In this document: positions 1 through 64,000 of the stretch, piece by piece
How positions within the stretch are numbered: the stretch's first letter is position 1
Layout of the letters: each line of letters begins with the position of its first letter
Assembly: GCF_024223415.1 (NCBI RefSeq)
Contig: NZ_CP100500.1
Reading direction: 5' to 3' (one strand)
DNA length: 64,000 nt
DNA from: Escherichia coli
Lineage (GTDB): Bacteria; Pseudomonadota; Gammaproteobacteria; Enterobacterales; Enterobacteriaceae
The notes under the pieces: model-generated
What the model saw: only the letters and a program-made list of their open reading frames with translations
What the model was told of the DNA's origin: nothing
Database searches by the model: none
Position numbers and translations under genes: made by a program

Positions 1-232
1 AACTCGCACATCTTTTTCACGTAAGCTATTGTTTATTCCGTTGAACCTCATTTTGAGGTTGATTGACATACCCGGGGTAAACTCATCTGCGTTGCGGTTG
101 TATATCTGGGTGATTTTATCGCCGCGCGAATACCCCAGCGCAGTAGCCAGCGTTGCGGCGGTGAACCACTGCCTGCCGTTGTGTTCGGTAGTTTCGAGAA
201 CGTGAGATTTGAATACGAGTTGGGTACTCATA
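1..232 (-). CDS. Bro-N / antirepressor-like protein, N-terminal part only (gene runs off the window start)
   Basis: Own translation of the reverse strand from the ATG at 230-232: MSTQLVFKSHVLETTEHNGRQWFTAATLATALGYSRGDKITQIYNRNADEF..., which resembles phage Bro-N domain proteins. Not in the ORF track because it is open-ended. Confidence 0.45.
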
Positions 233-613
233 GTTTTATGTCCTTTGCAATATTTTGAATTCACCCCTTTTGAGAGGGCGGTCAGGCGCTCAAAACCGTG
301 CAAAGTCGGCGGGCGTATTTCCCTTACGGGTATTGTATTAGCCTCACGCCCGACCATTGAATTCTCAATATCGTGGACATAAAAAATCCGCATGTCTGTC
401 GGGTGCGGTTTCCGCTTTGCAAGGTGTTTTGAGCACCATGACGCGGAATATAGCCCCGTTAACGCGACATTGTCAAACTGAAGAATTTTACGGATAGCAA
501 AAACCCCCGAACTGGTGAGGAACAGGGGTTTTTACTTTACTACTGATTTCGCGGTACGCTGATCTCAAACAGACGAGATTATCACCAGACTTGTAAAGTA
601 AGCAATGGGCGGA

Positions 614-1357
614 TTAAGATGAAGCGTTCGCTATCTGAGCGTCGCTGAATGTGAAACCCGCCTGTTTAAGACGCTGGATTAAGCGGGGTACTGTCTCCCG
701 AACATGGTCATTAAAGTTGAGATAAAGAATACCGGCGGCATCAGAAGGCTGCTCAAGGTGTTGTTTCTGCAGGATGACCACGTTACTGCGACCGAGTGAA
801 GATAACAGCATCCCCATTTCTAAAACTACGTTTTGGCGTGCCCTGGGCTGGGCTGCTTCCTGGCCGTCTCTTTTGGCGTATCCCACATCATCGGGAGTGA
901 GGAGAACAATGCCGAAACGCGTCGCTGTCCGTCCCTGACCAATTTCACGTTCAAGCTCTTCAATTATCGTAAGCCCGGTCCCACCGGTATTCTGCAAAAT
1001 AAAATGGTCAGGTAATCCAAGCTTATGAAGAATAAGTTCAAGCTGCTCTTTTGCTACATGATCGTGACCGTGAACGATGAAAATCTTTTTTGCTGGTTCT
1101 TGCATCATGACTGGAGCGTTACCCAGGTGTTCATTAATAATGGCTTCAACCTCAGGTTTTGCCGCTTGTGAACCCTGAATCAAAATCGTTCCGGTGTGGT
1201 AAAGCGTTATGATGGCACCATTACTTAAACGATAACAATCATGACCGGTTTTGTTTTCTTCTCCGGTAACATCAAATCCGGATTCGACTAAAAATTGACG
1301 AAAAGTATCGACAGCGTATGGGTATTTGAGTGCCATTTCATTGAGTTCCTGCATCAT
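614..1357 (-). CDS. Two-domain protein: unknown ~85-aa N-terminal domain plus C-terminal TIR-like domain (FIVHGHD ... LLTPDDVG ... RARQNVVLEMG ... LGR motifs, as in the CAP12/PycTIR-type TIR-like family). Candidate defence/abortive-infection effector
   Basis: 247-aa ORF; motif pattern recalled from the predicted nucleotide-binding TIR-like family; gene is bracketed by an exact 15-bp direct repeat and followed by a hairpin with T-tract. Confidence 0.5.
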   Translation of the reverse strand: MMQELNEMALKYPYAVDTFRQFLVESGFDVTGEENKTGHDCYRLSNGAIITLYHTGTILIQGSQAAKPEVEAIINEHLGNAPVMMQEPAKKIFIVHGHDHVAKEQLELILHKLGLPDHFILQNTGGTGLTIIEELEREIGQGRTATRFGIVLLTPDDVGYAKRDGQEAAQPRARQNVVLEMGMLLSSLGRSNVVILQKQHLEQPSDAAGILYLNFNDHVRETVPRLIQRLKQAGFTFSDAQIANASS

Positions 1358-1410
1358 TGTGTTCCTGTAAAGTAAGCAATAGTTAACAAAGTTGCAACGA
1401 CAACGATCAC

Positions 1411-3477
1411 CTAATCTTTTCTGTAACGGTACGCCTCGAATCCTCCGGCGTTTAGTGGAATGCTCGTGGCCCAGTCAGGAACGGTTGCCAGTAACTGGCT
1501 GAGATGTTCTGCTGAGTAATCGGGTGAGTCAGGGGCCTCACTTATAATTTCATCGTGTACCGTCAGCACAATGCTGTAACCGGCATCTTCGATAAGCGGC
1601 ATGTTTCCGGCCAGAACGTCGCGGGCGGCCGCCTGGGTGACGTTCTCCACCAGCTTTCCGCCGTAGGTTTTGAGTCGTTGCCATTTACGCGAATAAGAGT
1701 TAACACCCATATAGGTGATATCCCCTTTTTCGATAACCGGAGACGGGTAGCATACAGCGCGTCCGGATGGTAGCTGTATGCGCAGCCACGCGCCATCGCG
1801 GCGGATTTTAAGATAACCGCAATACAATGTTTTTTGCGGTGTGGCGATTGCAGTGCGGACGGTGCGCTCCAGTTCGTACCAGAAATCGCAGGTCGCCGGG
1901 TGCGCCCTGCGCCACAGGCGCTTGAGCGAGTCACATGCGATGAATACACGCTCGGACAGGCCAAAGGTCGACTTACGTTTAACCGATTCGTCGTACCAGC
2001 TTTTCGCCTCGCGGATAACATCGCGGGGAATGTTTGGCAGTGCGGCGTTCGCCAGCTCGTCGAGATCGAGACCGTAAACCAGAGCAAAAGTGATGAAAGC
2101 CGATACACCACCTCCATAACCCAGACCGAGTTCCATGACTTTACCGATCTGACGCATGTGTTTATCAACATCATCTGGTGCAATATCGAAAGCTTTTGCA
2201 TACGCCAGTTTATATAAGTCCGGACCCGTTCCGGCGTCGTACTCTCTGAATGCATTCAGTTTCCATTCTTCTCCCGCCAGCCATGCCAGCATACGGCCTT
2301 CAATGTTCGACAAGTCACTTACCACCAGTTTTTTGCCTGTTGGCGCGATAATGCAGCCACGTAACGCTGAACTGGTTAGTTCCATGATATTGTCAAACAG
2401 CAGGTCTGCACATCCGGCTTTCAGTGCTTCGATGCCTTCGTCTATTTGTTCCTGTTTTAGTGAAGGGCGGGGAAGGTTCTGGGGCTGGAATAGCCGTCCG
2501 GCCCAACGACCGGTACGTGACGCCCCGCAGAACTGTAGCGTACCGCGTAAGCGCCCGTCGTGGCTTACGCCTTTCATCAGTGCCTTGTATTTACTGGTGC
2601 TGGTAGTACTGGCCTGCAGGCGGATAGCCAGCAGTTCTTTCACGGCAGATGGTAAATTGGGGTCGGCAATACGACGTTCCAGAGTACTGCGTTGCATGTC
2701 TGGTAGCTCCACACCGTAGGATTCAACAATGTGCTTAATCAACGCGTCCCGTTGTGTGGCTGCCTGCACTTCGCCATCAGTCATTTCCTGTGTACGCTTT
2801 GCCAGGCGCTTTTGCTCCTGGTCTACCGCTTCGATCGCAGCGCGCGCGAGTTGAATGTCCATGCAGACGCCCCGGTCGTTGATCTGCTGATCACGATGCC
2901 AGAGTGCCAGTTCTGTCCCCTGATAATTCCACTTCGGCAGACGTTTATAGACTTCGCGCATTGCCTCGATATCCAGTCCGGCGTAAGCAACAAAGCGCCG
3001 CCATTCTTCCGGGTGGGTTTTGCTGGTGGCCCGGCGCAGTTTGCTGTTTTTCGGGCGTGGTTTGCACAGTAGCTGAATTAGTGACTTGCCTTCTTTATCC
3101 TTCGCTTTGTCCTGCGGGACGCCCAGCACTTCGCAAAGAGCGCCCAGCGCCCCCGGAAGACCATGCGCCAGCGCCTGCACCATTGTGTCGCGCCAGCGTT
3201 CAGTAGCTGGTGACATGTCTGGCATACAATGACGAAGTATCGTGCGGTCAAAGTGCGAATTGTGCGCCCAAACCTCCACATCCGGGTTTTTGAGTGCGAG
3301 ACGTAATTCCGGGGGGATTTTTTCGCCTGCGGTCAGGTCCCACACCTGCACGGGATCGTTATTGATGGCCCAGGCAAAAAGCATAATTTCAGCGCCTTCT
3401 GCATATGCGTGGGTACCGTTTTTTATCGGTATTTCAGAGAAGGTTTCAAGATCGAGCCAGAGAATGTTTGCAGGCAA
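1411..3477 (-). CDS. Phage family-A DNA polymerase with N-terminal DnaQ-like 3'-5' exonuclease
   Basis: 688-aa ORF; exonuclease motif LDLETFS near the N-terminus; polymerase motifs [16 protein letters not shown] (motif B-like K...YG) and VHDEI (motif C-like). Confidence 0.85.
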
Positions 3478-3546
3478 AACAGGACCCTCCGTAAATTAAA
3501 CGGCTACAAAAAGCCCCTGACAGTGCAGGGGCGGGATTGATTTGAA

Positions 3547-4311
3547 TTAACGAGGTAAGGCTGGTGGAATGTATCTGCCGATGCGGTCTTCTATGGTCGG
3601 CAGAATGCACATGCTGTCGCTGAAGCGGTCATGCAACTGGTAAACCAGTTTAGAATCCATTTTTTCGAGAGCAGGCATTAACTGCGCCCGCCAGATTTCG
3701 TTGATGCGCCGGAAGTTATGACAGACGGCGCGGAGATTGTTGATGAACATTTCCTTCTCTGCGTCAGTGACTTCTGTCTGTGTTTTCTGAATACGCTTTG
3801 TGCTGCCATTCCGATAGAAGCGTTCCTGAGCAGCAACAGCCTCATCCACGGTTGGATAGCACCCTACGTAAACGCTCTTCTCTCCGTTCCATGCGTAGGC
3901 TCTGTACGGGTTGTATTTGCTCCGGTGATGGTAAACCATCTTCGGCAGACACTCCCTGTGTGGCGCCAGTATCGTGGAGGATTGCTGGTGCAGTTTGCGT
4001 TCGCACTCGATGAAGTATCGGCGGATCTGGCGGCCTTTTTCGTTGCGCTCCACCATCGCCAGTTCTTTGGCCGTGTCGAGGGTGAGGTGGTAGTCCTTAC
4101 AAAGAACATTTTTACGCTTTCCAGTTTTGGAAAACGTTACGATATAATCCTGATTTTCAACGAATTCATAGTCTGCAATTCGTGATGTAATCCACGCTGC
4201 AAACACTTTCCCTACCCCAAGGAATGCGTGCAGATCGCGAGCATTGCAGAGCAGGGTGGTTTCGTTGGCGATAGCGCCGTTGAAAACGGGGATGAGTTGA
4301 GTTGCCATCAC
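3547..4311 (-). CDS. Protein with AntA/AntB-type antirepressor N-terminal domain
   Basis: 254-aa ORF; N-terminal LIPVFNG ... LHAFLGVGKVFAAWITSRIADYEFVENQDY ... YHLTLDTAKELAMVERNEKGRQIRRYF resembles the AntA/AntB antirepressor domain. Confidence 0.55.
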   Translation of the reverse strand: MMATQLIPVFNGAIANETTLLCNARDLHAFLGVGKVFAAWITSRIADYEFVENQDYIVTFSKTGKRKNVLCKDYHLTLDTAKELAMVERNEKGRQIRRYFIECERKLHQQSSTILAPHRECLPKMVYHHRSKYNPYRAYAWNGEKSVYVGCYPTVDEAVAAQERFYRNGSTKRIQKTQTEVTDAEKEMFINNLRAVCHNFRRINEIWRAQLMPALEKMDSKLVYQLHDRFSDSMCILPTIEDRIGRYIPPALPR

Positions 4312-4469
4312 AGTTACCTCTAACGGTGAAATTCACCGCCACCACTGAGTTGCAAATCTCATATGGGTGGCGAACTGACGAGGTTTGCAATACCGGCGTT
4401 AGAGGAAACCGGCGCGCCGAAGCGCCCCCGCCAGCCCGCCATAATGCGAACGTGGCAAAGCTTGCGACA

Positions 4470-4500
4470 ATAAAAAAGACGCTGGCGCGTCTGGTGTCGC
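4470..4500 (-). terminator. Rho-independent terminator-like hairpin downstream of the DUF2815 gene
   Basis: On the minus strand, AGACGCGCCAGCGTCT hairpin followed by TTTTTTATT (plus-strand aataaaaaagacgctggcgcgtct). Confidence 0.5.
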
Positions 4501-4691
4501 CCCTAACAATTCCGGGTTGCAAATCCCGATCTCCATTTGGGAGATTCGGTGAGCATAAACCGGAAGGGGGCGATGAGTCAATATCGGGGTAGCAGGGCGA
4601 CTGGGTGCTAACCAGAACAATACAGGTAGCTCCGGGCATATTCCCCTTTGCAAAAACACCCGGCGTTTAACCGGGCGTCTGTGAAGCAGGA

Positions 4692-5240
4692 TTAAATCAG
4701 TGCTTCAGCATCAGCACCTTCGCTGATATCGTCGAAATCGTCAGCGCTTGCCACTCCGCCGCCAGCGAATGCATCGCCGTCTCGCAGGAACTGGACTCCG
4801 CCGAGTGAGGCATTAATGCGTTTACCGAAATTATTGTCCTGTGCCCAGATATCGATAACGGCGTTTACATAGCACCCTGCATAGGGACGTCCATCAGCCT
4901 GAGTAAGTGGCGAACGATCGCGATCAAGAACAGCCGGGCGCGCTTTGTTAGCAGCATTCAGGAAGAAATTACCGGGGAAACCTTCATACTCTGCTTTTTC
5001 ATCGCCGTCATGCAGGCACAGATTGAGTTTCTTCTCCAGTTGGTTATAAACAGCCTCCCACTTCTCTCCCCATTTTTCCTTTGCGACCTGCTTCATTGCT
5101 TTACGGATTTCTTCCAGTTGTGGGTGTTCGGGAGACATTAAAAATACAGCGGAGAAACGCGGATCGCCTTCGCCGTTTACAGTTTTAGCTTCAAACAGCG
5201 CAGGAAAAGCCAGACGAACATTGTTCAGCTTCAGTTTCAT
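4692..5240 (-). CDS. DUF2815-type phage protein (putative ssDNA-binding protein of the PolA/DUF2800 replication module)
   Basis: 182-aa ORF starting MKLKLNNVRLAFPALFEAK, acidic C-terminal tail; adjacent to DUF2800-like gene as commonly seen in phages. Confidence 0.55.
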   Translation of the reverse strand: MKLKLNNVRLAFPALFEAKTVNGEGDPRFSAVFLMSPEHPQLEEIRKAMKQVAKEKWGEKWEAVYNQLEKKLNLCLHDGDEKAEYEGFPGNFFLNAANKARPAVLDRDRSPLTQADGRPYAGCYVNAVIDIWAQDNNFGKRINASLGGVQFLRDGDAFAGGGVASADDFDDISEGADAEALI

Positions 5241-5255
5241 TATATGTCTCCTTAA

Positions 5256-6560
5256 TCAGATGAGGTCAGCGGCGAGCGCGTCGTCGGACACGTCATCGAA
5301 ATCATTTACAGGGTTAATATTGAGTGCGGGGCGCGGATCTGAATCAGGAACGACGGTGGGTTTACCGTCCGCTCGTGTTATCAGGGCCTCGACTTTTGGC
5401 CAGCGGCGCGGACTGGCTTTTTTGATGAGTTTTTCTGCTTTGGCAGGGCTAATCAGTTTAAAGTCGAAAACTTCTTCAGTTTTATACCTGAACTGATCCT
5501 TCAGAAGAGCTCGAGCTGCTTCCTCATCACTCCAGGTCCGGTTACCTTGTTTTCCTGTTACCAGTTTAAACCCCGGTACCGTATGCCCGGCATGGAGTTC
5601 ATTGTGAACCCGGTCACGTAGCGCTTTGCAAAAAGACTCAATCAGGTCAACATGGCTGTAAATGTCTGCCAGTTGTTCAGCGGTCAGTAGTGGTACACGC
5701 TTAACGGCATCTGCGAGTTGCTCGCCAACGGGTCTGCTCAGGTCAACGAAGTCGTCCGCAACGGCGTTAAGTCTGGCCTGTGCTTCTGCTGAACACAGCC
5801 CACCTTTTGCTTTACAGAAGAGGCACTGTTTCTCGCCTGGTGTGAAGTTTTCAGGTGGCAGGGTTTCGACGCCTTCGCAATCGGCGATGTTGAACATCAC
5901 GATCACACTGGCGGCAGCTTCCTGCGCCCGTTTGCCGAATGCCTGCAGTTCCTCCACCGTCAGGGACCACTCTGAAACGTGGTTAATCCGCGGCTGGTGG
6001 ATGAACAGGCGCACCGTCTCGAAGTCGTACAGAAGGCTGAACTGCTCGAGCACGCCCAGGGCATACAGCTGCAACTGCTCGTTCTGCTCAGCGTCGACAC
6101 GCACTCCCTTACCGTATTTCAGGTCGTGGATCTGCAGTTCGTTACCCGCGATGATTATGCAGTCGGCAGTTCCGAAAGAGTCTTCCACACCGACGATGTG
6201 GGAGAAGTCTACGCGTTGCTCAACCAGCAGCGTGTTGCCCTGTGCCAGTGACCAGACTGTATCAACATACCGGCCAACGGCTTCGACCATTTCCTCATCC
6301 ACCTGTGGGCCAGATGTATCATCAGGATTTGCGCGAAGGGGGTATGAGCCGAGAAACATAGAAACATTGCATCCGGCGTAGTGTTCCGGGTGACTTTGCC
6401 TGTTTCGCAGGACTTTTTCTGCAAGCGCGTGCGCCGCAGTACCTTCAACAGCAAAGGATGTTTCTTTGTCAGGCTGAGTGGACTCCAGCGCCAGACTGCC
6501 GCTACAACGCATCCATCTGTGGGCGGCTGATGGAGATAATTTTGCATGAACCTCGGGCAT
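5256..6560 (-). CDS. DUF2800-type PD-(D/E)XK nuclease-like phage protein
   Basis: 434-aa ORF; N-terminal [15 protein letters not shown] motif typical of DUF2800; C-terminal cysteines ([11 protein letters not shown]). Confidence 0.6.
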
Positions 6561-6562
6561 AA

Positions 6563-7486
6563 TTAACCCTCCAGCGCTTTTTCAGCAAGGGCTATCACGT
6601 CTGCGAGTTTATCGTCAGCGACTTCACCGAGTTTTCTGGCTCCCTGTTTTTCCAGAATGGCAATAGCTTCTGCCCGGTAACCGCCTTTTGCAAGCTGGAG
6701 GATCAACCCTTCGGCCTGTTTACGCAGTGCAGCAAAATCGGTCTGTTCGCCAGTATCTTCCACGGCATCACCACCAGTTTCGGTACCGCTTTTTGCTGCG
6801 TCTCTGCGTGCAAATTCTTCCTGCAGCTGAAGGTACTCAACACGGTTGATCTCGATATGGCCTTTTTTCAGCATCTCGTTCAACTTGCGTAAGGTGTGGA
6901 GTTCACTGGCTGCTGTGCCGGATACATTTTTGACGTAAAACGGCCCCGTGCGTTCTCCATCTTTGTTACTGGCCTTTTTCGGCTTAACTTCATCACGCCC
7001 ATCTGCAGGTGCATCAAGTAGCTGCTCGGCAAAAGCACGTCGCTCGCCGATAGTTGGCAGGTCGTCCCAGAACTTAAGAATGTTGCGGGACAGGTCCAGA
7101 AGAGCGGGTTTATGCAGTGCCCTGGCTCGTTTGACGCACTGCAATGTGCTGTCGAGAGCATCAATCTGAACTACTCGTTTATCACCTTCAGCATCACGGT
7201 AAGCAACAGCTCGTTGCAGCATGTCTTCAGTAACAGGGGTAGCTGACGGGTAGAAACCAGCCAGTGCGATAACGTCGCTGAACTCCAGATCATCCAGTGT
7301 CATTACCGCTTTATTTTCAGTTTCATCTGCTGTTTCGGTTGCTGTATCCCGACATTCCTGTACTTGTGAAATGGCGTCAGGATGCATAACAATACCTGAT
7401 GCCATTGTGCGGATAAGACGTTCAAGCAGCACATTATGTTGCGCCAGAAGTTGGTTATTAAGTTCGAGACTGGTTTCTAAGCTCAT
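6563..7486 (-). CDS. Hypothetical phage protein
   Basis: 307-aa ORF, tightly packed in the leftward operon (ends 1 bp before the next gene); no motif recognised. Confidence 0.5.
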
Positions 7487-7665
7487 ACTGTGGTCCTCGC
7501 TACAAGGAGAATGAAAGTGATGATCAGGCCAAGTGCAGTGGCAACGACCAGACCTGTCATCAAATCGAAGTGTTTACGGCGATAACGGAGAACATCGCGC
7601 CCCGTCAGTCGATGGATGTGTTCAGGTTTCATCGGTTGTATTCCTTTTTTCATATCGGGGAGCAC
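7483..7665 (-). CDS. Small hypothetical protein with C-terminal hydrophobic helix
   Basis: 60-aa ORF overlapping the start of the downstream gene by 4 bp; C-terminus LVVATALGLIITFILLVA. Confidence 0.35.
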   Translation of the reverse strand: MLPDMKKGIQPMKPEHIHRLTGRDVLRYRRKHFDLMTGLVVATALGLIITFILLVARTTV

Positions 7666-7748
7666 GCTGTTGCGAGTGCGCTTTCAGACATAAAAAAGCC
7701 CGTCACTTGCGGCGGGCAAAGACTACACACAGCAATTACATGGATGAT

Positions 7749-7943
7749 TCAGTTGGTATTGTGCGTACGTGGTACCACGAGGTTGAAGCGGACACGCCAG
7801 TGCGTTGCAATGGTATGCAGGAAAGCACCACATCTAGGGCAGTGCTCATAACATTCGTTGATTTGGTATCGTTTTGGCTTTGGTGTCTGAAGTTGTGTTT
7901 GGCAAGCAGGGCATTCACCTTTGAGCGGTTTATACGTTTTCAC
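7749..7943 (-). CDS. Small zinc-ribbon-like hypothetical protein
   Basis: 64-aa ORF with CPAC ... CPRC cysteine pairs. Confidence 0.35.
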   Translation of the reverse strand: MKTYKPLKGECPACQTQLQTPKPKRYQINECYEHCPRCGAFLHTIATHWRVRFNLVVPRTHNTN

Positions 7944-8224
7944 GCCGTTTCCTCATTCAGTTCACTTTGGTGGTTCGGCGGCTTCGACTTGTATCAGTAG
8001 ACAGTGCTTCGCCGCACCCCAAAGGGAACTTACTGACCCGTATTGCCGACATCCTGTCCCGCCACGGTCCCGACGCATGGTTTAGAGTCGCGCCGTTCGA
8101 CTTGATGAGGGATAAATTACTATGTTTATTGTATTACGTAAACCACAAATATGGTATTTATGGTTGCAAAAATACCATATTATTGATATTTAAGTTAATT
8201 TAGTTGGTAGACAATCGGGGCGGG

Positions 8225-8262
8225 CGGTATGGCGGGAGGGCTTTTTCGCCCTCTTTCTGGAT
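8225..8262. terminator. Hairpin GAGGGC-TTTTTC-GCCCTC with T-rich flank just downstream of the cI-like gene
   Basis: Inverted repeat read directly in gggagggctttttcgccctctttctgg. Confidence 0.4.
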
Positions 8263-8266
8263 GGGA

Positions 8267-8893
8267 TTATCTTTTGCGGCGGTAAATACGATGTTCAATC
8301 ATGACCCCTACGATCTGTAAGGGGACATCTGCACTTCGTAGCACGGGATAGTCGGGATTCAGGGGGACCAGTTCAAAATCATCAACGCCGATACCCAACG
8401 GGCGGTATTTTTTGAAAGTGGCCTCATACCCGTTGTTCTTTGCAACGACGAATTCGCCAGGCATGGGGCATAAATCCGGGTCAATTATTACAATATCGCC
8501 TTCCTTAAACTCCGGTTGCATACTGTCACCATCTATCCGCAGGGCGAAGCAGGACTCAGGTACGTCGGAATCCGCGAGAACGTATTCCATATTTCCATCC
8601 ATGTCCGTAGCGTCTTTTGCTTCCGTTAGCGCACCGGCCTGTACGTAACTGAGGATCGGGATGCGGCGGGTACTTATTTCCGCCAGGGGCATTATATTCC
8701 TGCCATTTAAAAGCCAGTCGGGACTGCATTTCAGTGCCTTTGAAAGCTCTATGATGTTGCGGGGCTTCCGGGTCTTTCCGCTTTCAATAGTCTCAATGGA
8801 TTGCTGGCTGACCCCCGCGATTGCTGCAACTTCTGTTTGTGTCATCCCGAGTTCTGTACGGCGTGCTTTAAAGCGTTCTGCAAGTGACATGGT
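8267..8893 (-). CDS. cI: cI-like prophage repressor (XRE-family HTH plus S24 LexA-like peptidase domain)
   Basis: HTH GMTQTEVAAIAGVSQQSIETIESGK and peptidase region LRIDGDSMQPEFKEGDIVIIDP; start taken at MSLAERF (AGGGGG RBS) rather than the ORF-track start at 8956; divergent from the cro-like gene. Confidence 0.85.
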   Translation of the reverse strand, partial: TMSLAERFKARRTELGMTQTEVAAIAGVSQQSIETIESGKTRKPRNIIELSKALKCSPDWLLNGRNIMPLAEISTRRIPILSYVQAGALTEAKDATDMDGNMEYVLADSDVPESCFALRIDGDSMQPEFKEGDIVIIDPDLCPMPGEFVVAKNNGYEATFKKYRPLGIGVDDFELVPLNPDYPVLRSADVPLQIVGVMIEHRIYRRKR

Positions 8894-9006
8894 GTACCCC
8901 CTGATTCCTGATTTTTTGCTCTCCCTTATTAATACAATTTTTGTTGTAGTTGACAAACATCATTTATTGTCGCTAAATACCACATAAATTGTAGGAGACA
9001 ATAATC
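8894..9006. promoter_or_regulatory. Divergent cI/cro intergenic control region (oR/pRM/pR analogue)
   Basis: 113-bp AT-rich spacer between divergent repressor genes containing ACCACA-type half-site repeats (taccacataaattgtagg) also seen left of cI. Confidence 0.5.
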
Positions 9007-9216
9007 ATGACACTTGCTACCCGAGTAAAAAACCAGCGTAAGGCTCTTGGCCTGACGCAGGTTATGCTGGCAGAACGCACAGGGATTAGCCAGCAGGCCA
9101 TTAACCGCATTGAAAGCGGCCTTATATCCCGTCCCCGTTATCTGCTGGAAATAGCTGTTGCCCTGAACTGCGACCCTAACTGGCTGTTGCATGGTACTCC
9201 CGCGGATAAGACGTAA
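9007..9216 (+). CDS. cro: Cro-like HTH repressor
   Basis: 69-aa ORF with XRE HTH (LGLTQVMLAERTGISQQAINRIESG), first rightward gene. Confidence 0.8.
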   Translation: MTLATRVKNQRKALGLTQVMLAERTGISQQAINRIESGLISRPRYLLEIAVALNCDPNWLLHGTPADKT

Positions 9217-9219
9217 CTT

Positions 9220-11364
9220 ATGGCCCAGATCAATCTCTCATACGGCCGGGAACTGGTAGACAACCTTCCTGTGCCCTGTACTGATGCCGATTTTAACCGG
9301 ACATTTAAGCGTGTTAAAAAGTGGGCTCGTGCTATCGGCGCAACCAAACAGGATACAAAAAGCCAGCTTAACGCCAAAAAAGCGCGTCTGCCCTACATCT
9401 GGCACGCAATGAAGGACGTCACCAAAGGTCGTAACGCTGCTAATGCGGGCAACCGTGATGTGCTCTTCATGGATATGGACGGCTGTAACGCGCCTGCATG
9501 GGGCGCTTTACGCGATGCGCTGGCCTGTTTCTCATGTTTCACCTATTCAACGCCAAGTCATCTGCACCCCACTGCAAACGGGGAACATCGCTGGCGTATC
9601 TGCCTGGAGCTGAGTCGCCAGGTCACGCCCGAAGAGTACAAGCGTCTTGGCCTTGCGGTTGAAAACTGGCTGATGGATTGTATCAGCCTGCTGGACGATT
9701 ACACCGTCAAGTGGGACCACAGCGTTTACAACCCGGACCATATGGTTTTTGCCCCTGATGAAAAGGCCATCTTTGAACGTTTTACCGGGGAACCTGTTGA
9801 CGTTGATATCCTGTTGGCCAGCGCACCGGAAGTTACCATCCCTGAAAAAGCATCTTCCACAGACCGCGATGATTTGTCACGCGCTGTCGAACTGAACGGC
9901 ATCAGTCAGGAAACTTTTGACGACCTGCGCGAAGTGATGTGGCATCCGGCTGTACTGGCAGACGCTGAGCCGGGTTGCGGTAAATACCATAGCTGGGCGG
10001 CGATGGGAAATCGTCTGGCATGGTTTAAGGGAACCGACTGGGAAGACGCAGCCCGTCAGCTTTGGGTCGACTGGTCGATAGCGGGTGGTGGCGATGGCAT
10101 CAGCGCTGAACATAAATGGGACAGTAACCAGCTTACCGCCGAACGAACCGGTTACCAGGCCATTTTCGCCCATGCGCAGAAAGCAGGGGTCGCTAACCCC
10201 GCGACCGACCGTATGCGCGGTTTTGTCGCCGGTGCGAATGACTTCGACGAGTTGCCACCGGAAAAACCGGAGCTGCCAAAGTCCAGACCGCACACAGGCG
10301 GCTACGGTAAGCCGGGAAAGTTCATCATTGAAGGGATGGTGCCGCACGGGGTGACCATGCTCTATGGAGCTTCGTCATCGTTCAAATCCTATGGCGTTAT
10401 CTCCATGCTCTGCCGTGTGGCGACGAAAACTCATCGCTGGGGCGGGCGTAACCTCAAAGGTGGCGCTGTTCTGTATGTTGCCGCTGAGGGTGGCAGCTCC
10501 GTTATGCCGCGTGTCGGCGCATGGGCGGATAAGTACAATGACGGTAAGCCACTGGATTTGTTCTACACCCTGCCACTGGCGGTTGATCTCTCTGTCCCCG
10601 CAAACGTCACAAAGATGGTAAACGAGATTAAGCGCATAGCGTACCACACCGGCGAACCTGTCCGGCTTGTGGCCGTCGACACGCTGTCGCAGTCCATGAT
10701 GCAGGGCGAGGAAAACAGCGCCAGTGATGTGGCAAAATTCATGGCGGGCGCAACCAGGGTGTTCACCGAAACGGGCGCAGCGGTGATTATCGTTCACCAC
10801 AGCGGCAAAGACAGCAGTAAGGGGATGCGTGGCTCTTCTGCTGCCTTTGCTAACGCCGATGCGGTCATTCGCGTGGAACGCATCGGCGACGCGGTGAACC
10901 TGATTAACGAGAAACAGCGTACCGGTCCGGTACAGCCGACCCGCGGTTACATGGTACCGACAGTGCAGCTTCCTGACGACGTTATCGCGGCTAACGAAAC
11001 GTACGATGATGAGTATACCAGCACTGAAGGGGAAGTATATGACCCTGTAAGGCTTACCACCGAGCGCGTGTTTGAAGATGCACCAATGGCGGAGATCACC
11101 CCACTGCTGGTGGATAAGGGCGACGGGAATACCAAAGGCAGCAGCGATGAATCCTGGGTATGGGAAAAGCTGGAGGCCTCCGGCGGCAGCATCAACCGTT
11201 CTGCGCTTCGCGAGTTATGGAAGGATGAAACCGATAAAAGTACCGGTCAGTTACGTGCGGTTCTGGGGCGCATGAAAGAGAAGTATTACATCGTTGAGCG
11301 CGACGGCGTAATCAGGGATCCGCTATGCAATGGCGTACCACCTGGAGGGGATGAAATTGCTTAA
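9220..11364 (+). CDS. Replicative primase-helicase (N-terminal primase-like region, C-terminal RecA-fold AAA_25/RepA-like helicase)
   Basis: 714-aa ORF; C-terminal Walker-type region with LVAVDTLSQS and IIVHHSGKD motifs typical of AAA_25/DnaB-like helicases. Confidence 0.7.
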   Translation: MAQINLSYGRELVDNLPVPCTDADFNRTFKRVKKWARAIGATKQDTKSQLNAKKARLPYIWHAMKDVTKGRNAANAGNRDVLFMDMDGCNAPAWGALRDALACFSCFTYSTPSHLHPTANGEHRWRICLELSRQVTPEEYKRLGLAVENWLMDCISLLDDYTVKWDHSVYNPDHMVFAPDEKAIFERFTGEPVDVDILLASAPEVTIPEKASSTDRDDLSRAVELNGISQETFDDLREVMWHPAVLADAEPGCGKYHSWAAMGNRLAWFKGTDWEDAARQLWVDWSIAGGGDGISAEHKWDSNQLTAERTGYQAIFAHAQKAGVANPATDRMRGFVAGANDFDELPPEKPELPKSRPHTGGYGKPGKFIIEGMVPHGVTMLYGASSSFKSYGVISMLCRVATKTHRWGGRNLKGGAVLYVAAEGGSSVMPRVGAWADKYNDGKPLDLFYTLPLAVDLSVPANVTKMVNEIKRIAYHTGEPVRLVAVDTLSQSMMQGEENSASDVAKFMAGATRVFTETGAAVIIVHHSGKDSSKGMRGSSAAFANADAVIRVERIGDAVNLINEKQRTGPVQPTRGYMVPTVQLPDDVIAANETYDDEYTSTEGEVYDPVRLTTERVFEDAPMAEITPLLVDKGDGNTKGSSDESWVWEKLEASGGSINRSALRELWKDETDKSTGQLRAVLGRMKEKYYIVERDGVIRDPLCNGVPPGGDEIA

Positions 11365-11379
11365 TTTTACCAATTTGCA

Positions 11380-11640
11380 GAAAGCTACAAATTTGCATAA
11401 AAATGCAAAAATAAAATATATGCAATTTATTTGCATAAATAGTCAGCGCAACAAAAATTTTAAGCAGCAAGCGCAACACGATGCGCAACAGCGCAACAAA
11501 AAATGTTGCGCCGCTGATTTTAAAGGCTTTTTTAACCGCAACAAGAGCAACACGACGGCTAGCGTAGTGGCGCAACACAATACCCCTCTCCCCCCTTTAG
11601 GGGGGAGGGGTTTGTTGCGCCCGAGCCGTTGCGGTTTTTA
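11380..11640. repeat. Candidate replication origin: AT-rich tract, multiple GCGCAACA iterons (direct and inverted) and a perfect 12-bp-arm palindrome
   Basis: GCGCAACA or its complement TGTTGCGC occurs repeatedly; palindrome cccctctcccccctttaggggggagggg at 11583..11610; TGCATAAA/TTTGCATAAA repeats at 11391..11445. Confidence 0.5.
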
Positions 11641-11687
11641 TTCATTTAAATGCATATGCAATGCTGGTGAATGATAAGGGGGTGCAG

Positions 11688-12386
11688 ATGCTGACAGCAA
11701 TCAACAACGAAAAAATTGTCATCGCAAGGGACGCGCAGAAACCGGGAATTTTCGCCTGCCCGGAATGTGGTGAAGTTGTCACCCTGCGGAAAGGTTCGGT
11801 GAAAGTTCACCATTTCGCCCATCGCAGCACCACATCCTGCGGTTACGGGAAAGGCGAATCTGAGTTGCACATGGATTTGAAAATGCAGGTCTATGACGCG
11901 TTGAACGCGCATCGTGAGGTGGAATATGTTGCGATGGAGGTCGCAGTCGGTGATGTTCGTCCCGATGTGCTGGCGATTATTCGGGGTCAGAAGGTTGCTT
12001 TTGAGATTCAGGTTAGTTCGCTGAGTATTGAAGACCTCTATCGCCGCACGGTTGCGTACGCAGCTCAGGACATTGCGATGATCTGGATCCTGCACTGGCC
12101 TGAAGGTACTGCACTGGACCGGCTTTATCACCCTGCATCATGGGAGCGATGGTTACATACTTGCGGAATGGCAACTCTGTACTTCTGGGCGGGCGATGGC
12201 TGGGTCAGGCCAGTGCGTCTGGGAAACCGACAACATGGATTACAAAGAGCACCTCGTGCCCATCTGGTTGATGATTTCGAACCAAAGCGAACAGGCGGGT
12301 GGATTAAAGGTGATTTTCTGATACCTGCTCGCTTTATCTGGAATCGTGTGCGACGGCAAAAACGTAGAGGTCAGAGCTATGCGTAA
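11688..12386 (+). CDS. CoiA-like protein (competence protein CoiA-like family, predicted nuclease)
   Basis: Start at ATG 11688 (AAGGGGG RBS); N-terminal CPECGEVVTLRKGSVKVHHFAH zinc-finger-like segment typical of the CoiA-like family. Confidence 0.5.
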   Translation: MLTAINNEKIVIARDAQKPGIFACPECGEVVTLRKGSVKVHHFAHRSTTSCGYGKGESELHMDLKMQVYDALNAHREVEYVAMEVAVGDVRPDVLAIIRGQKVAFEIQVSSLSIEDLYRRTVAYAAQDIAMIWILHWPEGTALDRLYHPASWERWLHTCGMATLYFWAGDGWVRPVRLGNRQHGLQRAPRAHLVDDFEPKRTGGWIKGDFLIPARFIWNRVRRQKRRGQSYA

Positions 12387-12813
12387 TATTCAACAGGTTT
12401 TAGAGCGCTGGGGTGGCTGGGCTGCCAATAGCAACACCACAGTGAGCTGGGCTCCAATAGCGGCGGGATTTAAAGGGCTGGTAGTCAGCAGCCTGCCTGG
12501 CAGGCTGAGTTGCTGCGACGACGATGGCCTGATTATCGATGCTTGCGTCTGTCGGCTGCAGCAGGTCCGTAAGCCTGAGGAACTGGACGTCATTATGCTG
12601 TACTACGTCTACGGGTTAAGCAAACGTGAGATAGGACGGCGGCGTCGATGTTCTGAAGGATTTATCCGCCAGCAGTTGCAGGTAGCTGAGGGATTCATTG
12701 AGGGGTGTCTCTGCATGCTGGGTGTGAGCCTTCAGATGGATCCTGAGGTCGAAATTCAAAGGGATGAAAAAAGTATTAGTGCGCTACGCAAAAACTGCGC
12801 TACGCTGGTATGA
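12379..12813 (+). CDS. Q: Late-gene antiterminator Q (phage 21/82-type Q family)
   Basis: Sequence MRNIQQVLERWGGWAA ... resembles lambdoid Q antiterminators; position immediately upstream of the lysis cassette. Confidence 0.7.
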   Translation: MRNIQQVLERWGGWAANSNTTVSWAPIAAGFKGLVVSSLPGRLSCCDDDGLIIDACVCRLQQVRKPEELDVIMLYYVYGLSKREIGRRRRCSEGFIRQQLQVAEGFIEGCLCMLGVSLQMDPEVEIQRDEKSISALRKNCATLV

Positions 12814-12989
12814 GTTGAATTTCTGACCTCAACGAAGAGCTCCAAATTATTGGGGGTTTTTTGTACGCACAACAGGTAATAGTATTGAACCCGCAGACCT
12901 CGCGGAACTGGTGAAAGGTGCCGCGCAGTGCTCTTATCGTTGTGGTGAAGCTCAATGGCGAGCTAGCAGATAGGCGACAGTGAAAATAC

Positions 12990-13070
12990 TAGTCATGTAT
13001 CTGACCGCCGCGCGTACTGCAATCGGCAGCGCACCGATGGAAGCCGGTTCGATTCCGGCCGCCACAACCC
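12990..13070 (+). other. tRNA-like element (canonical T-arm GCCGG-TTCGATT-CCGGC and a foldable anticodon-like stem) that does not fold as a complete canonical tRNA
   Basis: gaagccggttcgattccggccgccaca read directly; possible anticodon stem atcgg-cagcgca-ccgat; no convincing D-arm or 5' acceptor strand at the correct spacing. Confidence 0.3.
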
Positions 13071-13187
13071 AAACTGAGCCGTAGCCACTGGCTGTCCTGA
13101 ACTCCTCAGTGATAGTTACGCTGCGGCCTTCTTTTTCCCCTTCCTAATACAAGAACTACGCAATCCGTTACTGGCGGAGGCGTTGCT

Positions 13188-13403
13188 ATGAAATCAATGG
13201 ACAAAATCTCAACTGGCATTGCCTACGGAACATCCGCTGGTAGTGCGGGATACTGGTTTTTACAGTGGTTGGATCAGGTCAGTCCGTCACAGTGGGCTGC
13301 TATTGGTGTGCTGGGGAGTCTGGCACTGGGCTTTCTGACTTATCTGACGAATCTGTACTTCAAGATAAAAGAGGACCGTCGCAAGGCGGCGCGGGGAGAG
13401 TAA
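13188..13403 (+). CDS. S: Class II holin, phage 21 S-type (pinholin) with dual starts MKSMDK
   Basis: 71-aa [74 protein letters not shown], closely resembling the phage 21 S holin as recalled; GGAGG RBS. Confidence 0.85.
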
Positions 13404-13536
13404 TTCAATGGAACATAATAATGAAAAATCCAGAGAGCACTCTGGAAACAGCAAACATTATTCCATTGCTCATTCATTCGGCGGCTTTCGTGATGTAGTC
13501 GGACAGGGTGCTGAGAGAGAACAGGAGAGTAATACA

Positions 13537-14343
13537 ATGACTCAAAACCATGAACTGGTTGTTAAAGGAACCCGAAATTTTGAGAATAAAATTGCGGTGA
13601 TTTTAACCCTGCGTGACAAAAAGCGTTTTGCCTGTGAGATATTTGACTTACACATCAACCTTGAACGACAGGAAGGCGCCACTCTGGAGTTTTATGAGTC
13701 AGAGGCAATAAAACGGGCAAAGACATTGTTCCGGGATGTTGCTGCAGGGTTATGTGAAGGGGACGAGCTGTCGCCGGAAAAGCGCCCCATAATTTTACAG
13801 GCGCACAATGTGTGGATAACCTACAAAGGAAAGCTACCGGGAAGAATTACTGGTTCTCTGAAGATGCCGCCGTCAACACTGCGGTCAGAAAAAGAGGCGT
13901 CTTGTCTGCAGTCTGAGTACTCCATTACGGTTAAAAGTGCCGGAGAGGAAGGAAATAAACGTTATTTTATTGCGTCTGCACCTGATAAAGATCAGGAATG
14001 GGAGTGTAACCGGCCATCCTTTGTTGTATACGGAGATGGCGGGAAAATAACCATCTCAGAAAATGGGAAATTAACACCGCCATCGCACCAGCATAGTGAG
14101 GCGCTCATTGAATTTGCCATTGATTACCTGAAGAACAATAAAAAGCAGGGGCTGATGAAGCGCATTGGTCGTTGCATGGGATATCTGCAGGTAGCAGCTG
14201 AGATTGAAATGATGGCCAGTGGTGCTGACAATGATGCAGTTGTGCTGGAGGCTCTTCTGCGTGATTTTGATAATACGCCCTTTAAGAAAGCACCTGTTGA
14301 CTGGATGCAGCCGGGGATGACTTATCTGAAAGGGCGTATATAA
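13537..14343 (+). CDS. Hypothetical protein (moron inserted between holin and endolysin)
   Basis: ORF track frame 13408..14343; preferred start ATG 13537 preceded by AGGAG; no recognised domain. Confidence 0.45.
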   Translation: MTQNHELVVKGTRNFENKIAVILTLRDKKRFACEIFDLHINLERQEGATLEFYESEAIKRAKTLFRDVAAGLCEGDELSPEKRPIILQAHNVWITYKGKLPGRITGSLKMPPSTLRSEKEASCLQSEYSITVKSAGEEGNKRYFIASAPDKDQEWECNRPSFVVYGDGGKITISENGKLTPPSHQHSEALIEFAIDYLKNNKKQGLMKRIGRCMGYLQVAAEIEMMASGADNDAVVLEALLRDFDNTPFKKAPVDWMQPGMTYLKGRI

Positions 14344-14352
14344 GGTGGCTCG

Positions 14353-14667
14353 TTATCTGTTGCTGGATAATCGACTGAAGATGCGTTCTTTTTGTGTTTT
14401 TGCGTAATGATTGTCCCACTCACAATCAAGGTAGCTTAATTCTTCATTCAACCAGTTATTTATATTGGTCTTAATACGCATAAGCATGGGCTGTGTTAAT
14501 GCTCTGGCGATAATGCCGAGAGTCACAGGTGTGAGATGTCCATACGGCTCAGCCTGAATGGATTTTACTGCATCGTGTTCTTGTGGGAGGAGTAAGAGGC
14601 ACTCTGATTTTACCCGCTCATTTATGGCTTGCAGGCATAAATCATAATTATGTTGATCGTTATGCAT
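14353..14667 (-). CDS. Hypothetical protein, convergent partner of the 13537..14343 moron gene
   Basis: 104-aa ORF on the opposite strand to the late operon; no recognised domain. Confidence 0.4.
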   Translation of the reverse strand: MHNDQHNYDLCLQAINERVKSECLLLLPQEHDAVKSIQAEPYGHLTPVTLGIIARALTQPMLMRIKTNINNWLNEELSYLDCEWDNHYAKTQKERIFSRLSSNR

Positions 14668-14795
14668 GGTTAATCCTCTACTGAAATTGTCAGATATATT
14701 TCAGCCATCAGGAAAAACGCCAGTGTCCTACCGCTGGCGGGCTGAAGATTTAACATATCCAGGGATTCGGAACCGATAAATCCTGATAAATATCC

Positions 14796-15329
14796 ATGAA
14801 CACCAAAATCAAATATGGCCTGTCGGCTGCCGTTCTGGCACTGATTGCCGTCGGTGCGCCTGCGCCTGATATTCTCGACCAGTTTCTGGATGAAAAAGAA
14901 GGTAACCACACAACGGCATACCGCGATGGTTCCGGTATATGGACCATCTGTCGTGGTGCCACAATGGTGGATGGTAAGCCCGTCATACCGGGAATGAAGC
15001 TGTCGAAGGAAAAATGCGTTCAGGTTAATGCCATTGAGCGTGATAGGGCGCTGGCATGGGTGGAGCGCAATATTAAAGTACCTCTGACCGAAGCACAGAA
15101 AGCGGGTATTGCGTCATTCTGTCCCTATAACATTGGCCCCGGTAAGTGTTTCCCGTCGACGTTTTATAAGCGGCTTAATGCCGGTGATCGTAAAGGTGCC
15201 TGTGAGTCGATTCGCTGGTGGATTAAGGACGGTGGGCGTGATTGCCGCACACGTTCAAATAACTGCTACGGACAGGTTATTCGTCGTGACCAGGAAGCAG
15301 CACTTGTGTGCTGGGATATCGACAGATGA
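14796..15329 (+). CDS. R: SAR-endolysin (T4-lysozyme-like muramidase with N-terminal signal-anchor-release domain)
   Basis: N-terminal GLSAAVLALIAVGAPAP SAR-like segment; E...D...T catalytic spacing (DEKEGN, YRDGSG, WTICRG). Confidence 0.8.
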   Translation: MNTKIKYGLSAAVLALIAVGAPAPDILDQFLDEKEGNHTTAYRDGSGIWTICRGATMVDGKPVIPGMKLSKEKCVQVNAIERDRALAWVERNIKVPLTEAQKAGIASFCPYNIGPGKCFPSTFYKRLNAGDRKGACESIRWWIKDGGRDCRTRSNNCYGQVIRRDQEAALVCWDIDR

Positions 15330-15419
15330 GCAGAATATTTTGCTGAAAAATGACGTTGGCCAACGCGGACGGATAACACGATATTCGACATAAATGAATT
15401 TAAATAGTGAATAAAAGCA

Positions 15420-15460
15420 GAAACCCCGATTGTTGGTCGCAATCGGGGTTTTGTGTTTCT
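15420..15460 (+). terminator. Strong hairpin (12-bp stem AAACCCCGATTG / CAATCGGGGTTT) followed by T-rich tract, downstream of the endolysin gene
   Basis: aaaccccgattgttggtcgcaatcggggttttgtgtttc read directly. Confidence 0.55.
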
Positions 15461-15644
15461 GGCAGTAAGTTATGGGAGGCTGCCTTGATTAATTTTAGCG
15501 GAGGAGACTGGATTGTGGAAGCTCTGAAATTGCTCGAAAGAAGTCCGGTTCTGAGAAGAATGTTTTATATAGCTCTTATAGTTATCGGAGCATTCGCCGT
15601 TGCGAAATCACTTCCGGGAATAGCTGAAATCATAAAGGCGCTGA

Positions 15645-15818
15645 ATGCATAAAGAATACCTGGCTGAGGCTGACAAACAGGTCTCTGAATTGAAAGCTCC
15701 GGTAACCGATGACATCAGCGGAGCGGTGGCTTTTGCCATTAAGTGGGTGGCAGTCGGCGTTGCTATATCACCGGTACTGTATGGGCTGGCAAAGCTGGTT
15801 ATTGCGTTGAAATCATAA
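15645..15818 (+). CDS. Small hydrophobic protein (57 aa, one predicted TM helix) within the endolysin-Rz insertion
   Basis: Own translation MHKEYLAEADKQVSELKAPVTDDISGAVAFAIKWVAVGVAISPVLYGLAKLVIALKS; below the ORF-track size cutoff. Confidence 0.3.
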   Translation: MHKEYLAEADKQVSELKAPVTDDISGAVAFAIKWVAVGVAISPVLYGLAKLVIALKS

Positions 15819-15819
15819 C

Positions 15820-15884
15820 TGTTACGGCCAGGTTATTCGTCGTGACCAGGAAAGTGCATTAGCCTGTTGGGGGATAGATCAGTG
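15820..15884 (+). pseudogene. Duplicated 3' end of an endolysin gene (remnant coding ...[20 protein letters not shown]), marking an insertion boundary
   Basis: ctgttacggccaggttattcgtcgtgaccaggaa at 15820 nearly repeats ctgctacggacaggttattcgtcgtgaccaggaa at the 3' end of R (about 15268..15301). Confidence 0.6.
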
Positions 15885-16349
15885 AGCAGAGTCGCCGCGA
15901 TTATTTATGCTCTGGTTATCTGCATCATCGTCTGCCTGTCGTGGGCGGTCAATCATTACCGTGATAACGCCATCGCCTACAAAGAACAGCGTGATAAAAA
16001 AGTCAGTGAGCTGAAGCAGGCGACCGCCACCATTACTGACATGCAGCAACGCCAGCGTGCTGCTGATGTACTCGATGCTAAATACACGAAGGAGTTGGCT
16101 GATGCGAAAGCTGAAAATGATGCTCTTCGGCGCAAGCTTGATAATGGTGGTCGGGTGCTCGTCAAAGGAAAATGCTCTGTGCCATCCTCAGCCGAAACCT
16201 CCAGCGCCTCCGGCATGGGCAATGATGCCACCGTCGAACTCTCTCCAGTTGCTGGACGAAACGTTCTCGGTATCCGGGACGGAATCATCAGAGACCAGAC
16301 AGCACTGAGAACGCTTCAGGAATATATCAGGACGCAATGCCTTCGATGA
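15867..16349 (+). CDS. Rz: Rz i-spanin (inner-membrane spanin subunit); true start probably GTG at 15882
   Basis: [33 protein letters not shown] ... closely resembles lambda Rz as recalled. Confidence 0.8.
16102..16308 (+). CDS. Rz1: Rz1 o-spanin lipoprotein embedded in the +1 frame of Rz
   Basis: [21 protein letters not shown] lipobox and proline-rich [11 protein letters not shown] segment inside the Rz gene. Confidence 0.7.
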
Positions 16350-16550
16350 TAGCGATAATTTTACTGATCATCCTTCACATCTGGCTCTGTAGACAGGGTG
16401 GTGATCACTTCTGGAGTGAATCCAGATTAAACATCTCATTGCTGATGCTTGAAGTTGAGCATCTGGCGCGCGGTAAGGGGCTGCGTTGAAATAAGAGCCA
16501 GTCATTAAAAATACCTGGATTTAGCCTCGCATTCGCGGGGCTTTTTATTG

Positions 16551-16774
16551 CCATTACAAAAGCCACTCCCTACAGAGTGGCTTTGATAATGGCTTATACC
16601 CTACACGGGATAACTTAACTGATATCCCTTTTAACGGATAAAGGTATTCAAGCCTGACACATCATGCGCTGTATCGTCGCCGTATTCCCGTATTAACAGA
16701 GACCGTAGCCCGACGGGGAACTCCTTCTGCGAGAGTGTGCGGGAATAATCAAAAACGATGCACACCGGGTTTTT
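16551..16774. repeat. Direct repeat copy 1 (~224 bp) upstream of the two-gene cassette
   Basis: Near-identical to 18338..18560, with only a few mismatches by eye. Confidence 0.8.
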
Positions 16775-16899
16775 ACCGCGCTAATGATTCGCGGGTTTGT
16801 CCCTCATGCTCGCCAGTCCTGTGCGAGGGTGGAAGAAACAGGGCATGTATTCAGGAGCGTGCGACCGTGGTCGCACGGTATCTTTGTCAGGAGGTTTTG

Positions 16900-17760
16900 A
16901 TGAAAGAGTTGCAAAAAATTAATTCAATAATGGAAAGGTTAAGTGCTCTTGAGCGTAAGCTGGACGATTGTGGAAAGCTGTGTGTTGAAAAGCAAAATGA
17001 GCTTTACCGGGAATTTTTTACAATCGTAAGTGAGCTGATGCCAATTGTTAATAACTGCCTGATGACATCCAGATTTTTTAATGTCGATGCTACTACATCC
17101 AGAAAATTTTCTGTGAAAATTCAAGAAAGAGTTTCTGGTAGTGTGACAAGAGAGATGGCTGAACAGTTGGTGGCAATGAGCAATAAAACAAAAAGAAAAA
17201 AGGCATTGCTTGTAACAGCAAATCAGCTTTCAGGGCGCGTTGACTTTCAGGTCAGACAGGGTGGGCGTGTACTGGTAAATGATGCGTTCGTTGGACGTAG
17301 CTTTAGTCCTTACTCGATAAAATATGATGTTGATGCAGATGATCAGGATATCAGCATTTCCTGGAAATCTGAGACAGCAGGGATTGTATTAACAGCAGAG
17401 TTGTTGAGTGATGATAAAAATGATGTCCAGCATCATTTGGACGAAAAGAATCATATTTCTGAAATTTGTATGAAGCCACGCAGCGGAATGACTTTATTGT
17501 CACGCACTCTTGCTGCTGGCTTTTCTGCACCGGAAAAACGTGTGCTTCTGGTAGTGCCTGAAGATGCAGATATTCGACCACTGAATGGCTGTGATGTTAT
17601 TAGTGCAAAAACATTGCATACCCGCGTCATTCCTGTACCGGATGTGGTCATTATTGATGATGTTGAGAAATGCAAGTCTGTTTCCTCAACTGCCACAATC
17701 AAGCGAATTTTACGTTGTAGCACGTCGGCTGTTGTATTCCGGAAGCAGTTACATAACTAA
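16900..17760 (+). CDS. Hypothetical soluble protein (~286 aa), first gene of the repeat-flanked cassette
   Basis: ORF-track frame 16735..17760; preferred start ATG 16900 with AGGAGG RBS; N-terminal coiled-coil-like segment. Confidence 0.5.
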   Translation: MKELQKINSIMERLSALERKLDDCGKLCVEKQNELYREFFTIVSELMPIVNNCLMTSRFFNVDATTSRKFSVKIQERVSGSVTREMAEQLVAMSNKTKRKKALLVTANQLSGRVDFQVRQGGRVLVNDAFVGRSFSPYSIKYDVDADDQDISISWKSETAGIVLTAELLSDDKNDVQHHLDEKNHISEICMKPRSGMTLLSRTLAAGFSAPEKRVLLVVPEDADIRPLNGCDVISAKTLHTRVIPVPDVVIIDDVEKCKSVSSTATIKRILRCSTSAVVFRKQLHN

Positions 17761-17886
17761 CCAGTTTTGTTTTGCAGAACATCCTCAACTAAAAGCTTAT
17801 AGAAAGAGAGCCTGAGATATTTTTTCTGTCTCTCGTAGTTGTTTGTTTTTTTTTTCGAACAGGCTTACAACTTACAGGATATAAAC

Positions 17887-18336
17887 ATGCAAGAAGAAGC
17901 AAATAAAATTCTTGTTGATTTATTGAAGAAGGCCAGCGATGGAATTGATTCCGCCATTGCATTCAGTCAGGCTCAGATTCCGGATGTTGTTCATCAGTTG
18001 CTGGTATGGAATATGGTTGATAGCCTGATTAAAACATTAATAGCCATTTCAACAATCCCTCTGGTTTTCTGGTTTATGAAGAAGCAGTGCCAAAGAGTTG
18101 AGACAGGTAAAATCGGTGATGAAGGATATTCATGGGAGAAGGGAAATCCCAAATACAGGCCGACAATGGTTTGGGATAGCAAAGGTGATATTAATCTTCT
18201 TATCGTGCCATTGGTTGGAGTTTTGACTATGTGGGGGATTTTTATTATTTGTGCAGTAACCAATATGACATGGTTAAAAATCTGGCTGGCACCTAAGTTA
18301 TATCTAATCGAATACGCAGCATCACTAATTAAATAG
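17887..18336 (+). CDS. Small membrane protein (~150 aa, two predicted TM helices), second gene of the repeat-flanked cassette
   Basis: ORF-track frame 17839..18336; start ATG 17887; hydrophobic segments LIKTLIAISTIPLVFWFM and LLIVPLVGVLTMWGIFIICAV. Confidence 0.5.
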   Translation: MQEEANKILVDLLKKASDGIDSAIAFSQAQIPDVVHQLLVWNMVDSLIKTLIAISTIPLVFWFMKKQCQRVETGKIGDEGYSWEKGNPKYRPTMVWDSKGDINLLIVPLVGVLTMWGIFIICAVTNMTWLKIWLAPKLYLIEYAASLIK

Positions 18337-18337
18337 T

Positions 18338-18560
18338 CCATTACAAAAGCCATTCGCTACAGAGTGGCTTTGATAATGGTTTATACCCTGTACGGGATAA
18401 CTTAACTGATATCCCTTTTAACGGATAAAGGTATTCAAGCCTGACACATCATGCGCTGTATCGTCGCCGTATTCCCGTATTAACAGAGACCGTAGCCCGA
18501 CGGGGAACTCCTTCTGCGCGAGTGTGCGGGAATAATCAAAAACGATGCACACCGGGTTTT
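18338..18560. repeat. Direct repeat copy 2 (~223 bp), immediately after the membrane-protein stop codon
   Basis: Near-identical to 16551..16774. Confidence 0.8.
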
Positions 18561-18631
18561 ACTGTGCTGACAGACGCAGGGTTACTCTCATAGTCGCTTT
18601 TCCGGTGCGATGGTGGAAGAAACCGGGATGT

Positions 18632-18826
18632 TTATTCATCATCTATTTGGATTGATGTATATGCTCTCTTTTCTGACGTTAGTCTCCGACGGCAGGCTTC
18701 AATGACCCAGGCTGAGAAATTCCCGGACCCTTTTTGCTCAAGAGCGATGTTAATTTGTTCAATCATTTGGTTAGGAAAGCGGATGTTGCGGGTTGTTGTT
18801 CTGCGGGTTTTGTTCTTCGTTGACAT
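18632..18826 (-). CDS. Small DNA-binding-like protein (possible ribbon-helix-helix fold) with basic N-terminal tail
   Basis: 64-aa ORF MSTKNKTRRTTTRNIRFPNQMIEQINIALEQKGSGNFSAWVIEACRRRL...; fold assignment is inference. Confidence 0.35.
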   Translation of the reverse strand: MSTKNKTRRTTTRNIRFPNQMIEQINIALEQKGSGNFSAWVIEACRRRLTSEKRAYTSIQIDDE

Positions 18827-19014
18827 GAGGTTGCCCCGTATTCAGTGTCGCTGATTTGTATTGTCTGAAGTTGTTTTTACGTTAAGTTGATGCAGATCAA
18901 TTAATACGATACCTGCGTCATAATTTATTATTTGACGTGGTTTGATGGCGTAGATGCACGTTGTGACATGTAGATGATAATTATTATCATTTTGCGGGTC
19001 CTTTCCGGCATGTG

Positions 19015-19060
19015 GACCGTTACGGGGCGTCGACCTCGCGGTTTTTCGCTATTTATGAGA
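19015..19060. other. cos site (cosN with lambda-like cohesive-end sequence, start of cosB)
   Basis: ggggcgtcgacctcgcggtttttcgctatttatga closely resembles the lambda cos sequence GGGCGGCGACCTCGCGGGTTTTCGCTATTTATGA as recalled; located ~200 bp upstream of Nu1. Confidence 0.8.
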
Positions 19061-19252
19061 TTTTTTGAGGGGGTGGTTGTTGTTTAATTGTTTGGTATAT
19101 CTAATTGATAAGTAAGGTGAAAATAAAATAAATACAACAACCTTACGATGTGCTTTGATGTCATTAATGTGAAAAAATTAAATGATATCAAATGGTTTTG
19201 TAAAAACACATGGTTGTTGTATCGCTTTTTATCGATGACTTATGGAGAGGAG

Positions 19253-19759
19253 ATGGCCTTTTTATTGAATAAAAGTGATATGGCCTCCTCCATCGGTATC
19301 TCTGTTCAGGCATTTGATAAATGGGGTGTTCCTCCTGTCGAGCGTCGGGGGAGGGAAGTTTTTTATGACGTTAAAACTGTACTGGAGATAGATCGCGAGC
19401 GGCGACAACACAATCATAGAACACCTGATGACGGGGGCGATCTGGAGGAAAGGCTGCTTCGGGCCAGAGCTGAACTGACAGAAGAACAGGCCGTAGCTCA
19501 AAAACTTAAAAATCAGGTAACCGAAGGTAAGCTCATCGATTCAGACTTCTGCGTTTTCGCCCTCAGCAAGCTGGCGATGGCATTGTCCAGTACGCTTGAT
19601 TCTATTCCGTTATCCATGCAGCGACAGTTCCCGGATTTAACGCCACGTCATCTTGACCATCTGAAAACCCTTATTGCGAAGGGCGCAAATCAGTGTGCGC
19701 GGGCAGGGGATAAATTACCGGATTTGCTGGATGAATATATCAGAGCAACAACTGAATAA
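19253..19759 (+). CDS. nu1: Terminase small subunit (lambda Nu1-like)
   Basis: FCVFALSKLAMALSSTLDSIPLSMQRQFPDLTPRHLDHLK resembles lambda Nu1; start at ATG 19253 (GGAGAGGAG RBS). Confidence 0.8.
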   Translation: MAFLLNKSDMASSIGISVQAFDKWGVPPVERRGREVFYDVKTVLEIDRERRQHNHRTPDDGGDLEERLLRARAELTEEQAVAQKLKNQVTEGKLIDSDFCVFALSKLAMALSSTLDSIPLSMQRQFPDLTPRHLDHLKTLIAKGANQCARAGDKLPDLLDEYIRATTE

Positions 19760-21659
19760 TCTGATGGCTGCCGTTTCGGTTGCGCTGCAGCCTCTGGTCA
19801 GGGTTGTACCGATGACGGCAGTTGAATGGGCTGATCAAAATTATTATCTGCCGAAAGAATCCTCATACGGTGACGGCGAATGGAAAACGCTGCCGTTCCA
19901 GATCGCCATCATGAACAGTATGGGGAATGATCAGGTCCGCACTGTTAATCTGATTAAATCTGCCCGTATTGGTTATACAAAGATGTTGCTGGGGGTGGTC
20001 GGGTATTTTATTGAGCATAAATCCCGAAACAGTCTGCTTTTTCAGCCCACGGATTCTGCCGCTGAAGATTTTATGAAGTCTCACGTGGAGACGACGATTA
20101 GGGACGTGCCATGCCTGAAAGACCTTTCCCCATGGCTGGGTCGTAAACATCGTGATAATACCCTCACGCTGAAACGCTTTTCATCGGGCGTCGGTTTCTG
20201 GTGCCTGGGCGGCGCTGCCGCCAAAAACTACCGTGAAAAATCCGTGGACGTGGTCTGCTATGACGAACTCTCATCGTTTGAACCTGATGTTGAAAAAGAG
20301 GGCTCGCCAACCCTGCTGGGGGATAAGCGTATTGAGGGCTCTGTATGGCCAAAATCCATTCGCGGCTCGACGCCTAAAATCAAAGGCTCCTGCCAGATCG
20401 AAAAAGCCGCTAACGAGTCGGCACATTTCATGCGTTTTTATGTGCCCTGTCCGCACTGTGGGGAGGAGCAGTATCTGAAATTTGGTGATGATGCCTCGGC
20501 TTTCGGTCTTAAGTGGGAGAAGAATAAGCCAGAAAGTGTTTTCTACCTTTGTGAGCATCATGGCTGTGTGATCCATCAGTCTGAGCTTGACCAGAGTAAC
20601 GGGCGGTGGATCTGTGAAAACACGGGGATGTGGACCCGTGACGGTCTGACGTTTTTCAGCGCCCGGGGTGATGAAATTCCGCCGCCGCGCTCCATCACTT
20701 TCCATATCTGGACGGCGTACAGTCCGTTCACCACCTGGGTACAGATAGTCTATGACTGGCTGGATGCACTGAAAGATCCCAACGGCCTGAAAACCTTTGT
20801 GAACACCACGCTGGGCGAGACCTGGGAAGAGGCCGTGGGCGAAAAACTCGATCACCAGGTACTGATGGATAAGGTTGTGCGTTACACGGCGGCGGTGCCT
20901 GCCCGGGTGGTTTATCTGACGGCGGGCATTGACTCGCAGCGAAACCGTTTTGAGATGTATGTCTGGGGATGGGCTCCGGGAGAGGAAGCCTTTCTGGTGG
21001 ATAAAATCATCATTATGGGACGTCCCGATGAGGAAGAGACGCTGTTACGTGTGGATGCGGCGATCAACAAAAAATACTGCCATGCAGACGGAACCGAAAT
21101 GACCATTTCCCGTGTCTGCTGGGACATCGGGGGGATCGATGGCGAAATCGTTTATCAGAGGTCAAAAAAACACGGTGTTTTCCGGGTGCTGCCGGTAAAA
21201 GGCGCATCTGTCTATGGCAAGCCGGTGATCACCATGCCAAAAACCCGCAATCAGCGGGGCGTGTATCTGTGTGAAGTGGGGACGGACACCGCAAAAGAAA
21301 TTCTCTATGCCCGTATGAAAGCCGCTCCCACGCCTGCGGATGAATCCACGTCGTATGCCATCCGTTTTCCTGATGATCCGGAGATTTTTTCGCAGACAGA
21401 GGCGCAGCAACTGGTCGCGGAAGAGCTTGTGGAGAAGTGGGAAAAAGGAAAGATGCGTCTGCTGTGGGATAACAAAAAGCGGCGTAACGAAGCGCTGGAC
21501 TGCCTGGTGTATGCCTACGCGGCATTACGTGTGTCCGTGCAACGCTGGCAGCTTGATCTGGCTGTACTGGCAAAATCCCGGGAAGAAGAGACGACCCGGC
21601 CAACCCTTAAAGAACTGGCAGCGAAGCTGTCCGGAGGAGTGAATGGTTACAGTCGCTGA
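19731..21659 (+). CDS. A: Terminase large subunit (lambda gpA-like)
   Basis: MNISEQQLNNLMAAV ... TAVEWADQNYYLPKES ... closely resembles lambda A; overlaps the Nu1 end. Confidence 0.9.
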   Translation: MNISEQQLNNLMAAVSVALQPLVRVVPMTAVEWADQNYYLPKESSYGDGEWKTLPFQIAIMNSMGNDQVRTVNLIKSARIGYTKMLLGVVGYFIEHKSRNSLLFQPTDSAAEDFMKSHVETTIRDVPCLKDLSPWLGRKHRDNTLTLKRFSSGVGFWCLGGAAAKNYREKSVDVVCYDELSSFEPDVEKEGSPTLLGDKRIEGSVWPKSIRGSTPKIKGSCQIEKAANESAHFMRFYVPCPHCGEEQYLKFGDDASAFGLKWEKNKPESVFYLCEHHGCVIHQSELDQSNGRWICENTGMWTRDGLTFFSARGDEIPPPRSITFHIWTAYSPFTTWVQIVYDWLDALKDPNGLKTFVNTTLGETWEEAVGEKLDHQVLMDKVVRYTAAVPARVVYLTAGIDSQRNRFEMYVWGWAPGEEAFLVDKIIIMGRPDEEETLLRVDAAINKKYCHADGTEMTISRVCWDIGGIDGEIVYQRSKKHGVFRVLPVKGASVYGKPVITMPKTRNQRGVYLCEVGTDTAKEILYARMKAAPTPADESTSYAIRFPDDPEIFSQTEAQQLVAEELVEKWEKGKMRLLWDNKKRRNEALDCLVYAYAALRVSVQRWQLDLAVLAKSREEETTRPTLKELAAKLSGGVNGYSR

Positions 21660-21849
21660 ACTGCAGGCGCTGCGTCAGGCGCGCCTTGATTTATTAACCG
21701 GTAAACGGGTGGTGTCTGTCCAGAAAGATGGTCGCAGAATTGAATATACGGCGGCTTCTCTGGATGAGCTTAACCGGGCGATCAATGATGCGGAGTCGGT
21801 ACTGGGGACAACCCGACGTCGCCGTCGTCCGCTGGGAGTGAGGTTATGA
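21643..21849 (+). CDS. W: Head-tail joining protein W
   Basis: 68-aa ORF with LTGKRVVSVQKDGRRIEYTAAS resembling lambda gpW. Confidence 0.8.
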   Translation: MVTVAELQALRQARLDLLTGKRVVSVQKDGRRIEYTAASLDELNRAINDAESVLGTTRRRRRPLGVRL

Positions 21850-23438
21850 AAAGAACGCCTGTCCTGATTGATGTGAACGGCGTTCCGCTTCGTGAGAGTC
21901 TCAGCTACAACGGGGGCGGCGCAGGATTTGGCGGGCAAATGGCGGAGTGGTTGCCACCGGCGCAGAGTGTCGATGCGGCCCTGCTGCCCGCGTTGCGTCT
22001 GGGGAATGCCCGGGCAGATGATCTGGTGCGCAATAACGGAATAGCGGCTAATGCGGTGGCCCTGCATAAGGATCACATAGTCGGGCATATGTTTCTGATC
22101 AGCTACCGTCCGAACTGGCGCTGGCTGGGGATGCGGGAGACCGCAGCAAAAAGCTTTGTCGATGAGGTGGAGGCGGCCTGGTCGGAATACGCCGAAGGGA
22201 TGTCTGGCGAGATCGACGTGGAAGGAAAACGCACGTTCACGGAATTTATCCGTGAAGGTGTGGGCGTTCATGCGTTTAACGGCGAAATCTTTGTGCAGCC
22301 GGTCTGGGATACGGAAACCACGCAGTTATTCCGTACGCGTTTTAAAGCCGTGAGTCCGAAACGGGTGGACACGCCTGGACACGGTATGGGGAACCGCTTT
22401 CTGCGGGCCGGGGTGGAGGTCGATCGGCATGGACGGGCCGTTGCGTACCATATCTGTGAGGATGATTTTCCGCTCTCTGGTAGTGGACGATGGGAACGGA
22501 TCCCGCGTGAACTTCCCACCGGGCGTCCGGCCATGCTGCATATTTTCGAGCCGGTTGAGGACGGGCAGACCCGTGGGGCTAATCAGTTTTACAGCGTCAT
22601 GGAACGGCTGAAAATGCTCGATTCCCTGCAGGCAACACAGCTTCAGTCAGCCATAGTGAAGGCGATGTATGCAGCGACGATTGAAAGTGAACTTGATACC
22701 GAAAAGGCCTTTGAATATATCGCCGGTGCGCCGGAGGGGCAGAAGGATAATCCGCTTATTAATATTCTGGAGAAGTTCTCCAGCTGGTATGACACGAATA
22801 ACGTGACACTGGGCGGTGTCAAAATTCCGCACCTTTTCCCCGGTGATGATCTGAAACTACAGACTGCGCAGGATTCAGACAATGGATTTTCTGCGCTTGA
22901 ACAGGCGCTGCTGCGGTATATCGCCGCCGGTCTTGGCGTTTCCTACGAACAGTTGTCCCGTGATTACTCGAAGGTCAGTTATTCAAGTGCCCGCGCCTCC
23001 GCCAATGAGTCGTGGCGCTATTTTATGGGGCGGCGAAAATTTATTGCGGCCCGGCTGGCCACGCAGATGTTTTCCTGCTGGCTGGAAGAGGCTCTTCTGC
23101 GGGGGATTATTCGTCCGCCACGGGCGCGTTTTGATTTTTATCAGGCGCGTTCATCCTGGTCACGGGCAGAGTGGATTGGAGCCGGAAGAATGGCCATTGA
23201 CGGGCTCAAGGAGGTCCAGGAATCGGTGATGCGCATTGAGGCCGGACTGAGCACGTATGAGAAAGAGCTGGCGCTGATGGGTGAGGATTATCAGGACATT
23301 TTCCGCCAGCAGGTCAGGGAATCTGCAGAGCGGGAAAAAGCCGGACTCTCACGTCCGGTGTGGATAGCGCAGGCGTATCAGCAGCAGATAGCGGCGAGTC
23401 GCAGGCCGGAAGAGGAGACAACACCACGTGAGACGTAA
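21846..23438 (+). CDS. B: Portal protein (lambda gpB-like)
   Basis: 530-aa ORF in the lambda B position. Confidence 0.85.
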   Translation: MKRTPVLIDVNGVPLRESLSYNGGGAGFGGQMAEWLPPAQSVDAALLPALRLGNARADDLVRNNGIAANAVALHKDHIVGHMFLISYRPNWRWLGMRETAAKSFVDEVEAAWSEYAEGMSGEIDVEGKRTFTEFIREGVGVHAFNGEIFVQPVWDTETTQLFRTRFKAVSPKRVDTPGHGMGNRFLRAGVEVDRHGRAVAYHICEDDFPLSGSGRWERIPRELPTGRPAMLHIFEPVEDGQTRGANQFYSVMERLKMLDSLQATQLQSAIVKAMYAATIESELDTEKAFEYIAGAPEGQKDNPLINILEKFSSWYDTNNVTLGGVKIPHLFPGDDLKLQTAQDSDNGFSALEQALLRYIAAGLGVSYEQLSRDYSKVSYSSARASANESWRYFMGRRKFIAARLATQMFSCWLEEALLRGIIRPPRARFDFYQARSSWSRAEWIGAGRMAIDGLKEVQESVMRIEAGLSTYEKELALMGEDYQDIFRQQVRESAEREKAGLSRPVWIAQAYQQQIAASRRPEEETTPRET

Positions 23439-24933
23439 TCTTTCACACATTATTGCCGCAGCATTCAATGAACCGCTGCTTCTGGAGCCCGCCTATGCGC
23501 GGGTTTTCTTTTGCGCGCTCGGGCGCGAGATGGGGGCAGCAAGTCTTTCGGTACCACAACAGCAGGTACAGCTTGATGCTCCCGGAATGCTGGCTGAAAC
23601 GGACGAGTACATGGCCGGAGGTAAACGACCGGCCCGTGTTTACCGGGTGGTGAACGGTATTGCTGTACTGCCGGTGACCGGCATGCTGGTGCACCGGCTG
23701 GGTGGTATGCGGCCATTTTCCGGAATGACAGGCTATGACGGCATTGTCGCCTGTCTTCAGCAGGCAATGGCGGACACCGCTGTCCGGGGCGTACTGCTGG
23801 ACATTGACAGTCCGGGCGGGCAGGTCGCAGGCGCGTTTGACTGCGCTGACATGATTTACCGCCTCCGTCAGCAGAAGCCGGTCTGGGCACTGTGCAATGA
23901 CACGGCCTGTTCTGCAGCCATGCTGCTGGCGTCGGCCTGCTCCCGACGGCTGGTTACCCAGACATCCCGTATCGGCTCCATTGGCGTGATGATGAGCCAT
24001 CTCAGCTATGCCGGTCATCTGGCGCAGGCCGGTGTGGATATCACGCTGATTTATGCCGGGGCGCACAAGGTGGATGGCAATCAGTTTGAAGCCTTACCGG
24101 AAGAGGTGCGTCAGGACATGCAGCAGCGCATTGATGCGGCACACCGGATGTTTGCCGAAAAAGTGGCGATGTATACCGGGCTGTCTGTGGATGTGGTCAC
24201 GGGAACAGAGGCCGCCGTTTTTGAAGGTCAGTCCGGCATTGAGGCCGGGCTGGCGGATGAATTAGTCAATGCGTCGGATGCCATCAGTGTGATGACCACG
24301 GCGCTGTACACACATGATACAGGAGGCACTATGCCGCAATTAACTGCAACGGAAGCCGCCGCGCAGGAGAACCAGCGAGTGATGGGGATCCTGACGAGTA
24401 AGGAAGCGAAAGGACGTGAACAGCTTGCCACGATGCTGGCGGGACAACAGGGCATGAGCGTTGAACAGGCCCGGGAGATCCTGGCCGCGGCGGCACCACA
24501 GCAGCCGGTGGCATCCGCGCAGAGTGAAGCCGATCGCATTATGGCGTGTGAAGAGGCGAAAGGTCGTGAACAACTGGCGGCAACGCTGGCGGCGATGCCG
24601 GAGATGACGGTGGAAAAAGCCCGCCCGATCCTGGCAGCTTCACCGCAGGCGGATGCCGGACCATCACTCCGTGATCAGATCATGGCCCTGGATGAGGCAA
24701 AAGGGGCTGAGGCGCAGGCTGAACAGCTGGCTGCCTGCCCGGGAATGACCGTGGAGAACGCCCGGGCTGTGCTGGCTGCGGGATCAGGTAAGGCAGAACC
24801 GGTCTCTGCATCCACAACCGCCATGTTTGAACATTTCATGGCGAACCATTCACCGGCAGCGGTACAGGGTGGCGTGCCACAGACGTCAGCAGACGGTGAT
24901 GCGGACGTGAAAATGCTCATGGCCATGCCATGA
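23428..24933 (+). CDS. C: Head maturation protease / scaffold (lambda gpC-like, S49 peptidase family) with three C-terminal ~40-aa tandem repeats
   Basis: 501-aa ORF in the lambda C position; repeats of the form EAKGREQLA...M..E.AR.ILAA. Confidence 0.8.
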   Translation: MRRNLSHIIAAAFNEPLLLEPAYARVFFCALGREMGAASLSVPQQQVQLDAPGMLAETDEYMAGGKRPARVYRVVNGIAVLPVTGMLVHRLGGMRPFSGMTGYDGIVACLQQAMADTAVRGVLLDIDSPGGQVAGAFDCADMIYRLRQQKPVWALCNDTACSAAMLLASACSRRLVTQTSRIGSIGVMMSHLSYAGHLAQAGVDITLIYAGAHKVDGNQFEALPEEVRQDMQQRIDAAHRMFAEKVAMYTGLSVDVVTGTEAAVFEGQSGIEAGLADELVNASDAISVMTTALYTHDTGGTMPQLTATEAAAQENQRVMGILTSKEAKGREQLATMLAGQQGMSVEQAREILAAAAPQQPVASAQSEADRIMACEEAKGREQLAATLAAMPEMTVEKARPILAASPQADAGPSLRDQIMALDEAKGAEAQAEQLAACPGMTVENARAVLAAGSGKAEPVSASTTAMFEHFMANHSPAAVQGGVPQTSADGDADVKMLMAMP

Positions 24934-24969
24934 AGCCAGTGCTGACCATCAATAGGAGGTTTTTACAAT

Positions 24970-25317
24970 ATGGTAACGAAAACCATCACTGAACAGCGTG
25001 CGGAAGTACGTATTTTTGCCGGTAATGATCCGGCTCATACCGCCACAGGCAGCAGCGGGATTTCCTCGCCAACACCGGCACTGACGCCCCTGATGCTGGA
25101 TGAAGCCACCGGGAAACTGGTGGTCTGGGACGGACAGAAAGCCGGTAGTGCGGTTGGCATACTGGTACTGCCGCTTGAAGGCACAGAGACGGTGCTGACG
25201 TATTACAAGTCGGGAACCTTTGCGACGGAGGCAATCCGCTGGCCTGACAGTGTGGATGAACACAAAAAGGCCAACGCCTTTGCCGGTAGTGCCCTGAGTC
25301 ACGCGGCGCTGCCGTAA
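24970..25317 (+). CDS. D: Head decoration protein (lambda gpD-like)
   Basis: DPAHTATG ... TPLMLD ... WDG ... YKSGTF ... FAG motifs shared with lambda D. Confidence 0.85.
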   Translation: MVTKTITEQRAEVRIFAGNDPAHTATGSSGISSPTPALTPLMLDEATGKLVVWDGQKAGSAVGILVLPLEGTETVLTYYKSGTFATEAIRWPDSVDEHKKANAFAGSALSHAALP

Positions 25318-25374
25318 CACGTTATCAGGCCACCGCGGTGGCCTGACTGATTTCTGAATGAAAGGAACTGATTT

Positions 25375-26403
25375 ATGGGATTGTTTACGACCCGCCAGTT
25401 ACTCGGTTATACCGAACAAAAAGTGAAATTTCGTGCGCTGTTTCTGGAGCTGTTTTTCCGTCGTACGGTGAATTTCCATACCGAAGAGGTGATGCTGGAC
25501 AAAATTACCGGAAAAACGCCGGTGGCGGCCTATGTCTCCCCGGTTGTTGAAGGAAAAGTGCTGCGTCATCGTGGTGGTGAAACCCGCGTGTTGCGTCCGG
25601 GCTACGTCAAGCCGAAACACGAATTTAATTCCCGGCAGGCGGTTGAGCGCCTTCCTGGTGAAGATCCGGCTCAACTGAACGATCCGGCTTACCGCCGTCT
25701 GCGTATCATTACCGATAACCTCAAACAGGAAGAGCACGCGATTGTCCAGGTGGAAGAAATGCAGGCGGTAAATGCCGTGCTGTATGGCAAATACACCATG
25801 GAAGGAGACCAGTTCGAGAAAATTGAGGTCGATTTTGGCAGGTCGACGAAGAATAACATTACGCAGGCCAGTGGTAAAAAATGGTCTGAGCACGATCGTG
25901 ACACGTTCGATCCTGCGCATGATATTGACCTCTACTGCGACCAGGCCAGCGGCCTTGTGAATATTGCCATTATGGACGGTACCGTCTGGCGTCTGCTGAA
26001 TGGTTTTAAGCTGTTCCGCGAAAAACTGGATACCCGTCGCGGTTCAAATTCGCAACTCGAAACGGCAGTGAAAGACCTGGGGGCGGTGGTGTCTTTCAAA
26101 GGGTATTACGGTGATCTGGCCATTGTGGTGGCGAAAACGTCTTATGTGGCAGAGGACGGTACCGAAAAACGTTATCTGCCAGACGGCACGCTGGTCCTGG
26201 GGAATACTGCTGCAGATGGGATCCGTTGTTACGGTGCCATTCAGGATGCACAGGCGTTGTCTGAAGGAGTGGTGGCCTCTTCCCGTTATCCGAAACACTG
26301 GCTGACGGTGGGGGATCCCGCCCGTGAATTTACCATGACGCAGTCCGCGCCGCTGATGGTGTTGCCGGACCCGGATGAGTTTGTGGTGGTACAGGTGAAA
26401 TAA
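25375..26403 (+). CDS. E: Major capsid protein (lambda gpE-like)
   Basis: PGYVKPKHE ... QVEEMQAV ... KLDTRRGSNS ... TGDPAREFTM ... SAPLM resemble lambda E. Confidence 0.9.
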   Translation: MGLFTTRQLLGYTEQKVKFRALFLELFFRRTVNFHTEEVMLDKITGKTPVAAYVSPVVEGKVLRHRGGETRVLRPGYVKPKHEFNSRQAVERLPGEDPAQLNDPAYRRLRIITDNLKQEEHAIVQVEEMQAVNAVLYGKYTMEGDQFEKIEVDFGRSTKNNITQASGKKWSEHDRDTFDPAHDIDLYCDQASGLVNIAIMDGTVWRLLNGFKLFREKLDTRRGSNSQLETAVKDLGAVVSFKGYYGDLAIVVAKTSYVAEDGTEKRYLPDGTLVLGNTAADGIRCYGAIQDAQALSEGVVASSRYPKHWLTVGDPAREFTMTQSAPLMVLPDPDEFVVVQVK

Positions 26404-26454
26404 TCCGTGAGCGGGGGCGAAATGCCCCCGTGTCTTTTTTCACAGGGGGCTGAT

Positions 26455-26817
26455 ATGGCAACGAAAGAGCAAAATCTGAAACGGCTTGATGAACTGGCCC
26501 TGATTCTGGGGCGTGAGCCGGATATATCCGGGAGTGCCGCAGAGATAGCGCAGCGGGTGGCGGAATGGGAAGAGGAAGCAGAGGACAAAAACCAGGAGAG
26601 TGATGAGAACGAAAGGCATTTGATGACGTATAGCCACTCCACTGGCGGGGATGAAATGAGCACTGTTCGTGTACTCAAAACCCTGCATGTGGCGGGAAAA
26701 CATCCGCATGATGACAGTGATATGGAGATTGTTGTTACAGGTATGACTGTCAGAGTTGATCCAGTGAATGTTGCGGAACTTGTCCTGGAGGGGCTTGTTA
26801 CAGATGAAAGTTATTAA
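26455..26817 (+). CDS. FI: DNA-packaging protein (lambda FI-like)
   Basis: Position between E and FII; start taken at MATKEQNLKRL. Confidence 0.6.
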   Translation: MATKEQNLKRLDELALILGREPDISGSAAEIAQRVAEWEEEAEDKNQESDENERHLMTYSHSTGGDEMSTVRVLKTLHVAGKHPHDDSDMEIVVTGMTVRVDPVNVAELVLEGLVTDESY

Positions 26818-27166
26818 TATCAGGGATAACGGTTTTGATACAGCCATTGCCCGGGCTGATGAAACGATACGCGGGCATATGGGAACGTCAGCCACCATTA
26901 CATCCGGTGAGCAGCCCGGCGCAGTAATACGTGGTGTTTTTGATGACCCTGAAAATATCAGCTATGCCGGACAGGGCGTGCGCGTTGAAGGCTCCAGCCC
27001 GTCCCTGTTTGTCCGGACTGATGATGTGCGGCAACTGCGGCGTGGAGACACGCTGACCATCGGTGAGGAAAACTTCTGGATAGACCGGGTTTCGCCGGAT
27101 GATGGCGGAAGCTGTCATCTCTGGCTTGGGCGGGGCGTACCGCCTGCCGTTAATCGTCGCCGCTGA
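26804..27166 (+). CDS. FII: Head-tail connector protein (lambda FII-like)
   Basis: FDTAIARADETIRGHMGTSATITSGEQPGAVIRGVFDDPENISYAGQGVRVEGSSPSLFVRTDD closely resembles lambda FII. Confidence 0.85.
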   Translation: MKVINIRDNGFDTAIARADETIRGHMGTSATITSGEQPGAVIRGVFDDPENISYAGQGVRVEGSSPSLFVRTDDVRQLRRGDTLTIGEENFWIDRVSPDDGGSCHLWLGRGVPPAVNRRR

Positions 27167-27177
27167 AAGGGGGATGT

Positions 27178-27753
27178 ATGGCCATACAGGGTCTTGAGCA
27201 GGCCGTTGAAAACCTCAGCCGTATCAGCAGAACGGCGGTGCCTGGTGCCGCCGCAATGGCCATTAACCGCGTGGCCACAACGGCGATTAATCAGTCTTCG
27301 TCTCAGGTCGCCCGTGAAACCCGGGTGCCGAGAAAACTTGTTAAAGAGCGATCCAGACTGAAACGGGCTACGGTCAGAAATCCGAACGCAAAAATTATCG
27401 TTAACCGCGGCGATCTTCCTGTGATTAAGCTGGGGATCAGGATGCTGGGACGTCGCCCGAACAGCATACTCAAAGCCGGTCAGCATCGTTATCAGCGGGC
27501 ATTCATCCAGCGACTGAATAATGGGCGCTGGCATGTTATGCAACGTCTGCCAGAAGCCAGGTATGCGAAGGGCAATGACGATAAGGGAAGGAAAAAGCGT
27601 AATCGTCTTCCCATTCAGGTGGTGAAAATTCCGATGTCGGCCCCACTGAAACAGGCTTTTGATGAGAACGTTAACCGTATCCGACGCGAACGTCTGCCAA
27701 AAGAACTGAGCTATGCGCTGAAACAACAACTGAGGATTGTGATAAAGCGATGA
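27178..27753 (+). CDS. Z: Tail completion protein (lambda gpZ-like)
   Basis: 191-aa ORF in the lambda Z position. Confidence 0.8.
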   Translation: MAIQGLEQAVENLSRISRTAVPGAAAMAINRVATTAINQSSSQVARETRVPRKLVKERSRLKRATVRNPNAKIIVNRGDLPVIKLGIRMLGRRPNSILKAGQHRYQRAFIQRLNNGRWHVMQRLPEARYAKGNDDKGRKKRNRLPIQVVKIPMSAPLKQAFDENVNRIRRERLPKELSYALKQQLRIVIKR

Positions 27754-28145
27754 AAAATACTGATATCCGTACAGCCGTACTGGATGCACTGGAGAAGCAT
27801 GACACCGGGGCGACGTTTTTTGATGGTCGCCCCGCTGTTTTTGATGAGGCGGATTTTCCGGCAGTTGCCGTTTATCTCACCGGCGCTGAATACACGGGCG
27901 AAGAGCTGGACAGCGATACCTGGCAGGCGGAGCTGCATATTGAAGTTTTCCTGCCTGCTCAGGTGCCGGATTCAGAGCTGGATTCGTGGATGGAGTCCCG
28001 GATTTATCCGGTGATGAGCGATATCCCGGCACTGTCAGATTTGATCACCAGTATGGTGGCCAGTGGCTATGACTACCGGCGCGACGATGATGCGGGCCTG
28101 TGGAGTTCAGCCGATCTGACTTATGTCATTACCTATGAAATGTGA
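27750..28145 (+). CDS. U: Tail terminator protein (lambda gpU-like)
   Basis: [55 protein letters not shown] closely resembles lambda U. Confidence 0.9.
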
Positions 28146-28152
28146 GGACGAT

Positions 28153-28905
28153 ATGCCAACACCAAATCCTCTGGCACCGGTGAAAGGGGCCGGGACCACA
28201 CTGTGGGTTTATAAGGGGAACGGTGACCCTTATGCGAATCCGCTTTCAGACAATGACTGGTCGCGTCTGGCTAAAGTTAAAGACCTGACGCCCGGCGAAC
28301 TGACCGCTGAGTCCTATGACGACAGTTATCTCGATGATGAAGATGCGGACTGGGCCGCGACCGGACAGGGGCAGAAATCCGCCGGAGATACCAGCTTCAC
28401 GCTGGCGTGGATGCCCGGAGAGCAGGGGCAGCAGGCGCTGCTGGCGTGGTTTAATGAAGGTGATACCCGTGCCTATAAAATCCGCTTCCCGAACGGCACG
28501 GTCGATGTGTTCCGCGGCTGGGTCAGCAGCATCGGTAAGGCGGTGACAGCGAAGGAAGTGATCACCCGCACGGTGAAAGTCACTAACGTGGGTAAACCTT
28601 CTGTAGCGGAAGAACGCAGCAAAATTACGCCGGTCAGTGCGATTAAGGTGACGCCGACATCCGGTACGGTGGCAAAAGGGAAAACAACCACCCTGACGGT
28701 TTCTTTTGAGCCGGAAAGTGCAACCGACAAGACGTTCAGAGCGGTTTCCGCCGATCCGTCGAAAGCCACCATTAGTGTGAAAGATATGACAATTACGGTA
28801 AACGGCGTGGCGACAGGTAAGGTGCAGATCCCTGTGGTGAGCGGAAATGGTCAGTTCGCCGCAGTGGCTGAAGTCACCGTTACTGAAGCGGGCGCTGCAG
28901 GGTAA
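28153..28905 (+). CDS. V: Major tail tube protein (lambda gpV-like) with C-terminal Ig-like domain
   Basis: [13 protein letters not shown] ... DPYANPLSD ... closely resembles lambda V; start ATG 28153. Confidence 0.9.
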
Positions 28906-28918
28906 ACGGAGGTAATAC

Positions 28919-29341
28919 ATGTTTCTGAAAACAGAACAATTTGAATATAACGGTGTGTCTGTCACGCTTTCCGAATTGTCTGCGCTGCAGCGTATCGAGC
29001 ATCTTGCCCTCCTGAAACGGCGTGCAGAACAGGCAGAATCCAGCGGCAACCTGCAGGTAAGCGTGGAAGATCTCGTCAGAACCGGCGCGTTTCTGGTGGC
29101 GATGTCCCTGTGGCATAACCATCCACAGAAAACGCAGATGCCGTCCATGAATGAAGCCGTTAAACAGATTGAGCAGGAAGTGCTTACCACCTGGCCCACG
29201 CAGGCAATTTCTCATGCTCAAAACGTGGTGTACCGGCTGTCCGGAATGTATGAGTTTGTGGTGAATAATGCCCCTGAACAGACAGAGGACGCCGGGCCCG
29301 CAGAGCCTGTTTCTGCGGGAAAGTGTTCGACGGTGAGCTGA
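28919..29341 (+). CDS. G: Tail assembly chaperone G
   Basis: 140-aa ORF in the lambda G position. Confidence 0.8.
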   Translation: MFLKTEQFEYNGVSVTLSELSALQRIEHLALLKRRAEQAESSGNLQVSVEDLVRTGAFLVAMSLWHNHPQKTQMPSMNEAVKQIEQEVLTTWPTQAISHAQNVVYRLSGMYEFVVNNAPEQTEDAGPAEPVSAGKCSTVS

Positions 29342-29757
29342 GTTTTGCCCTGAAACTGGCGCGCGAGATGGGGCGACCCGACTGGCGCGCCATGCTTGCC
29401 GGGATGTCATCCACGGAGTATGCCGACTGGCACCGCTTTTACAGTACCCATTATTTTCATGATGTTCTGCTGGATATGCACTTTTCCGGGCTGACGTACA
29501 CCGTGCTCAGCCTGTTTTTCAGCGATCCGGATATGCATCCGCTGGATTTCAGTCTGCTGAACCGGCGCGAGGCTGACGAAGAGCCTGAAGATGATGTGCT
29601 GATGCAGAAAGCGGCAGGGCTTGCCGGAGGCGTCCGCTTTGGCCCGGACGGGAATGAAGTTATCCCTGCATCCCCGGATGTGGCGGACATGACGGAGGAT
29701 GACGTAATGCTGATGACAGTATCAGAAGGGATCGCAGGAGGAGTCCGGTATGGCTGA
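28919..29757 (+). CDS. T: Tail assembly chaperone G-T fusion made by programmed -1 ribosomal frameshift at GGGAAAG (29312..29318)
   Basis: Slippery heptamer GGGAAAG near the end of G, with the -1 frame open through 29757 (ORF track 29323..29757), as for the lambda G/gpGT frameshift. Confidence 0.7.
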
Positions 29758-32329
29758 ACCGGTAGGCGATCTGGTCGTTGATTTAAGTCTGGATGCGGCC
29801 AGGTTTGACGAGCAGATGGCCAGAGTCAGGCGTCATTTTTCCGGTACGGAAAGTGATGCGAAAAAAACAGCGGCAGTCGTTGAACAGTCAATGAACCGGC
29901 AGGCGCTGGCTGCACAGAAAGCGGGGATTTCCGTCGGACAGTATAAAGCCGCCATGCGTATGCTGCCTGCACAGTTCACCGACGTGGCCACACAGCTTGC
30001 AGGCGGGCAGAGTCCGTGGCTGATCCTGCTGCAACAGGGTGGTCAGGTGAAGGACTCCTTCGGCGGGATGATCCCCATGTTCAGGGGGCTTGCCGGTGCG
30101 ATCACCCTGCCGATGGTCGGGGCCACCTCGCTGGCGGTGGCGACCGGTGCGCTGGCGTATGCCTGGTATCAGGGCAACTCAACCCTGTCCGATTTCAACA
30201 AAACGCTGGTCCTTTCCGGCAATCAGGCGGGACTGACGGCAGATCGTATGCTGGTCCTGTCCAGAGCCGGGCAGGCGGCAGGGCTGACGTTTAACCAGAC
30301 CAGCGAGTCACTCAGCGCACTGGTTAAGGCGGGGGTAAGCGGTGAGGCTCAGATTGCGTCCATCAGCCAGAGTGTGGCGCGTTTCTCCTCTGCATCCGGC
30401 GTGGAGGTGGACAAGGTCGCTGAAGCCTTCGGGAAGCTGACCACAGACCCGACGTCGGGGCTGACGGCGATGGCGCGCCAGTTCCATAACGTGACGGCGG
30501 AGCAGATTGCGTATGTTGCTCAGTTGCAGCGTTCCGGCGATGAGGCAGGGGCATTGCAGGCGGCGAACGAGGCCGCAACGAAAGGGTTTGATGACCAGAC
30601 CCGCCGCCTGAAAGAGAACATGGGCACGCTGGAGACCTGGGCAGACAGGACAGCGCGGGCATTCAAATCCATGTGGGATGCGGTGCTGGATATTGGTCGC
30701 CCGGACACTGCCCGGGAAATGCTGGAGAAAGCAGAAAAGGCTTTTGATGAGGCGGACAAAAAATGGCAGTGGTATCAGAGCCGGAGCCACCGGCGCGGTA
30801 AAGCCTCAGCATTTCTTGCCAATCTCCGGGGAGCATGGGAGGACAGAGCGAATGCGCAACTTGGGCTTTCAGCCGCCACGTTGCAGGCCGATCTTGAAAA
30901 GGCCAGAGAGATGGCAGCAAAGGACTGGGCCGACTCTGAGGCATCACGGCTGAAATATACCGAAGAGGCGCAGAAGGCTTACGAACGCCTGCAGACGCCG
31001 CTGGAGAAATATACCGCCCGTCAGGAAGAACTGAACAAGGCACTGAAAGACGGAAAAATCCTGCAGGCAGATTACAACACGCTGATGGCGGCGGCGAAAA
31101 AGGATTATGAAGCGACGCTGAAAAAGCCGAAACAGTCCGGCGTGAAGGTGTCTGCGGGCGATCGTCAGGAAGACAGTGCTCATGCCGCCCTGCTGACGCT
31201 TCAGGCAGAACTCCGGACGCTGGAGAAGCATGCCGGAGCAAATGAGAAAATCAGCCAGCAGCGCCGGGATTTGTGGAAGGCGGAGAGTCAGTTCGCGGTA
31301 CTGGAGGAGGCGGCGCAACGTCGCCAGCTGTCTGCACAGGAGAAATCCCTGCTGGCGCATAAAGATGAGACGCTGGAGTACAAACGCCAGCTGGCTGCAC
31401 TTGGCGACAAGGTTACGTATCAGGAGCGCCTGAACGCGCTGGCGCAGCAGGCGGATAAATTCGCACAGCAGCAACGGGCAAAACGGGCCGCCATTGATGC
31501 GAAAAGCCGGGGGCTGACTGACCGGCAGACAGAACGGGAAGCCACGGAACAGCGCCTGAAGGAACAGTATGGCGATAATCCGCTGGCGCTGAATAACGTC
31601 ATGTCAGAGCAGAAAAAGACCTGGGCGGCTGAAGACCAGCTTCGCGGGAACTGGATGGCAGGCCTGAAGTCCGGCTGGAGTGAGTGGGAAGAGAGCGCCA
31701 CGGACAGTATGTCGCAGGTAAAAAGTGCAGCCACGCAGACCTTTGATGGAATTGCACAGAATATGGCGGCGATGCTGACCGGCAGTGAGCAGAACTGGCG
31801 CAGCTTCACCCGTTCCGTGCTGTCCATGATGACAGAAATTCTGCTTAAGCAGGCAATGGTGGGGATTGTCGGGAGTATCGGCAGCGTCATTGGCGGTGCT
31901 GCCGGTGGTGGCGCATCAGTGTCAGGCGGTACAGCCATTCAGGCTGCTGCGGCAAAATTCCATTTTGCGACCGGAGGATTTACGGGAACCGGCGGCAAAT
32001 ATGAGCCAGCGGGGATTGTTCACCGTGGTGAATTTGTCTTCACGAAGGAGGCAACCAGCCGGATTGGCGTGGGGAATCTCTACCGGCTGATGCGCGGCTA
32101 TGCCACTGGTGGTTATGTCGGTGGCACCGGAAGTCCGGCGCAGATGCGGCGGGCTGAAGGCATTAATTTTAATCAGAACAATCACGTGGTGATTCAGAAC
32201 GACGGTACGAATGGTCTGCCAGGTCCACAGATGATGAAGGCAGTGTATGACATGGCCCGCAAGGGTGCCCGTGATGAAATTCAGGCACAGATGCGCGATG
32301 GTGGTCTGTTCTCCGGAGGTGGACGATGA
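29750..32329 (+). CDS. H: Tail tape-measure protein (lambda gpH-like)
   Basis: 859-aa ORF in the lambda H position with coiled-coil-rich middle and Gly-rich C-terminal region. Confidence 0.9.
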   Translation: MAEPVGDLVVDLSLDAARFDEQMARVRRHFSGTESDAKKTAAVVEQSMNRQALAAQKAGISVGQYKAAMRMLPAQFTDVATQLAGGQSPWLILLQQGGQVKDSFGGMIPMFRGLAGAITLPMVGATSLAVATGALAYAWYQGNSTLSDFNKTLVLSGNQAGLTADRMLVLSRAGQAAGLTFNQTSESLSALVKAGVSGEAQIASISQSVARFSSASGVEVDKVAEAFGKLTTDPTSGLTAMARQFHNVTAEQIAYVAQLQRSGDEAGALQAANEAATKGFDDQTRRLKENMGTLETWADRTARAFKSMWDAVLDIGRPDTAREMLEKAEKAFDEADKKWQWYQSRSHRRGKASAFLANLRGAWEDRANAQLGLSAATLQADLEKAREMAAKDWADSEASRLKYTEEAQKAYERLQTPLEKYTARQEELNKALKDGKILQADYNTLMAAAKKDYEATLKKPKQSGVKVSAGDRQEDSAHAALLTLQAELRTLEKHAGANEKISQQRRDLWKAESQFAVLEEAAQRRQLSAQEKSLLAHKDETLEYKRQLAALGDKVTYQERLNALAQQADKFAQQQRAKRAAIDAKSRGLTDRQTEREATEQRLKEQYGDNPLALNNVMSEQKKTWAAEDQLRGNWMAGLKSGWSEWEESATDSMSQVKSAATQTFDGIAQNMAAMLTGSEQNWRSFTRSVLSMMTEILLKQAMVGIVGSIGSVIGGAAGGGASVSGGTAIQAAAAKFHFATGGFTGTGGKYEPAGIVHRGEFVFTKEATSRIGVGNLYRLMRGYATGGYVGGTGSPAQMRRAEGINFNQNNHVVIQNDGTNGLPGPQMMKAVYDMARKGARDEIQAQMRDGGLFSGGGR

Positions 32330-32655
32330 AGACCTTCCGCTGGAAAGTGAAACCCGGTATGGATGTGGCTTCGGCCCCTTCCGTCAGGAAAGTGCGCTTT
32401 GGTGATGGCTATTCCCAGCGAGCGCCTGCCGGGCTGAATGCCGACCTGAAAACGTACAGCGTGACGCTTTCTGTCCCCCGTGAGGAGGCCACGGCGCTGG
32501 AGTCGTTTCTGGCTGAGCACGGGGGCTGGAAGGCCTTTCTGTGGACGCCGCCTTATGAGTGGCGGCAGATAAAGGTGACCTGCGCAAAATGGTCGTCGCG
32601 GGTCAGTATGCTGCGTGTTGAGTTCAGCGCAGAGTTTGAACAGGTGGTGAACTGA
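32326..32655 (+). CDS. M: Minor tail protein M
   Basis: 109-aa ORF in the lambda M position. Confidence 0.8.
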   Translation: MKTFRWKVKPGMDVASAPSVRKVRFGDGYSQRAPAGLNADLKTYSVTLSVPREEATALESFLAEHGGWKAFLWTPPYEWRQIKVTCAKWSSRVSMLRVEFSAEFEQVVN

Positions 32656-33353
32656 TGCAGGATATCCGGCAGGAAACACTGAATGAATGCACCCGTGCGG
32701 AGCAGTCGGCCAGCGTGGTGCTCTGGGAAATCGATCTGACAGAGGTCGGTGGCGAACGTTATTTTTTCTGTAATGAGCAGAACGAAAAAGGTGAGCCGGT
32801 CACCTGGCAGGAGCGGCAGTATCAGCCGTATCCCATTCAGGGGAGTGGTTTTGAACTGAATGGCAAAGGCACCAGTACGCGCCCCACGCTGACGGTTTCT
32901 AACCTGTACGGTATGGTCACCGGTATGGTGGAAGATATGCAGAGTCTGGTCGGCGGAACGGTGGTCCGGCGTAAAGTTTATGCCCGTTTTCTGGATGCGG
33001 TGAACTTCGTCAACGGAAACAGTGACGCCGATCCGGAGCAGGAGGTTATCAGCCGCTGGCGCATCGAGCAGTGCAGTGATTTGACAGCGGTCAGCGCGAC
33101 CTTTGTACTGGCCACGCCGACGGAAACGGACGGCGCTGTTTTTCCGGGACGTATTATGCTGGCCAACACCTGCACCTGGACCTATCGCGGTGACGAGTGC
33201 GGTTATAGCGGTCCGGCGGTCGCGGATGAATATGATCAGCCGACGTCCGATATCACGAAGGATAAATGCAGCAAATGCCTGAGCGGCTGTAAGTTTCGCA
33301 ATAACGTCGGCAACTTTGGCGGCTTCCTTTCCATTCACAAACTTTCGCAGTAA
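32655..33353 (+). CDS. L: Minor tail protein L
   Basis: 232-aa ORF with C-terminal cysteine cluster, lambda L position. Confidence 0.8.
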   Translation: MQDIRQETLNECTRAEQSASVVLWEIDLTEVGGERYFFCNEQNEKGEPVTWQERQYQPYPIQGSGFELNGKGTSTRPTLTVSNLYGMVTGMVEDMQSLVGGTVVRRKVYARFLDAVNFVNGNSDADPEQEVISRWRIEQCSDLTAVSATFVLATPTETDGAVFPGRIMLANTCTWTYRGDECGYSGPAVADEYDQPTSDITKDKCSKCLSGCKFRNNVGNFGGFLSIHKLSQ

Positions 33354-33357
33354 TTCC

Positions 33358-34101
33358 ATGACAGAGACAGAATCAGCGATTCTGGCGCACGCCCGGCGAT
33401 GTGCGCCAGCGGAGTCGTGCGGCTTCGTGGTGAGAGCGCCGGAGGGGGAAAGATATTTCCCCTGCGTGAATATCTCCGGTGAGCCGGAGGCGTATTTCCG
33501 GATGTCGCCGGAGGACTGGCTGCAGGCAGAGATGCAGGGTGAGATTGTGGCGCTGGTCCACAGTCACCCCGGTGGTCTGCCCTGGCTGAGTGAGGCCGAC
33601 CGGCGGCTGCAGGTGCAGAGTGATTTGCCGTGGTGGCTGGTCTGCCGGGGGGCGATTCACAAGTTCCGCTGTGTGCCGCATCTCACCGGGCGGTGCTTTG
33701 AGCACGGGGTGACGGACTGTTACACGCTGTTCCGGGATGCTTACCATCTGGCGGGAATTGAGATGCCGGATTTTCATCGCGGGGATGACTGGTGGCGTAA
33801 CGGTCAGAATCTCTATCTTGACAATATGGAGGCGACTGGTTTTTACCGTGTCGCACTGACAGAGGCGCAGCCCGGCGACGTGCTGCTGTGCTGTTTTGGT
33901 TCATCGGTGCCGAATCATGCCGCCATTTACTGCGGCGACGGCGGGCTGCTGCACCATATTCCTGAACAACTGAGCAAACGAGAGAGGTATACCGACAAAT
34001 GGCAGCGACGCACACACTCCCTCTGGCGTCACCGGGCATGGCACGCATCTGCCTTTACGGGGATTTGCAACGATTTGGCCGCCGCATCGACCTTCGTGTG
34101 A
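33358..34101 (+). CDS. K: Tail assembly protein K (JAB/MPN plus NlpC/P60-like domains)
   Basis: HSHP motif (JAB) and later Cys/His region; lambda K position; start ATG 33358. Confidence 0.8.
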   Translation: MTETESAILAHARRCAPAESCGFVVRAPEGERYFPCVNISGEPEAYFRMSPEDWLQAEMQGEIVALVHSHPGGLPWLSEADRRLQVQSDLPWWLVCRGAIHKFRCVPHLTGRCFEHGVTDCYTLFRDAYHLAGIEMPDFHRGDDWWRNGQNLYLDNMEATGFYRVALTEAQPGDVLLCCFGSSVPNHAAIYCGDGGLLHHIPEQLSKRERYTDKWQRRTHSLWRHRAWHASAFTGICNDLAAASTFV

Positions 34102-34646
34102 AAACGGGAGCCGAAGCCATCCGGGCGCTGGCCACGCAGCTCCCTGCGTTTCGTCAGAAACTGAGCGACGGCTGGTATCAGGTGCGTATTGCCGGGCGTG
34201 ATACAGGCGAAAACGAATTATCAGCCCGTCTTAATGAACCGCTGGCAAATGGTGCCGTGATCCACATCGTGCCGCGTCTGGCGGGAGCCAAACGTGGTGG
34301 TGTGTTTCAGGCAGTGCTGGGCGCGGCGCTGATTGCGGTGGCATGGTGGAACCCTGCAGGCTGGCTGGGGGCTGCGGCTTTATCGGGCATGTATGCGGCA
34401 GGGGCCAGTATGGTGCTCGGTGGTGTGGCGCAGATGCTGGCACCGAAAGCCAGAATGCCCGGAGTATCAGCCACGGATAACGGCAAACAGAACACCTATT
34501 TCTCCTCACTGGAAAACATGGTTGCCCAGGGGAATGCTCTGCCCGTTCTGTACGGTGAAATGCGCGTGGGGTCACGGGTAATTTCGCAGGAGATCAGCAC
34601 AGCGGATGAGGGGGATGGCGTCCGGGTTGTGGTGATTGGTCGCTGA
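33999..34646 (+). CDS. I: Tail assembly protein I
   Basis: 215-aa ORF in the lambda I position. Confidence 0.75.
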   Translation: MAATHTLPLASPGMARICLYGDLQRFGRRIDLRVKTGAEAIRALATQLPAFRQKLSDGWYQVRIAGRDTGENELSARLNEPLANGAVIHIVPRLAGAKRGGVFQAVLGAALIAVAWWNPAGWLGAAALSGMYAAGASMVLGGVAQMLAPKARMPGVSATDNGKQNTYFSSLENMVAQGNALPVLYGEMRVGSRVISQEISTADEGDGVRVVVIGR

Positions 34647-34706
34647 TGAAAAACGTTTTATGTGAAACCGCCTCCGGGCGGTTTTGTCGTTTATGGAGCG
34701 TGAGGA

Positions 34707-37700
34707 ATGGGTAAAGGCAGCAGTAAGGGGCATACCCCGCGCGAAGCGAAGGACAACCTGAAGTCCACGCAGTTGCTGAGTGTGATCGATGTCATCAGCG
34801 AAGGGCCGATACAAGGACCGGTGGATGGATTAAAAAGCGTGCTGCTGAACGGTACGCCGGTGCTGGACAGTGAGGGGAATACCAATATATCCGGCGTCAC
34901 GGTGGTATTCCGGGCCGGTGAGCAGGAGCAGACGCCGCCGGAGGGATTTGAATCCTCCGGCTCCGAGACGGTGCTGGGTACGGAAGTGAAGTACGACACG
35001 CCGATTACCCGGACCATCACGTCGGCAAACATCGACCGTCTGCGCCTGACCTTCGGTGTGCAGGCACTGGTGGAAACCACCTCAAAGGGGGACCGGAATC
35101 CGTCGGAAGTCCGCCTGCTGGTTCAGATACAGCGTAACGGTCGCTGGTTAACGGAAAAAGACATCACCATTAAGGGAAAAACCACTTCACAGTATCTGGC
35201 TTCGGTGGTGGTGGATAACCTGCCGCCGCGCCCGTTCAGTATCCGGATGCGCAGGATGACACCGGACAGCACCACAGACCAGCTGCAGAACAAAACGCTC
35301 TGGTCGTCATACACCGAAATCATCGATGTGAAACAGTGCTACCCGAACACGGCACTGGTCGGTGTGCAGGTGGATTCGGAGGAGTTCGGCAGCCAGCAGG
35401 TGAGCCGTAATTATCATTTTCGCGGGCGCATTCTGCAGGTGCCGTCGAACTATAACCCGCAGACGCGGCAATACAGCGGTATCTGGGACGGAACGTTTAA
35501 ACCGGCATACAGCGATAACCCGGCCTGGTGTCTGTGGGATATGCTGACCCACCCGCGCTACGGCATGGGGAAACGTGTTGGCGCAGCGGATGTGGACAAA
35601 TGGGCGCTGTATGTCATCGGCCAGTACTGCGACCAGTCGGTGCCGGACGGCTCTGGTGGCACGGAGCCGCGCATCACCTGTAATGCCTGGCTGACCAGGC
35701 AGCGTAAGGCGTGGGATGTGCTCAGTGATTTCTGCTCGGCGATGCGCTGTATGCCGGTATGGAACGGGCAGACGCTGACGTTCGTGCAGGACCGACCGTC
35801 GGATAAGGTGTGGACCTATAACCGCAGTAATGTGGTGATGCCGGATGATGGCGCGCCGTTCCGCTACAGCTTCAGCGCCCTGAAGGACCGCCATAATGCC
35901 GTTGAGGTGAACTGGAGTGACCCGGATAACGGCCAGGAGACGGCGACAGAGCTTGTGGAGGACACGCAGGCCATTGCCCGTTACGGTCGTAACGTCACGA
36001 AGATGGATGCCTTTGGCTGTACCAGCCGGGGGCAGGCACACCGCGCCGGGCTGTGGCTGATTAAAACAGAACTGCTGGAGACGCAGACCGTGGATTTCAG
36101 CGTGGGTGCTGAAGGGCTTCGCCATGTACCGGGCGATGTCATTGAAATCTGTGATGATGACTATGCCGGTATCAGCACCGGTGGTCGTGTGCTGGCGGTG
36201 AACAGCCAGACCCGGACGCTGACGCTCGACCGTGAAATCACGCTGCCATCCTCCGGTACCACGCTGATAAGTCTGGTTGACGGAAGTGGCAATCCGGTCA
36301 GCGTGGAGGTTCAGTCCGTCACCGACGGCGTGAAGGTAAAAGTGAGCCGGGTTCCTGACGGCGTTGCCGAGTACAGCGTGTGGGGGCTGAAGCTGCCGAC
36401 GCTGCGCCAGCGCCTGTTCCGCTGCGTGAGTATCCGTGAGAACGACGACGGCACGTATGCCATCACTGCCGTGCAGCATGTACCGGAAAAAGAGGCCATC
36501 GTGGATAACGGGGCGCACTTTGACGGCGACCAGAGCGGAACGGTGAATGGTGTCACGCCGCCAGCGGTGCAGCACCTGACCGCAGAAGTCACCGCAGACA
36601 GCGGGGAATATCAGGTGCTGGCGCGCTGGGACACGCCGAAGGTGGTGAAGGGCGTGAGCTTCCTGCTTCGCCTGACCGTGGCCGCGGATGACGGCAGTGA
36701 GCGGCTGGTCAGCACGGCCCGGACGACGGAAACCACATACCGCTTCAGGCAGCTGGCGCCGGGGAACTACAGGCTGACAGTCCGGGCAGTAAATTCCCGG
36801 GGGCAGCAGGGAGACCCGGCGTCGGTATCGTTCCGGATTGCCGCACCGGCAGCGCCGTCGCGGATTGAGCTGACGCCGGGCTATTTTCAGATAACCGCCA
36901 CGCCGCATCTTGCCGTTTATGATCCGACGGTACAGTTTGAGTTCTGGTTTTCGGAAAAGCGGATTACCGATATCAGGCAGGTTGAAACCACAGCCCGTTA
37001 TCTTGGTACCGGAAGTCAGTGGCTTGTCTCCGGCCAGAATATTAAACCTGGCCATGATTATTACTTTTATATCCGCAGTGTTAACACTGTCGGTAAATCG
37101 GCATTCGTGGAGGCAGTCGGTCGGGCGAGTAATGATCCTGCCGGTTACCTTAATTTTTTCAGGGGGGCGATAAATAAAACGCATCTGGGACGGGAGATCA
37201 ATGAACGCATTGATGCCTCTGCACTGCGCACTGAAGTTGAGCAACTGGAGAATGAGATTAACCGCGAAATGACGCAGCTGGAGAAAGATGTGAGGCAGCG
37301 TGCGGAGCGTGATATCGCCGAGGTGACGAAAAAAATCACGGCGTCTGAAAACAGCATAACGGAACTGGTGGCGAAAAAGAGCGGTGAACAGTCGCTGGCC
37401 ATTGCGAAAGTCGACAGGAAAGTTGACAGCGTGAGCAGTGAAATCCGGCAGACAGTGAGCAGGAGCACGGAGGAGAACAGCCGACAGATAGCGCAGGTCA
37501 GGCAGTATGTTGATGATAAAAGTGCGCAAATAAGTACTGTTGTGGCGAAAAAGAGCGCTGAACAGTCAATGGCCATTGCGGAAGTTGACAGAAAAGTTGA
37601 CAGGATGGGAAGCGAAATCCGGCAGACAGTAAGCAGGAGCACGGAGGAGAACAGCCGACAGATAGCGCAGATCAGACAGTATGTTGATGATAAGGGAAGT

Positions 37701-38216
37701 CAGATCAAACAGAGCACGGATAAAAAACTGGGATCCTGGAATGCCAGCATTGAGCAGATACAGAAAGTTCAGGAGGACACGCGCCGGAACCTGAACAGCA
37801 TGTGGGCTGTGAAGCTGCAGCAGACACGGGATGGACGTCTCTATATTGCAGGTATTGGTGCCGGAATCGAAAATACGTCTGACGGAATTCAGAGTCAGAT
37901 CCTGATGCAGGCAGATCGTATTGCGATGATTAACCCGGAAAATGGCAATACAACACCTTTGTTTGTGGCTCAGGGTGATCAGCTGTTCATGAATGATGTT
38001 TTCATGAAAAAACTGACCGTGGATTTTGCCAGAGTGACGGGAGATATCCGGTCAGATAATTTTCATTCCGGTAGTCCGGGGTGGCGTTTATCAAGAAACG
38101 GCAGCCTTGAAATTAACTCAGGAAGGCCCGGCGCAGGCCGCCTGTTTTTCAATGGCGAGCGAATCGACGTATATGACGATAACAATGTGTTAAGAGTACG
38201 ACTGGGGAGACTGTAA
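34707..38216 (+). CDS. J: Central tail fibre / host-specificity protein (lambda gpJ-like) with an internal ~174-bp tandem duplication (about 37368..37716) and a C-terminal region I cannot match to lambda J
   Basis: 1169-aa ORF in the lambda J position; tandem repeat read directly. Confidence 0.85.
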
Positions 38217-38476
38217 TGTTCGGAGTCCGGGTATGGCGCAAAGGGCGCCTTGTGACACATGAAATAAACCCAACAGGGGTGCTGGATGTGATCACTGAAG
38301 GGACGGGGCAGCGTTCTTATACTCCTTTGCAGGGCTGGCGTCTGGAAGTCTGTTCACCGGCCATTCTGATTAACGGTCAGGGAAGTCATACCAGTGCCAG
38401 TGTATCCGGCTGGACAGTGCACTATGCCAACACAAGCTGGCTAAGACCCGTGCTGGTCATGATAAGGGGGATCTGA
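38216..38476 (+). CDS. Hypothetical protein downstream of J
   Basis: 86-aa ORF, start overlapping the J stop. Confidence 0.4.
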   Translation: MFGVRVWRKGRLVTHEINPTGVLDVITEGTGQRSYTPLQGWRLEVCSPAILINGQGSHTSASVSGWTVHYANTSWLRPVLVMIRGI

Positions 38477-39138
38477 TGTTTGCACTTAAATTAACTGATG
38501 AGCGGGGGAGAGAATGGATATCACCTGTTGCGCCGCCACTGAACCTTGTGCGCCGTTTTCATTTCACACTGAGTGCGCGTGATGCGGTGATGCAGTTTAT
38601 CGACACCGGGGTGCCGACGAATTATCGTTGCGTGATTTTTATTAAACAGATAAGCGGTAATCAGTCCTTCCATGGTGAAATGGTTCAGCTTAACGGTACC
38701 TGGCAGTATGACATTTTCAGCGCTGGTACAGGGCAGGAGCCGGGCATGGAACAGGACAGCACATATGTTGTTTATGTTTTTGCCAACATGGTGAATGTAT
38801 GGCCGCAATGGGGAATACAGTTGTGCGACAGTCATGGCAGGGTGGTCTGGAACACGGAAATGCTGCCACTGGAAGTAAAAATGACGCGAATATGGGAAAA
38901 GGATGTACCGATCAGTGTGGGACATGATGTGGCCGTAATGCCGGGGTGTACCCAGTGGACGACAGTTCAGGAAGGGGAGAGTTATTACTGGTATACCGCC
39001 AGTTTTAATGCCAGAAACTCACAGTTATGGCGTCAGTCAACTTTTGCTGAAGATAACGTAGCGGCGCCCAATGATAATTCAGGTGTTGTTAATAACCTCT
39101 GTTATTACATAAATGCAGAAATTTATGATGCGTACTGA
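38476..39138 (+). CDS. Hypothetical protein downstream of J
   Basis: 220-aa ORF, translationally coupled to the upstream ORF. Confidence 0.45.
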   Translation: MFALKLTDERGREWISPVAPPLNLVRRFHFTLSARDAVMQFIDTGVPTNYRCVIFIKQISGNQSFHGEMVQLNGTWQYDIFSAGTGQEPGMEQDSTYVVYVFANMVNVWPQWGIQLCDSHGRVVWNTEMLPLEVKMTRIWEKDVPISVGHDVAVMPGCTQWTTVQEGESYYWYTASFNARNSQLWRQSTFAEDNVAAPNDNSGVVNNLCYYINAEIYDAY

Positions 39139-39159
39139 TAGTTATGTTGAGGGCATGTA

Positions 39160-39405
39160 ATGAAAATAATCGTCTGCACTTTTTTGCTGTTTCTTGTATC
39201 AGGTTGCGCGGGGTACCGTTCAGTTACGGAGAGAGTCCGGTGCACCGGTGTGCTGAGTCCCGGGGTTTTACAGCGAGCTTATACGGTAGATCTTACAGGG
39301 AAAATAGAAACGAAAAGCGGCACTGTGTATAAAGTATCAGCTCCGAGATTTTATGGTCAGTGGGTGAGTGAAGATATGTTTACGAAAGTTTCGTGCGTGA
39401 AGTAA
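39160..39405 (+). CDS. Small lipoprotein, Cor-like candidate (superinfection exclusion against FhuA-dependent phages)
   Basis: Signal peptide with lipobox (FLVSGC); ~80-aa lipoprotein between J and side tail fibre gene, the position cor occupies in phi80/N15/HK022-type phages as recalled. Confidence 0.4.
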   Translation: MKIIVCTFLLFLVSGCAGYRSVTERVRCTGVLSPGVLQRAYTVDLTGKIETKSGTVYKVSAPRFYGQWVSEDMFTKVSCVK

Positions 39406-39477
39406 TCATAAAAACACCCGATTGTAAATGAATGACGACGCCCGCAATTTTGCGGGATTATTTTTTATGGAGCGAGT

Positions 39478-41292
39478 ATGGCGGCTGTAAAAATTTCAGG
39501 CGTGCTGAGGGACGGAACCGGAAAACCGGTACCGGGATGCATTATTGAGCTGAAAGCGAAGAGAACCAGCGAGACAGTCATCGCCACGACAGTGGCTTAT
39601 GGCATGCCGGAAGAGACGGGGAGTTACAGTATGGATGTGGAGCCAGGAATATACAGGGTGACACTCAATACAGAAGGTTACCGTCCTTCGTATGTGGGAG
39701 ATATCGTGGTCAGGGAGGATTCTTCACCGGGAACACTGAATAAATTTCTGATGGAGATGGAAGATGCTCCTTATTATCCGAAGGCGTTGTCAGAGCTGGA
39801 GGCTGTGGTGCAGTCCATACTGCACAGAGCAGAGTCCGCGGCATCTGAGGCGGAGGAAGCCCGGAAACGAGCAGCATCTGCCCGGGGACCACGAGGAGAG
39901 AAAGGGGATACCGGCGCTCGTGGTGAAAGAGGCATTACCGGGCCACAGGGGCCAAAAGGTGAAACAGGAGCACGTGGCCCGGCAGGACCACAGGGACCAA
40001 AAGGTGAAACAGGTGAACGCGGTCCGGCAGGTCCACAGGGACTAAAGGGCGATACAGGTGAACGCGGCCCGGCAGGTCCACAGGGACCAAAGGGTGAAAC
40101 AGGTGCACGCGGCCCGGCAGGTCCACAGGGAGCAAAGGGCGAAACAGGTGAACGCGGCCCGGCAGGTCCACAGGGAGCAAAGGGCGAAACAGGTGCACGT
40201 GGTCCGGAAGGCCCTCAGGGTCTGAAGGGAGAAAAGGGTGAGCGAGGAGAAAAAGGCCCTAAGGGGGATAAAGGAGATCCGGGAGGTCCACAGGGACCAA
40301 AGGGGGATACAGGTGAACGCGGCCCGGCAGGTCCACAGGGATCAAAGGGCGATACAGGTGAACGTGGCCCGGCAGGTCCTCAGGGACCAAAGGGGGATAC
40401 AGGTGAACGTGGCCCGGAAGGTCCACAGGGAGCAAAGGGTGAAACAGGTGAACGCGGCCCGGCAGGACCACAGGGACCAAAAGGTGAAACAGGTGAACGC
40501 GGTCCGACAGGTCCACAGGGAGCAAAAGGTGAAACAGGAGCACGCGGTCCGGCAGGTCCTCAGGGACCAAGAGGAGAGTCAGCCCGTGGACAACTGCTGA
40601 ATGGTGATCTGAACCGACTGGGACGAGTGACCGATCAGGGTGATTATTATCAGCCATCAGACAGTGGGGCTACACGAGAAAATAATTATCCGATTCAGAG
40701 AGCGGGTTATCTTCAGGTAAGAGTTGGTGCATGGGGATATTGCCAGCATGAATATACAACCTGGAACCCACCACGAAAGTTCGTAAGAACTGTTACTGGT
40801 AATTTTACCGGTAATGGCCCCTGGTCTGAATGGAAAGAGCTGGGAGCCCAGGGGGAGCGTGGTCCACAGGGACCAAAAGGTGAAACAGGTGCACGCGGTC
40901 CGGCAGGTCCACAGGGACTAAAGGGCGAAACAGGTGCACGTGGCCTGGCAGGTCCTCGGGGGCCAAGAGGGTATACAGGTGAACGCGGCCCGGCAGGTCC
41001 ACAGGGGCCAAGAGGAGAAGCGGGGCGGCCAGCGAGCGTCGGAAGTGTTTATTCCGTGGGGTCTTATGTTCTGGGGATCATAGAACGAAATCATGAGATA
41101 ACAAATACCCGTCAAATACCCGGGTATCGTATCAGACAGGCCGTTATTGTGTCGTCGTCATCGGATAAACTTACAGATATCCGCTTTTTATTTGGCAATC
41201 CTATGCTTGGTACATGGATGTTATGCACAACTAACATGACGGTGAATAATATCAGTGGGACGATTTGGGGCCTGTTTCAGAGAATACTGTGA
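39478..41292 (+). CDS. stf: Side tail fibre protein (Stf-like N-terminus) with long collagen-like Gly-X-Y repeat region
   Basis: N-terminus [18 protein letters not shown] resembles lambda Stf; two blocks of GXY triplets ([19 protein letters not shown]...). Confidence 0.8.
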
Positions 41293-41307
41293 CAGGGGGA
41301 GAAATGA

Positions 41308-41883
41308 ATGAAGGTCGATAAAATCACGTCACCAGTGTGGGCTGACAGGGGTCATACGACCATAAACTGTATAGTGAAGTTTTCAGACGCGGAAACAGAA
41401 TGTGTATTTACAGCAAGTGCGGATGATCCTGAGTCTTACGGTCGTGAAATATTTGAAGCCTGCATAAGAGGTGATGCAGGGCCGGTAGGTGAGTACCGGG
41501 CAAATGATGATATGGCTGTGGAAGAAGCACGCAGGATGAAAAACGCGGAGATAAATGCCTGGCGTGATGCGATGGAGGCGTCAGGGTATGTTTTTGAGCA
41601 CAGAGGACGGAAATGGGATTATGGAAAGGAAACCATGACACGTCTTGGAATGTCGGCATCAGCGGCCAGAGGCGGTGTGTTGCCGGAAGGATTTTTCTGG
41701 ACGGACGCAGAGAATAATGATGTACCGATGACGGCAGATGAACTGATATCCCTGAGTGATGCTGCTGGTAAAGCGATGTTCAGGAAAGGCCTTGAAATAC
41801 ATATAAGGCAAAGGGAGATGAAAAAGGCAATAGCAGAACTGAGTGACAGTGAAACCATTCTGGCGTACAGGGTTGGATGGTGA
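41308..41883 (+). CDS. tfa: Tail fibre assembly/chaperone-like protein
   Basis: 191-aa ORF immediately after the fibre gene; assignment by position and weak similarity. Confidence 0.45.
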   Translation: MKVDKITSPVWADRGHTTINCIVKFSDAETECVFTASADDPESYGREIFEACIRGDAGPVGEYRANDDMAVEEARRMKNAEINAWRDAMEASGYVFEHRGRKWDYGKETMTRLGMSASAARGGVLPEGFFWTDAENNDVPMTADELISLSDAAGKAMFRKGLEIHIRQREMKKAIAELSDSETILAYRVGW

Positions 41884-41892
41884 AACTGATAA

Positions 41893-41930
41893 AAAAACCC
41901 CTCTGAAAATTCTGTCAGAGGGGTGTAGTC
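41893..41930. terminator. Hairpin CCCCTCTGA ... TCAGAGGGG flanked by an A-tract upstream; likely end of the late operon
   Basis: aaaaaaacccctctgaaaattctgtcagaggggtg read directly. Confidence 0.4.
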
Positions 41931-42321
41931 AATAAGGGAATAATATTCAACATGAAGATGTCTTCTGGGAATGTTTACATAGCAAATGCTTTCACTCCGG
42001 TAATTAATTTCTGTGATTAACTGCTTTCGATCAATAAAGGAATTGCAAAAAAGGTGAACTGATTCACAATTGAGTCTGTGATGAATGTAGACTGATGTAG
42101 GAAACGGTTATTCTGACAGCTATATCTGAATGCTCTGCTGACATATGGGGACAAGAACGCTCATATTGTTTTATCGGGGTGCATTTATCCTATAATTCCA
42201 TGTTAACTGTATTGATTGTTAAAATCAATGCAGTGGTGACTCTGAAAGGTATCCTGGAAAAGAATCTCGCCTGCTTATTCAGGGGGGGTTACAGTTTAAT
42301 CTTCTTAACAGGATATACCAT

Positions 42322-43731
42322 ATGAAATTTATAATGGCAAAGAATGTATTGGCAATGGCGGTTACCGGTGCGCTGTTATGTTACTCTGTGGGGGTTATGG
42401 CAGAAGAGAGTTTTAATGTAGATGGATATGAGGTTACTCTGTATGATAATGGTGCGGCAGTAATATCAAAAGGTAATGATGTTAATCTTATTAATACTAT
42501 TACTGGAGCTAATACAGGGCGTATTGTCCCGAATGATTCTATTACGCGTGCTATATTAGCAGCTCCTGAGAATGCTAGGCATATTGTTGCTCAGGATTTG
42601 CTAACTTACCCCATCTACTCAGATGCATTAAAAGCCGAAAACATCAGAAATATAAAAGCAGAAGATATAAAGTCCATTGTTGATACAAAAGAATCACTAC
42701 AAAAAATAATCAAGCCAGAAAACAAGGATGATTATATCGCCGCTGTTAATGCTGGTGGTACCGCTGAGGATTTTATTAAAATTAGTAATACAACATCGGG
42801 ATTGTCATCATTGTATAAAAATGTAGTTGAAGGCCAGAATTTTGTTCTGGATTCATCAGGCCGAATCACTGCTGACGGAAGGGCTGACGGAAATGCTCAG
42901 ACAGTCCCTGTTAAAGAATTCGTCGTGGAGCTGGATAATCGTACCCGCAACCTTGGGGTTGAAGTGAAATCACAGGGAGACAGTCTGCGTGGTGAGATAG
43001 GTGGTGTATACAGAGATGCCCGTGCTCATACTGACAGTCAGGTCACAGCAGTACGTGATGAACTGAAGGCAGAGGGAGACAGTCTGCGCGGTGAGATAGG
43101 CGGTGTATACAGAGATGCCCGTGCTCATACTGACAGTCAGGTTACAGCAGTACGTGATGAACTCAGCAGGGATATTATTGCAGGCACATCGGCAGCGGTG
43201 GCGTATACGGATGCATCTTCTCTTGCTCTTCAGGATGAAATAAAAGAAAAAGCGGATGAAACAGTTCAGGTTTCCCGGGCTTATACAGATAAAAGTGTAC
43301 GGGATGCCCGTAAAGAAGCGAAAAGCCAGGCAGAACATCTCAGCGATGTGCTTGTGAAGAACAGGGCGCAGACGGATGCAGCAATAGCCTCAAATACAGC
43401 AGCGATAAGGAATAACAGTCATCGTCTGGATTTGACGGAAGCCTGGCAGAAGATGGCGACAGAGAGAATGAATAATATGCAGGAGCAGATTAAAGAGAAC
43501 CGGAAGGAGTTAAGGGAGAGTGCAGCCCAGAGCGCGGCACTGGCCGGTCTTTTCCAGCCATACAGTGTTGGAAAATTTAACGCGACAGCAGCCGTTGGTG
43601 GTTACCGTGATGAGCAGGCCATTGCGGTGGGCGTGGGCTACCGTTTCACAGAGAATGTGGCAGGAAAAGTTGCAGTTGCTGCAGGTGGGTCATCCGCATC
43701 GTGGAATGCTGGTGTGAATTTTGAGTTCTGA
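42322..43731 (+). CDS. Trimeric autotransporter adhesin-like protein (YadA-like C-terminal anchor); resembles prophage-encoded Eib immunoglobulin-binding proteins
   Basis: Signal peptide; coiled-coil stalk with 33-aa tandem repeat; C-terminal anchor [10 protein letters not shown] ... [20 protein letters not shown]. Confidence 0.7.
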
Positions 43732-43791
43732 CAGGTCAGGATTTAGATATCTGTCCCGGGGGAGTCCCCCGGGATATAATGAGGTACAGAG

Positions 43792-44247
43792 ATGCTGGAT
43801 ATAATCCTGGCGACGAGAGATATTTATTTTGAAAAAGCCCTGCGAGAGATATTTGGAACCGTAAGCAGTCGAATCAGATATATAGAAGATGCCATATCAG
43901 ACAGAAGAAGGGTGCAGTCAGGCAGGTCATTCAGATATTATTTTGTATTCTGTGATGATGAGTATACAGATATTGTTCGTATTCTTTTTACCGGAGAGGC
44001 CTGCTGTATTCTGAATAAGTCGATGCTGAATCTGAGAGCGGCCGGAGGTGTGTTGACGCTGGAAGAGCGCAGAGCGGTACTGAACCGGTATTACAGAGGT
44101 TTAAGTATTGCGGAGATTACAGAAGAGACGGGGCAGAATGACAAGACGGTATACGGTCATCTTCGTCGTGCACTGCAGCGGTCTGGATTCCGGAAGGGGC
44201 GTTTTATAAAGGGGAGAGAAGCTGCGGGGGATTCAGGTGTTGAATAA
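43792..44247 (+). CDS. Putative LuxR/GerE-type HTH transcriptional regulator
   Basis: C-terminal LTLEERRAVLNRYYRGLSIAEITEETGQNDKTVYGHLRRALQ fits a LuxR-type HTH. Confidence 0.4.
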   Translation: MLDIILATRDIYFEKALREIFGTVSSRIRYIEDAISDRRRVQSGRSFRYYFVFCDDEYTDIVRILFTGEACCILNKSMLNLRAAGGVLTLEERRAVLNRYYRGLSIAEITEETGQNDKTVYGHLRRALQRSGFRKGRFIKGREAAGDSGVE

Positions 44248-44358
44248 TGTATCTTATATTGTGATATCGGTGCTGCTGCTGTTATTTTTTGTTGTATTTG
44301 TGACGAATGGTTAAGAATAAAACATGAGTTGGTGATTATCAGGACAGGTTGCTTGTAT

Positions 44359-44454
44359 ATGAAGATAACAAAGGCGGCATTTATTTTTGCGCTGTCAGTG
44401 TGGAGTGTTGCTGTGATATGTCTTTTATTATTTGTACTGGTTGTTCTGGGATAG
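44359..44454 (+). CDS. Very small hydrophobic peptide (31 aa), possible small membrane protein
   Basis: Own translation MKITKAAFIFALSVWSVAVICLLLFVLVVLG in an AT-rich spacer. Confidence 0.2.
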   Translation: MKITKAAFIFALSVWSVAVICLLLFVLVVLG

Positions 44455-44630
44455 CTATAGTGGAATTATTATTTTTTTAAGACTATGGTTTATATTTTTA
44501 TTCGGCAATATTTCTGTAAACAATTAAATATCAGAAAGGCGTGTTGTATGCGTGAACACGCCTGAGTATGTATACAGAGATTGTTAATTTGGAGAGAATA
44601 ATTACAGTTGTTATTTATTTGACGTCCTGA

Positions 44631-44879
44631 TTAGTGAAAAAACCAGTCATCAGCAGTTTCCCAGACTTCCTGCAGCGTTTCCTGTATGAACTTCTGAGCG
44701 TTTTCTTTATCTACGGCTCTTAAAATTGTCAGTCCGTCATTACTGGCGGATTTTACTATAACCTCCACATCGTCATATCGTTTTCTGATACGGCGAGACA
44801 TTTCCTGTTGTAGAGCAGGTACAGAGCCTTTTGGCATTTTGCTGAATTTTTCTTTAGCGATACAGATCTCAATACGCAT
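44631..44879 (-). CDS. DinI-like protein (prophage-encoded DinI family)
   Basis: [35 protein letters not shown] ... [14 protein letters not shown] resembles E. coli DinI as recalled. Confidence 0.7.
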
Positions 44880-45184
44880 AAAAGTCCCTCTACACTGTGT
44901 TTGTATACAGTATTATTTTTAACTGTATGGATAAACAGTGTCAAGGTTTTCAATTTCGAAGCGGGAGTCAAGGGCTTTGTGTTGCTGAACTTATGCAAAA
45001 TTTTTTTGCATCATAAATCCAACAACACATTCAATAACACATTACTGCATAACCATGAAAATAAATGTATTTTTATTTAATTTCACACATATCACAATTG
45101 ATGCATTTTTTAGTGATTAACAGCGCCATAAGGAAACTCTCAAAACAACACAAACCGGGCGGGCATTATACGCGCATTCTTTAC

Positions 45185-46033
45185 TCAAACCAGTTTTTTC
45201 ACCAGTGCCTCGCTGTGACGAATGCGCTCAGGGGCCAGTTCGAGATCCTGCTGGATTAGCGCAATGAACAGCAAATCTGTAAGCATTCCCTGAGCGTGAC
45301 AAGCGGAGATCGACGCACTATTCGTCGCCTGTTCTTCGGCAATAGTATACAGGCAATGGGATGCTCGTTGTTGCAGAGCATTCGGCGTGAAACCGGTAAT
45401 TGCCAGCACCTTTCCACCCACGCGCAGCATCTCATCCGCCGCGAGATTCAACTCACGTCGTACACCAGTGTAAGAGATGGCTAATAACAGATCGTCCGGT
45501 GAGGATGCCTGTACAGTAGCGAGCAACGCATGCATATCGCGTTCTGCGGCAGCATTGAAACCAATCTTCATCAGTTTCCAGGCAAAGTTTTGCGCTACCA
45601 GACCCGAAGCGCCAATGCCAGTCAAAATAATCCGCCGTGCAGAACGCAACATCACCACGCATTCATGTAATTTCTCTTCACTGTTAACGTTCAGTGTCGC
45701 ATACATGGCAGCCGTGTTTTCTTTTATGAGCTTTTCACCCACCAGTCGCAGCGGATCATCACCGCGAATTTGGTTATGAATGGGGACAGAAGGGGATTCC
45801 GGCTGGCTCGCCAGAGCTTCGCTTAACGCGAGTTTTAAGGCAGGAAAACCTTTATAGCCGAGTTTTTGCGCGAACTTCACGACGCTGGACTGACTGACTC
45901 CGGCTTCGTTGGCCAGTTGCTGAGAGCTTAAATGGCGCGCCGTATCAGGTTGTAGCAGCAGATAATCCGCCAGTTTTTTATCACTCTGGGCAAGCCCCTG
46001 GTAACGCTGACGGATACGAAGTAAGCCGTTCAT
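45185..46033 (-). CDS. yfhH: RpiR-family transcriptional regulator (HTH plus SIS domain), YfhH-like
   Basis: HTH SQQLANEAGVSQSSVVKFAQKLGYKGF and SIS-domain region; conserved neighbour of pgpC/tadA; start taken at MNGLLRIRQ. Confidence 0.85.
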   Translation of the reverse strand: MNGLLRIRQRYQGLAQSDKKLADYLLLQPDTARHLSSQQLANEAGVSQSSVVKFAQKLGYKGFPALKLALSEALASQPESPSVPIHNQIRGDDPLRLVGEKLIKENTAAMYATLNVNSEEKLHECVVMLRSARRIILTGIGASGLVAQNFAWKLMKIGFNAAAERDMHALLATVQASSPDDLLLAISYTGVRRELNLAADEMLRVGGKVLAITGFTPNALQQRASHCLYTIAEEQATNSASISACHAQGMLTDLLFIALIQQDLELAPERIRHSEALVKKLV

Positions 46034-46241
46034 ATCTTTCCTCGCGATGAAATAGTGGCGACAACAGGCAATATGAGACACACGCGAGTGAATTTTATAT
46101 TCCATTGCCGCTAATTGCCATGAATTAAAAATTCCAGTTAGCCATGATGCGGTCGATTGTTGCCGGAAAAGTGATGATCTATCTGTTAGGCTATGTAGTA
46201 GCGAAAATTAATCAGGATGTTTCAGTCCAGAGGAGTATGGT

Positions 46242-46877
46242 TTGGCAACTCACGAGCGTCGTGTGGTGTTTTTTGACTTAGATGGAACATTGCATCAGCA
46301 GGATATGTTCGGCAGTTTTCTGCGCTATTTACTGCGTCGCCAACCGCTGAATGCGTTACTTGTCCTGCCGTTGTTGCCGATTATAGCCATTGCGTTATTG
46401 ATAAAAGGTCGTGCGGCACGCTGGCCGATGAGTCTGCTTCTGTGGGGATGCACTTTTGGTCACAATGAAGCGCGTTTGCAGGCGTTGCAGGCCGATTTCG
46501 TACGCTGGTTTCGTGACAATGTTACCGCCTTTCCGCTGGTTCAGGAGCGATTAACCACCTACCTGTTAAGTTCTGATGCTGATATCTGGTTGATTACCGG
46601 CTCTCCGCAGCCGCTGGTTGAAGCGGTTTATTTCGATACGCCCTGGCTGCCGCGAGTTAATCTTATCGCCAGCCAAATTCAGCGTGGCTATGGTGGTTGG
46701 GTATTGACGATGCGTTGTCTGGGACATGAAAAGGTCGCACAACTGGAGCGCAAAATCGGCACGCCGCTGCGGCTGTACAGTGGCTATAGCGACAGTAATC
46801 AGGACAATCCGCTGCTTTATTTCTGTCAGCATCGTTGGCGAGTAACCCCGCGCGGTGAACTCCAGCAACTGGAATAG
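46242..46877 (+). CDS. pgpC: Phosphatidylglycerophosphatase C (HAD-family)
   Basis: FFDLDGTL HAD motif I, TM helix; conserved position next to tadA. Confidence 0.85.
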   Translation: MATHERRVVFFDLDGTLHQQDMFGSFLRYLLRRQPLNALLVLPLLPIIAIALLIKGRAARWPMSLLLWGCTFGHNEARLQALQADFVRWFRDNVTAFPLVQERLTTYLLSSDADIWLITGSPQPLVEAVYFDTPWLPRVNLIASQIQRGYGGWVLTMRCLGHEKVAQLERKIGTPLRLYSGYSDSNQDNPLLYFCQHRWRVTPRGELQQLE

Positions 46878-46889
46878 AGTAAAGCATAG

Positions 46890-48991
<2,102 letters not shown>

Positions 48992-49156
48992 TTAGTTAAT
49001 TCTCTGTGTCGTGCGCGTCCCAGCTTGAAAAAACGTAATAATAGTGAAAGGTTTACTCATAAATGAGCGGCATTTTGCGTAAACCTGCGCCAGATGGCAA
49101 CTTATTACAGCCATTGGCGGCACGCGTTGCTAATTCACGATGGTGATTTTATTTCC

Positions 49157-49172
49157 ACGCAAACGGTTTCGT
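49157..49172. promoter_or_regulatory. PurR operator box upstream of purL, with a TATAAT -10 element at 49190..49195
   Basis: acgcaaacggtttcgt resembles the PurR box consensus (ACGCAAACGTTTGCGT). Confidence 0.75.
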
Positions 49173-49248
49173 CAGCGCATCAGATTCTTTATAATGACGC
49201 CCGTTTCCCCCCCTTGGGTACACCGAAAGCTTAGAAGACGAGAGACTT

Positions 49249-52200
49249 ATGATGGAAATTCTGCGTGGTTCGCCTGCATTGTCGGCATTCCGAATCAACA
49301 AACTGCTGGCACGTTTTCAGGCTGCCAGGCTCCCGGTTCACAATATTTACGCCGAGTATGTCCATTTTGCTGACCTCAATGCGCCGTTAAACGATGATGA
49401 GCACGCACAACTTGAACGCCTGCTGAAATATGGCCCGGCACTCGCCAGCCACGCCCCGCAAGGCAAACTCCTGCTGGTGACCCCGCGTCCTGGCACCATC
49501 TCTCCCTGGTCTTCGAAAGCGACCGATATTGCCCATAACTGCGGGCTACAACAGGTAAACCGCCTTGAGCGCGGCGTTGCTTACTATATAGAAGCCGGTA
49601 CGCTGACCAATGAACAATGGCAGCAGGTTACCGCTGAACTGCACGACCGCATGATGGAAACGGTCTTTTTTGCTTTAGATGATGCAGAGCAGTTGTTTGC
49701 CCACCATCAACCGACTCCGGTTACCAGCGTTGATTTGCTGGGGCAGGGCCGTCAGGCGCTGATCGACGCTAACCTGCGTCTTGGCCTGGCTCTGGCGGAA
49801 GATGAAATTGACTATCTGCAGGATGCTTTCACAAAGCTTGGTCGTAACCCGAACGACATCGAGCTGTATATGTTCGCTCAGGCGAACTCCGAGCACTGCC
49901 GCCACAAAATTTTTAACGCCGACTGGATTATCGACGGTGAACAACAGCCGAAATCGCTGTTCAGGATGATCAAAAATACTTTCGAAACCACGCCAGATCA
50001 CGTTCTCTCTGCTTATAAAGATAACGCCGCCGTAATGGAAGGTTCTGAAGTGGGCCGCTACTTTGCTGACCACGAAACGGGCCGCTACGATTTCCATCAG
50101 GAACCGGCGCATATTCTGATGAAAGTCGAAACTCACAACCACCCGACGGCGATTTCTCCGTGGCCGGGCGCGGCGACCGGTTCTGGCGGCGAAATTCGTG
50201 ATGAAGGCGCCACCGGACGCGGTGCGAAACCGAAGGCTGGTCTGGTTGGTTTCTCCGTATCCAACCTGCGAATTCCTGGCTTCGAACAGCCGTGGGAAGA
50301 AGATTTCGGTAAGCCTGAGCGCATTGTCACCGCGCTGGACATCATGACCGAAGGCCCGCTGGGCGGTGCGGCGTTTAACAACGAATTTGGTCGTCCGGCA
50401 CTGAACGGCTACTTCCGTACTTATGAAGAAAAAGTGAACAGCCACAATGGCGAAGAGCTGCGCGGTTATCACAAACCGATCATGCTGGCGGGCGGGATCG
50501 GCAACATTCGCGCCGATCACGTACAAAAAGGCGAGATCAACGTCGGTGCGAAGCTGGTCGTTCTCGGCGGCCCGGCAATGAACATCGGTCTTGGCGGCGG
50601 AGCGGCGTCTTCCATGGCGTCAGGTCAGTCTGATGCCGACCTCGACTTTGCTTCCGTACAGCGCGACAACCCGGAGATGGAGCGTCGCTGCCAGGAAGTG
50701 ATCGACCGTTGCTGGCAGCTTGGTGATGCCAACCCAATCCTGTTTATCCACGACGTCGGCGCTGGCGGTCTTTCTAACGCGATGCCGGAACTGGTGAGCG
50801 ATGGCGGGCGCGGCGGTAAATTTGAACTGCGCGATATTCTAAGCGACGAACCGGGCATGAGCCCGCTGGAAATCTGGTGTAACGAATCCCAGGAACGCTA
50901 CGTGCTGGCGGTTGCTGCCGATCAATTACCGCTGTTTGACGAACTGTGTAAGCGTGAGCGCGCACCCTACGCGGTGATTGGTGAAGCGACCGAAGAACTG
51001 CATCTTTCTCTGCACGATCGTCATTTTGATAATCAGCCGATCGATCTGCCGCTGGACGTCCTGCTTGGTAAAACGCCGAAGATGACCCGCGATGTACAAA
51101 CGCTGAAAGCGAAGGGCGATGCGCTGGTCCGTGAAGGGATCACCATTGCAGACGCGGTGAAACGCGTACTGCATCTGCCGACCGTGGCGGAGAAAACTTT
51201 CCTGGTGACCATCGGTGACCGCAGCGTAACCGGCATGGTGGCGCGCGATCAGATGGTGGGGCCGTGGCAGGTGCCGGTCGCTAACTGCGCGGTCACTACC
51301 GCCAGCCTCGACAGCTACTACGGTGAAGCGATGGCGATTGGCGAGCGTGCGCCGGTTGCGCTGCTGGATTTCGCCGCCTCTGCCCGTCTGGCGGTCGGTG
51401 AAGCGTTAACCAATATTGCCGCAACACAGATTGGCGATATCAAACGCATTAAACTTTCCGCCAACTGGATGGCGGCGGCAGGCCACCCTGGTGAAGATGC
51501 GGGCCTGTATGAAGCCGTTAAAGCCGTGGGCGAAGAGCTTTGTCCGGCGCTGGGCCTGACGATCCCGGTGGGTAAAGACTCTATGTCGATGAAAACCCGC
51601 TGGCAGGAAGGTAACGAAGAGCGCGAAATGACGTCGCCGCTGTCGCTGGTGATTTCTGCATTTGCCCGCGTGGAAGATGTACGTCACACCATCACGCCGC
51701 AGCTTTCTACCGAAGATAACGCACTGCTGCTGATTGATTTGGGCAAAGGCAATAACGCGCTGGGCGCAACGGCGCTGGCGCAGGTTTATCGTCAGCTTGG
51801 CGACAAACCGGCAGATGTACGCGATGTCGCGCAACTGAAAGGCTTCTATGACGCGATTCAGGCGCTGGTTGCACAGCGTAAGCTGCTGGCGTATCACGAC
51901 CGCTCTGATGGCGGTCTGCTGGTAACGCTGGCGGAAATGGCCTTTGCTGGTCATTGTGGCATTGACGCGGATATCGCCACTCTGGGTGACGATCGCCTGG
52001 CGGCGTTGTTTAACGAAGAACTGGGTGCGGTGATTCAGGTTCGTGCCGCTGACCGTGAAGCGGTCGAGTCCGTACTGGCACAGCATGGGCTTGCGGATTG
52101 CGTCCATTATGTTGGGCAGGCGGTTTCCGGTGACCGTTTTGTGATTACCGCCAACGGGCAGACTGTATTCAGCGAAAGCCGCACTACGTTGCGTGTCTGG

Positions 52201-53136
52201 TGGGCAGAAACTACCTGGCAGATGCAGCGCCTGCGTGACAACCCGGAGTGTGCCGACCAGGAGCACCAGGCGAAATCAAACGACGCCGATCCTGGCCTGA
52301 ATGTGAAACTGTCGTTCGATATCAACGAAGATGTGGCAGCACCGTATATTGCCACTGGCGCACGTCCGAAAGTTGCCGTGCTGCGTGAGCAGGGCGTGAA
52401 CTCGCATGTTGAAATGGCGGCAGCTTTCCACCGTGCGGGCTTCGATGCTATCGACGTGCATATGAGTGACCTGCTGACTGGACGCACGGGACTGGAGGAT
52501 TTTCACGCCCTGGTCGCGTGCGGAGGTTTCTCCTACGGTGATGTGCTGGGTGCCGGTGAAGGTTGGGCGAAGTCTATCCTGTTCAATGACCGTGTACGCG
52601 ATGAGTTTGCAACCTTCTTCCATCGTCCGCAAACGCTGGCTCTGGGGGTATGTAACGGTTGCCAGATGATGTCTAACCTGCGTGAACTGATCCCGGGGAG
52701 CGAGTTGTGGCCACGTTTTGTGCGCAATACCTCCGATCGCTTTGAAGCGCGTTTCAGCCTGGTAGAAGTAACCCAAAGCCCGTCTCTGCTGTTGCAGGGG
52801 ATGGTGGGCTCGCAAATGCCGATTGCTGTCTCTCACGGTGAAGGGCGCGTTGAAGTACGCGATGCGGCGCATCTGGCGGCGCTGGAAAGCAAAGGGCTGG
52901 TGGCGCTGCGCTACGTCGATAACTTCGGCAAAGTCACCGAAACCTACCCGGCTAACCCGAACGGTTCCCCGAACGGTATTACTGCGGTCACTACCGAAAG
53001 CGGTCGTGTCACCATTATGATGCCGCACCCGGAACGTGTATTCCGTACCGTCAGCAACTCCTGGCATCCGGAAAACTGGGGGGAAGATGGTCCGTGGATG
53101 CGCATTTTCCGCAATGCGCGTAAGCAGCTGGGGTAA
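49249..53136 (+). CDS. purL: Phosphoribosylformylglycinamidine synthase
   Basis: 1295-aa ORF starting [26 protein letters not shown]; C-terminal glutamine amidotransferase region. Confidence 0.95.
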
Positions 53137-53199
53137 GCCGTCAAACTCATTGGTTTTGCAGCCCGGATGAGGCATGGCATTAAATACAACCGCTATTAT

Positions 53200-53228
53200 A
53201 AGCTCCCAACTTCGGGAGCTTTTTTGTG
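53200..53228 (+). terminator. purL rho-independent terminator
   Basis: gctcccaacttcgggagc hairpin followed by TTTTTTG. Confidence 0.75.
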
Positions 53229-53340
53229 TCTGTAAATCACGACAATGGGTGGTTTGCCGTGTCGCTTTTTGGTGACACTTAACTGATTGATTTTAATGTG
53301 ATCTAATAAGTTTTTCTTAAGTTGTCTCTTTTTAGCGACA
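53227..53340. promoter_or_regulatory. Three TGTC-N10-GACA boxes (GlrR activator binding sites) upstream of glmY
   Basis: tgtctgtaaatcacgaca (53227..53244), tgtcgctttttggtgaca (53260..53277), tgtctctttttagcgaca (53323..53340). Confidence 0.8.
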
Positions 53341-53429
53341 TAGTGGCTGATTTACATTCAAATAGCGGGGAAGCCATAAACCCCTCAAAGCAACGTATAA
53401 TCAGTACGTTACCAAACTATTTTCTTTAT

Positions 53430-53445
53430 TGGCACAGTTACTGCA
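53430..53445 (+). promoter_or_regulatory. Sigma-54 promoter of glmY (TGGCAC-N5-CTGCA)
   Basis: tggcacagttactgcat read directly. Confidence 0.75.
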
Positions 53446-53456
53446 TAATAGTAACC

Positions 53457-53642
53457 AGTGGCTCATTCACCGACTTATGTCAGCCCCTTCGGGACGTGCT
53501 ACATAAAATTCGAATGACGCACAACAAGGTGCCTGCCGTCCAACTTCTGATATCAGCGTAGCTATATCAACCATCGGGCGAAACGTCGAGTTAGGCACCG
53601 CCTTATTCCATAACAAAGCCGGGTAATTCCCGGCTTTGTTGT
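53457..53642 (+). ncRNA. glmY: GlmY small regulatory RNA
   Basis: Begins agtggctcattcaccgacttatgtcagcccc downstream of the sigma-54 promoter, ends at terminator aaagccgggtaattcccggctttgttgt; located between purL and glrK as in E. coli K-12. Confidence 0.8.
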
Positions 53643-53698
53643 ATCTGAACTTCCCCTCGGTTAGCATCAGGCTATTCGCGTCTGACGAGAGTAACACC

Positions 53699-55126
53699 TT
53701 GAAACGCTGGCCCGTTTTTCCCCGCTCATTACGACAACTGGTAATGCTGGCATTTTTGCTGATTCTGCTGCCCCTGTTGGTGCTGGCATGGCAAGCCTGG
53801 CAAAGCCTGAATGCGCTTAGCGACCAGGCGGCGCTGGTCAACCGCACCACGCTTATCGATGCCCGGCGCAGCGAAGCAATGACCAACGCGGCGCTGGAGA
53901 TGGAGCGTAGCTACCGTCAGTATTGCGTGCTGGACGACCCTACGCTTGCGAAGGTTTATCAAAGCCAGCGCAAGCGTTACAGCGAAATGCTCGATGCCCA
54001 CGCAGGCGTACTGCCAGACGATAAACTTTACCAGGCATTGCGTCAGGACTTGAACAATCTGGCCCAACTTCAGTGCAACAACAGTGGTCCCGATGCTGCT
54101 GCTGCCGCGCGTCTGGAAGCCTTTGCCAGTGCCAATACCGAAATGGTACAGGCCACGCGCACAGTAGTGTTCTCTCGTGGGCAGCAACTTCAGCGTGAAA
54201 TCGCCGAACGTGGGCAATATTTTGGTTGGCAATCGCTGGTGCTATTTCTGGTGAGTCTGGTAATGGTACTGCTTTTCACGCGGATGATTATTGGTCCGGT
54301 GAAAAATATCGAGAGGATGATCAACCGGTTGGGGGAAGGGCGTTCTCTGGGCAATAGCGTTTCGTTCAGTGGACCGAGCGAGTTACGCTCGGTTGGGCAA
54401 CGTATTCTTTGGTTAAGTGAGCGCCTGTCATGGCTGGAATCCCAACGCCATCAATTTTTAAGACATTTATCTCATGAATTAAAAACGCCACTGGCGAGTA
54501 TGCGCGAGGGCACTGAATTACTGGCTGATCAGGTTGTCGGGCCGCTTACGCCAGAGCAAAAAGAGGTGGTGAGCATTCTTGATAGCAGCAGCCGCAATTT
54601 GCAAAAACTGATCGAACAACTGCTTGATTACAACCGTAAACAGGCGGACAGTGCGGTGGAACTGGAGAATGTTGAATTAGCACCGCTGGTGGAGACAGTG
54701 GTTTCTGCTCATAGCCTGCCCGCACGGGCTAAAATGATGCATACCGACGTCGATCTCAAAGCAACAGCTTGCCTGGCGGAGCCAATGCTGCTGATGAGCG
54801 TACTGGATAATCTTTACTCCAATGCGGTGCACTACGGGGCTGAATCCGGTAACATTTGCCTTCGCAGCAGTTTACATGGTGCGCGGGTTTATATTGATGT
54901 CATCAATACAGGCACGCCCATTCCGCAAGAGGAACGCGCCATGATCTTCGAACCCTTTTTTCAGGGAAGCCACCAGCGAAAAGGGGCGGTGAAGGGCAGC
55001 GGTCTGGGATTAAGCATTGCCAGGGATTGTATTCGCCGTATGCAAGGGGAACTGTATCTGGTCGACGAGAGCGGGCAAGACGTTTGTTTCCGCATTGAAT
55101 TACCGTCGTCGAAAAACACGAAATAA
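53699..55126 (+). CDS. glrK: Sensor histidine kinase GlrK
   Basis: TM helix, HAMP and HisKA (LSHELKTPLASM) / HATPase regions; start taken at the TTG preceding KRWPVFPRSL. Confidence 0.9.
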   Translation: MKRWPVFPRSLRQLVMLAFLLILLPLLVLAWQAWQSLNALSDQAALVNRTTLIDARRSEAMTNAALEMERSYRQYCVLDDPTLAKVYQSQRKRYSEMLDAHAGVLPDDKLYQALRQDLNNLAQLQCNNSGPDAAAAARLEAFASANTEMVQATRTVVFSRGQQLQREIAERGQYFGWQSLVLFLVSLVMVLLFTRMIIGPVKNIERMINRLGEGRSLGNSVSFSGPSELRSVGQRILWLSERLSWLESQRHQFLRHLSHELKTPLASMREGTELLADQVVGPLTPEQKEVVSILDSSSRNLQKLIEQLLDYNRKQADSAVELENVELAPLVETVVSAHSLPARAKMMHTDVDLKATACLAEPMLLMSVLDNLYSNAVHYGAESGNICLRSSLHGARVYIDVINTGTPIPQEERAMIFEPFFQGSHQRKGAVKGSGLGLSIARDCIRRMQGELYLVDESGQDVCFRIELPSSKNTK

Positions 55127-55290
55127 TGCTAACAGCCTATCCCATCAGGCTATTTTATTTGTCAGTTCGGCCCCGGGCAGTGCTCGAAATCCTCACGTAC
55201 GACATGTACGCTCCGGTTTCTCCGCGCTGTCCATGTCCAAACTGTCTGCAACAATTACGCCCACTGGGATAGGCTTTAAGTCTGGTGAAT

Positions 55291-56004
55291 ATGCGACACA
55301 TTTTTCAACGATTATTGCCCCGACGGCTGTGGCTGGCAGGGCTGCCATGTCTGGCATTGCTGGGTTGCGTGCAGAATCACAATAAGCCAGCCATTGATAC
55401 GCCAGCAGAAGAAAAAATTCCGGTTTATCAACTGGCTGACTATCTTTCTACTGAATGTAGCGACATCTGGGCGCTGCAAGGTAAATCAACCGAAACCAAT
55501 CCGCTTTACTGGCTGCGGGCGATGGATTGTGCTGATCGTTTAATGCCTGCGCAGTCGCGTCAGCAAGCTCGCCAATATGACGACGGCAGCTGTCAAAATA
55601 CCTTTAAACAAGGGATTTTGCTCGCCGACGCCAAAATTACGCCGTATGAGCGCCGCCAGCTGGTCGCGCGCATTGATGCGTTAAGTACCGAGATCCCGGC
55701 ACAGGTTCGCCCTCTGTATCAACTCTGGCGCGACGGTCAGGCGCTACAACTGCAACTGGCGGAAGAGCGCCAACGCTACGGCAAACTCCAGCAATCCAGC
55801 GACAGCGAGCTGGATACATTGCGCCAGCAACATCACGTTCTACAACAGCAGCTGGAACTCACCACCCGCAAGCTGGAAAACCTGACCGATATTGAACGCC
55901 AGCTCTCGACCCGCAAACCGGCTGGAAATTTCTCGCCGGATACGCCGCACGAGGGTGAAAAGCCCGCGCCATCCACCCATGAGGTCACTCCTGATGAGCC
56001 ATAA
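55291..56004 (+). CDS. qseG: Outer-membrane lipoprotein QseG
   Basis: MRHIFQRLLPRRLWLAGLPCLALLGC lipoprotein signal; conserved between glrK and glrR. Confidence 0.85.
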   Translation: MRHIFQRLLPRRLWLAGLPCLALLGCVQNHNKPAIDTPAEEKIPVYQLADYLSTECSDIWALQGKSTETNPLYWLRAMDCADRLMPAQSRQQARQYDDGSCQNTFKQGILLADAKITPYERRQLVARIDALSTEIPAQVRPLYQLWRDGQALQLQLAEERQRYGKLQQSSDSELDTLRQQHHVLQQQLELTTRKLENLTDIERQLSTRKPAGNFSPDTPHEGEKPAPSTHEVTPDEP

Positions 56005-57328
56005 ACCTGCGCATTTATTATTGGTCGATGACGATCCGGGATTGCTGAAACTGCTTGGCCTGCGCCTGACCAGCGAAGGCTACAGTGTGGTCACGGCGGA
56101 AAGTGGCGCTGAAGGATTACGGGTACTGAATCGCGAAAAAGTAGATTTAGTTATCAGCGACCTGCGGATGGATGAAATGGACGGTATGCAGCTGTTTGCT
56201 GAAATCCAGAAAGTGCAGCCGGGAATGCCGGTAATTATTCTTACCGCGCATGGTTCTATTCCCGATGCCGTTGCTGCAACACAGCAGGGCGTTTTTAGTT
56301 TCCTCACCAAGCCTGTCGATAAAGACGCGCTATATCAGGCAATTGATGATGCGCTGGAACAATCCGCGCCAGCCACCGACGAACGCTGGCGCGAGGCGAT
56401 TGTCACCCGCAGCCCGCTGATGCTGCGTTTGCTGGAACAGGCGCGGCTGGTGGCGCAATCAGACGTCAGCGTTTTGATTAATGGCCAGAGCGGCACCGGG
56501 AAAGAGATTTTCGCCCAGGCTATCCACAACGCCAGCCCGCGCAATAGCAAACCATTTATTGCTATTAACTGTGGTGCATTGCCTGAGCAATTGCTGGAGT
56601 CGGAGCTGTTTGGTCATGCGCGTGGCGCGTTTACTGGCGCTGTCAGCAATCGCGAAGGTTTATTCCAGGCAGCGGAAGGCGGAACGCTATTTCTCGATGA
56701 GATTGGCGATATGCCTGCGCCGTTGCAGGTCAAACTGTTGCGCGTGTTGCAGGAGCGTAAAGTGCGCCCGCTGGGCAGTAACCGCGATATTGATATCAAT
56801 GTGCGGATTATTTCTGCCACTCACCGTGATCTGCCAAAAGCGATGGCGCGCGGGGAATTCCGCGAAGATCTCTATTACCGCCTCAACGTTGTCAGCCTGA
56901 AAATTCCGGCACTGGCGGAGCGCACAGAAGACATTCCGCTACTGGCAAATCACCTGTTGCGCCAGGCGGCAGAGCGACATAAACCGTTTGTCCGCGCGTT
57001 TTCCACCGATGCGATGAAACGCCTGATGACCGCGAGCTGGCCGGGTAATGTGCGCCAGTTGGTCAACGTGATTGAACAGTGCGTGGCGCTGACCTCATCT
57101 CCGGTGATTAGCGATGCATTAGTAGAGCAGGCGCTGGAGGGTGAAAATACGGCGCTGCCAACCTTTGTTGAGGCACGTAATCAGTTTGAACTCAACTATT
57201 TGCGTAAGCTGCTGCAAATTACCAAAGGCAACGTCACCCACGCGGCGAGAATGGCGGGGCGCAACCGGACAGAATTTTATAAACTGCTTTCCCGACACGA
57301 GCTGGATGCAAACGATTTCAAGGAATGA
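55994..57328 (+). CDS. glrR: Sigma-54-dependent response regulator GlrR
   Basis: Receiver domain (LLVDDDPGL ... DLRMDEMDG), AAA+ sigma-54 interaction domain ([14 protein letters not shown]) and C-terminal HTH. Confidence 0.95.
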
Positions 57329-57352
57329 ATTGGCGTTATGTGTTACGTTTAG

Positions 57353-57727
<375 letters not shown>

Positions 57728-57738
57728 ACCGCGTCAAG

Positions 57739-57764
57739 GGTTGCCGGATGTTTCCATCCGGCAA
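57739..57764. terminator. Bidirectional terminator hairpin between glnB and hmp
   Basis: gttgccggatg tttc catccggcaac, a perfect 11-bp stem. Confidence 0.7.
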
Positions 57765-57771
57765 CATCAAA

Positions 57772-58962
57772 TCACAGCACCTTATGCGGGCCAAAGCATT
57801 CGTAATGAATGTTTTCCTGCTTCACGCCCAGATCCACTAACTGTTTCGCGGCAAACTGCATGAAGCCAACCGGGCCGCAGAGATAGAACTGCATTGTCGG
57901 ATCGCTGAACGCACCTTCCAGTTTGCTCAAATCCATCAGACCTTCGCTATCAAACTGACCTTTAGCGCGATCGGCTTCGCTCGGCTGACGATACCAGGTG
58001 TGCGCGGTAAAGCGCGGCAGTGACTGCCCCAGTTCCTTAACTTCATCGGCAAAGGCGTGAACATCGCCATTTTCTGCCGCATGGAACCAGTTCACTTGTG
58101 CTGTGTGGCCTGCTTTTGCCAGCGTGTCGAGCATTGCCAGCATTGGCGTTTGACCAACACCGGCAGAGATTAACGTCACTGGTGTGTCATCTGCGACAGC
58201 CATAAAGAAATCACCTGCCGGAGCGACCAGTTTCACGACATCGCCAACATTGGCGTGATTGTGCAACCAGTTGGATACCTGCCCACCCTCTTCGCGTTTC
58301 ACCGCAATACGATAGCCTTTGCCATCCGGTTTGCGAGTCAAAGAGTACTGACGAATTTCCTGATGCGGGAAACCTTCCGGCTTCAGCCAGACGCCGAGAT
58401 ATTGCCCCGGACGGTATTCTGCCACTGCGCCACCGTCGACCGGCTCCAGTTCGAAGCTGGTGATAAGCGCGCTGCGCGGTGTTTTAGCCACAATGCGGAA
58501 ATCGCGAGTACCTTCCCAACCACCGGCTTTGCTGGCGTTTTCGTTATAGATTTCCGCCTCGCGATTGATAAATACATTAGCCAGTACGCCATAGGCTTTA
58601 CCCCACGCGTCCAGCACTTCCTGCCCCGGGCTGAACATTTCGTCCAGCGTTGCCAACAGGTGTTCACCGACGATGTTGTACTGTTCCGGTTTGATCTGGA
58701 AACTGGTGTGCTTCTGCGCGATTTTTTCTACCGCTGGCAGCAGTGCAGGCAGGTTTTCAATATTACTGGCGTAGGCGGCAATAGCGTTAAACAGGGCTTC
58801 ACGTTGATCGCCATTACGCTGGTTACTCATGTTAAAAATTTCTTTGAGTTCTGGGTTATGAGTAAACATACGGTCGTAGAAATGGGCGGTTAACTTTGGC
58901 CCCGTTTCCACCAGTAAAGGGATGGTGGCTTTTACTGTAGCGATGGTTTGAGCGTCAAGCAT
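57772..58962 (-). CDS. hmp: Flavohaemoprotein (nitric oxide dioxygenase)
   Basis: Start taken at [17 protein letters not shown]; globin, FAD- and NAD-binding regions. Confidence 0.95.
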
Positions 58963-59291
58963 ATGGTCTTCCTTTTTTTGCATCTTAATTGATGTATTTC
59001 AAATGCATCTTATAAAAAATAGCCCTGCAATGTAAATGGTTCTTTGGTGTTTTTCAGAAAGAATGTGATGAAGTGAAAAATTTGCATCACAAACCTGAAA
59101 AGAAATCCGTTTCCGGTTGCAAGCTCTTTATTCTCCAAAGCCTTGCGTAGCCTGAAGGTAATCGTTTGCGTAAATTCCTTTGTCAAGACCTGTTATCGCA
59201 CAATGATTCGGTTATACTGTTCGCCGTTGTCCATCAGGACCGCCAAAATTAGGCGAAAAAATTTTATTGTTAGCTGAGTCAGGAGATGCGG

Positions 59292-60545
59292 ATGTTAAAG
59301 CGTGAAATGAACATTGCCGATTATGATGCCGAACTGTGGCAGGCTATGGAGCAGGAAAAAGTACGTCAGGAAGAGCACATCGAACTGATCGCCTCCGAAA
59401 ACTACACCAGCCCGCGCGTAATGCAGGCGCAGGGTTCTCAGCTGACCAACAAATATGCTGAAGGTTATCCGGGCAAACGCTACTACGGCGGTTGCGAGTA
59501 TGTTGATATCGTTGAACAACTGGCGATCGATCGTGCGAAAGAACTGTTCGGCGCTGACTACGCTAACGTCCAGCCGCACTCCGGCTCCCAGGCTAACTTT
59601 GCGGTCTACACCGCGCTGCTGGAACCAGGTGATACCGTTCTGGGTATGAACCTGGCGCATGGCGGTCACCTGACTCACGGTTCTCCGGTTAACTTCTCCG
59701 GTAAACTGTACAACATCGTTCCTTACGGTATCGATGCTACCGGTCATATCGACTACGCCGATCTGGAAAAACAAGCCAAAGAACACAAGCCGAAAATGAT
59801 TATCGGTGGTTTCTCTGCATATTCCGGCGTGGTTGACTGGGCGAAAATGCGTGAAATCGCTGACAGCATCGGTGCTTACCTGTTCGTTGATATGGCGCAC
59901 GTTGCGGGCCTGGTTGCTGCTGGCGTCTACCCGAACCCGGTTCCTCATGCTCACGTTGTTACTACCACCACTCACAAAACCCTGGCGGGTCCGCGCGGCG
60001 GCCTGATCCTGGCGAAAGGTGGTAGCGAAGAGCTGTACAAAAAACTGAACTCTGCCGTTTTCCCTGGTGGTCAGGGCGGTCCGTTGATGCACGTAATCGC
60101 CGGTAAAGCGGTTGCTCTGAAAGAAGCGATGGAGCCTGAGTTCAAAACTTACCAGCAGCAGGTCGCTAAAAACGCTAAAGCGATGGTAGAAGTGTTCCTG
60201 GAACGCGGCTACAAAGTGGTTTCCGGCGGCACTGATAACCACCTGTTCCTGGTTGATCTGGTTGATAAAAACCTGACCGGTAAAGAAGCAGACGCCGCTC
60301 TGGGCCGTGCTAATATCACCGTCAACAAAAACAGCGTACCGAACGATCCGAAGAGCCCGTTTGTGACCTCCGGTATTCGCGTGGGTACTCCGGCGATTAC
60401 GCGTCGCGGCTTCAAAGAAGCAGAAGCGAAAGAACTGGCTGGCTGGATGTGTGACGTGCTGGACAGCATCAATGATGAAGCCGTTATCGAGCGCATCAAA
60501 GGTAAAGTTCTCGACATCTGCGCACGTTACCCGGTTTACGCATAA
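59292..60545 (+). CDS. glyA: Serine hydroxymethyltransferase
   Basis: Start at [12 protein letters not shown]; PLP-lysine region [15 protein letters not shown]. Confidence 0.95.
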
Positions 60546-60564
60546 GCGAAACGGTTAATCTGTT

Positions 60565-60595
60565 GAAAAAAGGCTTCCTTCGGGAAGCCTTTCTA
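60565..60595. terminator. Bidirectional terminator between glyA and yphH
   Basis: aaaaaaggcttccttcgggaagcctttct hairpin with A-tract and T-tract flanks. Confidence 0.75.
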
Positions 60596-60608
60596 CGTTA
60601 TCGCGCCA

Positions 60609-61802
60609 TCAAATCTGTCGTAACTGCGCCTCAACATACAAATAGCCAATTCCCAGCACCTGTTGTGCGCGGCTTAATTGCCCGAAGCCAATTTGCGTCG
60701 CTTTCACGCTCGGTCCTTCGTCGCGGTCGAACGGGTTAAATCCCGTCTGGCGAATAATGGTATTAAGCCAGTGCTCACCAAAGGCACAACTGCGACCGTA
60801 CAACCAAATCTGATTAATATTGAGGATGTTGAGGAAGTTATACAGACTCAAACCAATGGCATTGGCACTGCGGTCAACCCAGCTGGTGATCCACGGTTCT
60901 CCACTCTGCCAGGCAGCGATTAACTGCGCTGTAGTCAGTTTTTCAGGATCAAGCTGAGTATTAACCGGTTGTGATTTTAGCCATACCCGCGCCTGTTTTT
61001 TTAAAGCACTTAACGAGGCGACGGTTTCCAGGCAGCCGTAACGTCCACAGTCGCAGACGACGCCATCCGGATTAACGATGGTGTGACCAATCTGTCCGCT
61101 ACCATACAAACTGCCGCGATAAATTTGCTCGTTAATCACGAACGACGAGCCAATGCCGTAATCAACGTTGATCACGCAGAAATCCCGTTCCTGCGAATTA
61201 TTTTGCCATTTCTCCGCCAGCGCCAGCATCACGCAGTCATTATCGACCATCACCCGAATGCCGAGCTTCTCTTCCAGCAGATACTTCACCTCAACCGGCG
61301 TTGTCCAGGGCGCTTGCGGCATGGTTTGCGACACTCCGGTCACAGGATCAACCTGACCGTGGATTGCCAGCGCCAGATTGATGGCGCGGTCCGGCCACAA
61401 TTTACGGTGGCGATGCCAGCATTTTTCGATTTCGGACAGCAGCGCCTGCGGCGTCGGTGCATCAATCTGTAAATACTCAAATTCACCTTTCGGACTTAAA
61501 CAAGCATTAGCAACCTGACACTCAATACTGGTGGGCGTCACGTTCAGACACAGCGTCCAGTCACCTTCCGGCGCAATCAGCCATGTACCGCTACTATGCC
61601 CGCGCGTCTGGCTTTCATCGTCGATATTCACCACCCGTTTTTCGCTTTCCAGTTCCTGCAAAATATTACTGACTGCCGGAATCGAAATTTGCGCCAGCCG
61701 GGCCAGCGTTGATTTATTGGCGCGCTTTTGCCGGTACAGCAGTTCCAGAATCACGCATTTGTTATGGTGGCGAATCTGTTGATTGTTAATGCAGGCTCTC
61801 AT
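60609..61802 (-). CDS. yphH: ROK-family (NagC/XylR-type) transcriptional regulator
   Basis: N-terminal HTH, ROK glucokinase-like core with CDCGRYGCLE zinc motif; conserved neighbour of glyA. Confidence 0.85.
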   Translation of the reverse strand: MRACINNQQIRHHNKCVILELLYRQKRANKSTLARLAQISIPAVSNILQELESEKRVVNIDDESQTRGHSSGTWLIAPEGDWTLCLNVTPTSIECQVANACLSPKGEFEYLQIDAPTPQALLSEIEKCWHRHRKLWPDRAINLALAIHGQVDPVTGVSQTMPQAPWTTPVEVKYLLEEKLGIRVMVDNDCVMLALAEKWQNNSQERDFCVINVDYGIGSSFVINEQIYRGSLYGSGQIGHTIVNPDGVVCDCGRYGCLETVASLSALKKQARVWLKSQPVNTQLDPEKLTTAQLIAAWQSGEPWITSWVDRSANAIGLSLYNFLNILNINQIWLYGRSCAFGEHWLNTIIRQTGFNPFDRDEGPSVKATQIGFGQLSRAQQVLGIGYLYVEAQLRQI

Positions 61803-61919
61803 CTTCACTAAACCTTGTTTAGTTAATTGCGTGATTATTCCGCGAAAACATTGCCAGATTGTTCAATACACTGCCACAAATCTTTTAATTCAGTATGTCT
61901 TGTTAATATTGAGGGCACC

Positions 61920-64000
61920 ATGACTCCAGTAAAAGTGTGGCAAGAGCGCGTTGAGATCCCGACCTATGAAACCGGGCCGCAGGATATACATCCCATGTTC
62001 CTGGAAAATCGCGTTTATCAGGGATCGTCCGGCGCGGTTTATCCCTACGGCGTGACCGATACGCTGAGCGAGCAGAAAACCCTGAAATCCTGGCAGGCGG
62101 TGTGGCTGGAAAACGACTACATCAAAGTGATGATCCTGCCGGAATTGGGCGGTCGGGTGCATCGCGCATGGGATAAAGTGAAACAACGCGATTTTGTCTA
62201 TCACAATGAAGTCATTAAACCTGCGCTGGTGGGGCTGCTGGGACCGTGGATCTCTGGCGGGATTGAGTTTAACTGGCCGCAACACCATCGCCCGACCACC
62301 TTTATGCCCGTTGATTTCACCCTCGAAGCCCATGAAGACGGTGCACAGACGGTGTGGGTCGGCGAAACGGAGCCGATGCATGGTTTACAGGTGATGACAG
62401 GTTTCACCCTGCGCCCTGACCGGGCGGCGCTGGAAATCGCCAGCCGCGTCTATAACGGCAACGCCACACCGCGTCATTTCTTGTGGTGGGCCAACCCGGC
62501 AGTGAAAGGGGGTGAAGGGCATCAGAGCGTTTTCCCGCCGGATGTGACTGCGGTGTTTGATCACGGCAAACGGGCCGTCTCCGCTTTCCCCATCGCCACC
62601 GGCACTTACTACAAAGTGGACTACTCCGCTGGAGTGGACATTTCTCGCTATAAAAATGTGCCTGTTCCAACCTCATATATGGCCGAAAAATCGCAGTACG
62701 ATTTTGTCGGCGCGTGGTGTCACGATGAAGATGGTGGTTTGCTGCACGTTGCCAACCACCATATTGCGCCAGGTAAAAAACAGTGGAGTTGGGGACACAG
62801 TGAATTTGGCCAGGCGTGGGATAAGAGTCTGACCGACAATAACGGCCCGTATATCGAACTGATGACCGGTATTTTTGCCGATAACCAGCCTGATTTTACC
62901 TGGCTTGATGCTTACGAAGAGAAGCGTTTCGAGCAGTATTTCCTGCCTTATCATTCTCTGGGCATGGTGCAAAATGCCTCCCGCGATGCGGTGATAAAAC
63001 TCCAGCGTAGTGAGCGGGGGATTGAGTGGGGGCTGTATGCCATCTCTCCGTTGAACGGATACCGCCTGGCGATCCGCGAAATCGGCAAATGCAACGCGTT
63101 ACTTGATGATGCCGTGGCACTGATGCCTGCGACCGCCATCCAGGGCGTGTTGCACGGTATCAATCCTGAAAGGCTGACCATTGAGCTCTCCGATGCCGAC
63201 GGCAATATTGTACTGAGTTATCAGGAACATCAGCCGCAAGAGTTGCCGTTGCCGGACGTCGCCAAAGCGCCACTGGCAGCACAAGACATTACCAGTACAG
63301 ATGAAGCCTGGTTTATCGGTCAGCATCTGGAGCAATATCATCACGCCAGCCGTTCACCGTTCGATTACTACCTGCGCGGCGTGGCGCTGGATCCGCTGGA
63401 TTACCGCTGTAACCTGGCGCTGGCGATGCTGGAGTATAACCGCGCAGATTTCCCGCAAGCGGTGGCGTATGCCACTCAGGCTCTGAAACGCGCACATGCG
63501 CTGAACAAAAATCCGCAGTGCGGACAGGCGAGTTTGATTCGCGCCAGTGCTTACGAACGTCAGGGACAATATCAACAAGCCGAAGAGGATTTCTGGCGTG
63601 CGGTCTGGAGCGGCAACAGTAAAGCCGGAGGCTATTATGGTCTGGCACGACTGGCGGCGCGTAATGGTAACTTCGACGCGGGTCTGGATTTTTGCCAACA
63701 AAGTCTTCGCGCCTGCCCAACCAATCAGGAAGTGCTTTGCCTGCATAATCTGCTGCTGGTGTTAAGTGGTCGTCAGGACAACGCGCGTTTGCAGCGCGAG
63801 AAACTGCTGCGCGATTATCCGCTGAACGCCACTCTGTGGTGGCTGAACTGGTTCGATGGTCGTAGCGAATCAGCTCTCGCGCAGTGGCGCGGTCTGTGTC
63901 AGGGACGCGACGTTAACGCCCTGATGACCGCCGGGCAACTGATTAACTGGGGAATGCCCACCCTGGCGGCAGAGATGCTGAACGCACTGGACTGCCAGCG
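61920..64000 (+). CDS. yphG: Large DUF4380/TPR-repeat protein, YphG-like; partial, continues beyond the window end
   Basis: Open frame from ATG 61920 (MTPVKVWQERVEIPTYETGP...) with no long ORFs in other frames; TPR-like C-terminal region; absent from the ORF track because it is open-ended. Confidence 0.8.
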   Translation, partial: MTPVKVWQERVEIPTYETGPQDIHPMFLENRVYQGSSGAVYPYGVTDTLSEQKTLKSWQAVWLENDYIKVMILPELGGRVHRAWDKVKQRDFVYHNEVIKPALVGLLGPWISGGIEFNWPQHHRPTTFMPVDFTLEAHEDGAQTVWVGETEPMHGLQVMTGFTLRPDRAALEIASRVYNGNATPRHFLWWANPAVKGGEGHQSVFPPDVTAVFDHGKRAVSAFPIATGTYYKVDYSAGVDISRYKNVPVPTSYMAEKSQYDFVGAWCHDEDGGLLHVANHHIAPGKKQWSWGHSEFGQAWDKSLTDNNGPYIELMTGIFADNQPDFTWLDAYEEKRFEQYFLPYHSLGMVQNASRDAVIKLQRSERGIEWGLYAISPLNGYRLAIREIGKCNALLDDAVALMPATAIQGVLHGINPERLTIELSDADGNIVLSYQEHQPQELPLPDVAKAPLAAQDITSTDEAWFIGQHLEQYHHASRSPFDYYLRGVALDPLDYRCNLALAMLEYNRADFPQAVAYATQALKRAHALNKNPQCGQASLIRASAYERQGQYQQAEEDFWRAVWSGNSKAGGYYGLARLAARNGNFDAGLDFCQQSLRACPTNQEVLCLHNLLLVLSGRQDNARLQREKLLRDYPLNATLWWLNWFDGRSESALAQWRGLCQGRDVNALMTAGQLINWGMPTLAAEMLNALDCQ

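Follow-up and report, generated by a model that had tools for sequence, protein, structure and literature searches.

A probable horizontally exchanged cassette with two small membrane-protein genes at the R-Rz junction of a lambdoid phage

Lambda bor and lom and HK97 gp15 are examples of morons, and in phage P2 an accessory membrane protein, LysA, is found between the endolysin K and the spanins LysB/LysC. The lysis cassette of phage Mu also includes an accessory membrane protein, the releasin gp25 (PMC9239132). A classical moron is transcribed from a promoter of its own, is followed by a terminator and is active in lysogenic cells (PMC2629481, PMC8065619). In the late operons of lambdoid phages, Q-modified polymerase passes terminators, and terminator-bounded morons are textbook knowledge (PMC8065619, PMC2629481, PMC4104026). 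Lambdoid and Stx-type prophages are known to have an insertion hot spot at the junction between the endolysin gene R and the spanin gene Rz.

We analysed a stretch of 64,000 nt of Escherichia coli DNA (the window), which contains a lambdoid prophage or phage whose late region comprises a Q-like antiterminator, a holin, R and Rz. Lambda/21-like head and tail genes are located downstream of Rz. None of the complete E. coli genomes in our collection was identical to the window, and close Escherichia relatives were found for every module of it. The features on which the following argument rests are these.

12379..12813, plus strand: Q-like late antiterminator gene (PHROG 79 'anti-termination protein Q-like', E 6.9e-45)
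13188..13403, plus strand: class II (S21-type) holin gene, which opens the lysis cassette (PHROG 9876 and PHROG 20, E 6e-35 and 1e-32)
14796..15329, plus strand: endolysin gene R, 177 aa, T4-lysozyme-type with a hydrophobic N-terminus (PHROG 7 'endolysin', E 4e-60)
15259..15334, plus strand: repeat copy A, the genuine R 3' end plus a 9-nt Rz-start remnant (repeat search, alignments)
15335..15419, plus strand: post-R leader, 80-84% identity after R in Stx-type prophages with any R-Rz insert (8-way alignment)
15420..15462, plus strand: predicted intrinsic terminator (hairpin 15420-15452) with a 14-bp stem, a 5-nt loop and a T-run (scan, folding)
15485..15652, plus strand: ORF A, 55 aa, TTG start at 15485, Shine-Dalgarno sequence GGGAGG at 15474-15479, 5 nt upstream
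15645..15818, plus strand: ORF B, 57 aa (PHROG 1115, E 1e-26)
15815..15890, plus strand: repeat copy B, derived from the final ~23 codons of a Perceval-type R allele and not translated (repeat search, alignments)
15882..16349, plus strand: Rz i-spanin gene, GTG start (PHROG 13 'Rz-like spanin', E 3e-72)
16102-16308, plus strand: Rz1 lipoprotein gene inside Rz (lipobox in the +1 frame)

Between the two repeat copies lies an insert of ~480 bp (15335-15814). We favour, with reasonable confidence, the explanation that this segment is an accessory cassette which is exchanged horizontally at the R-Rz hot spot, is expressed by read-through and has a role at the membrane. Within it, a conserved leader is followed by a strong predicted intrinsic terminator and a pair of small genes that overlap.

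The earlier note had listed a hydrophobic ORF of 57 aa at 15645..15818 and possibly another of 30 aa at 15560-15652. The former is our ORF B and was confirmed by its assignment to PHROG 1115 and by purifying selection (see below). The latter was a real reading frame with misplaced coordinates, being the 3' part of the 55-aa ORF at 15485-15652 (ORF A). Relatives of ORF A have GTG at the position of the window's TTG start. The ORF A family comprises 14 close clusters plus 16 representatives at 50% identity, which share the sequence MNFxxGxWIVEALxLxE...LRRMxY followed by a hydrophobic stretch. Compared with the copy in STEC711, ORF A had a dN/dS of 0.17, with 12 of the 19 differences at third codon positions. 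The ORF B family is larger, with ~90 clusters that come almost entirely from Escherichia or Salmonella; all its members are termed 'hypothetical' and are devoid of a Pfam domain, and the commonest form is a peptide of 48 aa, MKNGLELKAPVTDDISRAVAFAIKWVAVGIAVSPMLYGLAKLIIALKS. Over the 40 conserved codons, dN/dS of ORF B was 0.05-0.25, with dS up to ~2. As judged from these substitution patterns, ORF A and ORF B are real genes under purifying selection.

The start of ORF B overlaps the stop of ORF A (ATGCATAA), which suggests translational coupling of the two genes. A second small hydrophobic ORF overlapping ORF A was present in every context, and its type varied. In both peptides, the hydropathy profile placed the hydrophobic segment at the C-terminal end. 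The AlphaFold (AF2) models contained helices at residues 8-19 and 21-54 for ORF A (pLDDT 84.6) and at residues 2-17 and 20-56 for ORF B (pLDDT 83.2). ORF A is thus predicted to form a conserved amphipathic N-terminal helix and one long hydrophobic helix, and ORF B is predicted to have a single long hydrophobic helix after an acidic N-terminus. Both would be single-helix membrane proteins according to these models. N-terminal heads and C-terminal tails ('ALKS', 'IRWW') were shuffled among these peptides. A profile-profile comparison of ORF A with ORF B gave a probability of only 23%, confined to the C-terminal 23 residues, and we therefore claim no homology between the two.

Matches of these ORFs in PHROG were limited to families of 'unknown function' (1115, 4493 and 3246), and ORF A itself belonged to no PHROG, Pfam or NCBIfam family. 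Neither ORF matched a holin, antiholin, releasin, toxin or defence family in PHROG, Pfam, NCBIfam, PDB or PADLOC. A full-text literature search for the peptide sequences gave no match, and a search on inserts between R and Rz returned nothing useful. YnfT, YnfQ and YnfR of the K-12 Qin prophage were considered as relatives and rejected, being unrelated to the ORF A and ORF B peptides.

Upstream of the two genes, the insert contains a hairpin (15420-15452) followed by the T-run GTGTTTCTGG. Its folding energy was -24.1 kcal/mol (z = -5.4), and none of 200 shuffled sequences folded as well. Across 8 relatives every stem pair was preserved, one through a compensatory exchange (U-G to A-U) and several others through G-U changes; an additional T-A to C-G change was present in STEC711. 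These results bear out the earlier note's description of a strong terminator-like hairpin in the insert. An A-run upstream of the hairpin gives it terminator features on both strands, and from its sequence the terminator looks bidirectional. When we compared the window with the STEC711 module, which is located after a baseplate gene in another prophage, the homology began exactly at the hairpin, which makes the terminator the left edge of a portable small-ORF unit. In all 8 of the 8 contexts of ORF A homologues that we examined, a strong intrinsic terminator was present 25-55 nt upstream of the start, and with remote homologues this was the case despite unrelated hairpin sequences. No terminator was found by the scan between ORF B and Rz; the predicted terminator is located upstream of the ORFs.

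The presence of a terminator inside the late operon had been regarded as unusual. We do not share this view, because the window encodes a Q-type antiterminator (12379-12813), such terminators are textbook features (PMC8065619, PMC2629481, PMC4104026), and the same terminator follows R in several hundred Stx-phage records. We found no sigma-70-like promoter on the plus strand in the region 14600-16800 by a crude consensus scan, which could miss a weak or non-sigma-70 promoter. The homologous modules of two relatives (L005 and L010) also contained no sigma-70-like promoter on the coding strand in a consensus scan. The lack of a detectable promoter, together with the terminator before each ORF A relative examined, indicates that ORF A and ORF B are probably expressed by read-through only.

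Our leading reading, which is a guess, is that ORF A and ORF B are late-expressed modulators of lysis at the inner membrane. A lysis role is favoured by their position, their predicted membrane location and the known cases of lysis cassettes that encode accessory membrane proteins. However, homologues of ORF A and ORF B also occurred at prophage ends, behind baseplate, tail-fibre or J genes, and this location argues against a role specific to R/Rz or a strictly lysis-specific one.

The main rival to a lysis-related role is superinfection exclusion. ORF A and ORF B would then be exclusion cargo or block receptors or injection in the manner of HK97 gp15, Cor or Sie-type proteins, and the proximity of lysis genes would be incidental. 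That the same ORF families occupy the classical moron site behind tail-fibre, J or baseplate genes is consistent with this explanation, as are the prediction of single-pass inner-membrane proteins and the shuffling of heads and tails among family members, which arms-race genes would show. However, no promoter was detected and a terminator is directly upstream in all contexts, so that expression in the lysogen, where exclusion pays off, looks unlikely; moreover, PADLOC gave no match. We regard exclusion as improbable, though it deserves to be kept in mind. A more far-reaching version of the lysis role would be that ORF A-type proteins and their variable coupled partners form an unrecognised class of 'terminator-gated' late micro-proteins of lambdoid phages, which would be produced only under Q antitermination and would, by acting on the inner membrane, time lysis by pinholins and signal-anchored endolysins. 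This we consider somewhat more doubtful still; if it were true, such proteins would also set the timing of toxin release in Stx phages.

A further rival is a type I toxin-antitoxin-like unit. One or both of ORF A and ORF B would then encode membrane toxins curbed by a short antisense RNA, which would start from a promoter-like site at 15519..15492 on the minus strand, end at the bidirectional terminator and cover the ribosome-binding site of ORF A. The ORFs are indeed small, hydrophobic and coupled, the window and STEC711 share the minus-strand site TCCACA-16-TAAAAT, the hairpin has terminator features on both strands, and short terminator-ended antisense sRNAs are known at the moron sites of Stx prophages (PMC4104026). 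However, promoter-like sites occurred at chance frequency (2 found versus 3.0 expected from shuffles). Since the minus-strand site falls within conserved coding sequence, the fact that it is conserved carries no information, and in the Salmonella-type homologue the -10 element is missing. No promoter was found for the toxin mRNA either. The Rfam models for antitoxins, AgvB and AsxR remained below threshold: the search of 14600-16800, and a permissive one of 15320-15560, gave sub-threshold terminator-like matches only, with the AgvB, AsxR, STnc100 and Esr41 models there was no match at E up to 10, and the type I antitoxin models scored far below threshold. On account of the chance frequency of the site and its loss in the Salmonella-type homologue, we set the antisense promoter aside and regard such a unit as very unlikely.

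We then return to the accessory cassette and to how it may have come between R and Rz. A direct repeat of 76 nt (15259-15334 versus 15815-15890; 78% identity) was the one outstanding repeat in the repeat search. The first 40 nt match at 38 positions, and the remainder is diverged yet colinear. The earlier note had recognised a duplication of ~34 bp and taken it as the last part of the endolysin coding sequence. The repeat is real and longer than that; its core (15264-15297 versus 15820-15853, with 2 mismatches in 34 nt) ends 32 nt before the R stop and hence is not the last 34 bp of the gene. The similarity runs on at lower identity across the stop/start junction, and copy A retains, as ATGAGCAGA (15326-15334), the three codons that open an Rz gene.

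Copy B, when read in the R frame, encodes a bona fide endolysin C-terminus of a different allele. The frame is closed upstream by a TGA (15808-15810) and has no start codon. As proposed previously, the second copy leads into Rz through a stop/GTG junction: the TGA of this copy and the Rz start codon (GTG, 15882) overlap. Copy B also holds the native Shine-Dalgarno sequence of Rz (GGGGGA, 7 nt ahead of the GTG), and it would thereby allow Rz to be translated although uncoupled from R. The R remnant may thus serve twice, as a recombination handle for the module and as the keeper of the translation start of the downstream gene.

In phage Perceval, R and Rz overlap with nothing between them. The alignment with this uninterrupted junction shows that the window has ~480 bp extra, in agreement with the proposal that a segment of ~490 bp is an insertion. 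Perceval is identical to the window at 15123-15296, and beyond this point its sequence follows copy B into Rz rather than copy A; the alignment indicates that the two repeat copies stem from different R alleles. Two E. coli draft genomes contained the whole insert with both repeat copies (99% identity), and at least 15 contigs, assembled from independent samples in NCBI, ENA and Logan, had the same insert with almost no base changed. In the manner of a moron, the segment thus occupies a fixed position in some phages (the window and these contigs) and is absent from the otherwise related Perceval. GC content was 0.42-0.44 over 15300-15700 compared with 0.50-0.53 in R and Rz, a modest dip.

The insert of three of the related loci (L014, L015 and L016) differed from that of the window by 0-1 base over ~550 nt. 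The R genes upstream differed from the window's R, and the breakpoints were sharp (~15111-15122 in L014; 15273 in L015 and L016). A nearly identical insert behind differing R alleles indicates spread by homologous recombination within R and Rz, which supports the earlier claim that the segment was acquired by recombination in the endolysin gene. In these alignments, the identical insert and the sharp breakpoints in R are the signature of a young module crossing into different phages. Mismatch maps against Perceval, L014, L015 and L016 characterise the R gene of the window itself as a mosaic allele, of which the last ~30 nt are of the insert-bearing type.

A related cassette is present in E. 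coli E7-1N7, where a decayed R 3' remnant comes after the ORF B homologue, with a further small ORF between this remnant and Rz. The decay of this remnant suggests that the R remnant is older than the arrangement in the window. The latter appears, from the sequences compared, to have arisen when such a remnant recombined with an intact R end of the Perceval type. Jointly with the cassette explanation as a whole, we consider it likely that the ancestral state was an overlapping R/Rz junction as in Perceval, with the order of events reconstructed from a handful of relatives. A direct repeat bordering an insert might suggest an error of sequencing or assembly, or the target-site duplication of a transposon; both can be dismissed, because the structure recurs in at least 15 contigs from independent samples and assemblies, the 76-nt copies are only 78% identical and come from different R alleles, and the insert has neither terminal inverted repeats nor a transposase ORF.

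The window is not alone in having foreign DNA at this junction. Between R and Rz, one to three small ORFs are present in E7-1N7, 2012C-4221, the Stx2 prophage of O104:H4, vB_EcoS-569R3 and PhiR12_1, and relatives of ORF A and ORF B are located there in many Stx phages, O104:H4 included. The ORF region was matched in 1703 of 5426 complete E. coli genomes. The insert was matched by 317 phage records, mostly over the first 130 nt (leader and terminator). Since PhiR12_1 is a plaque-forming isolate, propagated phages carry such R-Rz inserts, which indicates that the inserts are compatible with lysis. At the rrrQ-rzpQ junction of the K-12 Qin prophage we found no insert. Pas sRNAs were considered as a candidate identity of the post-R leader and dismissed, because they are located between esterase and holin genes and not after R.

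The Stx2 phage 933W (AF125520) offers a direct comparison. The site is the same: the gene ant is located between R and Rz, so that foreign DNA precedes Rz, and the same conserved leader begins right after the R stop (AAGAAGAATATTTTGCTGAAAAATGA...). However, the 933W insert encodes an antirepressor-like protein of 189 aa, and it has neither this terminator hairpin nor ORF A, ORF B or the R 3' remnant. An unannotated membrane ORF of 44 aa is located immediately before Rz in 933W.

Combining these findings, we propose the following model. The cassette brings its own R 3' end on the left and an R 3'-end remnant on the right. In a lysogen, the terminator would keep ORF A, ORF B, Rz and the structural genes silent. 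The ORF A and ORF B proteins would probably be made only during lytic growth, when Q-modified RNA polymerase reads through the terminator. They might then act late at the inner membrane, for example by tuning the holin/signal-anchored endolysin step and thus the timing of lysis, although such a role is guesswork.

Should ORF A and ORF B affect lysis timing, they would also bear on burst size and on when Shiga toxin is released. If they are without effect on lysis, the cassette would be one more case of late-operon cargo. In either case, the R-Rz junction of Stx-type prophages carries mosaic sets of conserved, mostly unannotated membrane micro-proteins, and the carriers include medically important ones such as the O104:H4 outbreak strain and 933W, in which one such ORF is unannotated. 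The main interest lies in the unstudied micro-protein families and in the rule that a terminator precedes ORF A.

How does the cassette relate to the systems described above? P2 LysA and Mu gp25 resemble ORF A and ORF B in that a small membrane protein gene is located by endolysin and spanin genes and the endolysin is membrane-tethered. They would be functional analogues if ORF A and ORF B tune lysis. However, ORF A and ORF B show no sequence or profile similarity to them (Pfam, PHROG, NCBIfam), are much smaller and are also found away from lysis genes. The sRNAs AsxR and AgvB of Stx prophages (PMC4104026) share with the cassette two-strand terminator features at a moron boundary downstream of PR', but neither strand of the cassette gave a match to RF02702 or RF02703. 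Compared with classical morons, the cassette differs in having no promoter detectable by the consensus scan and in having its terminator upstream of the genes. Like morons, it is extra DNA at a fixed place of the late operon in some of several related phages and is flanked by an intrinsic terminator, and homologues of its ORFs occur at the tail-end moron site as well; its GC content is modestly lower than that of R and Rz. We conclude that the cassette is accessory cargo of an already known sort at the R-Rz hot spot, which carries uncharacterised families of micro-proteins.

In all eight contexts examined, a strong intrinsic terminator lies 25-55 nt upstream of the start of the ORF A homologue (in the window, the 55-aa predicted membrane protein encoded between the endolysin gene R and the spanin gene Rz). 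These contexts are the window (15420-15485), E. coli STEC711 (L005), L019, L022, L023, L025, L026 and L027. The order of terminator followed by ORF A is also kept between contexts whose hairpins share no sequence relationship, which suggests a functional link between the two elements rather than hitch-hiking.

The minus strand of the window at 15412-15519 carries a promoter-like site, TCCACA-16-TAAAAT, facing the terminator, which looks bidirectional. This site would give rise to an antisense RNA of 65-75 nt across the ribosome-binding site of ORF A. Statistically it does not stand out, and the homologue of Salmonella type does not conserve it.

Four small hydrophobic ORFs form an unannotated array after a baseplate gene in STEC711 (L005 2400-3220). 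One of the four is a homologue of ORF A, another is its 54-aa partner, and the remaining two are tandem paralogues of the '..NWKFLLIW..IRWW' type. The terminator upstream of it is the same as that of the window.

Other small ORFs lie next to Rz, in phage 933W and in the window, where a larger ORF follows:

933W (L030, AF125520), 5436-5570: 44-aa transmembrane ORF, unannotated, between ant and Rz
Window, 16337-16489: 50-aa hydrophobic ORF, PHROG 11822 (E 9e-38)
Window, 16735-17760: 341-aa ORF, PHROG 2571 (no assigned function)

The 933W ORF shares 65% identity with a 43-aa peptide (PHROG 4906) that precedes Rz in the Stx2 prophage of O104:H4. The 50-aa ORF overlaps the Rz stop codon and is followed on its 3' side by a terminator (16523-16542); it was also called in L008 and L016 and is annotated in O104:H4. 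The 341-aa ORF is located between the terminase genes and the lysis cassette, within a stretch of low GC content (0.36-0.45).

The lysis cassette contains a second insert, between holin and endolysin (13408-14667), with two convergent ORFs:

Within 13408-14667, plus strand: 311-aa ORF, PHROG 1085
Within 13408-14667, minus strand: 104-aa ORF, PHROG 1853

Neither PHROG family has an assigned function, and PADLOC and NCBIfam searches gave no match for either ORF.

The early region of the window (1-7500) encodes a family A DNA polymerase together with DUF2800 and DUF2815 genes, and matches prophages from STEC O121 and strains related to it at ~89% identity. Its replication module is unlike the classical lambda O/P type.

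Follow-up and report, generated by a model that had tools for sequence, protein, structure and literature searches.

The DNA analysed here, hereafter the window, is a 64-kb stretch of Escherichia coli sequence that contains an integrated lambdoid prophage with a cI/S24-type repressor, an AntA antirepressor accompanied by C4/isrK-type RNAs, and a DNA polymerase A homologue. Several features lie on the minus strand towards the left of the window: sRNA-Xcc1 (272-355) at the window's left edge; a gene for a TIR domain protein of the CAP12/Pycsar-effector type (617-1357; Pfam E = 6e-31) at the prophage's left edge, which is likely an anti-phage defence gene; and the AntA antirepressor gene (3550-4311), directly 5′ of which stand the C4 antisense RNA (4363-4446) and isrK (4472-4545). 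Together, the elements from 3550 to 4545 resemble a secondary immunity module of the P1/N15-like kind, here within a lambdoid prophage. A YadA-like membrane anchor protein (42322-43731, plus strand) is the last large open reading frame after the tail-fibre genes. The interval considered here belongs to the late region, between the lysis genes and cos, and has the following features.

15867-16349: Rz spanin gene of the late region, followed by a 50-aa open reading frame
16523-16542, plus strand: strong intrinsic terminator, AGCCTCGCATTCGCGGGGCT followed by TTTTTATT (d = +18.5), the positive control for terminator scoring
16551-16843, plus strand: conserved non-coding element, copy 1, ending in GGTGGAAGAAACAGG at a mosaic junction
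16859-16876, no strand assigned: 18-bp palindrome GTGCGACC-GT-GGTCGCAC, by the identity of its arms a putative N15-type SopB centromere repeat (IR)
16858-16877, no strand assigned: the palindrome with one further C/G pair (CGTGCGACC..GGTCGCACG; C16858/G16877), giving 9-bp arms like those of N15 IR3 and IR4
16889-16894, plus strand: AGGAGG ribosome-binding site of cassette gene 1, outside the stem
16900-17760, plus strand: cassette gene 1 (286 aa, phrog_2571)
17887-18336, plus strand: cassette gene 2 (149 aa, phrog_3054), whose homologue in phage HF4s is annotated as a TM helix-containing protein
18338-18627, plus strand: conserved non-coding element, copy 2, followed by lambda-like right-end sequence and by no SopB site
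18632-18826, minus strand: small protein of the DUF3950 / YlcI-YnfO family, elsewhere not associated with the palindrome, in sequence 95% identical to the lambda right end
19025-19036, plus strand: cosN-like 12-mer GGGCGTCGACCT
19148-19759: Nu1 gene, after the cosN-like 12-mer

The 12-mer was called cosN-like by comparison with the lambda sequence GGGCGGCGACCT. Some 10 nt 5′ of a cosQ-like GGGTCCT lies a perfect AT-rich palindrome, ATGATAAT-T-ATTATCAT (18974-18990), which is conserved in lambda (ATGATAATCATTATCA) and resembles the Fur-box consensus GATAATGATAATCATTATC. In lambdoid phages the same-strand genes of this interval form a Q-dependent late operon (PMC11364771). Since the terminator at 16523-16542 stands within that operon, past Rz and ahead of cos, late transcripts have to pass it by Q antitermination. 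An AT-rich hairpin with 19-bp arms (16550-16593) follows this terminator, and the record of phage Ayreon annotates that hairpin as a terminator.

A two-gene cassette between copies of a conserved element

The two cassette genes had no match in Pfam, PADLOC, NCBIfam or PDB. We considered the Tai/Ati system (PMC11364771) and the TelA/ImmA telocin (PMC12042878) as identities for the cassette and set both aside, as those genes lie in a different orientation or at a different locus. Gene 1 has allelic variants with only the first ~25 codons in common (L035, L124, L236, L262 and L270), and gene 2 occurs without gene 1 in phages Gally, HF4s and Oslo.

The ~290-nt non-coding element is a direct duplication around the cassette, the first 223 nt being 97% identical between the two copies. 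Its core (~16665-16843), part of which corresponds to lambda 46868-46974, occurs in 341 phage records; of 5,426 E. coli genomes, 1,518 have it. The element ends in GGTGGAAGAAAC(A/C)GG, after which sequences diverge completely at a mosaic junction. Among 93 variants no reading frame was consistently open, and the element had no match in Rfam; in its stem-loops, whole stems are replaced between variants.

The palindrome upstream of the cassette

The palindrome begins 15 nt after the end of the first element copy (16843). Its full sequence is GTGCGACCGTGGTCGCAC, with a 16-bp core of TGCGACC-GT-GGTCGCA, and its two 8-bp arms pair perfectly, whereas the GT between them is not palindromic. The stem stops 12 nt short of AGGAGG, and 24 nt separate the palindrome from the ATG of the gene at 16900. 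The initial annotation had described a perfect inverted repeat with 8-bp arms around GT, placed between the repeat element and the ribosome-binding site of the 16900 gene, and both the coordinates and the placement proved exact.

As a generic palindrome the sequence is unremarkable and its significance weak: first-order Markov simulations of the window, with spacers of 0-8, gave 10.4 ± 4.3 perfect inverted repeats with 8-bp arms per 64 kb and 2.8 ± 2.5 with 9-bp arms. As a specific sequence its significance is very high. The 16 bases that make up the arms are those of the inverted repeats of phage N15, and 2e-5 chance occurrences of these 16 specified bases are expected in a 64-kb window.

The arms are those of the N15 centromere repeats

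Both arms are identical to those of N15 IR2, IR3 and IR4 (N15 positions 35930, 41124 and 45561), while the left arm of IR1 (33479, inside repA) differs at one base. The copy at 35930 follows a Q-like gene; the copy at 41124 lies directly 5′ of the annotated late promoter; and the copy at 45561 lies between genes 58 and 59, near the right cos, where the annotation of NC_001901 has a putative rho-independent terminator. When positions 16551-16900 of the window were compared with N15 by an unbiased blastn search, IR4 and IR3 were the only matches, and the sequences flanking the N15 repeats were unrelated to those in the window. Ravin and Lane in 1999 and Grigoriev and Lobocka in 2001 are said to have described IR1-IR4 as the centromere repeats to which SopB(N15) binds. 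The natural N15 centromere sites IR1-4 are tabulated with arms GTGCGACC/GGTCGCAC and centres AC, TC, AT and AC (PMC7205306, Table 4).

The centre of the site is constrained as well. The GT of the window reads AC on the opposite strand and is thus a purine-pyrimidine step, and such a step occupied the centre in 94 of the 98 distinct contexts of the perfect site among the matches listed (AC in 45, GT in 40, AT in 6 and GC in 3). F SopB was measured to require a purine-pyrimidine centre (PMC3177203), so the constraint on the centre matches a known requirement of a SopB protein. No such constraint on the loop would be expected of a bare RNA hairpin.

The exact 18-mer is also present in 2-4 copies per locus in related phages, each copy with unrelated flanks, and one such multi-copy phage, YDC107_1, is classified as Ravinvirus, that is, N15-like. 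A scan of IMG/VR for GTGCGACCNNGGTCGCAC returned many contigs with 2-6 copies among the matches listed. N15-type RepA was also encoded in 23 of 88 newly fetched loci, and TelN in 4 of the 88. On this evidence we consider it likely that the palindrome is an N15-type Sop centromere repeat, a site for a dimer of the ParB-family protein SopB, which is an orphan in this prophage, descends from a site like those of PhiR46_1 and is idle in cis. That SopB would bind the window copy we infer from its match to N15 sites that have been tested. The genome of an N15-like linear phage-plasmid has about four such sites, dispersed along it, and these nucleate the partition complexes by means of which SopA segregates the prophage-plasmid.

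The initial annotation had proposed an operator for a dimeric regulator. The part of that proposal that concerned a dimeric DNA-binding protein agrees with the arms, which are those of sites for N15 SopB, a helix-turn-helix dimer; the other part gives way, the site type being that of a centromere repeat and not of a promoter operator.

The window copy is related to a site in PhiR46_1

PhiR46_1 is an N15-like telomere phage-plasmid with annotated telL/telR, ParA and ParB. Its ParB is 73.7% identical to N15 SopB and matched the DNA-binding domain structures of F SopB (3MKY/3MKW/3MKZ) with E = 6e-39. PhiR46_1 has four perfect sites, at 10374, 14753, 17793 and 18013, and the site at 18013 corresponds to that of the window, with the same sequence. 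A megablast comparison aligned the two genomes over one long segment.

16666-18621, plus strand: segment 95.4% identical to PhiR46_1 17821-19775 (1,960 bp), comprising the element core, the SopB site, both cassette genes and the second element copy

In PhiR46_1 the element is bracketed by two SopB sites, and the homology with the window starts 10 bp past the other of these, a SopB site in its own right. By this alignment the window copy shares its descent with one of the four sites that PhiR46_1-like telomere phages have. The copy probably entered the integrated lambdoid prophage along with the two-gene cassette, by recombination in the late region that the two kinds of element share, from the lysis genes to cos. 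Transfer would thereby have run from phage-plasmid to prophage.

The site stands alone in the prophage

Dispersed copies are the rule among the relatives, with four in PhiR46_1, four in N15 and up to six in IMG/VR contigs among the matches listed, whereas the 64-kb window holds a single copy. Searches by tblastn with SopA, SopB, TelN and RepA of N15 and with ParA and ParB of PhiR46_1 returned no match within the 64-kb window, outside which the left end of the prophage lies. Where PhiR46_1 has sopBA and telR, 3′ of the late genes, the window has chromosomal-type genes, among them an RpiR-family regulator (45185-46105) and GlmY (53457-53604, plus strand). With neither sopA nor sopB nor a second site in the window, the copy is an orphan that would do nothing by itself in cis. 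Rather than switching the genes beside it, it is probably carried along as an idle hitch-hiker, its present inactivity being deduced from this setting, and for this prophage the site probably has no biological consequence. The site would be occupied only where an N15-like phage-plasmid supplies SopB in trans, in which case silencing of the cassette, or a roadblock at its start 24 nt away, is conceivable.

Distribution and decay of the copies

The site together with the cassette was found in 27 complete E. coli genomes, on 10 plasmid-sized records (36-63 kb, most ~46 kb) and 17 chromosomes. PhiR46-type sopAB was detected in 15 complete E. coli genomes; it accompanied the site on 8 of the 10 plasmid-sized records and on none of the 17 chromosomes, in a megablast search that would miss genes less than ~85% identical. 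Cassette-type loci, which are mostly N15-like, had perfect arms in 34 of 36 cases, and where 5 kb or more of upstream sequence was available, further sites were present at 14 of 16 loci. At cos-adjacent loci of lambdoid phages, 8 of 40 sites were perfect and 32 decayed, and further sites were found in 0 of 16. Read as a comparison of loci, these data fit relaxed constraint on orphan sites.

Decay takes several forms. The common decayed form of the site is GTGTGACT/GGTCGCAA. In the chromosomal copy of E. coli TUM1886, the right arm has decayed to GGTTGCTC and the site abuts a truncated HNH gene. Other variants have the centre changed from GT to AC or have lost the whole stem by a precise deletion. 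In three IMG/VR loci (L099, L213 and L219), compared with the L239 type, ~28-31 nt were deleted precisely between the direct repeats GGTCTGT...GGTC(G/T)GT that flank the palindrome, with loss of the SopB site, and the centre is inverted from GT to AC in L124 and L270. Precise deletions and inverted centres are signatures of palindrome-associated slippage or template switching.

The stem is not confined to the cassette. Phage 2B8 and many prophages have it behind the same conserved element, some 100 nt ahead of cosN, where the cassette is absent, and it also precedes at least two further kinds of downstream sequence. The 2B8 copy has a symmetrical double change in its arms (GTGCAACC/GGTTGCAC), and both single-change intermediates occur. 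This double change hints that pairing or symmetry is kept up in the absence of SopB, but it could equally arise by template-switch mutation inside a palindrome. Five of six sampled chromosomal copies were still perfect, which suggests recent transfer and also fits a constraint independent of SopB, a point against inactivity.

The site as a possible boundary between exchanged modules

Other readings of the same sequence were weighed as well. One of them is compatible with the centromere identity: the short, invariant SopB site may mark a boundary of modules, or be a recombination linker, where sequences otherwise without relation to each other become joined. Mosaic junctions lie at both edges of the site, so such a role may be possible. 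The upstream flank is mosaic: the left edge is preceded by GGTCT, by GGAGC or immediately by a truncated HNH gene. On the other side, four or more continuations that are unrelated to one another begin directly after the stem. Hybrid combinations of flanks exist (L047), L265 has the arrangement element-site-cassette-element-site, and the onset of homology between the window and PhiR46_1, close to the neighbouring SopB site, can be read in the same way. Were the linker reading true, it would account for the precision with which phage-plasmids and integrated lambdoid prophages exchange cargo cassettes and cos-proximal segments at the edges of the site. Against these points, 18-20 bp is very short for homologous exchange, and the upstream element too ends in a mosaic junction, without a palindrome there, so that the clustering of junctions may reflect a hotspot and not the site. 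Taken together, we regard a linker function as rather unlikely.

The site as a possible stem-loop in the late transcript

A second reading places the function in RNA, as a stem-loop in the Q-dependent late transcript. It would be a weak intrinsic terminator, an insulator or an mRNA-stabilising hairpin directly 5′ of the cassette, or 5′ of cos in phages that lack the cassette, whether as the main or a second function. The predicted hairpin is a stable, GC-rich stem-loop of the kind seen in terminators (8 pairs and a 4-nt loop, -12.5 kcal/mol), and a lenient consensus scan flagged 16858-16877 followed by GTATCTTTGT as terminator-like. Three downstream contexts are T-rich (GACTTTTGTCG, GGTATCTTTGTC and GCATTTCTTTTATTG), and cos-proximal copies tend to have T-rich tails, including N15 IR4 with its terminator annotation. 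The double change in 2B8 is compensatory, and several variants would form U.G pairs on the plus strand.

A d'Aubenton-Carafa-type terminator score nevertheless gave negative values for all variants (-23 to -53), whereas the control at 16523-16542 scored +18.5 with the same code. The tail in the window (GTATCTTTGTCAGGA) scored d = -32.4, its T tract being weak and displaced, and a T tract is missing altogether from the L239-type context. Deletion forms that lack the hairpin exist (L099, L213 and L219), and the split of single transitions on the plus strand, four wobbles against two mismatches, lacked significance. The recurrence of the exact 18-mer at several unrelated sites per genome, and a purine-pyrimidine centre in 96% of contexts among the matches listed, are not requirements of a hairpin. 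Rfam returned no match at the site at either gathering or E-value thresholds. The negative scores, the context without T residues, the lack of an Rfam match and an ordinary predicted fold together make the RNA reading weak, and we judge it improbable. A secondary role as weak terminator or RNA stabiliser may exist, but the data can be explained without one, and the score argues the other way.

Control of translation by the hairpin, as first suggested for this site, was rejected: the ribosome-binding site lies outside the stem and is not occluded, and the 5′ UTR fold prediction that had been called for was not unusual (16790-16940, z = -0.85), to which the negative terminator score may be added.

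Orphan sites as possible targets of a phage-plasmid in the same cell

A more speculative extension of the centromere reading holds that orphan sites are not inert. SopB from an N15-like phage-plasmid, either resident in the cell or incoming, could silence the cargo genes beside them or block late transcription of a rival prophage, or titration of SopB by the orphan sites could destabilise the phage-plasmid and lead to exclusion of the incompatibility type, and the 18-mer could in addition be a portable linker by which cassettes are shuttled between phage-plasmids and integrated prophages. We think this a long shot.

The site as a supposed operator of the cassette

A cassette-specific operator fares worse. 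In that reading, a dimeric transcription factor, be it the DUF3950 protein, a cI-like repressor or CRP, would bind the palindrome and control the gene at 16900. The geometry is suitable, with 8+2+8 bp, half-site centres 10 bp apart and a position 24 nt 5′ of the ATG, and the commonest cos-adjacent variant has a left half like the CRP consensus, TGTGA. The TGCGA-N6-TCGCA of the site itself resembles the CRP consensus TGTGA-N6-TCACA. The CRP-like and Chi-like resemblances of the palindrome were considered and dropped.

There is no promoter-like site on the plus strand within reach: a search of 16500-16900 for sigma-70-like promoters found none at a threshold of 9 of 12 positions, the best candidates having 8 of 12. 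The same site adjoins cos where no gene follows, and occurs at three or four unrelated places in N15-like genomes. The 2B8 variant, TGCAA/TTGCA, loses the key G of a CRP half-site in both arms. The adjacent protein encoded at 18632..18826, which the initial annotation had named as a possible binder, belongs to a family (DUF3950/YlcI) that occurs in lambda and DLP12, both of which lack the palindrome, and the palindrome occurs in N15 without that neighbourhood. With no promoter, sites without the cassette, and neighbour genes without the site, the operator reading is rejected as very improbable, and the suggestion that the cassette is regulated through the palindrome finds no support in this prophage.

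That the palindrome arose by chance and has no biological meaning would accord with the few generic inverted repeats of 8-9 bp expected per 64 kb, but it is refuted by the match of 16 bases to the N15 arms, at 2e-5 expected, and by conservation of the site over many loci and contexts, and we give it practically no credence.

What the site would tell about gene flow

Read as an N15-type centromere repeat, the palindrome gains a precise identity that can be tested, the site of a partition protein of a known family, in place of a conjectural operator or riboswitch-like hairpin. This reading would also document gene flow between linear phage-plasmids of the N15/PhiR46_1 type and integrated lambdoid prophages, through a cargo hotspot between the lysis genes and cos. 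Along this route the centromere repeat appears to travel with the two-gene cargo cassette, and to decay where SopB is absent. For annotation, the exact 18-mer would be a useful marker of N15-like ancestry, and should not by default be called a terminator or an operator.

Comparison with known partition sites and terminators

Among features of known kind, rho-independent terminators are similar in having a GC-rich stem of 8-9 bp, a 4-nt loop and a partly T-rich stretch after it; the site differs in that its sequence is invariant also where no T tract follows. With chromosomal and P1-type ParB-parS systems it shares the principle that a ParB-family protein nucleates on a short palindrome and then spreads, but the recognition sequence is different. 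With no cognate ParB encoded in the window, neither spreading nor silencing is expected here unless SopB is supplied in trans. The Sop system of N15 reportedly facilitates expression of the N15 late genes, in work from 2008 by Ravin and colleagues. When N15 sites were placed in a lambda prophage at att-lambda, SopB(N15) formed foci on them, and a weak promoter ~50 bp from the IR array was silenced (PMC7205306).

The sopC site of F is closer. It is a SopB helix-turn-helix dimer site with 7-bp arms and a 2-bp purine-pyrimidine centre, and 14 of 16 core positions are identical. The difference lies at arm position 3, where C and G are swapped (TGCGACC in the window and TGGGACC in F), and in arrangement, the 16-bp F sequence TGGGACCACGGTCCCA standing in 43-bp tandem repeats, whereas the window has a single site and so departs from the F type. 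N15 SopB can use sopC, whereas F SopB does not function with the N15 sites (PMC7205306).

The likeness is closest to N15 itself. The arrangement of arms GTGCGACC/GGTCGCAC around a 2-bp centre is identical to that of IR1-IR4, the flanking C/G pair is common to IR3 and IR4, and IR4 lies, like the site in the window, in that part of the late region which runs from the lysis genes to the right cos. The close relative PhiR46_1 has this very site as one of four dispersed copies together with sopAB, whereas the window has one copy, in an integrated prophage without sopAB, telN or an N15-type repA. The kind of element, an N15-type Sop centromere repeat, is thus already known; what is unusual is its context, as an orphan in an integrated prophage.

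What the first reader, a model, noticed from the sequence alone, without database searches (positions are those of the whole stretch)
18632..18826. Small basic DNA-binding-like protein on the opposite strand between the cassette and cos
This 64-aa ORF has an Arg/Thr-rich N-terminal tail followed by a segment that could form a ribbon-helix-helix-like fold. It is divergent from the late operon and adjacent to the repeat-flanked cassette, so it could be a local regulator or a packaging-associated protein.
Basis: inference. Interest (0 to 1): 0.35.

Follow-up and report, generated by a model that had tools for sequence, protein, structure and literature searches.

The report
YlcI-family small DNA-binding protein beside cos
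The 64-residue reading frame is a real, strongly conserved prophage gene of the known but uncharacterised YlcI/YnfO (DUF3950) family, also present unannotated in phage lambda, and it most likely encodes a ribbon-helix-helix DNA-binding regulator, though what it binds is still unknown.

Summary
The ORF exists exactly as described (window 18632-18826, minus strand, 64 aa). It is a known gene family: Pfam DUF3950 (E 1.7e-20) and NCBIfam YlcI/YnfO. It is 94% identical to E. coli K-12 DLP12 YlcI. YlcI itself is 100% identical to an ORF at lambda 48109-48303(c) that the lambda RefSeq record does not annotate.

The gene codes for protein. It is intact in 87 of 87 related loci, pN/pS is about 0.15, and polymorphic sites by codon position (3rd/1st/2nd) number 33/10/6.

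Its 5' neighbour is always the packaging module, either cos/Nu1 or HNH/TerS. Its 3' neighbour varies: bor, Rha, or this window's cassette. It is therefore not a cassette-specific regulator.

In phage satellites from five genera, homologues are the only opposite-strand gene. They sit at a divergent promoter region that carries clustered palindromes, which is a repressor-like position. Two satellites fuse the domain to a TerS DNA-binding domain.

Verdict: a known family of unknown function, probably a small repressor tied to the packaging module. No operator or promoter was identified. Modest interest.

The parts
18632..18826 (-). ylcI-like CDS, 64 aa (ATG 18826-18824, TAA 18634-18632). Predicted layout: basic N-terminal arm at residues 1-13, strand NIRF at 14-17, helix A at 19-32, turn GSGNFS, helix B from 37, acidic C-tail.
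18834..18837 (-). weak Shine-Dalgarno-like GGGG, 8-11 nt upstream of the ATG. Phage 434 has a ribosome-binding site annotated at the same position.
18338..18631 (-). conserved 3' flank of the gene, probably a 3' UTR. It is the right copy of a ~290-bp direct repeat. The same flank follows DUF3950 in the HK97-type Stx phage locus L009.
18340..18379 (.). hairpin CCATTA..AAAGCCA..TGGCTTT..TAATGG at the far end of the 3' flank. It looks like a terminator for leftward transcription.
   Evidence: (I1/I2)
18827..18995 (.). intergenic segment between the ATG and cosQ. It is almost invariant across 50 haplotypes and between lambda, 434 and the window. The promoter of the gene must lie here but was not identified.
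18974..18990 (.). 17-bp perfect palindrome ATGATAAT-T-ATTATCAT, 6 bp left of cosQ. It overlaps -10-like hexamers on both strands. It is a candidate operator by inference only.
18996..19036 (+). cos core: cosQ GGGTCCT at 18996-19002 and the cosN cohesive-end sequence GGGCGTCGACCT at 19025-19036 (context).
19148..19759 (+). Nu1-type terminase small subunit, given as the maximal ORF with the Phage_Nu1 domain starting at residue 41. It is transcribed divergently from ylcI. The large subunit follows at 19674-21659 (context).
16551..16845 (.). left copy of the ~290-bp repeat (context, not part of the gene unit).
16900..18336 (+). variable two-gene cargo cassette: 16900-17760 (phrog_2571) and 17887-18336 (phrog_3054), both of unknown function (context).

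Best explanation
Window 18632-18826(-) encodes a YlcI/YnfO-family (DUF3950) protein. It is the same gene as ylcI of the E. coli K-12 cryptic prophage DLP12 and as an unannotated ORF at the right end of phage lambda.

The protein most likely folds as a ribbon-helix-helix domain. By analogy with Arc, Mnt and CopG it would dimerise, pair the NIRF strands into a two-stranded ribbon, insert that ribbon into the major groove, and add contacts from the basic N-terminal arm. Asn14 and Arg16 occupy the positions of Arc's base-contacting Asn11 and Arg13.

It is transcribed leftward, antisense to the late transcript, and is made in the prophage state. I infer that it is a small sequence-specific repressor or autoregulator acting in the region it shares with the head of the packaging operon (cos/Nu1 here, HNH/TerS in HK97-type relatives). 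Q-driven late transcription would override it.

What is shown: the gene, its family, purifying selection, synteny, and fold similarity. What is inferred: dimerisation, DNA binding, repressor function, and the target.
For: Family membership and gene reality.

Fold:
- The AlphaFold monomer (pLDDT 70) gives an extended segment at 12-18, helix 19-32 and helix 37-61.
- The Foldseek list is dominated by Arc, NikR, CopG, ParD, MatP and HicB.
- A family profile finds the CopG-family protein 9kkd and CdbA.
- hhalign places NIRFP on Arc/Mnt NLRWP, P 0.0078.
- One family member hits the RHH region of the HicB-like PHROG at E 1.4e-4.

Expression outside lytic growth: ylcI is transcribed in K-12 as a convergent ybcW-ylcI pair (PMC12288877).

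Position: wherever the 5' flank is available (71 loci) it is the packaging module on the opposite strand. The same holds next to HNH/TerS in Stx phages.

Regulator role in the family: in satellites of E. coli, Proteus, Morganella, Serratia and Pasteurella the homologue is the only opposite-strand gene. In the Proteus, Morganella and Serratia loci it is divergent by about 208 bp from the replication operon (145 bp in the E. coli island). Clade-specific palindromes cluster there. GTGTT-NN-AACAC occurs 3 times in 100 bp of L105, a count reached by 0 of 200 shuffles. TGGTACGTACCA occurs twice, flanking a TATAAT, in L005.
Against: - The ribbon is not formed in the monomer model, and a tandem-linked dimer model failed (pLDDT 42).
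- No sigma-70-like promoter scoring 9/12 or better lies upstream on the minus strand.
- No motif is shared between the lambda-type and HK97-type upstream regions, and the satellite palindromes are absent from the window. No operator is therefore known for the phage-type protein.
- It is established knowledge that lambda late genes are transcribed from pR' alone, so a repressible promoter near cos is hypothetical.
- No experimental function exists. ynfO is listed as uncharacterised in the 2024 y-ome survey (PMC11551758).
Confidence: 0.5

Rival explanations
1. Packaging accessory. The protein binds DNA beside cos, for example the 17-bp palindrome 6 bp from cosQ. It either modulates terminase action or shields the chromosomal cos of a resident prophage from terminases of other lambdoid phages. 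The satellite RHH-TerS(HTH) fusions would then be cos-binding decoys.
For: The gene is invariably linked to the packaging module. It lies about 200 bp from cosN. A palindrome sits next to cosQ. Two divergent satellites (44% identical to each other) keep a DUF3950 + TerS N-terminal HTH fusion, and the HTH part is 60-66% identical to helper TerS residues 2-54. E. coli genomes carry a median of 2 and up to 16 copies of this segment.
Against: The gene accompanies two unrelated packaging modules and cos types with no shared flanking motif. In HK97-type phages the HNH gene separates it from cos. It is antisense to late transcription, so it should be poorly expressed when packaging occurs. It is established knowledge that lambda cos function maps to cosQ-cosN-cosB.
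Confidence: 0.2
2. Moron-type lysogenic-conversion regulator. The prophage expresses it to control bor, neighbouring cargo genes or host genes, and its place next to cos only marks the edge of the cargo slot.
For: It is on the opposite strand to the late operon, with its own hairpin at the 3' end. bor lies about 600 bp downstream on the same strand in 53 of 89 loci. ylcI is transcribed in a cryptic K-12 prophage.
Against: The gene persists when bor is absent, as in this window, the Rha-type loci and the Stx phages. No bor-proximal or host operator is known.
Confidence: 0.15
3. RHH-type antitoxin of a toxin-antitoxin pair.
Against: There is no conserved partner gene. The downstream neighbour varies and is often on the other strand. 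The gene is monocistronic here. There is no PADLOC hit.
Confidence: 0.04
4. Not a functional protein. The ORF is conserved only because it lies in the cos-flanking DNA that recombines as a block.
For: The whole segment from the ORF to cosQ is about 98% identical between lambda, 434 and the window.
Against: pN/pS is about 0.15, with 33/10/6 polymorphic sites at codon positions 3/1/2. Homology to HK97-type phages starts at the ATG and has entirely different flanks. Homologues at 40-50% identity exist in other genera.
Confidence: 0.02

Closest known systems
YlcI (DLP12) / YnfO (Qin) of E. coli K-12; Pfam DUF3950 (PF13132), NCBIfam NF041551
   Same: Same family and same genomic place, between the lysis genes and the Nu1 homologue. 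The window protein is 94% identical to YlcI, and its exact sequence is already in NCBI under this name.
   Different: Nothing essential: K6 instead of R6, and a few C-tail residues. The family has no assigned function or fold.
Arc and Mnt repressors of phage P22 (ribbon-helix-helix)
   Same: Similar size and beta-alpha-alpha layout. The strand motif N-[IL]-R-[FW]-P is shared, with Asn and Arg at Arc's base-contacting positions, and there is a flexible N-terminal arm. Both are small phage-encoded regulators.
   Different: No significant sequence similarity (PHROG Arc-like E 0.14). There is no adjacent antirepressor operon; Rha/KilA-N genes are present in only about a quarter of loci and are convergent. 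No TAGA-type operator is conserved.
CopG/ParD/TacA/VapB-type RHH antitoxins and StnY (PDB 9kkd)
   Different: There is no toxin partner gene, and the C-terminal tail is short and acidic rather than a toxin-binding extension.
Stl-type master repressors of staphylococcal SaPI satellites (functional analogue for the satellite homologues)
   Same: In Gram-negative PICI-like islands, DUF3950 is the lone gene transcribed divergently from the main operon, with palindromes in the intergenic region.
   Different: The fold and size are unrelated. Repressor activity was not tested. Gram-negative PICIs are described in the literature as AlpA-activated (PMC6092414, PMC10111431).
Lambda bor-type morons at the right end of lambdoid genomes
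   Same: Opposite strand to the late operon, in the cargo region between Rz and cos, and expressed from prophages.
   Different: ylcI is the constant element at the edge of that region, not variable cargo.

Membership tests
DUF3950 / YlcI-YnfO family | Match to PF13132 and NF041551 above the curated cut-offs | tested here: met
   73 bits vs 25; 37.7 bits vs 30
DUF3950 / YlcI-YnfO family | Conserved core IRFP...E.I...NFSAWV.EAC in a protein of about 60-80 aa | tested here: met
   Alignments A2 and A4: I15, R16, F37 and V41 are invariant; F17, I25, S38, W40, A44 and C45 are at least 90% conserved
DUF3950 / YlcI-YnfO family | Location between the lysis cassette and the packaging module of lambdoid prophages, on the opposite strand | tested here: met
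Ribbon-helix-helix (Arc/MetJ/CopG) superfamily | beta-alpha-alpha topology with a short turn between the helices | tested here: met
   AF2 model: extended 12-18, H19-32, turn GSGN, H37-61. pLDDT is only 70, and the strand is not assigned in the monomer.
Ribbon-helix-helix (Arc/MetJ/CopG) superfamily | Fold similarity to solved RHH structures | tested here: inconclusive
Ribbon-helix-helix (Arc/MetJ/CopG) superfamily | Obligate dimer with an intersubunit antiparallel ribbon | tested here: inconclusive
   The tandem-linked dimer AF2 model failed, pLDDT 42.
Ribbon-helix-helix (Arc/MetJ/CopG) superfamily | Sequence-specific binding to repeated or palindromic operator DNA | not testable with these tools
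   Only candidate sites exist: the palindrome at 18974-18990 in the window, and clustered palindromes next to the satellite homologues.
Type II toxin-antitoxin (RHH antitoxin) | Adjacent co-transcribed toxin gene | tested here: not met
   The downstream neighbour is variable and often on the other strand. There is no PADLOC hit.
P22 immI-type Arc/Mnt module | Co-transcription with, or divergence from, an antirepressor gene under its control | tested here: not met
   Rha/KilA-N are present in 21 of 89 loci, are convergent, and are absent here and in lambda.
Terminase small subunit / cos-binding proteins | Nu1 or Terminase_2 DNA-binding domain | tested here: not met
   The window protein has only DUF3950. 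Terminase_2 is present only in the satellite fusion proteins P0185 and P0244.
Moron (autonomous prophage-expressed unit) | Own promoter and terminator, transcribed against the late operon, expressed in the prophage | tested here: inconclusive
   The opposite strand and a 3' hairpin are present. No promoter scoring 9/12 or better was found. Expression in K-12 is known from the literature only.

The most novel reading that the evidence does not exclude
YlcI-family RHH proteins may be a missing layer of control at the phage-satellite interface.

In Gram-negative PICI-like satellites they would be the switch repressors of the replication and packaging operon, each clade with its own palindromic operators. 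RHH-TerS(HTH) fusions would act as cos/pac-binding decoys.

The copy kept by lambda-like and HK97-like phages at the head of the packaging operon would be a guard. It would silence or insulate terminase expression, or cos recognition, in the lysogen. That would make it a functional gene of phage lambda that standard annotation has overlooked.
Probability: 0.15. Interest if true: 0.65.

Novelty: already known. Interest (0 to 1): 0.33.

Why it matters
The gene itself is not new, since annotation pipelines already call it a YlcI/YnfO family protein. It is, however, one of the commonest prophage genes of E. coli. Its segment is found in 4502 of 5426 complete genomes, often in several copies. It has no known function, and it is missing from the reference annotation and from gene-essentiality screens of phage lambda.

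Assigning it a ribbon-helix-helix fold, a fixed place at the head of the packaging module, and a repressor-like position in satellites turns a y-ome entry into a testable hypothesis. The obvious first experiments are DNA-binding assays and a lambda deletion.

Tried and rejected
- **Dimer model.** A tandem-linked (GGSGG x5) dimer alignment was given to AlphaFold to see the ribbon form. It failed at pLDDT 42.
- **Sequence search of PDB.** The single sequence returned only spurious L16 hits.
- **Rfam.** Nothing relevant on 16000-19400. The 3' flank does not fold better than shuffles, z -0.9.
- **Operator search by shared motifs.** There are no shared 9-mers or 10-mers between lambda-type and HK97-type upstream regions, and shared 8-mers are at chance level.
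- **GTAGATG repeats.** The pair at 18950 and 18970 is not conserved in lambda or in HK97-type phages.
- **Satellite palindromes.** They are absent near the window gene.
- **Promoter search.** No minus-strand site scores 9/12 or better. The 10/12 plus-strand site is not statistically unusual, since 30% of local shuffles contain one.
- **Defence-system models.** No hit for the protein or for either cassette protein.
- **Literature.** No functional study of ylcI, ynfO or DUF3950 was found. Lambda 'orf-64' in the CRISPRi screen is a different gene, lambdap73. Two lambda papers I tried to open by PMC id from memory (a review and a ribosome-profiling study) were not held.
- **Second profile search of the 5.8-billion-protein set.** The 120 best hits listed were all named YlcI/YnfO or DUF3950, or unnamed, with no functionally named distant relatives among them.
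- **Cassette-regulator idea.** Rejected on synteny.
- **Antitoxin idea.** Rejected for lack of a partner gene.

Full report
**Observation**

The sequence is MSTKNKTRRTTTRNIRFPNQMIEQINIALEQKGSGNFSAWVIEACRRRLTSEKRAYTSIQIDDE.

Its surroundings form the right end of a lambda-like prophage:
- lysozyme, 14796-15329
- Rz with embedded Rz1, 15867-16349
- a two-gene cassette, 16900-18336
- the ORF on the opposite strand
- cosQ, 18996-19002
- the cohesive-end sequence GGGCGTCGACCT, 19025-19036
- a Nu1-type small terminase, up to 19759
- the large terminase (19674-21659), W and portal

**Identity**

The protein is a full-length member of a named family:
- Pfam DUF3950, E 1.7e-20, 73 bits against a cut-off of 25
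- NCBIfam YlcI/YnfO
- PHROG 949, function unknown

The 901-bp segment around it occurs in 4502 of 5426 complete E. coli genomes, with a median of two copies and up to 16, and is annotated 'YlcI/YnfO family protein' there. It also occurs in phage 434, where it is labelled a hypothetical protein with DUF3950.

Lambda itself carries an intact 64-aa copy at 48109-48303 on the complementary strand. NC_001416 does not annotate it. That lambda sequence is identical to UniProt YLCI_ECOLI. The window's exact variant is already in NCBI from 9 contigs.

The 'orf-64' of lambda gene lists and of the CRISPRi essentiality screen is lambdap73, between Q and S. It is a different gene, so this one has never been screened.

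**Is it a real gene?**

Among 87 related coding sequences from phages, prophages and viral contigs, the frame is intact in all. Over 18 distinct haplotypes of codons 1-52, polymorphic sites fall 33/10/6 at codon positions 3/1/2, and pN/pS is 0.15. Between lambda-type and Stx-phage copies, pS is 0.45-0.70 and pN/pS is 0.10-0.18.

Homology to HK97-type Stx phages begins at the start codon, with unrelated DNA upstream. Homology to lambda ends at the stop codon. The unit of conservation is therefore the gene, not the cos flank.

Homologues at 40-60% identity occur in Proteus, Morganella, Providencia, Serratia, Rouxiella and Pasteurella.

Apparent occurrences in Staphylococcus, Veillonella and a Campylobacter phage are lambda DNA. 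One such 3.5-kb contig is the right-terminal 3.1 kb of lambda at 97.5% identity. From my own knowledge, this most likely comes from the lambda control amplicon used in nanopore sequencing.

**Fold**

With 23 family sequences, AlphaFold gives an extended segment at 12-18, helix 19-32, a GSGN turn and helix 37-61, with pLDDT 70. Supporting comparisons:
- Foldseek's list is likewise Arc, NikR, CopG, ParD, MatP, MazE9-N and HicB, at E 0.3-2.6.
- A family profile against PDB sequences finds the CopG-family protein 9kkd (E 0.36) and CdbA (E 0.54).
- hhalign puts NIRFP on the NLRWP/NFRMP strand of Arc/Mnt, P 0.0078.
- The Pasteurella homologue hits the RHH region of the HicB-like PHROG at E 1.4e-4.

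Each line is weak, as expected for a 45-residue domain, but they agree. I put the RHH assignment at about 0.85. A tandem-linked dimer model failed at pLDDT 42, so the defining intersubunit ribbon was not modelled.

**Synteny**

In a census of 89 loci, the 5' neighbour is the packaging module on the opposite strand wherever that flank is available (71 loci). In 68 of these it is lambda-type: Nu1 about 720-780 bp away with cos in between in 67, and the large terminase as the only packaging hit in one. In 3 HK97-type Stx-phage loci an HNH endonuclease starts 41 bp away, followed by TerS and TerL.

The 3' neighbour varies:
- bor on the same strand: 53 loci
- Rha or KilA-N on the late strand: 21 loci
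- the window's cassette: 3 loci, including the window
- ybcV/ybcW as in lambda, or Rz directly

The gene is thus the constant right-hand border of the cargo slot and travels with the packaging module. It is not specific to the cassette.

The cassette is bracketed by about 290-bp direct repeats, at 16551-16845 and 18338-18630 (97% over 223 nt). The right copy is simply the gene's own 3' flank, ending in a hairpin at 18340-18379. The same flank follows the gene in an HK97-type phage.

**Homologues in satellites**

In PICI-like islands the DUF3950 gene is the only gene on the opposite strand. The island layout is integrase, AlpA, often AntA/Bro, then small genes, primase, and capsid or TerS. This holds in E. 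coli, Proteus, Morganella, Serratia and Pasteurella.

In the Proteus, Morganella and Serratia loci, the gene starts 208 bp from the head of the replication operon and is divergent from it. That intergenic region carries clustered palindromes that differ by protein clade:
- GTGTT-NN-AACAC, three copies within 100 bp in Serratia. These are the only matches in the 10-kb locus, and 0 of 200 shuffles reach that count.
- TGGTACGTACCA, twice, flanking a perfect TATAAT just upstream of the E. coli island's 60-aa gene.

This is the layout of an autoregulated switch repressor.

Two islands also encode a DUF3950 domain fused to the N-terminal DNA-binding HTH of a small terminase (120 and 129 aa, 44% identical to each other). 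The HTH part is 60-66% identical to helper TerS residues 2-54. One of these islands sits inside the helper prophage's terS gene, the 'helper-embedded PICI' arrangement described in PMC10111431.

**Mechanism**

Shown: a conserved protein-coding gene, its family, selection, synteny, fold similarity, and transcription of ylcI in K-12 as a convergent ybcW-ylcI pair (PMC12288877).

Inferred: an Arc-like dimer that reads DNA with the ribbon, with N14 and R16 at Arc's N11 and R13 positions, plus the basic arm. It would act as a small repressor or autoregulator made in the prophage state, and Q-modified late transcription running antisense through it would override it.

I could not find its target:
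- No minus-strand promoter scores 9/12 or better.
- No motif is shared between lambda-type and HK97-type upstream regions.
- The satellite palindromes are absent from the window.

The best candidate in lambda-type phages is the 17-bp palindrome ATGATAAT-T-ATTATCAT at 18974-18990. It lies 6 bp from cosQ, is kept as TGATAAT-C-ATTATCA in lambda, and carries -10-like hexamers on both strands. This is inference only.

**Rivals**

- A cos or packaging accessory: favoured by the linkage and the TerS fusions; disfavoured by the two unrelated cos types and the antisense orientation.
- A moron-type regulator of bor or host genes.
- An antitoxin: no partner gene.
- A non-coding artefact: excluded.

**Comparison and novelty**

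The gene is a member of YlcI/YnfO (DUF3950), which has no assigned function. ynfO is listed as uncharacterised in the 2024 y-ome survey, and no functional paper was found. In how it works, it most resembles P22 Arc/Mnt and CopG-type RHH regulators. It is not a demonstrated member of any curated RHH family at sequence level.

The finding is therefore already known as a gene. What this work adds is the fold assignment, the strict association with packaging modules, the absence from lambda's reference annotation, and the repressor-like position and operators of satellite homologues. Interest is modest (0.33). The more novel reading, a phage/satellite regulatory family guarding the packaging operon, is possible but unproven (about 0.15).

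Noticed in passing
L003 2710-2904 (lambda NC_001416 48109-48303, complement): Phage lambda's reference record has no feature here, yet the ORF is intact and 100% identical to UniProt YLCI_ECOLI. The 'orf-64' in lambda gene lists and in the CRISPRi screen is lambdap73, a different gene.
   Followed up: yes
window 16551-16845 and 18338-18630: Direct repeats of about 290 bp (97% over 223 nt) bracket a 1.5-kb two-gene cassette. The right copy is the 3' flank of ylcI, and the same flank follows DUF3950 in an HK97-type Stx phage (L009 3340-3620). This looks like cargo exchange by homologous recombination in a conserved flank.
   Followed up: partly
window 16900-17760 and 17887-18336 (+): The cassette proteins (286 and 149 aa after start correction) belong to phrog_2571 and phrog_3054, both of unknown function. 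They have no Pfam or PADLOC match. The same pair occurs in E. coli TUM1886 (L002) and in the viral contig L045.
   Followed up: partly
It belongs to the cassette, not to ylcI.
   Followed up: partly
window 18418-18552 (-) and 16631-16765 (-): A 44-aa GTG-start ORF lies inside both repeat copies. It is deposited as a 'hypothetical protein' (mislabelled as arginyl-tRNA synthetase in some records). Whether it is coding was not tested.
   Followed up: no
L108 (3555-bp contig in a Staphylococcus aureus assembly); many 3.4-3.6 kb ENA contigs among the hits: L108 is the right-terminal 3.1 kb of lambda at 97.5% identity, most likely sequencing control DNA; the ENA contigs of the same size were not checked but probably are the same. 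Records of this kind create false non-enterobacterial hosts and many frameshifted 'proteins' for DUF3950.
   Followed up: partly
L005 6001-6363 and L004 4714-5103: Satellite proteins fuse DUF3950 to the N-terminal HTH of a small terminase (Terminase_2 positions 1-53). The two are only 44% identical to each other, so the fusion has been maintained. The HTH part is closer to the helper phage TerS than to the island's own TerS.
   Followed up: partly
L005 8696-8881 and 90-7876: A PICI-like island is integrated inside the terS gene of an HK97-type lambdoid prophage. The remaining 61-aa fragment is 98% identical to the N-terminus of the Stx2a_WGPS8 TerS. This matches published helper-embedded PICIs.
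   Followed up: partly
L105 4840-4936; L005 5545-5589; L098-L107 4792-5001: Clade-specific palindromes cluster in the divergent region next to satellite DUF3950 genes: GTGTT-NN-AACAC three times, and TGGTACGTACCA twice around a TATAAT.
   Followed up: partly
L097 3541-4215 (-) vs 3959-4138 (+) (Pasteurella phage Pmp7): The annotated 224-aa 'transcriptional repressor' is a low-complexity ORF on the wrong strand. The conserved gene at this position is a 59-aa DUF3950 protein on the other strand.
   Followed up: partly
window 18963-18990 (+): A promoter-like site, GTGACA-16-TATCAT (10 of 12), points into cos and Nu1 and overlaps the 17-bp palindrome. There are only five such sites in the 64-kb window, but 30% of local shuffles contain one.
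   Followed up: partly

Follow-up and report, generated by a model that had tools for sequence, protein, structure and literature searches.

What are the three similar peptides of about 40 residues that follow one another near the end of a prophage head gene of Escherichia coli, how many copies do related phages carry, and what may the units do? The gene lies in a 64,000-nucleotide stretch of DNA, referred to here as the window. A preliminary description, made from the letters of the window, had assigned the repeats to the C-terminal part of a gpC-like protease and scaffold gene. It also suggested that they may belong to an in-frame product like Nu3 of phage lambda and that their number could vary among relatives. 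Scaffold function is among the less understood steps of lambda head assembly. Lambda Nu3 is essential (PMC10695390). It is needed for incorporation of the portal (B), has Nu3 itself, C and E as interaction partners, and may undergo degradation by C (PMC3224144).

Results

A head protease gene with a putative nested scaffold gene

By its domain, its location and its C-terminal homology, the window gene is a lambda C/Nu3-type S49 prohead protease. The open reading frame begins with GTG, encodes 501 amino acids and shares 11 nt with the end of the portal gene (Table 1). Pfam family PF01343 matches residues 146-291 with E = 6.3e-36 (124 bits against a cutoff of 24.9), the NCBIfam SppA_dom model matches the protease at 2.4e-32, under its curated cutoff, and phrog_53, 'head maturation protease', matches the 501-aa protein with E = 1.2e-223. 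The S49 peptidase part occupies the N-terminal two-thirds of the reading frame and the scaffold region the C-terminal third. The peptidase part includes NDTACSAAMLLAS, which we take to be the counterpart of NDMNCSAGQLLAS in lambda C; the serine of the lambda segment is said to have been identified as catalytic by Medina et al. in 2010. The gene order around the protease (portal, decoration, major capsid, FI) is that of the lambda head module, and the annotations of phage 21, lambda and a matching E. coli prophage show it too. The Peptidase_S49 domain, the phrog_53 match and the position between the portal and the gpD- and gpE-like genes bear out the earlier designation of the gene as gpC-like.

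Table 1. Positions of the head genes, the repeat units and associated features in the window
Feature	Position	Strand	Basis
Portal ORF, upstream of the protease gene	21846-23438		
S49 prohead protease gene with C-terminal scaffold region (homologue of phage 21 gene 5 and lambda C)	23428..24933	+	ORF list
Peptidase S49 (SppA-like) catalytic domain, aa 146-291	23863..24300	+	Pfam PF01343
AGGAGG Shine-Dalgarno box, 4 nt before the nested ATG	24321..24326	+	read from sequence
Nested in-frame scaffold gene, putative, 200 aa (analogue of phage 21 gene 6 and lambda Nu3)	24331..24933	+	annotated equivalent CDS
Unit 1 (Tri1), aa 314-358, ENQRVMGILTSKEAKGREQLATMLAGQQGMSVEQAREILAAAAPQ	24367..24501	+	unit HMM, 79.7 bits
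Unit 2 (Tri2), aa 367-407, EADRIMACEEAKGREQLAATLAAMPEMTVEKARPILAASPQ	24526..24648	+	unit HMM, 71.6 bits
Unit 3 (Tri3), aa 415-453, RDQIMALDEAKGAEAQAEQLAACPGMTVENARAVLAAGS	24670..24786	+	unit HMM, 64.7 bits
C-terminal tail, aa 454-501	24787..24930	+	sequence comparison, alignment, AF2
gpD-like ORF, downstream of the protease gene	24970-25317		
gpE-like ORF, downstream of the protease gene	25375-26403		

Phage D2 (OM475427.1) matches the protease gene only from nucleotide 198 on, leaving window positions 23428-23625 unmatched, and this limit suggests that the 5' end of the gene, beside the portal gene, contains a mosaic joint.

The putative nested gene shares frame and stop with the protease gene, and all three units fall within its predicted product. 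Its AGGAGG box and ATG correspond to the ribosome-binding site and start of phage 21 gene 6, which argues that the repeats lie, as had been suggested, in the region of a Nu3-like in-frame product. An equivalent nested coding sequence is annotated in both phage 21 records (M81255.1 and OL657228.1), with a ribosome-binding site at the equivalent position. The methionine encoded at 24331 is conserved across the three-copy homologues, and many database gene calls begin at it. Pfam and NCBIfam searches with the 200-aa scaffold part gave no match or spurious sub-threshold ones. The products of lambda (201 aa), phage 21 (200 aa) and Gifsy-1 (197 aa) brought up the idea that the nested product is fixed at about 200 aa regardless of copy number; it was rejected, as the phi80 record has a 137-aa product.

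In the tail behind the third unit, a helix is predicted over MFEHFMANH (about 24808-24849) and a short terminal helix over VKMLMA (about 24901-24918). AlphaFold2 (AF2) places these helices at Nu3-like residues 160-173 and 191-196, with low confidence. F166 and M170 of the tail are nearly invariant in an alignment of three-copy proteins. The pattern (aromatic/Leu)-D/E-x-F/L-M ... LLxxxP is common to the window and lambda, where it reads LDRLM ... LLNTPV.

Three repeat units that are the Tri boxes of phage 21

A profile of the unit, built on nine copies taken from five phages and the window, finds three domains in the window protein (65-80 bits). Compared pairwise, the units give BLOSUM62 local scores of 95, 80 and 102, where shuffled sequences average about 26 +/- 5, corresponding to z-scores of 14.5, 10.2 and 13.5. 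The three tandem repeats first noticed in the letters are real, standing 10-14 standard deviations above shuffles. Their reported range, 24350-24760, was slightly displaced, starting 17 nt early and missing the last ~26 nt of unit 3. The reported length of about 40 aa holds for the unit itself; the tandem period is 47-53 aa, made up of a unit of 39-45 aa and a Pro/Ala/Gln-rich linker of 8-9 aa. Three stretches each are also matched by phrog_8399 ('head scaffolding protein'), phrog_8940 ('capsid assembly protein', 3e-29 on the C-terminal region) and phrog_17040.

Unit 1 is the window copy closest to the single unit of lambda, and the first helix of unit 2 is 3 aa shorter than that of unit 1. 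Unit 3 has diverged most and carries GAE where GRE is otherwise near-invariant. In the window and phage 21 it reads KGAEAQAEQLA, against KGRE.LA..LA in almost all others, including unit 3 of Gifsy-1, so that the near-invariant Arg and one core Leu have been lost in that copy.

The window gene is 96.5% identical in nucleotides to phage 21 genes 5/6 over all 1506 nt. In GenBank record M81255.1, 'Tri1 box', 'Tri box' and 'Tri3 box' are annotated as repeat_region features, all three with the remark 'function unknown; putative'. They correspond to window positions 24398-24501, 24538-24648 and 24679-24792, and overlap the three HMM domains. The window repeats are these Tri boxes, which were already on record and are not new. 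The paper behind phage 21 genes 5/6 and the Tri boxes is reportedly that of Smith & Feiss 1993 (Gene 126:1). In OL657228.1, a newer record of phage 21, the products are named capsid protease/scaffolding protein and scaffolding protein. Over the 603 nt of the scaffold region, NZ_CP033635.1 matches the window at 100%. The prophage of that genome carries tRNA-Ile and tRNA-Arg genes about 10 kb upstream (L011 9586-9739) and ARAGORN finds no tRNA gene in window positions 1-64000; the two prophages therefore differ outside the head module.

The repeat is detectable at the protein level only. Tandem Repeats Finder reports no DNA repeat in the unit region, and the window units share 54-66% of their nucleotides yet are conserved as protein, with dN/dS well below 1. 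These observations speak against a role of the repetition at the level of nucleic acid, for instance in regulation, in RNA structure or as a hotspot of recombination. Such a role could be argued from in-register fusions of units 1 and 2 (in P0022), as these indicate that recombination between units occurs, and from two minus-strand 'CII binding sites' (TTGYN6TTGY) that OL657228.1 annotates inside gene 6 and that recur in the window at 24336-24349 and 24570-24583. However, the window contains 16 copies of TTGYN6TTGY, where chance predicts 14.2, and the annotated sites, rejected as candidates, are probably mere pattern matches. A nucleic-acid-level role is effectively refuted.

Copy number among relatives

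Comparison with lambda C/Nu3 and prophage homologues established that the repeats are not fixed in all homologues and that the suspected variation in copy number exists. A single unit is present in lambda, phi80, 2B8 and Aeromonas phage phiARM81ld; phage 21 and Salmonella Gifsy-1 resemble the window in having three, and some E. coli prophages have two or four. The two-unit forms include the fusion noted above (P0022) and losses of unit 2 (P0017, P0018), and unit 2 is half-deleted in P0008 and P0012, the latter with 53 database members. Four units are present in P0033. Since natural variants have lost or halved unit 2 in frame, three copies may not be required; these prophages may themselves be defective.

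The census of copy number is based on an exhaustive search of sequence representatives and on complete genomes. A first protein search returned mostly contig-end fragments and was therefore used for variants only. Among 1.84 billion representatives, the profile finds the unit in 1078 clusters (50% identity) at E <= 0.001. Near-complete units in the best 150 of these clusters number one in 139, two in 6 and three in 3; among those best-150 proteins of at least 380 aa, 52 have one unit and 1 has three. An S49 domain is present in 10 of 10 unit matches of at least 490 aa, within a scanned set of 194-844 aa. Given the single unit in 139 of the best 150 clusters, one copy is the rule and the triple form a derived state within an enterobacterial lineage.

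In complete E. coli genomes, the lambda-type one-unit region is found in 3228 of 5426, the 21-type three-unit scaffold region (matches of at least 90%) in 1869 and the four-unit form in 106. The window gene is thus a near-identical copy of a prophage gene carried by roughly one in three complete E. coli genomes. Among the approximately 1870 carriers, the three-unit region is covered to at least 80% in 1863.

Some database sequences stood apart. Four lambda C-like S49 proteases (P0104, P0107, P0109, P0110) are fused to Nu1, tail protein U, tail protein L or a fragment of the tape-measure protein; considered as natural architectures, they were rejected as most likely lambda vector deletions or misassemblies. 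A Gifsy-1-like sequence (P0195) has Ala, Thr, Ser and Pro systematically changed to Val, Met/Ile, Phe and Leu, the pattern expected if C-to-T converted reads, for example from bisulfite treatment, had been assembled and translated.

History of the array and selection on the units

A neighbour-joining tree of the units, which at about 40 residues is only indicative, groups them by position. The first units cluster together and adjoin those of lambda and phi80, the second units of the E. coli and Salmonella forms cluster together, and the third units mostly do likewise. This positional grouping suggests, with the same reserve, that the triplication is older than the split of phage 21 and Gifsy-1. 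Expansions appear to have recurred: units 2-4 of the four-copy form cluster together, and the units of a two-copy protein from an unrelated lineage (P0129) are self-similar.

The motif core (EA.G.E..A..LA....M...A...L) is invariant in each unit across 16 three-copy proteins. For the three units, dN/dS is 0.21 against phage 21, 0.25 against PhiR12_1 and 0.12 against Gifsy-1, where dS is saturated. The protease domain has similar values (0.15-0.36), and the linkers and tail lie above the units at long range (0.41). These ratios indicate that all three units are under purifying selection. Between the window and PhiR12_1 (L012), synonymous divergence is about 0.9 in unit 3 and about 0.1 in units 1 and 2, a jump suggesting that recombination has left a mosaic joint within the array of repeats.

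The main rival to a functional reading of the array holds that the extra two units are dispensable duplicates of a unit that suffices alone, as in lambda, with units 2 and 3 serving mainly as a spacer from the protease or N-terminus to a C-terminal capsid-binding tail and replacing the spacer of lambda. The gap between the S49 domain and the first unit is indeed about 67 low-complexity residues in lambda against about 20 in the window. The natural variants without a whole unit 2 (P0018, P0022; halved in P0008 and P0012) and the loss of the GRE Arg from window unit 3 also fit this explanation, as does the likeness of one-copy and three-copy phages in capsid genes and genome sizes. However, a mere spacer would be expected to decay to low-complexity sequence like that of lambda, whereas the motif core is kept in all three units of 16 diverged proteins and the units have lower dN/dS than the linkers and tail at long range. 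Moreover, the three-copy form is fixed in almost all E. coli genomes that carry it. Given the above, we consider it distinctly unlikely that units 2 and 3 are redundant or act as a spacer.

Predicted structure of the unit

AlphaFold2 predicts unit 1 with its flanks, from a 75-sequence alignment, as a three-helix bundle with helices at residues 6-21, 30-37 and 44-53 (pLDDT 93, pTM 0.77). In the model of the 200-aa product, each unit again has three helices at pLDDT 73-83, with linkers at 62-64 and a pTM of 0.29. These values predict a beads-on-a-string arrangement, in which independent modules are connected by flexible linkers. The fold of the unit recurs in predicted structures of other phage S49 proteases (TM 0.79-0.85) and was not found in other scaffold families among predicted viral structures. 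Sequence searches of the PDB with the protein and with the unit profile gave no meaningful relative. Foldseek with the whole 200-aa model gave no match in the PDB, as expected for a beads-on-a-string model of low pTM. The unit has no Pfam model and no solved relative.

Near-invariant charged residues of the unit (E13, R16, E25, R29) could form a binding surface, and a second alternative takes the units as capsid- or portal-binding elements, analogous to the helix-turn-helix of P22, whose copy number sets how many subunits each scaffold molecule holds. Consistent with that alternative, no other part of the scaffold region is as conserved as the unit across the 1078 clusters, the unit is present in both the protease and the scaffold, which must both enter the prohead, and the lambda scaffold interacts with the capsid protein E and is needed for incorporation of the portal protein B (PMC3224144). 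However, the same charges could equally stabilise the fold, the unit has no structural or sequence likeness to the scaffolds of P22, phi29 or other solved phages, and the conserved motif of the C-terminal tail could itself be the capsid anchor. In our estimate, capsid or portal binding as the main role of the units is possible, if on the unlikely side.

Discussion

The repeats of the window are very probably, as the Tri boxes of a phage 21-type lambdoid prophage, a module of the head scaffold. The module of about 40 aa would be the conserved core of the scaffolding part in lambda-type head protease and scaffold proteins. The region with the units appears to be used twice, once as the C-terminal third of the gp5/C-like protease and again as the bulk of the gp6/Nu3-like scaffold. 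By homology with lambda, the gp6-like product is likely a transient head scaffold. As the gp5-like protease shares the C-terminal region of the scaffold, it would enter the same structure.

How the units may work is suggested by their predicted fold. Each would fold alone into a small three-helix bundle, the bundles being joined by Pro/Ala/Gln linkers and followed by a tail of about 48 aa with an amphipathic helix. We propose that the units are protein-protein interaction modules that link scaffold molecules and protease during prohead building, and that they may also contact the portal and the inner capsid surface. Under this scenario, the three copies would be a multivalent counterpart of the one copy that lambda carries behind a long unstructured spacer. 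The protease would degrade the scaffold after assembly, leaving the units absent from the virion. Taken alone, multivalent binding by the units is a tentative proposal, which we hold with slightly more doubt than confidence.

If P22, phi29 and 80alpha are a guide, the extreme C-terminal tail, rather than the units, may bind the capsid; the conserved tail of the window protein may be a capsid anchor. Lambda gpNu3 is described as intrinsically disordered in the title of a 2011 paper by Medina et al. Such disorder sits uneasily with a confidently folded module, although the unit makes up only about 45 of the 201 Nu3 residues.

Overall, little is at stake, as the repeats were already annotated in the phage 21 head-gene record. 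Beyond that record, the present analysis counts unit copies across relatives, describes a four-copy variant, predicts the fold with confidence and provides evidence of selection. Although frequent in phage S49 protease and scaffold proteins, the module lacks a Pfam family or a solved structure. The natural variants with one to four copies provide a simple genetic handle on the function of lambda-type scaffolds. If the copies do confer valency, a change in their number would alter the kinetics or fidelity of assembly, and the E. coli prophages with 1, 2, 3 and 4 copies would be a ready-made allelic series relating scaffold valency to capsid assembly. More speculatively, and in our view rather improbably, the Tri unit could be a widespread uncatalogued phage domain, placed nearly always behind an S49 prohead protease, and a handle by which lambda-type scaffolds and proteases grip the portal or capsid lattice, with the copy number of 1-4 as a tunable valency.

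Comparison with known systems

The closest known relative is phage 21. Its scaffold part is 96% identical in amino acids, its products have the same 501 and 200 aa, and ribosome-binding site, ATG and repeats are co-located. The two differ by point substitutions only; for example, the comparison of window and phage 21 sets TSKEAKG against TCQEAKG in unit 1 and ACEEAKG against VCEEANG in unit 2. The window copy, for its part, belongs to a prophage in the chromosome of E. coli.

Gifsy-1 STM2605 likewise has three units in the same order, positionally orthologous to those of the window, with the internal Met co-located and 56% amino acid identity over the scaffold part. It differs in being strongly diverged, with saturated dS, and in a unit 3 that keeps the canonical GRE. 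The 538-aa S49 peptidase of STEC309 (WP_096934546.1) shares the architecture, the neighbourhood and an internal AAGGAG-ATG start. Its four-unit gene (NZ_CP041435.1; L010 1598-3214) sits in an intact-looking head module, and its units, 72-80% identical in DNA, are far more alike than the three of the window. That likeness is consistent with a recent lineage-specific expansion or with homogenisation or gene conversion within the array.

Lambda C/Nu3 resembles the window gene in its S49 domain, gene position and related C-terminal tail, its nested scaffold product of about 200 aa has a putative counterpart in the window, and it has a homologous unit, ENSRIMGILNCEEAHGREEQARVLAETPGMTVKTARRILAAAPQ (87.7 bits). 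Lambda C is shorter, with 439 aa against 501, and carries its single unit (aa 357-400) after the low-complexity spacer described above. The relationship is found at the protein level only, lambda being absent from the DNA matches in a megablast of the window gene.

Among scaffolds outside the lambda type, gp8 of P22 is transient and largely flexible and ends, at its C-terminus, in a small helical module. The module is present in one copy, no protease is fused to it, and the scaffold is recycled rather than degraded. The C-terminal domain of P22 gp8 has no sequence or fold match to the unit. Its helix-turn-helix coat-binding domain is a functional analogue only, the window module being likewise small and, by prediction, helical. 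As tandem three-helix-bundle binding modules, the protein A/Z domains, the albumin-binding GA modules and the UBA/CUE domains form a further set with which the three units can be compared.

What the first reader, a model, noticed from the sequence alone, without database searches (positions are those of the whole stretch)
37368..37716. Tandem ~174-bp duplication inside the J tail-fibre gene
Two consecutive ~58-aa units ([55 protein letters not shown] and a near-identical copy) occur in the distal part of J, ahead of a C-terminal region I cannot match to lambda J. Repeat expansion in a receptor-binding fibre can change fibre length and is a substrate for recombinational host-range switching.
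Basis: seen in the sequence. Interest (0 to 1): 0.4.

Follow-up and report, generated by a model that had tools for sequence, protein, structure and literature searches.

The report
Repeat-lengthened shaft of phage tail fibre
A real, in-frame 58-amino-acid tandem duplication lengthens the helical shaft of a lambda-like prophage's central tail fibre, and related E. coli prophages carry one, two or three copies; it is a modest variant of a well-known protein, not a new system.

Summary
Window 37368-37715 holds two head-to-tail 174-bp (58-aa) units (TRF score 554, 90% match) inside an intact 1169-aa gpJ homologue (34707-38216).

The units lie in the alpha-helical shaft between the FNIII domains and the beta-prism fibre. 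This shaft is about 53 aa in lambda and about 215 aa here. Each 58-aa unit is itself two older 29-aa repeats, with a hydrophobic period of 29/8 = 3.625.

Copy number varies among E. coli prophages. About 750 complete genomes carry a 73%-identical shaft with one unit. Twenty-two carry the window type, with two units, or three in two genomes. A separate 11-aa duplication also varies. All indel lengths (11, 29, 58) keep the coiled-coil register.

Most likely the repeat is a length module: about 8.7 nm of rod per copy, gained by slippage or unequal crossing-over. It does not carry the sequence motif of the F7-pyocin fold-switching shaft.

The non-lambda C-terminus is a T1/phi24B-type tip. It is followed by two small genes that probably encode a separate receptor-binding pair. 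Tip swapping happens downstream of the repeat, at a conserved FMNDVF motif, not within it.

Interest is low to moderate: a new variant of a known kind.

The parts
34707..38216 (+). gpJ homologue (central tail fibre / tip attachment protein), 1169 aa, intact
   Evidence: ORF list, translation, Pfam domains. The first ~2480 nt are ~94% identical to J of phages ev099 and cdtI.
37158..37802 (+). Alpha-helical shaft (AHS), about J 818-1032. It is built of seven 29-residue repeats from J 830.
   Evidence: Alignment with lambda J, whose AHS is residues 809-861 (PMC11101478). Hydrophobic period 3.625. BLOSUM autocorrelation peaks at lag 29, z about 6.5. AF2 monomer model is helical over J 840-993.
37242..37307 (+). 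Older pair of 11-aa (hendecad) repeats [11 protein letters not shown] / [11 protein letters not shown]. The first is absent from single-copy shafts and is duplicated again in some alleles.
   Evidence: Clean 11-aa gap against CFT073, 2014C-3097 and P0014. An extra 33-nt copy flanked by the direct repeat CAGCTGGAGAA is present in L002, L003 and L004.
37368..37541 (+). Repeat copy 1 (c1), J 888-945, equal to two 29-aa sub-repeats
   Evidence: TRF
37542..37715 (+). Repeat copy 2 (c2), J 946-1003. Its 3' end continues into the ancestral downstream sequence.
   Evidence: TRF
37716..37802 (+). Last 29-aa repeat of the shaft (J 1004-1032). It is homologous to lambda J ~837-861, the part that turns into beta strands when lambda binds LamB.
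   Evidence: PDB sequence matches to lambda gpJ; PMC11101478. The AF2 model predicts strands from J 999.
37749..38012 (+). Beta-prism central straight fibre (Phage_Tail_Tip domain), up to the conserved [10 protein letters not shown] motif. The module junction is at about 38008.
   Evidence: Pfam PF09327 at J 1015-1140. Genomes H80-H92 match the query only up to position 809, which is window 38008. Alignment.
38016..38213 (+). Short C-terminal tip domain (about J 1104-1169) of the T1 gp33 / DEV gp56 / SU10 / phi24B-needle type, not the lambda RBD
   Evidence: PDB sequence matches to 9l9p_S, 9ze4_N, 7z4b_EA and 23gd_D. 813 phage records cover at least 80% of the 108-aa C-terminal query, which runs from the end of the beta-prism through this tip.
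38252..38476 (+). 74-aa ORF (86 aa if started at 38216, which overlaps the J stop). Candidate adaptor of a tip-bound receptor-binding pair.
   Evidence: 64% identical partner in L016, in the same position after a 421-aa J-like needle. No Pfam or PHROG family.
38476..39138 (+). 220-aa ORF whose start overlaps the preceding stop. Candidate receptor-binding protein, homologous to 933W p65 / phi24B gp54.
   Evidence: phrog_425. 52% identical homologue in L016-L018. 26% identity, E 8e-16, to 933W p65. 23% identity to bas04_0023, which lies next to the J-like gene of BtuB-dependent Bas04.

Best explanation
The 348-bp array is an in-frame tandem duplication of a 58-residue block (two 29-residue structural repeats) in the trimeric alpha-helical shaft of the gpJ central tail fibre. 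The shaft is a rod with a non-heptad hydrophobic period of 29/8 = 3.625 residues. Adding 58 residues (16.0 turns), or 11 residues (3.03 turns), therefore lengthens the rod without breaking the core register.

Each 58-aa copy should add about 8.7 nm (58 x 0.15 nm). That makes this shaft roughly 23-32 nm, against about 8 nm in lambda. The tip, with its probably separately encoded receptor-binding pair, is held farther from the tail cone.

Copies are gained, and presumably lost, by replication slippage or unequal crossing-over between the repeats. This produces the 1-, 2- and 3-copy alleles seen in E. coli prophages.

Shown: the duplication, its position in the shaft, the 29-residue substructure, the copy-number polymorphism, the register-preserving indel lengths, and the c1-c1-c2 structure of the 3-copy alleles. 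Inferred: the trimeric coiled-coil state, the length change in the virion, and any benefit such as reaching outer-membrane receptors through O-antigen or capsule.
For: The repeat is real and in frame.

Position. Lambda J aligns on both sides of a gap of about 170 aa that holds the repeats. The flank after the repeat matches lambda J 837-881. PMC11101478 names lambda 809-861 the alpha-helical shaft.

Helical state. The hydrophobicity spectrum peaks at 3.625 over J 830-1030. The AF2 model has one helix over J 840-993. There is a weak Apolipoprotein-like Pfam hit at 839-1016.

29-residue substructure. BLOSUM autocorrelation peaks at lag 29 (z 6.4-6.7; 0 of 500 shuffles reach it at any lag). The next peaks are 58 and 11. 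This holds in the window shaft with c1 removed and in two single-copy shafts.

Polymorphism. Shaft length from GKSAFVEA to MWAVK is 66 aa in lambda, 94 in phage 21, 168 in CFT073/PhiR40_1/2014C-3097, 236 in the window, 247 in GF60 and 305 in ECCNB12-2/AR_0085. The window differs from single-copy shafts by exactly two clean gaps of 11 and 58 aa. Only 7 of 69 possible lengths stay within 15 degrees of register, and 11, 29 and 58 are among them.

Mechanism. The 3-copy alleles read c1-c1-c2 at 30 diagnostic sites. Units begin with an identical 16-nt run. The 33-nt duplication is flanked by an 11-nt direct repeat.

Frequency. 22 complete genomes have the window type, against about 750 with a single-copy relative at ~73% nt identity.
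Against: No trimer structure or electron micrograph exists for this protein. The AF2 model is a monomer with only moderate confidence: mean pLDDT 69, and 44-58 in the 10-residue blocks at the two ends of the repeat region (J 881-910 and 971-1000). No phenotype is linked to copy number. The same 2-copy shaft occurs with two different tips, so length is not visibly coupled to receptor type. Several carrier prophages look degraded: frameshifted K and terminase in Ch1, and IS elements next to J in L002, L003 and L006. Some alleles may therefore be drifting rather than selected. The homologous shaft in F7 pyocin is not a passive spacer but a fold-switching element (PMC12874032).
Confidence: 0.7

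Rival explanations
1. The repeat extends a metastable fold-switching element. As in the F7 pyocin central fibre, the coiled coil would convert to a beta-prism on receptor binding. Extra units would then add stored energy, or extra prism layers, rather than simply length.
For: The repeat is in the position homologous to the F7 pyocin 163-residue switching coiled coil, directly upstream of a beta-prism seed (PMC12874032). [quoted passage not shown] The AF2 model predicts strands for the last 29-mer, J 999-1023. The window tip is weakly related to the F2-pyocin fibre 25vf_A (E 0.043).
Against: The published switch motif SxSxxMxxLxS is not enriched in the window shaft: 2 full matches against 2.3-2.4 expected, z about -0.2. 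The same scan is clearly positive in distant homologues with the same tip: P0176 z 6.5, P0160 4.7, P0186 4.4. The window shaft has 8% Ala and 29% K+E+R, against 18-24% Ala in those homologues. AF2 with an alignment keeps J 840-993 helical. The F7 authors state that lambda and T5 do not show the extensive switch.
Confidence: 0.12
2. The duplication is a selectively neutral length polymorphism in a tolerant spacer. It would be carried by prophages that are partly decaying, with no effect on adsorption or host range.
For: The allele is rare: 22 of about 770 genomes with this shaft family. Non-synonymous differences between copies are not depleted (12 against 9 synonymous codons). Several carriers have frameshifts or IS insertions in or next to the tail genes.
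Against: Every observed indel (11, 11, 58, 58, and 29-aa steps against phage 21) has a register-preserving length, which argues that the fibre must still assemble. J and the tail genes are intact in the window. The shaft has grown repeatedly over time: 53, then about 80, about 150, about 215 and about 285 aa.
Confidence: 0.15
3. The repeats are recombination substrates that drive host-range switching by exchanging receptor-binding modules.
For: The shaft and its distal parts are mosaic. The same shaft is found with two unrelated C-termini. The shaft itself is bounded upstream by a break in similarity at about 37188.
Against: The exchange junction with the alternative RBD is at about 38008, after FMNDVFMK and roughly 300 nt downstream of the repeat. 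Engineered gpJ chimeras likewise use a conserved stretch near lambda residue 964 (PMC11338833). Recombination within the repeats is only seen to change copy number (c1-c1-c2).
Confidence: 0.03
4. The duplication is an assembly artefact.
For: Tandem repeats can be mis-assembled. Many database proteins from this region are fragments from short contigs. One database protein (P0121) carries suspicious extra 29-aa duplications.
Against: The two copies differ at 30 of 174 nt, which mis-assembly of a single copy cannot produce. The same pair occurs in 22 complete genomes and 2 IMG/VR contigs.
Confidence: 0.01

Closest known systems
Lambda gpJ alpha-helical shaft (AHS, residues 809-861) of the central tail fibre (PDB 8IYK, 8XCG, 8XCJ; PMC11101478)
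   Same: Same protein family and the same position: after FNIII-2 and before the beta-prism straight fibre. Flanking sequences align (HLGxE... upstream, NAS..MWAVK..DG..YxAGIG downstream).
   Different: The lambda shaft is about 53 aa and has no internal repeats. The window shaft is about 215 aa, built of seven 29-aa repeats, with a recent 58-aa duplication. Lambda continues into a fused LamB-binding RBD, which the window lacks.
Single-copy long-shaft J of E. coli prophages and phages (CFT073 WP_000514735.1, strain 2014C-3097, phages PhiR40_1 and PhiR49_2)
   Same: Same shaft architecture and the same 58-aa unit (37-40 of 58 identical). The shaft differs from the window's only by the 11-aa and 58-aa insertions. 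Present in about 750 of 5426 complete E. coli genomes.
   Different: One unit instead of two; about 73% nt identity; lambda/21-type fused RBDs.
T1 gp33 central fibre (PDB 9L9P; PMC11945409)
   Same: A J-like protein whose unresolved C-terminal third is predicted as a long alpha/beta fibre (about 37 nm), longer than lambda's. Its last ~265 residues align with the window J through to the C-terminus (E 2e-19).
   Different: No evidence of the 58-aa unit. It belongs to Drexlerviridae, a lytic phage family.
[quoted passage not shown]
   Same: A long coiled coil in the homologous position upstream of a beta-prism, with a distantly related tip.
   Different: The defining SxSxxMxxLxS pattern and the Ala-rich composition are absent from the window shaft.
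phi24B/933W needle gp56-gp55-gp54 and DEV gp56-gp55-gp54 receptor-binding fibres; Drexlerviridae 'bona fide RBP locus' downstream of gpJ (10.64898/2026.04.10.717836; PMC12892993; PMC8594841)
   Same: A fibre ending in the same short tip, followed by a ~75-aa and a ~205-220-aa gene with overlapping stop and start codons. The 220-aa protein is homologous to 933W p65.
   Different: Here the module is grafted onto a full lambda-type J with a long repeat shaft. The receptor is unknown. The 74-aa protein has no detectable similarity to the 933W 75-aa protein.
In-frame duplications and deletions in the lambda tape-measure protein gpH that change tail length (Katsura and Hendrix; cited from my own knowledge, not checked here)
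   Same: The length of a helical phage protein is set by residue number and can be changed by in-frame internal duplications.
   Different: A different protein with a different role: a ruler for tube length rather than an external fibre.

Membership tests
gpJ / tip attachment protein J (lambda-type central tail fibre) | Domain set: hub domains, FNIII/Ig domains and the tail-tip fibre domain | tested here: met
   Pfam FNIII-A_GpJ 6.8e-41, Phage-tail_3 1.2e-40, Ig_J 9.9e-43, Ig_J_second 3.3e-40, Phage_Tail_Tip 2.3e-34
gpJ / tip attachment protein J (lambda-type central tail fibre) | Gene order: tape measure, M, L, K, I, J, then side tail fibre genes | tested here: met
   ORFs at 29750-34646 precede J. 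The tape-measure protein was confirmed by Pfam. The M-I order rests on ORF positions and on the annotation of the near-identical locus L001; it was not tested on the window. An Stf-like gene at 39478-41292 and an assembly gene follow.
gpJ / tip attachment protein J (lambda-type central tail fibre) | Fused C-terminal Ig-like receptor-binding domain, as in lambda | tested here: not met
   The alignment ends at [10 protein letters not shown]. The window has a 66-aa tip instead of lambda's RBD of about 190 aa.
Trimeric alpha-helical coiled-coil shaft (AHS) | Helical secondary structure with a regular hydrophobic periodicity | tested here: met
   Periodicity peak at 3.625; AF2 helix over J 840-993
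Trimeric alpha-helical coiled-coil shaft (AHS) | Parallel trimer in the virion | not testable with these tools
   Only monomer prediction is available. The trimeric state is inferred from lambda gpJ structures (PMC11101478).
F7-pyocin-type fold-switching central fibre | Long coiled coil directly upstream of a beta-prism seed | tested here: met
   PMC12874032
F7-pyocin-type fold-switching central fibre | Recurrent SxSxxMxxLxS pattern with Ala-rich 'S' positions | tested here: not met
   2 matches against 2.3-2.4 expected. Positive controls gave z 4-6.5.
F7-pyocin-type fold-switching central fibre | Both coiled-coil and prism conformations predicted or observed for the trimer | not testable with these tools
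   Needs AlphaFold-multimer, AF3 or cryo-EM
J-like fibre with a separately encoded receptor-binding pair (phi24B gp56-55-54, DEV gp56-55-54, Drexlerviridae RBP locus) | Conserved short C-terminal tip domain ending ...VYDxNxxLRVRLGxL | tested here: met
   Matches to T1 gp33, DEV gp56 and the SU10 fibre, and to the L016 needle
J-like fibre with a separately encoded receptor-binding pair (phi24B gp56-55-54, DEV gp56-55-54, Drexlerviridae RBP locus) | Two small genes immediately downstream, translationally coupled, that travel with the tip across phage types | tested here: met
   Overlapping stop and start at 38476, and possibly at 38216. The same pair follows a 421-aa needle in L016-L018. The same layout is seen in 933W and Roth85.
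J-like fibre with a separately encoded receptor-binding pair (phi24B gp56-55-54, DEV gp56-55-54, Drexlerviridae RBP locus) | The small proteins are virion components that bind the receptor | not testable with these tools
   Proposed, not proven, even for phi24B (10.64898/2026.04.10.717836)
Copy-number-variable tandem repeat generated by slippage or unequal crossing-over | Alleles that differ by whole units, with the new copy identical to a neighbour | tested here: met
   2- and 3-copy alleles; the 3-copy alleles read c1-c1-c2; a 16-nt identical run at unit starts

The most novel reading that the evidence does not exclude
The shaft of gpJ-type central fibres may be a quantised, fast-evolving length dial. 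Its 29-residue (8-turn) modules would be added or removed by recombination between the repeats. Selection would tune the reach of the tip to the thickness of the host's O-antigen or capsule layer, or to the length of the co-encoded side fibres. Alternatively it would tune the energy and extent of an alpha-to-beta switch that opens the tail. Under this reading the 1-, 2- and 3-copy alleles are adaptive variants rather than drift.
Probability: 0.15. Interest if true: 0.55.

Novelty: new variant of a known kind. Interest (0 to 1): 0.3.

Why it matters
If shaft length affects adsorption, then repeat number in J would be a simple sequence-readable trait to consider alongside the receptor-binding tip when predicting or engineering the host range of lambda-like particles, for example gpJ chimeras used as delivery vehicles. 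The register rule found here (only 11-, 29- and 58-residue steps) gives a practical recipe for lengthening or shortening such fibres without breaking them. The repeat also explains why this part of J is so often fragmented in short-read assemblies. Beyond that, the finding is an ordinary example of modular growth of a coiled-coil fibre.

Tried and rejected
1. F7-pyocin-type fold switch. I scanned for SxSxxMxxLxS in both orientations. There was no enrichment in the window, while distant homologues served as positive controls. I kept this only as a minor rival.

2. Assembly artefact. Rejected because the copies have diverged and the pair recurs in many genomes.

3. Recombination hotspot for RBD swapping. 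Rejected because the junction is at about 38008.

4. Solved structure for the repeat itself. The PDB sequence search found none; only the flanks match lambda J.

5. Close relatives of the repeat in sequenced phages. megablast found none. tblastn found only PhiR40_1 and PhiR49_2 at 57% identity, both single-copy.

6. A one-copy allele of the window type, which would be the reciprocal crossover product. None is present among complete E. coli genomes.

7. P0121, a 538-aa database protein with an extra 29-aa duplication in the shaft. It would be a neat intermediate. However, it also has a 29-aa duplication in the beta-prism part and is not traceable to a contig, so I treated it as a possible artefact and did not use it.

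8. Antisense ORFs across the repeat (35307-37529, 740 aa; 37145-37642, 165 aa). They have no Pfam family. A similar antisense ORF exists in lambda J but not in CFT073 J, so they are probably a compositional by-product.

9. Receptor assignment for the 220-aa protein. There are only distant links, to BtuB-dependent Bas04 and to BamA-dependent 933W/phi24B, which is too weak to call.

10. Literature search for a described J-shaft repeat polymorphism. Nothing was found.
Full report
**1. The observation**

Tandem Repeats Finder reports one strong array at 37368-37693: period 174, 1.9 copies, 90% matches, no indels, score 554. Read in frame, the two full units are 37368-37541 and 37542-37715. The peptides are [58 protein letters not shown] and [58 protein letters not shown]. 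They share 144/174 nt and 46/58 aa. Nine codons differ synonymously and 12 non-synonymously, and the last 7-8 codons are the most diverged.

The array lies in ORF 34707-38216 (+), 1169 aa. This ORF matches all the Pfam domains of the lambda tip attachment protein J. It follows the tape-measure gene and ORFs in the positions of the M-L-K-I tail genes.

**2. Where in J the repeat lies**

The first ~2480 nt of the gene are about 94% identical to J of sequenced lambdoid phages such as ev099 and cdtI. Similarity breaks at about 37188.

In an alignment with J of lambda, phage 21 and phi458, the window has about 170 extra residues. They fall between the conserved HLGxE... motif after the second FNIII/Ig domain and the conserved NAS..MWAVK..DG..YIAGIG motif. 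PDB sequence searches match only the flanks: window J 801-838 to lambda about 797-834, and window about 1008-1112 to lambda 837-941.

The lambda cryo-EM paper names the lambda stretch 809-861 the alpha-helical shaft (AHS). It is a three-helix bundle between FNIII-2 and the beta-prism central straight fibre (PMC11101478). The repeat therefore lies in the shaft, not in the receptor-binding part.

An AlphaFold2 monomer model built on a 20-sequence alignment gives one helix over J 840-993 and strands from J 999 on. Mean pLDDT is 69, so confidence is moderate.

**3. Anatomy of the shaft**

Written in rows of 29 from residue 830, the shaft stacks as seven rows. Positions 12, 15, 19 and 26 are mostly I or V in the five rows from J 859 to 1003 and are looser in the first and last rows. 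The hydrophobicity spectrum over J 830-1030 peaks at 3.625 residues, which is 29/8.

BLOSUM62 autocorrelation peaks at lag 29 (z 6.4-6.7; 0 of 500 shuffles reach it at any lag). The next peaks are at 58 and 11. This holds in the window shaft with copy 1 removed and in two independent single-copy shafts. The 58-aa unit is therefore a doublet of an older 29-aa repeat. The shaft is a non-heptad coiled-coil-like rod with 8 turns per 29 residues; that last step is inferred.

**4. Relatives and copy number**

Complete E. coli genomes fall into two groups.

- Twenty-two carry the window-type shaft at 95% identity or more.
  - Five genomes match the whole 1017-nt query colinearly, so they have the window's layout of two units and the short tip; I inspected one of them (L001).
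  - Two more have two units, the short tip and an extra 11-aa tandem copy of LENAINREMTQ (GF60 and OY754357; GF60 = L004 inspected).
  - Two have three units plus that 11-aa copy (ECCNB12-2 and AR_0085, J 1238 aa; L002 and L003).
  - Thirteen records have two units joined to a long lambda/phage-21-type RBD; L005 and L006 were inspected.
- About 750 genomes, including CFT073, S88, IAI39 and ST131 strains, carry a shaft about 73% identical in DNA. In these the matched record span is 174 nt shorter than the query span.

The three members of the second group that I inspected have exactly one unit: CFT073, strain 2014C-3097 and phage PhiR40_1. A local alignment shows that the window differs from these single-copy shafts by two clean gaps of 11 and 58 residues. 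Phage 21 differs from them by further gaps that include two of 29 residues.

Shaft length from GKSAFVEA to MWAVK forms a series: 66 aa (lambda), 94 (phage 21), 168 (single-copy), 236 (window), 247 (GF60) and 305 (three-copy). Two IMG/VR contigs also carry the two-copy allele.

No window-type one-copy allele was found. No sequenced phage in the INPHARED set has the two-copy form.

**5. How copies arise**

At the 30 sites that distinguish copy 1 from copy 2, the three-copy alleles read c1-c1-c2. Both units begin with the same 16-nt run, GTGGCGAAAAAGAGCG, and share a 39-nt identical core. The 33-nt duplication is flanked by the 11-nt direct repeat CAGCTGGAGAA. A few single diagnostic sites are exchanged between copies in some genomes.

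This pattern is what replication slippage or unequal crossing-over between short direct repeats produces. That mechanism is inferred from the pattern.

With a period of 29/8, lengths of 29 and 58 residues shift the core by 0 degrees and 11 residues shifts it by 12 degrees. Only 7 of the 69 lengths between 1 and 69 stay within 15 degrees. All indels seen here belong to that set, which argues that only register-preserving changes survive.

**6. Most likely function**

The simplest reading is that the repeat is a length module of a rod. At 0.15 nm per residue, each 58-aa copy adds about 8.7 nm and each 11-aa copy about 1.7 nm. The window shaft would then be roughly 23 nm (the AF2 helix) to 32 nm (all seven rows), against about 8 nm in lambda.

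In lambda the central fibre holds the tail about 17 nm above the surface before it bends aside (PMC12617516). T1 gp33 is predicted to protrude about 37 nm (PMC11945409). A longer shaft would therefore change the stand-off distance and reach of the tip. This might matter on hosts with O-antigen or capsule, but that is speculation.

I put 0.7 on this spacer model. The structural facts are solid; the phenotypic consequence is untested.

**7. The main rival: an F7-pyocin-like fold switch**

A 2026 preprint shows that the homologous 163-residue coiled coil of the F7 pyocin central fibre converts to a beta-prism and drives tape-measure ejection. The preprint defines a recurring SxSxxMxxLxS pattern (PMC12874032).

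I scanned for the pattern in both orientations. The window shaft has 2 full matches against 2.3-2.4 expected (z about -0.2). Distant homologues that share the window's tip are clearly enriched (z up to 6.5) and are Ala-rich at 18-24%. The window shaft has 8% Ala and 29% K+E+R.

The defining sequence feature is therefore not met. Only the last 29-mer, which is outside the duplication, corresponds to the small lambda segment (841-861) that becomes beta strands on LamB binding; AF2 also predicts strands there. I keep the fold-switch reading at about 0.12.

**8. The other rivals**

- A neutral polymorphism cannot be excluded (about 0.15). The allele is rare, and several carriers show frameshifts or IS elements near J.
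- An assembly artefact is excluded by the divergence of the copies and their recurrence.
The same two-copy shaft occurs with two different C-termini, and the junction is at about 38008, right after FMNDVFMK and roughly 300 nt downstream of the repeat.

**9. The C-terminus that does not match lambda**

The last ~66 residues ([16 protein letters not shown]...[17 protein letters not shown]) match the C-termini of four solved chains: T1 gp33 (9L9P), DEV gp56 (9ZE4), the SU10 tail tip fibre (7Z4B) and a J-like gp24 (23GD). Among sequenced phages, 813 records cover at least 80% of a 108-aa query that runs from the end of the beta-prism through this tip.

J is followed by a 74-aa ORF (86 aa if it starts at the J stop) and a 220-aa ORF whose start overlaps the previous stop. 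The same pair, at 64% and 52% identity, follows a 421-aa J-like needle in Stx-phage-like E. coli contigs. Phage 933W has the same layout: a 422-aa fibre, a 75-aa gene and a 205-aa gene. Its 205-aa protein is homologous to the window's 220-aa protein over the N-terminal 160 residues (26% identity, E 8e-16). Klebsiella phage Roth85 has a J-like gene followed by 102-aa and 219-aa genes. A distant homologue lies beside the J-like gene of BtuB-dependent Bas04.

For phi24B, extra density at the needle tip was attributed to a gp54 (204 aa) / gp55 (75 aa) heterodimer and proposed to bind BamA (10.64898/2026.04.10.717836). For DEV, gp56-gp55-gp54 form a receptor-binding fibre for LptD (PMC12892993). 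For Drexlerviridae, the locus downstream of gpJ determines the receptor (PMC8594841; 10.64898/2026.04.02.716166).

The window J is therefore most likely a carrier for a separately encoded receptor-binding pair. The receptor cannot be assigned from these data.

**10. Novelty and verdict**

The protein family, the long helical shaft and modular tips are all known. The single-copy version of this shaft is common in E. coli. What appears to be undescribed is the 29/58-residue repeat structure of the shaft and its copy-number polymorphism (1, 2 or 3 units, plus an 11-aa module) with register-preserving steps. Two literature searches found nothing on it.

I rate it a new variant of a known kind, with interest 0.3.

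Noticed in passing
window 38216/38252-38476 and 38476-39138: Two small translationally coupled ORFs (74/86 aa and 220 aa) follow J. They travel as a pair with the short fibre tip across unrelated phage types: Stx-phage-like contigs L016-L018, 933W p64/p65 and Klebsiella phage Roth85. They are probably a phi24B gp55/gp54-like receptor-binding pair. The receptor is unknown.
   Followed up: partly
window ~38008 (J ~1100, after FMNDVFMK): This is a module junction. Thirteen complete-genome records carry the same two-copy shaft fused to a long lambda/phage-21-type RBD instead of the short tip (L005 J is 1302 aa; L006 J is truncated by an IS66 element).
   Followed up: yes
window 37242-37307; L002, L003 and L004: A second, independent polymorphism. 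An 11-aa (33-nt) hendecad unit LENxINREMTQ is absent from single-copy shafts, present once in the window, and present twice in GF60, ECCNB12-2 and AR_0085. It is flanked by the direct repeat CAGCTGGAGAA.
   Followed up: yes
window 35307-37529 (-) and 37145-37642 (-): Long antisense ORFs (740 aa and 165 aa) overlap J and the repeat. They have no Pfam family. Lambda J has a similar 564-aa antisense ORF, but the more divergent CFT073 J has none of 250 aa or more. This is probably a by-product of codon composition.
   Followed up: partly
window 42322-43731: A 469-aa ORF with a C-terminal YadA-like membrane anchor lies downstream of the tail fibre assembly gene. It looks like a prophage-borne trimeric autotransporter (Eib-like moron). 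The related locus in strain Ch1 is annotated the same way.
   Followed up: no
window 49249-53136: purL (FGAR amidotransferase). It marks chromosomal DNA beyond the prophage end, so this prophage sits at a different site from the related one in strain Ch1 (between mlrA/yohO and btsS).
   Followed up: no
database proteins P0121 and P0124: P0121 is 98% identical to the window J C-terminus. It has an extra 29-aa duplication in the shaft (between the IAEV and IAKV motifs of adjacent 29-mers) and another 29-aa duplication in the beta-prism part. P0124 (phage-21 type) has a 50-aa internal duplication. These could be real intermediates or assembly artefacts. P0121 could not be traced to a contig.
   Followed up: partly
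protein search hits P0002-P0120: Most database proteins covering this region are fragments from contigs of about 0.5-2 kb, with hundreds to thousands of members. Short-read assemblies evidently break in the distal part of J, probably because of the repeats and of J paralogues in poly-lysogens.
   Followed up: no
distant homologues P0160, P0176, P0186, P0200, P0222, P0239: Fibres from other bacteria that share the window's tip domain have Ala/Ser/Thr-rich shafts significantly enriched in the F7-pyocin fold-switch motif SxSxxMxxLxS (z 4-6.5). The motif scan therefore works as a quick classifier, and the E. coli lambdoid shafts form a compositionally distinct, charged class.
   Followed up: partly
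window 35148-35190: A short 22-bp tandem repeat (1.9 copies, 80% match, TRF score 56) lies in the N-terminal part of J.
   Followed up: no
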